NCBI GenBank assembly: GCA_964016885.1
Contig: OZ024755.1
Location: forward strand, 9,362,001-9,426,000
Length of the DNA: 64,000 nt
Reading direction: 5' to 3'
From: Eledone cirrhosa
Taxonomy: Eukaryota
The notes beneath the pieces are model-generated. The model was not told where the DNA came from and ran no database searches. It was given only the letters and a program-made list of their open reading frames with translations. Position numbers and translations under genes: made by a program. The first letter of the stretch is position 1. Every line of letters starts with the position of its first letter. This document shows positions 1-64,000 of the stretch, one piece after another.

Positions 1-2106
1 TGGAGCTACGGGAAATAAAGTGTTTTGCTCAAGGACACAAAGCACCACTGAGAATCGAACTCATGATCTTACGATCTGTATACCCTAACCACTATGCCAC
101 ACGCCTTCATATCAACGTGAAATTAAGGTTTAATGAAATAAAATAGAAAAAAAACTTTAAAATATTATTTTAGAAAGCGTGCGGAAATTTCATAAACTCA
201 AAATATATTATAGAAAACTGGCAAATAACATACTTGTGTGAATACCAGTGTGTGCATGAGTCTTGTGAATGTATGAATTTGTGCATGTGTGTGGTGTAGT
301 GTGGTGTGGTGTGTGTGTGTACGCGCGCATGAGTATGTGTATGTATGAATTTGTGCATATCTGTGTGTGTGTGTGCGTGCTCGAGCATCAGGGAAAACTT
401 CTAAGGGAAAAAACTTTGAAAGAGTTGTTACCCTTAGTAAGCTATTTATATATATTTTTTAAAGTAACGTATCTATGTTGATAGTACCACAGAAGAACTC
501 GATCCCTTTCTCTCTCTCACATACACACACACATACGCACGCACACAGGGTGTCATTCGAAGACGGTGGATATTAGTAAAGCGTTTAATAAGGGACTTTA
601 TTTGTTGTTACAAGCAACGAATTGGCAGAGTCGTTAAAACGTCGGACAGAATGCTTTGCGGTATTCGTATCGACTCGCGGTGTTATAAAAAAAAATCGGG
701 TAAAATACCCCTATGAACAGAAAAAAGTGACCACATTTTTTCCACCTATAGGAGCAATTTACTCGATTTTCTAAGCTATTGTTTATAGTAATCGATTATA
801 TTTGCTGGTATTTCTGCGACGCCTGAGTTTGTTACATTTTTTTTGAAATGATTATTAAAACTGTTTATAAATGAAGCGACAACTAAATTGTAATACAAAA
901 AAAAAAAAACCATCTTTCGACTTAATACGACTGTGGAACTGCTGAATCGGTTTCCCTAGCCCATCGTTATTCAAGATCCTTATATATAAATGCCTTTGTA
1001 CGTCAATGTTTTGAGGAGTTATATCGTCAGGTACTCGGGTTGGGAGGGGCGGAGGAGAAAACTCAGGAAAAAATTAGAGTTTTTCCCCTTAGCTTAGTTA
1101 ATACAGTTTTATGTGAAACAGTTTTACAGCTTTTGGGGAATAGTCTAACCGCGTATGTTGAAAACCGTACTTATAACAACCGTATAAGGTGAATACCCAC
1201 TGTATATAGTTGTAAGAAGAAGAATCATTCTGATTATGTTAGCGTATTGTGAAATCACGCGACCTAATGGTTCACAATCATATGGTCGTGGTTTCAATTC
1301 CCAATTTATGCGATGCACTATGTTTTTGAGAAAAATACTATAATTCAAGTGGCTCCTTCTGCTAGTTGTTGTAGCCGACAGAAAATATCACCAATGGGAA
1401 CATTGTTTCTTCGGCCCGATTTGCTCTCTTTCGGTATTTTGGGGATTTGTTTTTTTTTTTTTTGTTTTTTTTTTACTTCCTTAACTGTATAAAGTCTTGT
1501 TCGATATCTATTTATCCTTAAGAACATATTTATCCTTAAGACCCATGGTGGTAGAACAAGCAGTGAATGGGAAAAAATAAAAATGTAACATCATAAAACT
1601 AATTTTAGGATTGAAATATAATCTTATTAATTAGTGTAGTTAAAATACATTTTAATAAACTCCGATTCACTGCATCAAAAAAGAAAATTTAAATAATTCC
1701 ATTTACGAGGGTAGGCAGAAAAGTTCATAGGTTGACTATGAAGGAGTTATACGAGAGCTGTGAAATCTTACATACATTAATTTCAACTCTTTTTATCAAT
1801 AACTGAATTGTTTCTTTCCAGGGATTATATTGAAAAATAAACCTCATTTGGTCATTCCATAAGAGTATCTTGGTCAGTCTATGAACTTTTCAACTGACCT
1901 TTGTATATTGTAGCGATACTAGAGCTGTGAAATCTTGCATGCATTAATTTCAACTTGTTGGAAAATAAACCTCATAAAATACCACAATGTAATTAGCACA
2001 GTCACAGATCAGGTCAGGTCACTTGCCTGACAAATAAAACAACAAAATAAACAGCAAACATGTGAAAATCATTTATTCTTTTATAATATATGTTTTTGTG
2101 TAATAT

Positions 2107-23574
<21,468 letters not shown>

Positions 23575-24082
23575 TATTCTTGGATCTTAGCACATTCCAG
23601 AAATAGCTGTAAAGATATATTTAAAGATTCAGTGATAATGGTTTCTGATTTAGGCACAAGGCCAACAATTTGGGGCTGGGGAAAGTGGAATAAATTGACC
23701 CCAGTACGTTAATAGTAATTTACTTTATCGACCTCGTGACAAAGCTAACCTCGGCGGGATTTGAACTCAGAACGTAAAGGGCCGGAGCTCTATGATAATA
23801 GATTCATTGATAATAATAGCTTGTGAAGGCACCTAGCTTAGTGGTTAGAGTGCCTGGTGATGAATTCTGTCCTTGAACAAGGCACTTTATTTCACGTTAT
23901 TCCATTTGGAAAAAAAATGAGTTGTTCCTGAATTCAATAAGCCAGTCTCATTACACTGTATCCAGCTGCATCACGCTGAGAATTACATTAAGGGTATACG
24001 TGTCTGTGCACTGCTCAGCCACTGGCATGTAAATTTCGTGCATAAGTAAATACATACATGTATAAGTGTGTGTGTTTATATG

Positions 24083-24149
<67 letters not shown>

Positions 24150-24790
24150 ATATATATATTATGCGTGTGTGAGTGTGAACACACACGTACACACACACAC
24201 ACTTACACAGACATATATACATAACACACATACTTACACAGATATATATACATACACATACATGCTGCTGAATAACTAATGTTTAGAATAAATTATTTGA
24301 AATTATAGACATTGTGTAACAAGACACACAGTGTTTGTGTATGTTTTTAAATGGAGATTGATTAATGTTCTGTCTCATGCTATCTCATTAAATATACCTG
24401 GCCACTTCACACATACCTGTGACAAGGTGGGCAAGGGTATTACAGGTACAGTCCATCCAATGGGTTACCAATTGCCTTCAAGTGAACATCTACACACACT
24501 CTCACACAGGTTCATACTGCTATCGATTAGTCAATATATCGAAATTATCATGGTTCATGTTACCCTTTGAAACGATCGTAAAACAATGTATAATTAAACA
24601 CTGAACCTCGTCTTGTTTTGTTTTCATTGTTCAACTTATAAATCTAACTCCGTAGTTCTGTGAACACTCAACAACATATAATAAGCTACCAGTTTTGCCA
24701 CAAAACAGATTTCACCTTGTTTCAATGAGATAGTCATATCCACACTACATTGAGTTCTAACAGTGTTATAAGTACTACTTTAATTACTGC

Positions 24791-24836
<46 letters not shown>

Positions 24837-24840
<4 letters not shown>

Positions 24841-25141
24841 CTGTAACTCCTGATAGACATACGGCGTTTCTTGGCCATTTTAAGCCTGGCGGAGCCCATC
24901 CCTCTCCAGGCCAGAGTACAGCAGATTTCTTCCAGAGAAAGATAGAAAGTGAGAGAGAGGAAATAAGATAGAGATATAGAGGAAGAATCGATCCCAGTAC
25001 TAGATTGGTACTTTTTTATCAACCTCGAAAGGATGAAAGGTAAAGTTGACCTCGGCGGGATTTCAACTCAGAGAGCAGCGAGCCAGAACGAATGTCATAA
25101 AGCATTGTATCCGACAATCTAGCGACTCTGCCAATTCACCG

Positions 25142-25145
<4 letters not shown>
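24837..25145 (-). mobile_element. SINE subfamily with the same tRNA/Meta head but a different 3' module (GGGCTCCGCCAGGCTTAAAATG)
   Basis: Copies at 11860-12190 (+), 29540-29830 (-) and a partial copy at 50160-50260 (-). Confidence 0.7.
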
Positions 25146-25231
<86 letters not shown>

Positions 25232-25434
25232 AAAATAACAGATTAAAGTTTAAGCAAAGAATCGCTGCTTTCACCCTTAACGGGATCATCCCGTTAAGGG
25301 CGAAAGCAGCGATTCTTTGCTTAAACTTTAATCTGTTATTTTAATAAATATTTGCTCTACGGTTCTTATATATTTGATATATATTTATCCTTATGGAGCC
25401 CTCTTTGGATTTTAGTCTTCAAATTTATTATTAT

Positions 25435-25474
<40 letters not shown>

Positions 25475-25516
25475 ATACAGACATACACACACATATATAT
25501 ATATATATATACTTAC

Positions 25517-25625
25517 GTTTTAGTTTCTTGCAGTCGATACCTTCAATGTTACTGTCGTCTGCATGACTCTCATTTAGACTTACTACACTAGCAACACCTA
25601 ACGAACAATTACCTTCAATATTCCT
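25517..25625 (-). other. candidate non-coding 5'UTR exon of the WDR64-like gene
   Basis: Unique sequence between microsatellites ending in a GTAAGT donor (25511-25516, minus). The first coding exon has an acceptor 32 nt upstream of its ATG (exon start 23606), so an upstream exon is expected. Confidence 0.4.
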
Positions 25626-25642
25626 TCCCCACTTTCATTCAT

Positions 25643-25756
<114 letters not shown>

Positions 25757-26149
25757 CACACATACACAAACATACACACACATATATTCATGTATATACA
25801 TATATAAAGATAGAGATATAGAGGAGGGTGGAGATAGTGAGAGAGACAAATATACACACGTCATATATATATGTAATATGTATGTTATATATATATATAT
25901 GAGAGAGAGGGAGGGAGGAGTGTGTGTGTGTGTGTGAAGTTTTCATTTCTTATCTCCATTCCTCCTTCACACTAATCCACCAGCTTAAATGTCTCGCTCC
26001 CCTCCCCTCTGCTTCCTCACTTCCTTCATTTTTACCTGCCCTTCCTTCCTCCCTTCTTCCCATCCTTCCCATTCCGTCTACGTATTTGTCTCCACAATTT
26101 ATATGAAGAGGCTAAAGTTCAAGCTATGATCACTCTGTGTATGGGAGCG

Positions 26150-26185
<36 letters not shown>

Positions 26186-26700
26186 CGCGTGTGTGTGTGT
26201 ATGAATGTATGTATGTAGCAATCCTCAGGTGTATGTGTACCACTTCTTATATCTGTGTCTACTCAAGACTATATGGGTACTTAACGAAAGTATGGTATAT
26301 ACTACTAAGTCCTACTCGATTGTCAGTGACGACCACAGTTTTATTTGAAATCAACTGTATCTAGTTAATGGTTGCTATATGCTTTTTCTTTGGTCACAAG
26401 TCACAACAGTGGAGTGAAATAATTCAAACTGAGAGCTTGGAGTTTATTTCTACCTAACGGCATTTTTCCCTGTTATTCAATGTAATTCTATCCTTAATTT
26501 ACTGACATATTCAGTGTTCAACTATAATATATTCCCCTTCTAGTTGTTGTTGTTTGCCATACAGCCACTAGTTGTTGCAACAGAGCATGAATACACAAGT
26601 ATTTAGAATGACAGTCTTCTCTCCAAATTGAAATTGTTTTACGGATAAGGTTTCGTTTAAAAAGTCGTTAACTTGTAATATATCTCAGGTGTTCTACTCC

Positions 26701-26713
26701 GTTCCTCGGCAAC
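26701..26713. promoter_or_regulatory. RFX X-box-like motif GTTCCTCGGCAAC
   Basis: Fits the GTYNCY-N-RGYAAC X-box consensus and lies upstream of a probably ciliary/flagellar WD40 gene. Confidence 0.35.
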
Positions 26714-27131
26714 GAAGTCAATTACGAGCAGGTAAGAACAGGTAAGGCGGGAGACGGCGACATGGCAGAGTCATTAGAACGTTTGATAGAATGCTTTGCA
26801 ATCTTCGTTCCGGCTCTCTGAGTTCAAATCATGGCAAGGTTAACTTTGGCTTTCATCCTTTCAAGGTTGATTAAATAAAGGCACCAGTCCAGTACTAAAG
26901 TCGATTTTCTTCATTCTCCTCTTTTGTTTTTCATCTTACTCTCACTCACACGCTTTCTCTTTTTCTTCCTCTCTCTCTCTCTTTAAATAACTTAAATGGC
27001 ATATATATATATATAGTAATAATAATAAATGTGAAGACTAAAATCCAAAGAGCTCGATAAGGATAAATATATATCAATTCTTTTCTTAAACTTTAATCTG
27101 TTATTTTAATATATATATATATATATATATA

Positions 27132-27530
27132 TTGAAAACGAAGAATCAGTGATACATCGGAACAGAATTTATTACGTATTACAATCGTTTCTCCGGCGAG
27201 CAGCGCGAGGTGCGATCTGTTTGTGGATCGAACCTGACTCTGGATTCGCAAGTTCCTCAGATACGTCTAGTGATTTCGAAGCAAATCCTCTTTGTGGACT
27301 CGGACCATTTCGAATTTCTATAAAGGAGTTGGTATGGTGAATCAGTAGGCGCAGGTATGTGTTGTCAGAAGGGATCGGGATGTCCTTTGAAGAGGAAGAG
27401 TACTGAAATTTCTCCATGGTGATTCACTGTAAGCGTTCTATTTATAAAGGAGCGGAATATTTGTAGTAAGGTTGCTTGGATGCGTCCAAAGGCGGTATGC
27501 CGGTTGAGCACTCTATGCTCCTTCGGAGCA

Positions 27531-27532
<2 letters not shown>
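27132..27532 (-). mobile_element. Penelope-like element ORF N-terminal fragment between two (TA)n tracts
   Basis: ORF 27172-27417 (YSSSSKDIPIPSDNTYLRLLIHHTNSFI..GFASK..EELANPES) resembles the recalled PLE N-terminal motif YSLKNIPIPS..Y...LI.K.E.FI..YGFKS....EL..FE. Confidence 0.6.
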
Positions 27533-27564
<32 letters not shown>

Positions 27565-28455
27565 CACCATTATAACGAATACATTATATTACACATATAT
27601 ATATATATATACGTGTATATGTGTGTGCGTAATATAATGTATTCGTTATAATGGTGATTTATACTGAAAGCATGTAGATACTGCCTCTAATAGATATATC
27701 AAAAGACATTTTTATTGATAAGGAACTATAGGTTAATAAATGGTTCTATAAGGCCTATTACAATTACTTTAATATCGCCAGGGGCTCCAGATTACAAGAG
27801 CAACAAATATAAACATATATAATGATCGTTTCTTTTTTATTTCGCACCGTTTCATGTAAATATACGATATTTACATGACTGATAATAATAATAACCTACC
27901 GTTTTACACCTGTTCAGAAAAAACAACCTCAATGGGATTTCAACATAGACTTGTTACATGCCGTTCCAGGTGTGTATGTATGCACGTATGTCGTCATCTC
28001 TGACTCTGGTCGTTATCAAGACAGTGCTCCCGTAGCCTGCTGGAACTCAATAGAGGCGAAAACATCATTTTCACAGCTATGTACATGGGCTGAATAACCA
28101 CATTTTCATATAGAGCTTTCGGCCGGAAAATAGAATTAAGGTGGTCACTCTAACATAGCTGTATTCATATAAGTATGAGTAGTTTGTATATCTAGCGATA
28201 TAAGGTATGTTTATGAATTAACATTTGAAAGCCTTCCGCTATGAATTTTGGAAACGATGATCGTTGTCGATAGTTACCTACCCTTACTTCTGCTGTAATC
28301 CGCTAGATGAATTTCCATGAGATTTGAACTCAACGTAGGAAGGTGTATCTATACACCTCAAAGCCGATTCTGGTAATCTACCGCCCTTAAATTTTATAAA
28401 TATTCGTAACATTTTCCTTTATCCCCACATTTCTTTTTTCTCCCTTACTTTTTAT

Positions 28456-28497
<42 letters not shown>

Positions 28498-28713
28498 GTG
28501 CGCGCGTGTTTTGAAACAACGAGCTAGTTTTAAATTAGAAACTTCGAATTTTTTTTTTTTTTTTTTTTTTTTAACTAAAGAAATTTTAGCTCTATAGTGG
28601 GGTTTAGAACCTTCTAAGAAATGTAAAAAGACAAATATTGATAAACATGTACATCAATACCCATCTTTTTCCATTTCTTAGAGGGTTCTAAACCCACTAT
28701 CAGGCTAAAATGT

Positions 28714-28750
<37 letters not shown>

Positions 28751-30215
28751 TATAATTATGTATACACTATATACAACTATAAACAGGAAAAGTCAGTAAT
28801 TTATTACTACCTTATTATCAGTAAGAAAAGTTAGCTCAATGTAAATACATGACATGTTTTACAGAGTCGGAATATAAATTACACAATCAAAGCTATGTTC
28901 AAATCATTTTATTGCTGTCAATAGGAGGTTAATTATATGTACAAACATTGCTACTGCTCCGATGATTCCAAACGATAGTCAGCAATAAAATGATTTGAAC
29001 ATAGCTTTGATTGTGTAATTATATATATATATATATATATATTGTTTATTGTACACCATAGATATGTAAAAAAAATTGTAACAATGAGAAACCATCGTTT
29101 TATATTTCCCGTGATATTTACAGTCGTTAGCAAAATAATTTCGTTATTTAAACATTATATAAAATAGTCATAGAATTGTCTTTGAATTTCGATATTCTTA
29201 TTAATAAATGTAAAAGTAAAACAATGATAATTTAATGTGACTTTTGTAACAGTTCCTTTGTTAGAATGATGCTTAAAATGTATTCCATTTATTCCCATTT
29301 GTTGTTAGTGTATATTTTAGTTTATGTTTGACAAGAGAGTAAATCTCGTGTTGTAATATATTTCTTTTTTAACTTGACACAATGGCGGTCTATTTTCGTG
29401 GGAGGAGAGTTGTGCATTGTTGGTGCCGTTTTAAATGAATAACTGAAATGACTTCAACTGAGGATTGAAACCGTAAACCCATCCTATATTTTTCATCGTA
29501 TCTATGTATTATGGTCCTCTAACTACCGAAAGAGTGGTAGGGGGCACCGGATTGACATACGGCGTTTCTTGGACATTTTAAGCCTGGCGGAGCCCATCCC
29601 TTTCCAGGCCTGAGTACAGCAGATTTCTTCCAGAGAAGGATAGAAAGTGAGAGAGAAGAAATGAGAAAGAGATATAGAGGAAGAATCGATCCAAGTACTT
29701 AACTGGAACTGTCTTATCGACCTCGAAAGGATGAAAGCAAAGTTGACCCCGGCGGGATTTAAATTCCGAGAGCCGGAACAAATACCATAAAGCATTCTAT
29801 CCGTTCGAACTACTCTGCCAATTCGCCGCCTATCATCGTGTCTATATTCCTCATCATACTGATTTCTAGTTTAAACACAAGGCCAGTAAATTTGGAGGAA
29901 GATCAAAGTTGATTAAATCAACCCCAGTACATGACTGGGGTCGATAAAATAAAGTACCAGAGGGATGAAACGCATAATTGTTTCTACTTTTAGCGCAAGG
30001 CCAGCAATTTGAAGGGGGAAGTCAATTATATCGACCCAAATAAATCACTGGTACTTTATTTTATCGACTTCAGTGGGATTTTAACTCAGAGTACAGAGAG
30101 CATGAAAAATACCATTTTTATTCGACACTCCGTAACTAAATGTTGTAAATTGCTGCTCTTGTTCCAAAATGAGAAACCCGTATTATCTCTACCAACATCA
30201 TATGGTAGATTGGCA

Positions 30216-30249
<34 letters not shown>

Positions 30250-30466
30250 ACCTCTGTTCAAACATTGTTTCAGTCAGTTTATTTATTTGTATTCACATCT
30301 TTTTTGTCCTAGGCTTGTGTCCTGGTATTTAGGATGCTTGACTCCGTGGGTTCAAGTAGGTGCCTTGTGTTTTTTTTTTGTTTGTTTGTTTTTTAGCAAA
30401 ATATGATACTTTATTTCACGTCACTTCTTCAAAAGACCTTAGTCCCATTTATGTATAAGACAGATA

Positions 30467-30641
30467 TACGAGGGTCGGCTAAAAAGTTCATAGACTGACC
30501 AAATGAAGTTTATTTTTCAACAGTCCCTAGAAAGAAACAATGCAGTTATTAATAAGAAGAGTTGAAAAAAATGTCATGCAAGATTTCACAGCTCTAGCAT
30601 CACTCCTTCAGAGTGTGCGAACTTTTCAGCCGCCCCTCGTA
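30467..30641. mobile_element. Tc1/mariner-like MITE (TA TSD, CGAGGG..AAAAGTTC TIR)
   Basis: TA-CGAGGGTCGGCTAAAAAGTTC...GAACTTTTCAGCCGCCCCTCG-TA. Other copies at 1704-1905, 55977-56176 and a partial copy at 4172-4320. Confidence 0.75.
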
Positions 30642-31196
30642 TGGTCACAGTGACGTGTAATTTCATATACCCAAGGACAGAGAAGCACGCATATATATAT
30701 ACCAGATGGACCTCTGTCGATTTCGGCGATGTGTGCTTCAGTTTTTTCGTTCAATGGAATAGCCAGCCTTACACAGATACGCGTGTCTATATGTAATTCT
30801 CAGCAAGATTTGACGTGACAGTGTGTGTGACAAAGCTGGTCATTTGAATTACAAGTACAGTACATCCAACGAGCTTCCGTCTATCCGATTTCACCCACGA
30901 GACATAGATTAACACTAGGGTACGATAAATGACATTTACCAAAGATGACACACAACGGGATCGAACCTGGGACCTAATGATTGCAAAGCGAGTGTCTTAA
31001 TCATAAGGCCTTGCTGTATCCGCACACATTCACACAATTATCGTTTCGAAAAGTTCATTTTATATTGTTTTGTTTTGATGTTTTACCCTTTTGTTTGAAT
31101 TTTCAGCCATGGTGCGTCCACACATTTTACGAATGTTTTTTCTTTTTCACCCGTCTGCTTGAACTTTTCCCATTTTCAAGCAATTTCAGAAACCGT

Positions 31197-33758
31197 CTAT
31201 AATTTTGGGGCACTTTTGTCGTTCACCTTCGTCTTTTTAAGTTTAGTTCCCTTCTGGATATCGCTTAGCAACGCAGTTCGATTGGGAGCAGTCATTGGTT
31301 TGCCCTCTATAACAGTTTTCAGCGGTGAAGGCGCCGTTGGTAGCGATATTGGTAACGAAGCTTGGCGCTTAGGAACAAAGTCTGACCCTGTTTTAAGCGA
31401 CACTGGCGTTAACGGTAACAATGGTCGTAAGGGTGACGGCAATAGTGCTGGCGGTGGTGGTGGTGGTGGTGTAGGTACTGGCGGAAGTTTATGTACAACC
31501 TCTATAGCAGGTGGAGTCTTGGGAGGCGGAGGTAAAGTTGACAGAGGGGTAAATAGTTGCTCCGTTTGTGGTTGGTCAGGTTGGAGTTGAGGGCTTTTCA
31601 TAAACAAATCCAGATTCGTCAAGGATGATCGTTTTCTTTTCGTTTTCCTCCCAATGGAAGACCTACAGATGAAAATTAAATATTATATATATATAGAAAG
31701 AGAGGGGGGTATAATAAGAAAGAAAAGATGGCACATACAAGCTAATACGTTTTCTCTATTTTCAAAGGTTTTTGACTTCTGATGAGATTTTATCCCGAAA
31801 ATTAAGGTCGTATTTGAATAAAGAAGAAATAACACAGACAAGGTTTGTTGCTTTCTTTTATCTTAAACCATACCACACCTTTCATACTGTCGCAGCCTTC
31901 GAATTACATACCTTCTTATAAATATATATATATATATGGGGTTTTAGATATAAATTTCCAAAGAAAATTATAATCTAATACATGTTTATATCACTATATA
32001 TGTTGTAATATATAAAAAACATGACTACAGCGTAGTATGGTGACTTACTCTATGTCTTAATCTATAGAAATATAACATCATAGAATAGCAGAGGAGTGAA
32101 GGGGTTTAACATAGTTACTTACTTCATTGGAGTTCCTTTACGTAAATTTCGAAGTTGTTCTTTGAAATTTGGCGGTAATGTTTCCTGAAATAATGTAAAA
32201 TAACATACATACATACATACATACGTAGAGAGAGAGAGAGTGTGTGTGTGCGTGTGCGTGTGTGTGTGATGGTATCCAATGATGTTGACTTGTTCTTTTT
32301 GGTAAATATCATCTTGGTTAAGAGAGTGGGACTGGCTTTGTGCAGTGCCTTTGCTCACTATAAAAGCTTCACGGCACAGGTATTGCTTTATATCTGGAAA
32401 TCTCCCTGCACTTGTCACATGGTACCATGGGCCCAGCACTATGTGTCAATTATTGTCACAGGTGTAGTGTTTGTACCAGAGTTTTCAAGTCGCTGGCTGG
32501 ACTAAAAAGTCACACTCGTTCAGCTCATCGGTAGGGGTTCTCCTACATGGATATAAAGTAGTGGCCGTAGCCGAAAACGAGTTGGCAGCCACCATGTATG
32601 TATGTATGTGTGTGCGTGTTTGATTCCAGAGTTGTGTCGTGGGGTAACCACAGTTAAAAAAGGTAAAGTATAGGGAACTTTATTATATATAAAAATGACT
32701 TCTACGGGACTAGAACTGTTTCATTCCTGATTATTTTATACAAATGAAAGAGTGCAGAGGTCATTTATATATATATTATATATATATATATATTAGTACA
32801 GCATTAACGAAGCTTTAATTTGCGGCCAAGCTAACGAATGCAAATTCGGTCTGTAGCTTTAGCACTCGAATGGGAATAGTACCCCCAGAGTAATAACAAT
32901 ACGTTTAGACAGCTTAGCAAATCAAATATAGCGATCGGCAGTCCAGCCGCATTACCACAGCAACGAAAATACAATATATATATAAAATATGGAAAAAGCA
33001 AATAAGTTAAGAAAAAATCTTTACTTTAATGTCCCTGCTGCAGTTTCCTTAGGAAAATAACGAAACTGAGTAGAGTATCGCGAGAAATCCTAAATCATCA
33101 GGAGACTTTCTCTGTCCAGAAATAAAATTCAAGACAAGAATTCCCAGCCGTTCACCCCACATACAGAGTACTCGATATTTGGGGTAATAGAGTAAGGTTA
33201 TATTATATAGTGTCGGGATCCGACGGCTGAGCTCTTACCGTTTCAATAGCTAGTTCCAGACTAGTTTCATCATCATCATCATCATTTTACGTCCGCTTTT
33301 CCCTGCTTGCAAGGGTGGGACGGGAACTGATTCCGGCTTGATTTCTACAGCTGGATGCCCTTCCTAACACCAACCTCATTTACAGTGAGTGGTGGGTGCT
33401 TTTTTGCCGTGGCGCCTACACGTCCACTTTACATCTAATTTCTACAGGTGAGTAAACTGGAGCAATGTGAAATAACGTGTCTTGCTCAAGGAAACAACAC
33501 ATCACCTGGTCTGAGAATTGAACTCACAACCTTTCGATTGCAAGGCCAATGCTCTAACCACTAAGCCATGTGCCTCCATAAAAAGTTTATATATATATAT
33601 ATATATATATCTAAAAAGTTTTTATATATATATATCTAAAAAGTTTATATATATATATATATATATATATAAAAAGTTTATATATATATATATATATTGT
33701 TATACTTGGGGAGGATCATATTTGTGTAATATTGCTAGAATGAATAATATATATAAAG

Positions 33759-33795
<37 letters not shown>

Positions 33796-36279
33796 CGTTT
33801 TAAATATTCTATTAACATATAATGAATGTTTGGACGAGGCAAACAAACATTTCCACTTTTCTCTGCTGACCTCCATCTTTTAGAAGTTTACTCACCCGAG
33901 ATGGTCTGTATCCTTTTAATGCCGAGTGGGAAATTTCTCTAAAGAATGGTAAATTGGACAGTTCGTCTAATGTCGGGTATTGTGCAGATTTGTTATTAAA
34001 AATAAACTCCAGAACCTGAATAAATAAATGAAATGTAAATAAATGAAAATATTCATTAGATTTTCGGTTATTTATCGATTTATTGACGATTTATTCGGCT
34101 CTAAGCTCGGGAGTCGAACATCCTAAACATTAAGCAACGTGTCATTAAAATATAATCTAAAGGTAACGTACGTTTGTTACAGTTGGGTACACACAACAAG
34201 CCATTTCATCTGGTCTGGGATGGGCTTCTTCCAGTTCCATACCAGTGGACATCTCAAATAAAAGATGACCTATTAATAAATGATAGAAGTTTGATTAATT
34301 ATCAGACATTTTAGACGTTATTAATATGAAATGTGATATAGAAATATATATTGACTGAGCTTTCTATAGTACCAGTAATACATTGGAGTCGATTTAATCG
34401 ACTTCCCTTTCCCCAAACAATTGTTGGTCTTGTGCCTAAATCAGACACAATTATAGTTAGCATAACTTACCAAAGGTCAACATTGACAGTGAATAATCCG
34501 GTGCATCTGTTAGTTTTCTTCGTAGAAGAGGTGATAGCAGGTAACGTTTTTGAAAGAAGATGTTTTCAATATCAGTCAGCCTTTAGAAAAGATACATAGA
34601 AACGAAATAAATAAGTTTTCCACTCTAGAGTCGTCAGATTTGTGAAGATTCATTAACGCACACGTACACCAGACCTGTCAACTCTCCCCGTCCGACGGGG
34701 AGATCGCCCATCCACTTTGGGGTGGATGAGAGATGTCTTCTCTTGGGTATTGTTTTCATTATATAAAACTCCCCATTTTGCCTCATTTCTCCCCGTCTGG
34801 GGACATTTTTTTCATGTTACTCCTCGTTTGTACTTTTAGAATTTGACAGATCTGGTACGCATGCGCACACACACACATTCGTCACAAACAATCTGGTATT
34901 ACCGACTTAGCGAGGTTGCTGGTAATATAAGTGTTTACAGTTTGAGCACAGGAATAGCCGATTTTTACAGATTTCCTATTGAAATAGGAAATTATTTTAT
35001 TTGGGAGAATGTAGCGCATTCCTTGCAGAAAGGGGTACACGTTGTAGGGGTAGTCTATGGCTCTAAATAGCCAGGATTCGGCTCTGGAACCAGATATGAT
35101 AAAACAGGAGAGGGCGAGGGAGAGAAATATGTTAGTTACCTGCATATACCATTGAATAAGATAACATTTCCTGAATGTAAATGACTGAACACTGGAAGTT
35201 TCTTCTGTTGTAGATGAAGTAATGCCTAAAACAATATACAGTGAACCACATTCAATGTTTTCTTTATGTACACGAAATATGAACAGACCTTCAACACTCA
35301 ATTTTTTAATTTTAATTGTAATATCTAATATTTGATAAGGTGGATTACATTGAAACAGGTAATATTTTATGTATTTTATGTGGATTTATGTATGTGTACG
35401 TGTATTTAAATAAGCATTGATATATGTATATATGCATTAATGTTAGATATATACTGGAGCGTATATACTAAATAACCTGTAAAAATATATAAATGTTTAA
35501 TGAGTATACCTTGAGTATTTGACTAGAGTATGTCTGTATTTGTCCTAGAGGTAGAGGTTGTCCATTGTCGGTGTATTTGTCATGATGATTGTCCAAACAA
35601 CGAGACTGAAATAAACAGGAAAAATAATACGACTTTTAATCAAAGCAAATATATATGCCCAAAACAGTGAAAGATGTTTCTCGAATCAATGAATTTAGTA
35701 CCTGTAATATGCTAGGGTAGGCGGCGAATTGGCAGAGACGTTGGAACGTCGGATAGAATTCTTAATGGTATTCGTTCCGGCTCTCTGAGATCATATCCTG
35801 CCGATGTAAACTTTGCCTTTCATCCTTTCGAGATCGATAAAAAAAGTACCAGTCTAACTTATTTTCTAAATTTTCTACAAAATATGGTCTCATATTCCCC
35901 AAAAATACGGTAGTTAACGTCTTACCTGGTATATCTCGTCTTTTAAAGAACCCGAAGGACTGAAAGGGCGCGAAACCACAATAACATCATCTTCTAATAG
36001 AAACTCTATATGGATAACTGGCATGATGAATGGGTGCTGTTGAAAAGAAAAAAAAAGGAAAATTTAGTTTAAAAGATTAGAAATTTGGCAAACCTCAACG
36101 AATGGGCGCCAAGTTTTGATTAAATTGTGCGAATATTTTTCATATCAATTAAAACATTTTCTAAACATTCTAATTGACTTTTCAAATTCTGCTCACCATC
36201 TTCTAAACATACATGCTTTCTTTGTTTACTTATCGCTATTATGTTATAACTTCTAAAATTCCTCACGTCACATTCTTAC

Positions 36280-36313
<34 letters not shown>

Positions 36314-39300
36314 TATAGATAGATAGATAGAGAGAGAGAGAGCGAGAGAGAGCTAGAGAGCGAGAGAGAGAGCGCGAGAGAGAGAGCGAACGAGAGAGAG
36401 AGAGCGAACGAGAGAGAGAGAGCGAACGAGAGAGAGAGAGCGAACGAGAGAGAGCGAACGAGCGAGGTGTGTGTGAATGTCGTCATTACATTAACACACT
36501 GTATCAGAAAATTAGAACATACTCACCTTAATATATTCATCAAATATCCGCAAATTTCTTTTGCTTTCGTTAGAAAATTGTAATGGCATCTTTGCATCAT
36601 ATCTTATGGCTGTCAGCAAAGTTTTGCGCCCAATTAAACTATCGTGAACTAAGAACCAATATTTGTCATCACGTCGACCTGGAAGAGACAGGAGAATGTG
36701 TTTACATAAACAGTATTTTAGCTAAACTTCCTGTGTAACCATTCAAACATACACATTTCTGCATATATGGACAGAGAGGAGACTGAGTGCGGACATGGGA
36801 GTGATCTTCGGTTTAAATCATCCAAAGACCGTGTGGTGATGTTCAATTAGTTGGTGTGTTAGGCCTAGTACTCACTTTCGTAGGAATTAGAGATCGTTTA
36901 TTGTTAAAACGTTTGTGATACAATCAATTATATTGTGGAAGCGTCATTTAGTCATTTTTTATAACTTCCTTTGATAGTTATTATATATTTCTTGATGTCG
37001 AAATTTCCCTTGTACTGTTTGCAATGGAACTGTGTCAGTGACCAGGTCGCAGAGAGTGCGACGGAAGTACATTACTGGTACTTTATTTTATCGACCCCGT
37101 AAGGATGAAAGGCAAAGTTAACCTCGGCGGGATTTGAACTCAAGCTGTAAAGGGACGTAACTATGCTAGAAAACATGGCGTCCAACCCTCTACCGATACT
37201 GCCAATTTATCAAGAAATATATAATAAATGTAAAGTAGGGTTAACAGTTCTTGTTTGTTTTTGAATTGCTAAAATAACTCTTGCACGATGTAATTGATTT
37301 AGTTTCAACATATCTCAGATCAAGTCACTTGCCAGACATATACATCTGTGGATAAAATTACTATTTCACGGTGTAATTGGTTTAATTTCAACACACATTC
37401 TCAGATCAAGTCATTTGCCAGACATATACAACTGTGGTTAAAATGACGCTTTCACGATGTAATTACTTTACTTTTAAGGCACTGTCTCAGATCAAGTCAT
37501 CTGCCAGATAAGTGAAAGGTAACGCACAACGCACCTATATCATCTAGTTGTTGGACATCGCTGTAATGATCAACATTTCGAAGGTAGAATTGGCACGACA
37601 TTAACGTACGTTCTGAAAATAGAGAAAAATAAAATCAATATAATAGAAGTCATAAAAGTTTTCTGTGGATTTTTTTTTATTTATTTTGTTTTGTGTTAAA
37701 CTTAGAATGGTATCGATCTACGCTTACCTTTTGAAGATTTTTCTTGTTTCTGTTGATCTATCCAAAGTTTTTCAGGAAGTGGCATTTGGTTTTCTATTTG
37801 AGAATAACCGTCTTTGTGTCGCTTACGTTTCGATTTGTATTTCCTGATGCAAACAAATTGACAAAAGAAGAGGTTTAATAAAACACAATTTGTTTTTGAG
37901 CTAATGAAAGATTGACTACGGCCGACTTAATAGAGCAAAGGGTTATTGCAGTTTAACTAGGGAAACAGTTAATTAGCTCTGTGGGAAAAGAGTTACAACT
38001 GTCTGTTTGATAAACAAATATGTATCTACAACCATACTGTAAGAATTAATGTGGTGTGGTAAATAAATATATACATATACACAATGGAACCAATCTCCCA
38101 CTGTTACTGCCTCCGTCCCTCTCGCTTGCTACATCTCTCATTATTATAAGAAAATGGGGGGCTATACGCCGGCGGACAGAATAGAGAAGGCGTTTTCCCG
38201 GAGGATGGCGTGAGAGACGCGTTGGGAGAGCCATTCCAGCTCGCGATGAAAGTTGTTAATGTGTTGGGCTCGTGATCATATGGTTGTGGATCAATCCCAG
38301 GACTGGACAACGTGTTATGTTCTTAAGCAAGATACTTTAAATCAAGTGATTAAGTATAAAATGTCTGATTTCGGACTTAGCCTAATAAAAATGTTTCATA
38401 TTTCTTCAACTTAATTTTTAATCAGAGCACCAAAATAATACACATATATTTCTAGGATGCATTCATTGCACTCTGAGATATTTACTAAATCTAAAGTACT
38501 TACCATATACACCAGACAATACATAGGCCCAGTATTACCAGAACACATATTGCTGTCACCATAAACAACTGAAAAGACACATATGTAAGTGTTGTTAATA
38601 TTATTGAACAGTAAGACTTATCAAAACAAATCTGTGCACTTCCTTTATTAAACCAAATAATTTTGCGACAGCTAATCCTGTTAATGGATAGCGGGAGATT
38701 AGTGGTGTAGTTAATCTTAACGTTATAACCCCTTGCTGATTCAGCATGACTATAGCAGCTCCGTAGAATTTTCTTTTCTTTGGCGCTAGATTAGAAAATA
38801 TTTTACCAATTAAGAATTGATTGAGAACCCAAGACCTCTATTAGTAAAAAGAACCCCCCAAAAATAAGGTAGCAATAATAACAACAATAATTCTTTCTAA
38901 CATTGACACAACGGCAGTAATTTTTAGGGAGGGAGACTGGTACTTTATTTTATCGACCCTGGAAGGATGAAAATCAAAACAGGCCTCGGCAGGATTTGAA
39001 CTCTGAATGTGAAGAACCGTAATAAATATCGGAACAACATTTTATCGGGCGCTCTACCGATTCTGTCAATCCAACAACCCAAACAATGATAATAATTATT
39101 ATTTCTACTTTAGGTACAAGGCCAGCAATTTGAAGGGCTGGGGGAAGTCCATTAAATTGACCCCAATGCATTACTGGTGCTTTATTTTATCGATCCCATG
39201 AAGATGAACAGCAAAGCTTAACCTTGGCAGGATTTGAGTTTAGCTTTGATAATGATAATAATAATATTAATGATAATAATTGCTTCTAACATTTATTTTA

Positions 39301-39363
39301 TAATAATGATAATTTAAAATTACTTACTGTCCAATTCATATTAAACCATTCCAGTACATCCAT
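31197..39363 (-). CDS. Slob: Slowpoke-binding protein (Slob)/PXK-family pseudokinase with N-terminal TM helix, polyproline region and C-terminal WH2, 13 coding exons, ~531 aa
   Basis: Exons: 39328-39363, 38504-38568, 37728-37843, 37535-37612, 36527-36678, 35926-36036, 35510-35605, 35140-35225, 34471-34580, 34172-34269, 33896-34015, 32123-32184, 31197-31662 (1596 nt, GT-AG, phases consistent). Motifs [45 protein letters not shown] and FGHLLFEM resemble PXK/Slob. The C-terminus [28 protein letters not shown] is a WH2 motif. The start codon is inferred. Confidence 0.8.
31774..31823 (+). ncRNA. minimal type I hammerhead ribozyme-like cassette in the last Slob intron (antisense to the gene)
   Basis: GACTT-CTGATGA-GAT-ttt-ATC-cc-GAAA-AT-TA-AGGTC. 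Stem I is GACTT/AGGTC, stem III is a palindromic AATT, the cleavage triplet is UUA, and AATAAA follows at 31818. Confidence 0.55.
34669..34854. mobile_element. MITE with CCAGA.CTGTCAA terminal inverted repeats
   Basis: CCAGACCTGTCAA...TTGACAGATCTGG with internal TCTCCCCGTC repeats and hairpins. Confidence 0.55.
37284..37510. repeat. three ~83-bp tandem copies containing TCTCAGATCAAGTCA.TTGCCAGA
   Basis: Direct repeats next to the donor of Slob exon 37535-37612. Confidence 0.8.
38162..38248 (-). mobile_element. second CRE-clade 3' fragment
   Basis: [28 protein letters not shown], homologous to 22620-22711. Confidence 0.6.
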
Positions 39364-39523
39364 TGGTAATTTTTCATGAATTTATAATGAATCCTTTCGT
39401 AAACACAGGTAAAACTGAATACAAATATAGGTAGAAAAATAATATGTTAATGTTTAGTAAAGGCGCGAATGATTATGTTGTTTCCGATACAGGTAAGGTA
39501 AATATTATAGATGTTGTTTAGAG

Positions 39524-39757
39524 CAGAGGTCTCAAACTCAAGAAATGAAAAGGGCCGTTACATCCTGGGGGAGATGTACAGTGGGTCAAAATTGAGAATA
39601 GTAGCCGAAGGGACAGTGGGGACATGATTTCTTCCAGGTATAATGCTAATCTGCAATACAGTTGATTGGTTACTATTTATTATTATTTTTTTGATAAAAA
39701 ATGTTCTACCGCGGGCCGTAGAAAAGTAGTTTGTGGGCCGCGTGTTTGAAACCCCTG
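39524..39757. mobile_element. hAT-like MITE
   Basis: TIRs CAGAGGTCTCAAAC / GTTTGAAACCCCTG with subterminal GCGGGCCG motifs. Confidence 0.65.
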
Positions 39758-41496
39758 GTAAAGATGTAAGGCTGTTGCTTCCTATGTAAGCAAGGTAGAT
39801 GTTACAGATATAGTCTAAACGTATAACTGTGTTATTATCAATGAAGGTAAGATAGATGTTGAAGTATATAGATGTATAGCTGTGTTGTTATTATTAGGGC
39901 AGGTAATATAAATGTTATAATTGTAGCTTCCAGTACAAGAAAGGTAGGTATTGTAGATATTATATCGACATGTAGATGTTGTTTCTAAGGCAGGTATAAG
40001 ATGCTACAGATAGAGTATAGATATAGTATAGTATAAATATAGGATATGCATATAATTGTGTATAGATATTATATATAGAGTATACATATTATAAATAGTA
40101 TAGATAGAATGTAGATAGACTATAGATATATGGTAAACATAGGATAGGCATATAATTGTATTGTTTCCAAGGAAGATAAGGTAGCTGTCTGCAAAGAGAA
40201 TTCGTCCATGGGGGTGTGTGTGTGTGAACAGAGAGAAAGAGTAAGAAATATATATATATATATATATACAGGCAGGGAGGGAGAGAGAGATAGATAGATA
40301 AAACACAACTAATATACCAAATATGATGTGGATTGATGTGTTCAGGCCATCACGTAAGTTTAATCCAGACGAACGAATAAATAAAGATGATGACTGGGTT
40401 AGTAGAGGAACGAATTGAGGAGGGGGAGTAGCAGAGATTAGATGCAGAGGAAAGAGACTGTGTGTGAGCCAGTGAGAGAAAGAAAGAGAGGGCGGTAGAT
40501 AGAGAGAGCAGTGACAAAGAGATATGTATACAAAAGCGAGGAGGGAGAGGAGTAAAAGAGAGTGAGTGAGAAAGGGACAAACAGACAGATAGAGTGAGGG
40601 GGGGGGGGGAGATAGGTAGGCAGCTAGATAGATAAATAGATAGACAGGCTGACTGACAGACAGGCAAGTAGATAAATAGAGGGAGTGAGGCGGAAAAAGA
40701 TAGGAGGAGTAGATTATTGTTCTGGCGCTAGTGAACAGGTAGATAAGTGGTTTGAAAGACTAGATTTAGTGTAATCCCTTTTGATTGTAAGTGGTGGTGG
40801 TGATGGTGGCGGCAGCGGTGGTGTTGGTGGTGATGAAAGAGAAGAAGGAGAAGGGGAGGAGAAGGAGAATGAATGAAAGAAAGAAAGAGCAACAGGTAGT
40901 TAACAGTGACGAAAGGGTTAACCCAAATTGTAAGACAGAATCAGCGTCCTACATCATGTGACAAGGCTTCATCTTTGACTAATATATATATGAGAGAGAG
41001 AGAATGATGGTTGGGCTGTTGAAAAATGAGTGAGCGAATAATATATTTAAAAACAACAACGAAGAGCTCGTGATTTTAATAACATATATGACATCACTGA
41101 GGTGAAAGCCTTTAATCTAACTATTGTCATTTGCCGGAGGTGAGGGTGAGATAAAACAATAGAGAAGAGAGGGCTGAACTTTCATTTGCACTTATTTCAG
41201 TGTTAAAACATTTTTTTAAATAACTGGGTGTTGTAAATATTGAAGTAGGAAAGTCGGATAGGACAGGTAAAAACGAATGAAAAATAGAGAAGGAAAAAGA
41301 AGTAAAACTATAGTTTGGGTCTTTGGTCATATTTATTATTCCCGATATATTCCTTCTCTCCATTCTTACCCCTCTTTTTCGATTTCGTTACCTCAATATT
41401 TACAATGTCGCCTGCATTTTAACGGATTTCTAAACATCATAATTTGACATCGTTAACGTAGATTTAGCAGGCGGAGCTGCCCACGTCTATTGCAGC

Positions 41497-41772
41497 CTCA
41501 CTGGTGGCAGACGCGACCGATATAGAACTGAACTACCCGGCAAAAAACTCGCTGTTGGCTGACGAGACCGATATGGAACCGACATACCCAGTAATAGGCT
41601 CGCTGGGGATAACCGATTTAGAACCGGCATAGTTAGCAATAGGTTCAATGCTGGCTGGCGAGACCAATATAAAACCCGGCAACAGGCTTGCTGGTGGCTG
41701 GTGAGACCGATATAAAACCAGGCAACAGGTTCGCTGGTGGCTGGCGGGACCAGTATAAAAACGGCATACCTA
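41497..41772. repeat. GC-richer diverged tandem repeat, units of 43-51 bp, ~6 copies
   Basis: GACCGATAT-like anchors at 41515, 41566, 41611, 41662, 41705 and 41748. Confidence 0.8.
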
Positions 41773-42466
41773 CTATTACAAGGAAAATTATATTCTGAGC
41801 TTAGAGTTGCTCTACTAGGTTTCTTCCTCTGGTTCCTTTTGCCCTCAATGTGAGCTTTCTCGAAGGAGGAAATAGACTAGCGGATAGTGTGTCGTCAGGT
41901 CACGTGGCCAGAGACCACTAGCGATAATCAATGTGACACATTTGAAGAGGTTTCTCCAGAGTGCTTTTGTATCATTTTTTTTTCCTGCTCCTCAGCTACG
42001 ATGATTAATGGAGAGTTTCCTATACAGTAGGGAATGATTCTCCACCCGGAAAACATGTTCCACCCCACGCAGCTACGTCTTTTGTACTGTTAGAAGCCCG
42101 TTCGATGAACTGTACCTTTAATTCAAAGGGTTGCACTGCGTTATACTGAATCTTCCTGAGAACTACGTCAGGTATACATGCTTACTTGGTATTTTGAGTT
42201 GCAGTGTCAATTTCAGTCCTTTGAAGGTTGTATCCGTGTAATAACCGATCGATATATGTGTGTGGTATGTGTATGGAGAGAGAGAGAGAGGGGGATGTTC
42301 ATTGGAAGATTCGTGAAATTTTTTGATGCAAAATATTCGTCAGAGAGCTGTGTATTCCTATATATATGTGTGTGTGTGTCTGTGAGTGTGTGCGTAAAGA
42401 GTCAATTTGCGTGTATGTATATGTGTGTGTATATATGTATATATATAGAAGAGAGAGAGAGAGACA

Positions 42467-42511
<45 letters not shown>

Positions 42512-43424
42512 GCATACATACAAAGAGAGAGAGTGTGTGTGTGTGTTTAAGTGGATGTGTTTGTCTATGTGGGTGTGGGTGTTTTGGTGGTGTTTAAAAC
42601 ATGTAGGTTGTTATGACCTCGTTGGGGGTCTTAGTTCATGTCAGTTGTACATGTCTGAGTGAAGTCGTTTAAGTTCCGTGTGAACACAGCCTCTGGGCAA
42701 AATATTACGAAAATGTGAAGGGTGGTATTATCTACATAAGAGTATGTGTATGGCTGAAGATAGCCAAGACCTATTTAGTAGTAAGTCATCAACAATCAAA
42801 GGCATTCCAACCTAGATCATGTTGTTGGTGGTGGTGGCTGTGATGGTGGTTGTGATGGTGGTGGTGGTGGTGGTGGTTGTGATGGTGGTAGCGGTGATGG
42901 TGGTGCTACTGCTGCGGCTTCTTGTGCTGGTGGTCCTCCGTCGATTCCGATGGTGTATGCTCTAACAGAACGGCCTACTTGTGAAATTAAAGTGCATGTG
43001 ATTGAGAATTCCACAGCACGTGTACCCATAACGTAATTCCCCGCTAGATTCAGCGTGACAAAGCCTGTGATAAAGCTGGTCTTTTAAATCAGACTAACAA
43101 CTCAAATTTTCCTACTGAGCGACCTGGAGTAACGTAAAGTAAAGTGTCTTGCTCAAGGACACAACGTGCTGCCAAAAGTCAAACTCATGATCTTGCGATC
43201 GTAAGCCGAACACCCTAACCACTAAACCACGTATCTTCACAGCCAAGATCATGCTTTCTTTTCAAAAGGGATCTAAGCGGGAAATTGGAAGAGTCGTTAG
43301 AGCGTCGGATAGAATGTCTTGCGGTATTTCTTCCTGTTTACTATGGGTTCGAACCACGCCGAGGCCAACTTTGTATTTCATCCTTTCGGGGTCGATAAAT
43401 AAAGTAACAGAATAAGAGCCTAGT

Positions 43425-43608
43425 ACTAGCCCGCAGGGAAGCAAACGGAGAGGGCGACCCAAAATGAACTGGCGCCCGACAGTTGAGAGGGACCTGCGAG
43501 CGACAAACAGACAATGGCGGGACGCTGTACAACTGGCTGCTGACCGAATGCGATGGAACACCATGATTGCCTCATGCGTCGCAAGACGCGGGAGCTTCTG
43601 AGTCTGAG
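43425..43608 (+). mobile_element. RTE LINE extreme 3' fragment
   Basis: PQGSKRRGRPKMNWRPTVERDLRA..LAADRMRW. Confidence 0.7.
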
Positions 43609-43623
43609 ACTAGGGCGGGTTCC

Positions 43624-43684
<61 letters not shown>

Positions 43685-43762
43685 CAGGCTATGTGAATGG
43701 GCCAAGAAATCAGATTTCACATCATGACCTCAATAATCTCTTCACTACCAAACTGTGACCAC

Positions 43763-43794
<32 letters not shown>

Positions 43795-43996
43795 AGGAAG
43801 GAAAGAAAGAAAGAAAGAGAGAAAGAAGGAAAGAAAGAAAGGTATCTAAGACTATGTGATCTAATGTAGTAATAACAACGACAGTGATGATGATGATGTT
43901 CGTGAGCCGAACACCTTCACAATTCACGAAGTAAAGCTTGCTCGACTCAATCTGTTGCACCCATTCACCTTTTAGGAATTAGTAAATTAGAGTGAT

Positions 43997-44017
43997 CTCC
44001 CTTTTTTAAAAATGGCG
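43997..44017 (+). promoter_or_regulatory. pyrimidine-rich initiator-like run plus YY1-like AAAATGGCG overlapping the DALRD3 start codon
   Basis: CTCCCTTTTTT-AAAAATGGCG, an arrangement typical of housekeeping genes with short 5'UTRs. Confidence 0.35.
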
Positions 44018-47000
44018 CAGCCCATGCACGAGAATTCCGCCGCTGTTTGGAACCAAGTTTTAATGCTTCTATTGGAACATTCACAATTAGAAAATAGTGG
44101 AGACACTTTAAAAAACAATACAGTTATATATCGTAGGAGCAAACGGCTTCGAAATGGTGATGCTATCATCCCACGGGGTCGCTTATGTGAAATATCTACG
44201 GAGGTAAAATTACGTTGATATCATATTTACAATGTTTACAGTTTGTATTACGTCGATATATGTTACTATGTGGCATATAATAACATGAATTGTATCGCAT
44301 ATAATAGGTGACATATAGGTAAGAATTAATCTGCTGGATTTTGTTGTTGGTGATGGTAATTATTGTAGTGTCTTCCCACCACGTGTGTAGTTGAGTAAAC
44401 ACTACTTCTCGAGGCTGTTTGTTTTTAATAGATAGTCTTTATTGACTTGTTTTTATTTTTCTAAATCATATTTATTATATAAATTGTAATTTGAAATGTA
44501 GTCGTCCCAACTTAGTTAACTATAATAATTGTCAACTCGGATAAAGTACCCCGGACGGAAAAAATGGACACACCTCAGACCATTTTTTTCCTTTTTCAGG
44601 GGATATTTTATTAGATAATATCATAAAATTATTACTCATTAATGGGTAGGTAGAATAAGTATTATAGTTTCTTCATCTTCACCCACTTATTCCGAGATGG
44701 TCGTGGAGGAAGAGTCCTCAAACACACCTTCCAGCGTATCATTTGAGAAGAAACGATTTCCAACTGATTGGTACTTATATAATAATAATAATAAAATTAT
44801 TGTGTAAAGCGCTCAGGTGCACTAAAACTCGTCATCTTCGCCCCCTTGCACATTTCTTGCCAAAATTAATCAATATCTCTCAGAAACGTATTATTTAGGA
44901 TAGTTTAGTTAAAGAAAAAAGGTATTTAATATAGTTATTAATAATTATTGATATTTAGGATTTATACAAATGATAAAAATACTATGGAGATTTGTCCAAG
45001 AATTTCTTGCTAATGTATTTTCTTTTGGGACAGGGTGTTAAAAGTTAATACTACCAACGAGATATTGGGTATTCTTAGTAAAGGCCACTCTCCTACAAGC
45101 ATTTGGGTGAGATTCCTAGTATGGGGATAATTCAATACATTGTTGAGTTGTTTCTTACTGCAGTAACCTATGATTCATCAGTTCTCCTCCACCTCAAAGA
45201 TAGGGTGTACCTATTCTAAACCAAACACACACAATATAAATAACATTTTAAAATTCCTAATTATGGAAATTGATTTCTTGCAGACATGGCAGCATATATA
45301 CTCTGAGATTGAGTCCAGAAGCAAAACCTGGTCAATTCCTGTGTCTTGTGGTCAACCTACCAATGAAGCTGTGGCAGTATTTCACCTTCAACGGCCCCGT
45401 GCCTTTCAACATATTTTAAATTCTGTTCAGACACAAGGTGACCAATATGGACACATATCAAATAGGAACTACAACATACTTATCAACAGTAGCCACATTA
45501 ACACACACCAGAACAAAGCTCCTGATCACCTTCAATATGTTCGAGAAATTATTTTATTAGATCACATCATGAAATTGTTAATCATTAATGGGTAGGTACA
45601 ATACTTAAGTAAAAGTTATAGCGCAACTAATCAGAGAGCAAATTGATCTAGACGAAATGCAGTTTGGGTTTGTGTCAGGTAAAAGTACCACAGACGCTCT
45701 TTTCCTTGTACGACAACTACAGGAGAAGTACCTAGCTAAAAGTAAACACCTATACTTAGCTTTTGTTGACTTGGAGAAAGCATTTGACAGAGTCCCCACG
45801 CCATTATCTGGGGTTGATGAATGGCTTGTGAGAGCTATACAAGCCATGTATAAAGAAACAGCGAATATAGTGAAGAATTTAGCGTAAAAGTTGGTGTTCA
45901 TCAGGGCTCTGTCCTTAGCCCTCTCCTATTTATTATTGCCCTTCAGGCTATGACAGAGGAGTTCAAGACCGGCTGCTCATGGGAACTTCTATATGCAGAT
46001 GATCTAACGCTCATAGCTGAATCGATGGATGAACTAGAGAAGAAATTCCAAACATGGAAGCATGGCCTAGAATCAAAAGGCCTTAGTCTAAGACTAAAGT
46101 ATGTAGGAAGGAAAATAGGGCACAGGTCCCCTCTGGGAAATGGCCATGCTCAGTGTGTAGGAAAGGAGTAGGCAGAAATTCCATTTTATGTCCCAAATGC
46201 AAAGTATGGGTGCATAAAAGATGTAGTGGGATAACAAGTAAGCTATCTAAGAACGTAGATTTTATATGTGGCCAGTGCTCAGGTGCAATAAGTTGCAAGC
46301 GCCCACAGGATACTAGCTCCTTCTATTGCCCAGATGGCTCTATAGAAATAGTGTACACCTTCAGTTATCTGGGTGACAAAATCAGCAGTGGTGGAGGGTG
46401 CTCAGAAAGTACAGTAGCTAGAGTCAGAACTGGATGGAAAAAGTTCAGAAAGCTTATACCACTATTAGGCTGCTAAAGGTTTCTCTCTAAAAATAAAAGG
46501 CAGACAGTATGAAGCCTGCATACGAACAGCTATGTTACATGGCAGTGAGACCTGGGCATTGTGTGCAGAGGATCTGTGCAGACTGGAGAGGAACGAAGCA
46601 TGCATGCTCTGCTGGATGTGTAATAGTAATATACGTTAACAGCAAAGCATAAATGAACTAAGTGAGAAATTAGGTATAAGCGGGATCAGATGCTGTTTAC
46701 TCGAGAGAAGACTACGTTGGTATGGTCTCGTGATGCGCATGAAAGACGACAGCTGTATCAAAAATGGCAGGGCGATCAAAATAGACAGAAGTTACGAAGT
46801 AGGCAGACCCAGAAAAACCTGCAACGATTTGATAAATTCCAACCTTAAACACTTACACCTCTCTAACACAATGTCACTGGACCGAGATCTTTGGTGCTAT
46901 GCAGTAATACAGAAAACCCGCCTTGCCTAAGTACAAAGCAAAACCTACAGTCAATAGGCACCTCTTAATCAACTATACACCCCCCTCCTACTACCCCAAC

Positions 47001-50000
47001 TCCCCCATCAACTCCACCCCTTTCTCTGTAAAGTTATGTTGGTACCACAACATCCAGTCCTAAATAAATGAGGTTGTGTAGGTGTCACGACAAAAAATAC
47101 ACAGTCCACGCTGTAATGTGGCAGTGTAGGTAACACGGTAAAAACCTCCCAGTCCACACTGTAAACGTGGTTGGTGTTAGGAAGGGCATCCAGCCGTAGA
47201 AAACCTGCCAGACAGTCCCATACGAGCGAGACGACCAATCTTGCTTCAAGTAGGACAATTCCCGTCTAAACCCATGCTAGCGTGGAAGATAGACGTTAAA
47301 CGATGATGATGATGACTTTCTTCCTCTTTGCCCTCTTTTTCCTGATGGTTGTGGAGGAAGAGTCCTCAAACACTCCTTCCAGCGTGTCCTTTCAGAAGAA
47401 ACCATCTCCAACTGATCCGGTGGGATCCTCAAGCAAGACCTGCCAAGCTAATGGATGTTATCCAACCATCTTGTTCCCAGTAGAGAGAATAACAAATGAG
47501 CTACCCCAGAAGATAACTAGGGAGATGTGCTAAAAAAAGCCACTACAACTCACTGGGCTCATTCTTGCAGATGGCCAACTCCATCCCAATCAAATTATTG
47601 AAATTTGTATACTGGAAACTTTCAATATGAATATGACTTAGTTTTACTGGATCATCATCATTACTATTTTACATTATCACATTCTTAGACCAGATAGGTT
47701 GGATGACCATATCTTGCTCATACATTGGCATGGTTTCTATGGCTGGATGGCATTAACCCTTTAACATTTAAACCAGCCATATCTAGCCAGAATTCTCTCA
47801 TCTCTTTCTGTTCAAACTGACTGTAACCAACTGCTCACACTGATGTTAAGGTATTGTTCTCAAAATAAATAATGTCAAAATCTTGTGGATTCATTATTAT
47901 GTGAAGTAAATCCTTTACTATGAAAATATAATAGTATATATAAAGTAATGTAAATGCTAAAGGGTTAATCATCATCATCATTGTTTAACGTCCTTTTTCC
48001 ACACTTGGGTTAAACATCATCACCTTCTCAATGCCAATTTATATTGCTATGGTTTACAGTTTCTGATTGAAATTCCACTATGTTTACCACTCCTAAAATT
48101 ATGAATCAAACTTCCAATAGTTTTCAAATTTATTCTCTCTCGTATCTTCAGGTACTCTGTAGCAGGAATTATTTCAGATTCTAGTGAATGGAACACAGAT
48201 TTACTTCATACCTTGAATGCAACACATATTTCCCAGAAAATTATTAATACTTCATCTTCATGTGAGTCACCTACAGTACAATCAAGCTTGTTTCAGGCAG
48301 CCCACCAATCCAAATACAGACACAAGTTTTCCACAGATGATTCAGTCACACCAAACAAAGATGATTTTACACAAGACCAAATAATTTTAGATTTAAAAAG
48401 TTACTTAGATTCTGAAGAAGGAAAGTGTGAGAAAGTTAAAGGATTTGACAAAAACCTTCATTTGGTGAAAGGTAAGATCATTTCCCTCGTTTTTTTTTTT
48501 GTTTTGTTTTTTTCTGTTAAATAAATAAATAGGCCTCCACCAGTTTTGACAATGCATGTTTCAGTTGTTTGATCAACAAAACTACCAATATTTATGTTGT
48601 CTCTCTATTATTCAGTCACTGAAGGAGATGATCCAACATTGGTAATGTCACAGGCTGCTAAGCTTGACTTGTGTTCTAATAGTCTACAACAAAAGGTCAG
48701 TAGCCAAAAATATTTCTGTTTGAAGTTGTTGAATGTGTGTTTTTTTTCTCCCTCACATCATTGACGTAGTATTCCTTTAGTAGTGCACCATACAGGTACA
48801 TATTTAGTGTTTAAATTATTTGGCTGATAATCCTTATGAGTTCAATTCCTAAACCAGATGCCACATTGTGTCCTTGAACAAGACAATTTAATATTGTTCC
48901 AGTTGATTCAACTGGAAAACTATACTGGTGCCAAGCTGTACCAGCCTTGGAGAACATCGGTGCCTAAGAAAAAGGAGACTGGCCTACATAGATGACTGCT
49001 GGTCATCTACAAATGATGATGAGTGATGAAAATCTAGCGTAGAAAAGTTAATATAAAATAATAAAAGAAAGAATGAAAAAATATACCCAGTATGCTCTGT
49101 AAAACAGTTGTGCTGGTTCCACAATTAAATGCACCCAATACACTATAAAATGGTAAGTTGGTGCCACAATAAAATACACTCTGTAAAATGGTAGTGCTGG
49201 TGCCATGATAAAATCACCCAGTACATTATAAAGTGGTAGTGTTGATAGCGCCAGAAAATGCACCTGGTACACTCTATAAAGTGGTTGGCATTAGGAAGGG
49301 CATACAGCCATAGAAACCAGGCCAGAATATGGAATGTAAAAGCAAGACATGAGTCTTCAGCCAGTCTAGTATCGGACCATCATAATCTGTCCAACATTTG
49401 CCAGCATAGTAAGTGTACATAAAATGATGATAATGATGAAAATCCCTTCCAGCTAAGAGTGAAAATTTGATATAAGACAGTAAAAGAAAGTGTTTTATTG
49501 GTTGATTCAATAAACAGATAAATGTAATATAAGATTGTTTTGTTATTTCTCCTTTTTAACATAGGAAGAGCTATCTGTTAAGTGTTGTCTTCACTTAGTG
49601 TCATCTTCTGCAACATATGTACAACAACAAGTCCATCTCACTTGGAAAATCTTGTCTCAGAACTGTAAACAATTACAACAGGTAAGTAGGGTTCAGCATG
49701 TGTGTATATATATATATGAGAGAAGCTTCATCAGATTTTTTTACTGTAAAATAGTCTAAATAATAGGGCATATAAGCTCCCTTAATGGATACGATGGACA
49801 TTAGTACCTGCTTCTAACTTTTTAATAAATTTCATATCCTGCTCATTATTTTTAAACACATGTTCGTGTGCGTGTTGTATAAATTTATAAGACTTCAGAC
49901 CAAACTATCTGAAGCCATTCTCCCTGATTTTATAATTAACAAAATAATTGTTTCTACTTTTTGGCACAAGGCCAGCAATTACTCAGTACATTACTGGTAC

Positions 50001-53000
50001 TTTATTTTATCGACCCCATAAGGATGACAGGCAAAGTAAACCTCGGTGGGATTTGAACTCAGACCATAAAGGGCCGTAACTATTTGCTGGAAAACATGGC
50101 GTCCAACCCTCTACCGATACTGCCAATAATAAAAAAAAACAGGGCCTTGATGAAGTTAAAGGGCTGTGTTCTTGGCCATTTTTAAATCTGGCAGAACTCT
50201 TCCCTCTCCAGGTTTGAACACAGTCAATTTCTTCCAGAGAAGGAGGGAATTGACACCAGTACTACACAGTTGTAAGTTAAAACATTGATAATTATGTTGG
50301 TCCCATCCAACCTTCCACAAATGACATTAATCAAGACTAAATATAAAATAGAATTGTTCCACCCTTTTGATACCAAACTGCCTGAAACTGTCTTTGGTTC
50401 TGCAATTCAAAGATGTTTCTTTTAAAATGTTATATATTTATGTGAAAACTTTCCAATCATAATTTTATGTAAGAAGAAGCTCTGTTAAGTTATGTTCCAA
50501 ACACCAGCTTGAGAAGTCCTGCAAAGAACATAAGCCCTGCCCTCCTTGCTTGTCTAACTTATAAACAAAACACAAATAATACTCTGGGATTCATTCCTTT
50601 AAATCTTATTAAAATTAAGTGTTAAAAGTCTACAAAATTAACTGTTTAATAACACAACCATGTTCTTTAACCCTTTAGCATTTACATTACTCTGTATTTA
50701 CTATTGTATTTTCATGGTAAAGGCTTTATCTCACATAATATCAAATCTACAAGATTTTAATATTATTTGTTTTGAGAACAAAGCCTTAATGTCAGTATGA
50801 GTGGCCAGTTACAGCTAGTTTGAACAGAAAGAGGTGAGAGAATTCAAGCTGGATGTAGCCAGTTTAAGTAGATAACAATCTAATTTCCCTTTTGCAATAG
50901 TTTTGATGTGTCAAACATATATAACTTTGATAACTTTTAGCCAGTATTGGCCCAGGCCATGTCTAACTTAGTAGCACCTAACAGAACAATTTCTCCTCAA
51001 AATATAAGATATAATGTAAATATAATATAACACATTTAATATAATGTATTCTAAATGTAATATAATATAATGTATATGTAAATAATCTTATTTTCCCTTC
51101 AAGGCCCATCTTGTTGTTGGTGGTATCACTAAGAGAAAAACTGTCCAAGGATCTATTGATTGTGTAACAGCTAAAGAATACATCAGGTAATTATATACAC
51201 ATAAGTGTGTGTCTATATATATATACAATATATACACGTGTGTGTCTATATATATATACAATTTATGCACATAAGTGTATGTCTATATATATATATATAT
51301 AATATCTACACATGTATCTGTGTGTCTGTTCTTACTTTATGGATATTTCCTGTCTGTCAGCAAGAGTTTTAATGTTTTACACCAGTATGTATATTTTTCT
51401 GTGTGTGTTTGGGTGTGTATGGTTTTCTCTCTCTACGTGTTTCTTGGTTTTGTGTGTGTGCATGTGAGTTACAACACCCTAACCATGCGGCTATGTTCCT
51501 TCACTTTCATTAACATATTTCTAATGAAAGATGCTGCCTGTTATATTCAATTACAAGATATGTATTATAATGTTCTCTGAGTTCAAATCCTGCTTTGGCC
51601 AACTTTGCCTTTCATCCTTTCAAGCATGGCTTGGGTGAATTTTCTTGTGCCACCACTACATTCACTACCCCTAGTGAAGTTGCCTGTATCACTTTAACCC
51701 TTTTGCATTTAAACCAGCTGTATCCAGCCAGAATTCTCTCACCTCTCTCTGTTTAAACCAGCTGTAATTGACCACTCATACTAATGTTAAAGTATTGTTC
51801 TCAAAATTAATAACATCGAAATCTCATAGATTTGATATTATGTGAGGTAAAACCTTTACCGTGAAAATATGATAGTAAATATAGAGTAATGTAAATGTTA
51901 AAGGGTTAATTTCTGAGTGACTGTTCTCTTAGATGAGTTGCCTTTATTATAACTTCATGGCTACCTCTTGTAGTCTTATTTCTTGACTATTGTTTTATGT
52001 TGTGTTTAGGCTTCGTAAGATTCAGATGGAGAATGCTGCAGCCTTGAAATATGGGGAGGAATTAAACAAAGGTTGGTCACATTAGTCTCTCTTGATTTTG
52101 TTGTTGTTGCCTTTTCTTTTATTCTGTTACTTATTTCAGTAAAGGGTGCATGATTTAGTGGTTAGGAGGTTAGGCTTGTTATTGTAAAGTTATGAGTTCA
52201 ATTCCCAGAAATAGTGGCATGTTATGTCCTTGAGCAAGACATTATTTCACGTTGCTCCAGTCCACTCGGCTGGAAAAAAGGAGTTGCCATGACACTGGTG
52301 CTTCATCATTATTAAGATGTTGCTTGACAATGGTTCTTACAATAAATTATGATGGAAGGTTTAAATCTTTTTAAATACTTTAAAAAGATATAGCTTTATA
52401 TCATAGAACCAGGGGCAGTTTGATGTAGGCTGGTATCGAGAGTTAAATATTAGACAATAAGCTAAATGAAAATAAAATTTTCTTGCCTATTTCTCTTTAC
52501 AGGTATTGAATGGGACCGAATGATACAGAATCTGACCGAAGCCTGTATCAAGTTTGAAATCCTTGGCACTAACTGCCGAAACCCAGTGAGAATAACTTCT
52601 ACATTTTATAATGCCATCATTATAATTCTTATCAACATCAGCTTAAAACAACCCAAGGAGTTTTTTGTTTTTCTTTTAGTGGGATGGCTGTTTTGTTTTG
52701 TTTTTATAAAATTTTGCCTGCTATAGTCTCGGTCCCCCTTTAATATTTTAATCTTGCATCCTTTCATTTCTGATTTCAATATTTTTAGATAGAATAATTG
52801 TCAATGGTTGATTTCTTTTTATTCAACATAATATAAATAATTATTTTAACAGTCATCAAAGGGCTGGAAGTATTGACCCTTCAGTTGTATAAAAGACATG
52901 ATGGCAACCTCTCTAGTGCTGGTGTCATGATAAAATGCACTCGGTAGAATGTGGAACCATATGTAAGAAAGATTTGAATCCCCAGGCCTGTCTGTAATAA

Positions 53001-56000
53001 TCATCACCGTTTAATGTCTATTTCCTATCCTTGCATAGGTTAGATGTGTTGTTGCATACTGAGGCTAGACTGATCAGTTGACCACATCTTGCTTGACATT
53101 CCATTTTCAACTTTTATTTCTATGGCTGGATGCCCTTTCTAATGCCAACCACTACACCATGTACAAGGTGCATTTTATCATGGCATTAGCACTACCACCT
53201 TAAAAAGCTCACAATGATATATACTGTTGTAACACTTTTAGTCTCCTCTTACAACACACTGGTTCAACAGCTCACAATATACACACCATGATGGAGGTGC
53301 ATGACTTAGTGGTTAGAGCATTGGCCTTGCAATCGAAAGGTTGTGAGTTCAATTCTCAGACCGGATGATGGTGTGCCCTTGTGTAAGACACTTTATTTCA
53401 CATTGCTCCAGTTTACTCAGCTGTAGAAATGAGATGATAGGGACTGGGGTCCCTATCATTCCACTGCAAAGTGGTCGTGGAGGTGCCACTGCAAAAAAGC
53501 ACCCAGCCCACACTGTAAAGTGGACGTGTAGGCACCATGGAAAAAAAGCACCCAGCACTCACTGTAAATGAGGTTGGTGTTAGGAAAGGCATCCAGCTGT
53601 AGAAATCAAGTCAGAATCAGTTCCCATCCCACCCTTGCAAGCAGGGAAAAGCAGACGTAAAATGATGATGATGATGATGATGATACATACTGTCATTTAA
53701 ACCAGCTGTATCTGGCCAGAATTTTCTCGCCTCTTTCTCTTCAAACTGGCCACTCATACTGATGTTAAGGTATTGTTCTCTAAATGAATAATATCAAAAG
53801 CTCATAGATTCAATATTATTGTTTCTACTTTTGGCACAAGGCCAGCAATTATCCCAGTGCATTACTGGTACTCCATTTTATCAACCCCGTAAGGATGAAA
53901 GGCAAAGTTAGCCTCGGCGGAATTTGAACTCAGACTGTAAAGGGGCGTAACTCTATGCTGCAATGATTCAATATTATGCAAGATAATTATGTAAGGTAAA
54001 GCCTTTACCTTGAAAATATAATAGTACATATAGAGTAATGTAAATGCTAAAGAGTAAGGATGAAACAAAAATTATATTTTCCTTCACCAGCTCAAGTTGG
54101 ACTTGTCTGAATCATCCAAAGATATGGAAAACCATGTTGACAATTGTTCTGGTCCTTTTGTCATGTATAACTGTGCTCGACTGGCCATGTTGTTTCAGAA
54201 ATTTGAGCAAGATGTCAAAAAAGGTGAATGTGCTTTTATTACTTATCTATATGTATGTGTTGTTGTTGTTAATGTTGGTGTTGTTGCTACTGTTATTGTC
54301 ATTGTTGTTATTTACCATACTATAATAATTCTCCACTCCAGGTATTTACCCCAAGTTACCCAGTTTGTCCCAGTGTGATTTCAGTCTCCTAAAACTTGAT
54401 GTAAGTCTCGGTCATTAGACCTTTATTTGTATGTTATTGCTGTTGTTGTCAGTCCTGTAGTACATAGATGGTATATTGGTGGTATATAGTTAGTATATGG
54501 GTGGTATATAGGTAATATATTAGTGGTATATAGGTAATATATTAGTGGTATATTGGTGGTATATAGATGGATCAGTCCTGTAGTACATAGATGGTATATT
54601 GGTGGTATATAGTTAGTATACAGGTGGTATATAGGTAATATATTAGTGGTATATTGGTGGTATATAGTTAATATATTAGTGGTATATTGGTGGTATATAG
54701 GTAATATATTAGTGGTATATTGGTGGTATATAGGTAATATATTAGTGGTATATTGGTGGTACATAGATGGATCATAGAAACACTGGGTCTTTAATGATCT
54801 TATAATTTACAAAATATTATATTACTGTTAAATGTATAGTTTGAGTTATCTAAAATACCAAAAACTTAAAACAAATGCAACAGGTTTCTATTCATTGTTT
54901 CATGTCTTATCTTTTCAGGAAGAATGGACACTGCTTTATAATTTTGTGGAACCATATCCCAGTATAATACAGAGCACTGTCCCTTCTATAGGGGACAATT
55001 TGCACTTAAATATTCAAATACATAAAGTAAGTAATATAACAGTTTTATTAATAATGTTTTTTTTTCTTTTTTGTCTCTAAAGTGGTAGTAATGATGCCAT
55101 GATGAAGTATACCCATGTCTCACTTTACAGAGTGAACTAGGAACCATTAACTCTTAATGTCTTACATCACATTAAAAATTAAACCACTTTAGCAAGACTT
55201 CCTTGGAATATATAGATTAGCACTATGACTATGTCACACTAAAAATTAAACCATATTAAGGTAAAGGCTTTACCTTACATAATTATCTTGCATAATATTG
55301 AATCATTGCAGCATAGAGTTACGCCCCTTTACAGTCTGAGTTCAAATTCCGCCGAGGCTAACTTTGCCTTTCATCCTTACGGGGTTGATAAAATGGAGTA
55401 CCAGTAATGCACTGGGATAATTGCTGGCCTTGTGCCAAAAGTAGAAACAATAATATTGAATCTATGAGCTTTTGATATTATTCATTTAGAGAACAATACC
55501 TTAACATCAGTATGAGTGGCCAATTTGAAGAGAAAGAGGCGAGAAAATTCTGGCCAGATACAGCTGGTTTAAATGACAGTATGTATCATCATCATCATCA
55601 TCATCATTTTACGTCCGCTTTTCCCTGCTTGCAAGGGTGGGACGGGAACTGATTCTGACTTGATTTCTACAGCTGGATGCCTTTCCTAACACCAATATTA
55701 GCAAGACTTGGAAAGTATAAAGCATCACATAAAAAATTAAAATCTTTTACTTTAGATCACTACAAATTTTCACAAACATCTGTTCACTAATACAGATATA
55801 ATAAATATTCAAATTAACAAACCCATGAATAGATATTTTCTGCTTAATCATTACAAGATGTTACAGCTATAGGGTTAAATTGTGAATTACTAAGACTAAA
55901 GTAATAATTATAAAAATACTAATAACCAACTAAACTAAATAGTGTTAAAACTGTTTTATCTCTGAAAAATATAAAATAGAGGGTTGTCTGAAAAGTTTAT

Positions 56001-56720
56001 TAGGTTGACCAAGATACTCTCATGGACTGATCAAATGAGGTTTATGTTTCAACTTAGTCCCTGGAAAGAAACACTTCAGTTATTGATAAAGAGTTGAAAT
56101 TAATGCATGCAAGATTTCACAGCTCTAGCATCACTCCTTCATGGTCAGCCTATGAACTTTTCAACTTACTCTCTTAGCATAAATTCCTGAGAACAGTTAG
56201 CTTTATCTGAAATAAAACAAATATGAATGTTAAATTCTTTACTTCCAGGTTGCCGGCTTTCTGGTGTCATTAAGTCACTGTTTAAGTTCCTACTACAGTC
56301 GAGTACATGTTCTTGGGGTAAGTAAACTGTTTTATATCAATTTGTTTAATACCTAAGAGACCAGTTTGTAGCAAGGAACTGCAACAAAAGGTTTTAACCT
56401 TTAGCATTTACATTACTCTATATTTACTATTGTATTTTCATGGTAAAGGTTTTACCTCATATAATATCGAATCTTTGAGATTTTTATGGTATTTATTTTG
56501 AGAACAATACCTTAGTATGAGTGGCCGGTTACAGCTGGCCTTGTGCCTAAATCAGAAACCATTATTATTATTATTATTATTATTATTGTTATTATTTTAG
56601 GAACCACGTCGACACCTTCTACCTGTGATGTATGCTCGGTTACATCTTCTTGCTGCTGTACATCAAGTTATGTTAAATGGCCTTCAACTGCTCAACATTG
56701 AACCAGCTTCACAACTGTAA
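44012..56720 (+). CDS. DALRD3: DALR anticodon-binding domain-containing protein 3, 13 coding exons, ~577 aa
   Basis: Exons: 44012-44203, 45284-45591, 48152-48471, 48616-48695, 49565-49681, 51104-51186, 52010-52071, 52503-52585, 54091-54223, 54342-54400, 54919-55026, 56249-56317, 56601-56720 (1734 nt, GT-AG, phases consistent). Diagnostic motifs FVMYNCARLAMLF, EEWTLLYNF and SSYYSRVHVLGEPRRHLLPVMYARLHLL. AATAAA at 57535-57540. Confidence 0.9.
45605..47315 (+). mobile_element. 5'-truncated RTE LINE (RT, Cys/His finger, 3'UTR, (GAT)n tail) in DALRD3 intron 2
   Basis: QFGFVSGKSTTDALF, AFVDLEKAFDRVP, GVHQGSVLSPLLF, LLYADDL, CPKCKVWVHKRC..CGQC, FSYLG and RLRWYG..GRPRKT, with frameshifts and stops. 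Confidence 0.9.
53293..53685 (+). mobile_element. tRNA-derived CORE-like SINE with RTE-type 3' tail (representative copy)
   Basis: A/B boxes (TTAGTGGTTAGAG, GAGTTCAATTC), a CORE-like block TG(T)CCTTG.G.AAGACACTTTATTTCACATTGCTCCAG and a (GAT)n tail. Relatives at 1-110, 4568-4800, 17425-17600, 20833-21045, 21725-21990, 23825-24040, 33267-33558, 42950-43240, 48800-49440, 52143-52300 and 61290-61460. Confidence 0.75.
53574..55695. repeat. 438-bp inverted duplication (53574-54011 vs 55258-55695)
   Basis: Reverse-complement match with 3 mismatches seen by eye. Confidence 0.95.
54451..54772. repeat. intronic compound tandem repeat (TGGTATAT-based units)
   Basis: Repeated ATATTAGTGGTATATTGGTGGTATATAGGTA with a ~122-bp higher-order duplication. 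Confidence 0.85.
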
Positions 56721-56770
56721 TATCTTGCTGAATGTCCAATACATGTGTGTGTGTGTGTGTGTGTCTCTTT

Positions 56771-57362
56771 CTCTTACTGTCTATCTGTTTGTATATATGT
56801 ACCTCTATCTTACTGTCTATCTGTGTGTATATATGTACCTCTATCTTACTGTCTATCTGTTTGTATATATGTACCTCTATCTTACTGTCTATCTGTTTGT
56901 ATATATGTACCTCTATCTTACTGTCTATCTGTGTGTATATATGTACCTCTATCTTACTGTCTATCTGTGTGTATATATGTACCTCTATCTTACTGTCTAT
57001 CTCTGTGTGTATATGTACCTCTATCTTACTGTCTATCTGTTTGTATATATGTACCTCTATCTTACTGTCTATTTGTGTGGGTATATGTACCTCTATCTTA
57101 CTGTCTATCTGTTTGTATATATGTACCTCTATCTTACTGTCTATCTGTGTGTGTATATGTACCTCTATCTTACTGTCTATCTGTGTGTGTATATGTACCT
57201 CTATCTTACTGTCTATCTGTTTGTATATATGTACCTCTATCTTACTGTCTATCTGTGTGTGTATATGTACCTCTATCTTACTGTCTATCTGTGTGTGTAT
57301 ATGTACCTCTATCTTACTGTCTATCTGTGTGTATATATGTACCTCTATCTTACTGTCTATCA
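56771..57362 (+). repeat. 36-bp minisatellite, ~16 copies, in the DALRD3 3'UTR
   Basis: Unit CTTACTGTCTATCTGT(T/G)TGT(A/G)TATATGTACCTCTAT. Confidence 0.95.
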
Positions 57363-58709
57363 CTATGGGGGTATTTACTTACAAGTTTCAACTCTGATTT
57401 CATATGAAATTTGGAAGATCTTAACTCTTAACATCCTGCAATACTTCAGCAACAAATATCTACAGATTTGTTAAATCAAATGTTTATTGTATCTTTACTA
57501 TTGGACAGATCATTGTGAATATTTACTGTATTAAAATAAACTTTAATTTTTTAATGTGATGAAGACATAATGCTGCTTTGTAGTTTGCAAGAATGTCTTA
57601 ATGTGGTTTTATGCGGTACAGGACGTTAAAGATTAAACAGGGTTTGGTTGTTTTATTTGTTTGTTTGTTTGTTTTTTGGTGGTAGGGTGAGTAATATATG
57701 GAAATATCACATCTGACTGAAGTTTATATTGTATTTAATTAGTCGCCAGCTGTCAATTATGAGGAGTGGGGGTTAGGATGGGGGTTAGTTGTTTTATATT
57801 TTGAAATATAATTGGAATTTTTATAGTTCCTGTTGATAGTGAGTGACCAGTGATCGGTTGTGATGTGGGTGTTTAAAACAATTATAAGAATAAATGAAGC
57901 TAAACAAAGTATTAATCAATACTTTGTTTAACTTCGTTATGCTCATTAGTGAGGGGGTTGAATAGAATAAAAGTTCAAAAATTATAAATAAATTGGTGTG
58001 TAAATAAATTAAAAAATGAATTAGTAAATAGATCATTTATTAATGCATGAAAGGAAGAAAGAGATATATGTAGGAGAGGTATATAGATGCCGGTGTTTTT
58101 CCATCTTCTGAGGTACTTACCTGATTTTTTTCGCCTATTTTTGCCATTTTTATTGTTATTTATTTATTTAGTTAATTTTTCGTGATTTACTCAGTATTTC
58201 GTTAAATAATTCGTAAGTAATTTAATTCATTGTTTAATTTGTTACTTATTTCATTATTTCTTTATATTCTTTCGTTATTTATTAATTTTATATCCCGTTA
58301 TTTATTCGTTATTTAATTCGCTTCATTAATATTTCGTTATTTATTCAATTAATTTCTTCTTTTTGTTAACTCGTTATTTATTTCCTGTTTTCTTAATATG
58401 ATTCGTTATATCTTTCGTTTCTTAGTTACACTTTTAATTTGCTTTTAATTTAATTCATTCTTTATTCAATAATTTTTAATCTGGCTATCTAATCTGTTAT
58501 TCATTTTATTTCAGTATTTAATTCGTTATATATTTATATGCCCCTTGGTATATAAACATAGAGGTAATAGATTTTTTTTTAATGTATGTTTGTGTTAATA
58601 AAGAAATTTAACAAAGATATGAGGGATGGACAGCAGGAGGCTTAATTAAATACAAGATTGCAGGAACCAGTTTCAGCACTCAGTCATCAGAAGAAGGTAC
58701 GTAGGTTCA

Positions 58710-59160
58710 AAATCTTCAATTAGATTTTGTGCCTACCTTTACTTATGATCTTGAATCTTGAGTAACCACCGAAAGAATACAAGTTGCTGAAGTGGGGTTC
58801 CTCTGAAGGGTCTTTAGAGTAACGTTACTTGATAAGGTGCATAGCAACGAGATCAGAGACTCGCTCTTTATAGAGCCACTACTTCTCTAAATCGGGAGAT
58901 CACAGCTCCTATACTATGGATATGTGGTTAGAATGTCTCAGAAAAGGACGCTGGATAGATTTTACGAGAAAAGCCATCCAACAGGAGACACAGGGGTAGA
59001 CCACGAGCATGATAGTTGGCCATCATCCATGAGTTCAGTTAGTCTTGCTTGAAGATCCAGCCAGATCATTTCAAGACGGTTGCTTGAGATAAGCTTGTCT
59101 GAGCCCTCTGCCTCCACAACCCTCTCACGAAAAAAGCTGAGGATGATAATGATGATAATT
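58710..59160 (+). mobile_element. degenerate RTE (Rex3/Expander-like) LINE 3' fragment
   Basis: PTLTYDLES*VTTERIQVAEVGFL*RV..LLDKVHSNEIRDSLFIEPLLL..RGRPRA, followed by a GAT-rich tail. Confidence 0.7.
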
Positions 59161-59256
59161 ATTAGGTCATTAATACTTTGTTAAATTATTTTTATTGATT
59201 ATTTTTTCTACACAACAGATGGTATTTTAATCCGCATACACCACACCGTATGTTCA

Positions 59257-59290
<34 letters not shown>

Positions 59291-59659
59291 TGTGTGTGTG
59301 TATATGTATCTGTGTATAAGTGTGTTAGTATATATATTTATATATGTGTGTATATGTATCTGTGTATAAGTGTGTTAGTATATATATTTATATATGTGTG
59401 TGTGTGTATATGTATAAGTGTGTTAGTATATATATTTATATATGTGTGTGTGTGTGTATAAGTATATATATTTATATATATATAATGTATGTGTATGTTG
59501 AAAAGCTACCTCACCTCACCTGTAATTAATTAATTGAGAAGAGATAAGGATTATACGATAACTATTAAATATGTACTGCTAGTCACACACGTTGTCAACC
59601 ATTAGTTGATAGGTGGGCAAAAATATTTCATGTTATTTCACTTGATGTTTTATCATACC

Positions 59660-59877
59660 TATTACCAAGAGTACCCACAACCAGATGTACCCACTTCCAG
59701 GAGTACCCATTACCTGAAGTACACACAACCAGAAATACCCACTTCCAGATGTACCCATTACCAAGAGTACCCACTATCTAAGGTACCCACTACCAGAGGT
59801 ACTGACTATTTGAGGTACCCACTGCCACGAGTGCCCACTATCTGAGGTACCCACTATCAGGACTACCTATTACCTGG
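59660..59877. repeat. diverged 16-bp minisatellite (GTACCCACTACCAGAG), ~13-14 copies
   Basis: GTACCCA recurs with 16-nt spacing. Confidence 0.85.
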
Positions 59878-60251
59878 AAACATACAAGAATCACTTATAT
59901 CCGCATAGAAATTTATATAAAGGTAAGAGTTGTTATTTTGTTTGTGTTGTTTTTTCCAGAGCTGGATTTACCCTAGTGAAAATATTACAGCCAAAACAAG
60001 ACCTTTTAAAAATGTTTCCATTTACCCTAGTGAAAATATTACAACCGAAACAGCTCCTTAATTCCTCATTAACTAAATACCATTCCATTAAGAAAAGGCA
60101 TAAGTAAATATTTTGATTATATAAACATTGCATTACTATATATAAGAATAGTGGCAATTAAACCCTTTAGCATTTACATTACTCTATATATGCTATTATA
60201 GTTTCATAGTGAAGGCTTTACCTCACATAATATCTATAGATAGAGATGCCT

Positions 60252-60745
60252 ACTACAGTCAGTAGGCATCTCTATCAAAACACACCCCCGTCCCACCACC
60301 TCCACCCCACCCACACCGCCCCTTTCAATGTAAAGTTATGTTGGTCCCACAACATCCAGGCCGAAACAAATGAGATCGTGTAGGTGTCACGACAAAAAAC
60401 ACACAGTCCACGCTGTAAATGTGGCCGTGTAGGCAACACGGTAAAAACCTCCCAGCCCCACACTGTAAATGTGGTTGGTGTTAGGAAGGGCATCCAGCTG
60501 TAGAAAACCCGCCAGACAGTCCACGCTGTAATGTGGCCGTGTAGGCAACACGGTAAAAACCTCCCAGCCCCACACTGTAAATGTGGTTGGTGTTAGGAAG
60601 GGCATCCAACTGTAGAAAACCCGCCAGACAGTCCTATGCGAGCAAGACAACCACTCTTGCCTCAAGTGGGAAAACCCCCGTCCAAACCCATGCAAGCGTG
60701 GAACACGGACGCTAAACCTGATGATGATGATGATGATGATGATGA
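60252..60745 (+). mobile_element. 5'-truncated copy of the same RTE LINE 3'UTR, with an internal ~114-bp tandem duplication
   Basis: Similar to 46945-47315. Duplicated block 60403-60516/60517-60633. (GAT)n tail. Confidence 0.75.
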
Positions 60746-62177
60746 ATATCGAATCTATGAAATTTTATATTATTTATTTTAAGAACAATACCATAACTGT
60801 TTCTACGTTAGGCACAAGGCCAGCAATTATCCAGTGTATTACTGGTACTTTATTTCATCGATGAAAGGCAAAGTTAACCTCGGCGGGATTTGAACTCAGA
60901 ATGGCAAGGGCCGTAACTCTATGCGTCAAAGCATGGCGTCCGACCCTCTACCGATACTGCCAATCTACCGCCCTTGAGAACAATACCATAACATCACTAT
61001 GAGAGGCCAGTCGCGGCTAGTTTGAACAGAAAGAGGTGAGATAATTCTGGCTGAATAAAGCCAGTTTAAATGCTAATGGTTAACTAGAACAAGATACAAG
61101 ACTAACTCATTTTTGTACCATATCCCATTTAACTAATTACATTAAACCAACATGGCCTGGTTTATTTCATAAATTGGCAAATGTAACTTTTTGTATGTGA
61201 TTTACTTTTTCATAGGTTTTCAAAAAATGAATTAAAAAACGGTTGGAAATTTGCATTTTATCTAATGATATGTAAATCATTTATGTGGGGAGGTGCATGG
61301 TTTAGTGGTTACTGTGTTCGGTTCGTGATCCTATAGTCTGTGTTCGATTCACATTGCTCCAGTCTACTCAGCTGGCAAAAGTGAGCTGTATTTGAAGTTC
61401 AAATGTCCTTCCTTGTCACACACTGTTTCATGCTGAATCTCCCTGAGAATTACATTATTATGTCTTGTCCAATAATAAAAGACTCGAGGAGGAACCATTG
61501 TTGAACTGAGCTTAACCCTTTAGCATTTACATTACTCTATATATACTATTGTATTTTCACAGAAAAGGCTTTACCTCACATAATATTGAATCTATGAGAT
61601 TTTGATGTTATTTATTTTGAGAACAATACCTTAACATTGGTATAAGCAGCCAGTTATGACCAATTTGAACAGAAAGAGGTTAGAACATTCTGGCCAGATA
61701 TGGTTGGTTTAAATGATAAAGGGTTAAGGAATTGGTTATCTTAAATTTGGCTATGACTCTGTTAGATGACTCAATAAGAAGAAGAAAGAATACTAATTAC
61801 TGTGTAATTATATTGATTTTTTTTAATTCTTATGTTCTATTGTTGGTTTTTTGCTAGCCTTGCCTTATTTCATGACTGCTTGAATAGTGTACTCTAGGAT
61901 ATAAGTATCAATAGGGATAGACTTTTCATCGATATTTATATTCATAGAGATTATATCAATTCTATGATACACATACCCACACACACATATATAAACCTTC
62001 ATTTCCCTCTATTCATATTGTTCACAATCAAATTACTGTGTTAGCGCAGGTGACCATTAAGATATAATTCTGTGACATACATACACTGACAGATACACAC
62101 ACATACATAGCACACATACATACATATATACTCTCTCTATATATATGTTGTTTTTTCTCAGTAGCAGCTGACAAAAG

Positions 62178-62968
62178 ATGAACAGTGAAACTGAAAATAG
62201 CCATTTACTGCTGTCAAATTCAGGAGGTAGAAAATGTTGTCTTCCATTAAACGAAGAAAGTCCTTTTTTTCACACTGGTGCTAGTATGGTGGTTAAGTAC
62301 ACATTCTTTTTCTAGTCTTTTATTATATTTATTTATTTCAGTTATTAGACTAAGGCCATGTTAAAGCACTACTCTGACTTAACCCTTTAGTATTCACATT
62401 ACTCTATATATACTATTATATTTTCATGGTAAATGCTTTATCTCACATAATATCGAAAGTATTTATTTTGAAAACAATACCTTAACATCAGTTTGAGCGA
62501 CTGGTTACTGCCAGTTTCAACAGAAAGATGTAGAGAATTCTGGCCGGTTTTGGCCAATTTGAACATTAAAGGGTTAAAGGGGATTTAGTCGAGCATATCA
62601 ACCCCAGTTATTATTTTCTTTTTTTTTTTCAAGTCTGGTACTATTTTATCAGATTCTTTTTTTTTTATCGAACCATTAAGTTACAGATAAACATAAACAC
62701 TGACATACACACACACAGTGGCATATATATATCATCATCATCATCGTTTAACGTCTATCTTCCACGCTAGCATGAGTTAGACGAGAATTGTCCCACTTGA
62801 GGCAAGATTGATCGGGTGACCGTGTCTCGCTCATATAGGACTGTATCTGGCAGGTTTTCTACGGCTGGATGCCCTTCCTAACACCAACCACATATATAGT
62901 TAAAGAAATGACAAGACAAACACAGATACAAAAAACAAAGGTTTATTAGTATACACTGAAGAGGTGTG

Positions 62969-63021
<53 letters not shown>

Positions 63022-64000
63022 CCTATGTACAAAGCGAAACTTACAGTCAGTAGGCACCTCTTAACCAAATATACACCCCAATCTACTACCCCTACCCTAT
63101 CCTCCCACTCCCACCAACAGCACGAGAAAATGAGATCGAGTTCGTGTAGGTGTCATGACAAAAAAAACACACACAGTCCACGCTGTAATGTGGCCGTGTA
63201 GGTAACACGGTAAAAAGTTCCCAGTTCCACACTGTAAATGTGGTTGGTGTTAGGAAGGGCATCCAGCCGTAGAAAACCTGCCAGATAGTCCTATATGAGC
63301 GAGACACGGTAACCCGACCAGCCTTGCCTCAAGTGGGACAACTCCCGTCTAACCCATGCTAGCGTGGAAAATGGACGTTAAACGAAGATGATGATGATGA
63401 TGATATTATGGGGGTGGGGAGGGGTGCGTGTGTGTGTGTGTGAACAAAAATGTAGACAGAAAAACAGTTACATGAGACAAACAAGTACCAGTAATGCACA
63501 AGGGTCGATTTAATCGACTTTCCCCCCCTCTCCCTAAATTGTTGGCCTTGTGCCTAAATCAGAAAGCATTATTATTATTATTATTCTGTGTTCAGATCCC
63601 ACTGAGGTTAGCTTTGCCTTTCATCCTTACAGGGTCGATAAAATAAAGTATCAGTAATGCACTGGGGTCGACTTAATCGACTTTCCCCTCCCCCAAAATT
63701 GCTGGTCTTGTGCCTAAATCAAAAACCATTCTTTACATTTCTTCTTCTTCTTTCAGGTGTTCACTTCGTTGCTTGGTTTGAATTCCTTCTTCTTACTCTC
63801 TACTGACATCTATGCAACATCACAGATTACAACATTAGAGAAATATTTCAACTTACGAAGTTCTCATATTGGTTTCTTGTTCATTGCCAACCAAATAGGA
63901 TTCATTGTGTCTTTATTGGTGTTTACCTGTATCTTCAAAGATGTACACAGACCATTGTTCATGGCCTACAGCGGTATCTTCACAGGGGTTGGTTGTTTGA
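62178..64000 (+). CDS. SLCO/OATP organic anion transporter family member, 5' partial (exons 62178-62291 and 63757->64000)
   Basis: The exon after tttcag at 63757 reads VFTSLLGLNSFFLLSTDIYATSQITTLEKYFNLRSSHIGFLFIANQIGFIVSLLVFTCIFKDVHRPLFMAYSGIFTGVGCL. SQITTLEK.F.L.SS..G and HRP are OATP TM1-TM3 hallmarks. The upstream ATG exon joins in phase 0 but its donor is weaker. Confidence 0.75.
63020..63404 (+). mobile_element. 5'-truncated copy of the RTE LINE 3'UTR (a shorter antisense copy lies at 62733-62891)
   Basis: Colinear with 46925-47315 from GCCTA.GTACAAAGC to the (GAT)n tail. Confidence 0.75.

Follow-up and report, generated by a model that had tools for sequence, protein, structure and literature searches.

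The window, a stretch of 64,000 nt on contig C15 of the 3.0-Gb genome of Eledone cirrhosa, contains a near-perfect inverted pair inside a DALRD3-like gene, and the second arm of this pair (arm B) is best read as a young, local templated inverted insertion that would have arisen through repair or template switching. With one gain of 442 bases, three in-frame exons would in this way have come to lie within a near-perfect stem, an arrangement also found in a mouse Tbxt allele in which exon skipping dominates. Overall, we consider it probable, though by no means certain, that the locus represents a repair-born reverse copy whose stem in the pre-mRNA is likely hyper-edited and largely neutral.

The inverted pair and its host gene

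Arm B (55258..55695, minus strand) is a reverse copy of arm A (53574..54011, plus strand). The arms are 438 nt long and identical at 435/438 positions, and the three mismatches (53626/55643, 53653/55616 and 53746/55523) are all transitions; the reverse-complement arms with three mismatches that had been described in a sequence-only reading were thus reproduced exactly. A spacing of 1246 nt separates the arms, and no longer inverted pair was found within the window. Arm A lies in intron 8 and ends 79 nt upstream of the exon 9 acceptor, while arm B lies in intron 11 and starts 231 nt downstream of the exon 11 donor.

The host gene (44012..56720, plus strand) consists of 13 coding exons with canonical splice sites in an open model and encodes 577 amino acids. 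Its protein matches P0001 (Octopus sinensis DALRD3 at NCBI) over the full length with 75.6% identity and shows 60.4% and 47.4% identity to P0002 (Argonauta hians) and P0003, respectively. In a Pfam search, all three relatives passed the cut-off of PF05746 (DALR_1), the DALR domain of P0001 being located at 440-577, and none of the three passed the cut-off of PF00750, a synthetase catalytic domain; four window exons searched singly gave no match at cut-off. The full-length match to P0001 and the DALR_1 hits of the relatives support the DALRD3 identity that had been proposed for the gene, which we accordingly call DALRD3-like. According to a study from 2020, no invertebrate DALRD3 homologue had been identified by then (PMC7237682); a full-length DALRD3-like gene is present in this octopod, and databases now carry named cephalopod DALRD3.

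Three exons are enclosed by the arms, namely exon 9 (54091..54223, plus strand, 133 nt, phase 0 to 1), which contains the FVMYNCARL motif, exon 10 (54342..54400, plus strand, 59 nt, phase 1 to 0) and exon 11 (54919..55026, plus strand, 108 nt, phase 0 to 0). They have AG/GT ends, add up to 300 nt and both start and end in phase 0. Splice ends and phases therefore agree with the earlier description, and the joints are also present in a spliced contig of run X4. Phase 0 applies to 7 of the 12 introns of the gene. Tandem arrays were observed at two positions, a minisatellite of 11/33 nt with an internal duplication of 123 nt in intron 10 (54449-54766) and an array with 16 copies of a 36-nt unit directly past the stop codon (56772-57361).

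The copied block is a composite of dispersed elements. A SINE-like repeat with an (ATG)n tail (53291..53685, plus strand), which matches 33267-33579 as well as dispersed copies, contributed its 3' part alone to arm B. It is followed by a degenerate, unstranded MITE-like element (53693..54055), intact copies of which (e.g. 51694-51909) bear terminal inverted repeats. This element is split by a nested, truncated high-copy SINE-like element (53820..53964, minus strand, with the orientation taken from a longer copy) that is flanked by a 13-bp duplication (53807-53819 / 53965-53977). ARAGORN returned no match on either SINE-like piece. Each of the three components has between 31 and 233 copies in a 1.66-Mb sample, the highest number belonging to the nested element, and a genome search with 6850 candidates, 40 of which were scored, recovered the whole block at the two arms only, a lower bound on its copy number. 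Hence, the block is indeed composite in the sense first suggested, its parts being dispersed and the whole being seen at both arms only among these scored candidates.

Origin of arm B

The direction of copying can be deduced from the edges of the arms. At arm A, the SINE-like repeat extends beyond the left edge and the MITE-like element beyond the right edge. Both edges are therefore located mid-element, which means that the copied block begins and stops inside elements. Arm B is bounded by two copies of the hexamer ATATTA (55253..55258 and 55695..55700, both plus strand), each of which shares one base with the arm. As a direct repeat of at least 6 bases flanks 4.6% of 20,000 random 438-nt intervals, the case for a target duplication leans mainly on an older paralogue of the insertion site 80 nt upstream (55173..55200, plus strand), which fits one ATATTA-like hexamer only. 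This paralogue shows what would be the empty state of the site, and its single hexamer indicates that the target was duplicated. The direct repeat that had been noted round arm B is thus present, and its reading as a duplication is backed mainly by the empty-site paralogue. Target duplication and source edges together characterise arm B as an insertion of 436 + 6 bases, and copying is shown, at the level of the sequence, to have run from arm A to arm B. The insertion site sits within an older, degenerate tandem duplication of approximately 70 nt (55165-55258 and 55696-55745).

Since the composite was recovered only at the arms among the scored candidates and its edges fall mid-element, a templated local duplication is favoured over a single transposition, in line with the sequence-only reading. 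We also considered the arms as terminal inverted repeats of one DNA transposon and rejected this candidate, as there is no outer duplication, ATATTA surrounds arm B only and host exons lie between the arms. Both arms share variants at 53587 and 53611, a combination present in 0/30 sampled family copies, and a 39-mer with both private variants occurs at 11 genomic places, two of which are the arms.

In the repair or template-switch reading, an end in intron 11 that had broken or stalled would have used the opposite strand of intron 8, 1.25 kb off, as its priming site. Approximately 436 nt would have been copied, and rejoining a few bases back would have duplicated ATATTA, probably all within one repair or template-switch event. 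Polymerase-theta and fork-switch models account for templated inverted insertions at breaks. The exact microhomology at the junctions amounts to 1 nt per side; imperfect microhomology comprises 5 nt on the left (ATATT, p ~0.036) and 4 nt on the right (ACCA, p ~0.035), values that were obtained against 5000 random source ends with a few bases' slack and that are weak, the windows having been chosen post hoc.

Alternatively, arm B could stem from the reverse transcription of intron 8 RNA at a staggered nick, as in LINE-type insertion, possibly with an ADAR-edited RNA as template. We regard this as improbable. While the short target duplication (6 bp including the two shared bases), the A/T-rich site and the SINE-rich genome would be in line with such a retro-insertion, neither a poly(A) stretch nor an element tail is found at the RNA 3' end of the insert. 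Editing of the template is suggested by two of the three differences, at which the sense strand has A in arm A but G in arm B, and a distant copy (L172, which coincides with L201) agrees with arm A at both positions, 53626 and 53653. However, G is the family state at these positions (26/30 and 21/30 copies, respectively), and it is also found at 53626 in 8/9 other copies bearing the private variants of the arms, several of which diverge before 53653. Furthermore, both positions are CpG, which makes CpG decay in arm A the simpler explanation, and the third difference is C to T. An edited-RNA template, which had been raised since all three mismatches are A.C, is consequently made unlikely by the family polarity, and two CpG losses in arm A together with one change in arm B appear to be the simplest reading. 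The agreement of L172 (C4:251907138-251907229) with arm A, to which it is identical over a 92-nt tail and 89% identical over the whole SINE, may be due to chance CpG decay, gene conversion or kinship. In the sense RNA duplex, all three arm differences form A.C mismatches, which is expected in 1 of 8 cases by chance for transitions; such mismatches are preferred ADAR sites.

The junctions of arm B were recovered in sequencing runs. Two contigs of run X1 (54732-55286 and 55667-56032) are mismatch-free and enter arm B by 29 nt each, at a depth of 6-7 that equals the adjacent unique DNA; a k-mer assembly is expected to halt just inside a high-copy repeat. The 555-nt left-junction contig of X1 is shared by X2 and X3, and no contig break at 55258 was detected in X1-X3. 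These unbroken contigs suggest that both haplotypes carry arm B and that the allele, being homozygous, is tolerated. An assembly artefact would have to produce the left junction in three independently built contig sets and the right one in X1, without mismatch and at single-copy depth, and the three arm differences can be explained as mutations. Although X1-X3 are DNA-type runs of one sample, perhaps the assembled individual, and the overlap of 29 nt falls just below the 31-nt bridging rule of the tool used, we consider an artefact highly unlikely. The contig from run X5 of a relative ends at 55176, short of the insertion site, and RAD run X6 shows zero cover of the unique parts of the locus.

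To place the pair in its genomic context, we sampled 16 blocks of 100 kb (1.6 Mb), two of which adjoin the window while the others were chosen by round coordinates, and excluded low-complexity arms. Inverted pairs of at least 200 nt and at least 97% identity within 5 kb were found at 21 loci in 12 of the 16 blocks. At 400 nt and 98%, four loci were found, just one with a spacer of 300-5000 nt. Near-perfect palindromes (arms of at least 100 nt, at least 97% identity, spacer below 100 nt) were counted 31 times. For 26 of them, arm copies exist elsewhere, which identifies most of these palindromes as hairpin transposon families; whole copies were found for 13 and no copy in the sample for five. 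We therefore rejected frequent template switching as the explanation for the short-spacer excess of inverted pairs, given the arm copies (26/31) and whole copies (13/31) elsewhere. Six of 15 longer-spaced inverted pairs appear to be local, and a target duplication round one arm was detected at 0/16 other loci (at least 150 nt, 97%, spacer 300-5000). Long duplex-forming pairs are thus common and mostly transposon-related, while the one-arm, target-duplicated anatomy is uncommon. Two further structures were encountered on contig C15, a palindrome with 775-nt arms and a 12-nt spacer (C15:9288975-9290536, in L043) and an inverted array with arms of up to 1690 nt at 99.9% and a period of ~422 nt (C15:25080966-25085384, L139).

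Predicted stem, editing and splicing

The introns of the DALRD3-like gene contain 13 older inverted matches of at least 60 nt, including weaker ones round exons 9-12, and arms A and B form the top inverted match between any two introns. The duplex of the two arms was predicted at -823.6 kcal/mol; for comparison, four older pairs within the gene reached -134.6 to -255.5 kcal/mol. Together with the transcription of the gene that is evident from the X4 contig, this prediction upholds the proposed long, stable pre-mRNA stem. Before splicing, the RNA would thus form a long stem round exons 9-11, which is a likely ADAR substrate. Young repeats have been described as the principal targets of ADAR in animals generally, with octopus among the species surveyed (PMC9989829), and octopus editing falls mostly in introns and 3'UTRs (PMC9699675). 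In the RNA data, the signal over the arms is swamped by repeat copies, and neither a contig of intronic RNA from the locus nor any edited site was detected.

Splicing could be followed in run X4 (88 million letters), which derives from a different sample and was recognised as spliced RNA from its contig. The run yielded one spliced contig of 1618 nt with a depth of 7, which is identical to the genome, includes exons 9-11 with the joints 54223-54342 and 54400-54919, and has loose ends that continue into exons 8 and 12. Two exon bins show exactly the depth of this contig. No other joint was found in 54062-55280 in X4, a run of unspecified library type, tissue and arm-B genotype, at a depth of 7 and in contigs, which drop rare forms. 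Circles would be missing if the library had been prepared by poly(A) selection. The bin 56220-56311 has a depth of 6.02 compared to ~4.8 expected from the mRNA contig; the DNA runs are also raised at this position, and a repeat adjoins, which makes this excess uninformative. In the X4 sample, exons 9-11 are normally included, and neither a skipped form nor a circle is dominant. The circRNA and the skipped isoform that had been predicted from the sequence did not appear in this shallow run, as its single contig includes exons 9-11 and there is no back-splice joint.

We favour the view that the stem, once formed in the pre-mRNA, would be edited and thereby loosened by ADAR, that skipped or circular products would stay minor and that normal splicing is likely the main output. 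A more active role, in which the stem acts as a splicing switch and causes a substantial in-frame skip of exons 9-11 and/or a 300-nt circRNA in some tissues, with lowered functional DALRD3, is conceivable, although we judge it to be unlikely. The skip would delete amino acids 416-515 and thus most of the DALR domain. As human DALRD3 without this domain fails to restore tRNA-Arg m3C (PMC7237682), the skipped product is likely to have lost its function. In mouse Tbxt, perfect reverse-complementary pairs lead to more exon skipping than Alu pairs do (PMC10901737), and reverse matches promote skipping as well as back-splicing in C. elegans (PMC8330042). In the DALRD3-like gene, no two introns offer a better inverted match, the stem is twice as long as that of the engineered mouse allele Tbxt-insRCS2 and merely 79 nt away from the acceptor, and the product would be in frame without a premature stop. 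On the other hand, an in-frame skip that was common in the X4 sample would be expected to yield a stable, detectable transcript, whereas the inclusion form alone was assembled and the exon bins match the depth of that contig. The unbroken insertion site in X1-X3 also speaks for a homozygous and tolerated allele, and octopus circRNAs are few (PMC9699675).

If closed as a circle, exons 9-11 would provide 100 stop-free codons with three Met. Among the contiguous blocks of internal exons in this gene, 25/66 are divisible by three, all of these (25/25) are stop-free when closed, and 21/25 contain an AUG. An endless ORF is thus expected approximately four times in ten, and its presence is no sign of selection. 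The emphasis that had been placed on exactly 300 nt and an endless ORF is correct as to the facts, but the two are not independent features, since they follow from frame symmetry. Heavy coleoid editing had been named alongside the proposed circle. In PMC9699675, the octopus set comprised no more than 296 high-confidence circRNAs, at low level, and their scarcity was linked to ADAR, so that heavy editing counts against the circle rather than for it. DALRD3 had no match in the readable supplements of that paper (data files S1-S4, possibly circRNA-relevant, covered in part). Rolling-circle translation of a 300-nt circle into multimers of a DALR fragment seems very remote to us. The stop-free frame of 100 codons with three Met would permit it, there are precedents in size (circEGFR with 249 nt and circTau with 288 nt), and initiation on circTau was ADAR-promoted in reporters (PMC11724312). 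Nevertheless, the X4 contig set contains no circle, every frame-symmetric block is stop-free and the allele is very young.

It may be speculated, with considerable doubt, that the locus is a natural twin of Tbxt-insRCS2 and owes its silence to the melting of the stem by coleoid ADAR, in which case the in-frame skip and the 300-nt circle would emerge once ADAR activity is lost. If this is true, heavy editing would buffer splicing against thousands of young inverted pairs in the genome, and a conserved gene would tolerate a duplex that is expected to loop out three of its exons. Arm B offers a clean natural allele for the comparison of carriers and non-carriers, and the system could be used to test whether RNA editing in cephalopods keeps loop-out skipping and back-splicing in check, the explanation that PMC9699675 offers for the scarcity of octopus circRNAs.

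Comparison with known systems

The closest counterpart is Tbxt-insRCS2, in which a 220-bp reverse copy of a neighbouring intron was inserted at a CRISPR cut in mouse Tbxt and exon skipping became the major isoform (Xia et al. 2024, PMC10901737). Both loci carry a stretch of intron that was reverse-copied into a neighbouring intron across one or more exons, with a near-perfect stem and an in-frame skip as the possible product. Tbxt-insRCS2 was made at a DNA break, and a broken or stalled end is also the proposed starting point of arm B. In contrast to the mouse allele, arm B is natural, measures 438 instead of 220 bp, spans three exons together with its source and occurs in a heavily editing animal. 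Skipping is dominant in Tbxt-insRCS2, whereas one run of the DALRD3-like locus contained inclusion alone. Loop-out by inverted Alu elements, as described for the AluY/AluSx1 pair of hominoid TBXT (PMC10901737, PMC13019027), similarly involves a new intronic insert that pairs with an older reverse copy. However, the TBXT pair goes back to two independent transpositions with an identity of 228/297, while arms A and B would represent one templated composite with 435/438.

The complementary flanks near circularisable exons resemble circRNA loci with reverse-complementary matches (PMC8330042); at the DALRD3-like locus, the circle is a candidate. Likewise, the length divisible by three and the stop-free frame are shared with circEGFR and circTau 12-10 (PMC11724312); those circles were detected, whereas a DALRD3-like circle is merely possible.

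Biogenesis of circRNAs driven by reverse-complementary matches was reportedly treated by Ivanov in 2015. With regard to the DNA event, templated inverted insertions at DNA breaks are known from yeast, where local foldbacks mostly comprise 5-34 bp (PMC11724301). Arm B likewise reproduces neighbouring DNA in inverted orientation, with weak microhomology-like matches at its junctions, and it differs from the yeast foldbacks in its 436 bp, its source 1.25 kb away and its duplicated target. In the literature covered, which included few subscription papers, we found no report of this locus or of one of its kind in octopus, nor of a templated insertion with a target duplication of this kind. Every component of the locus has a known counterpart, and the DNA event is of an ordinary kind.
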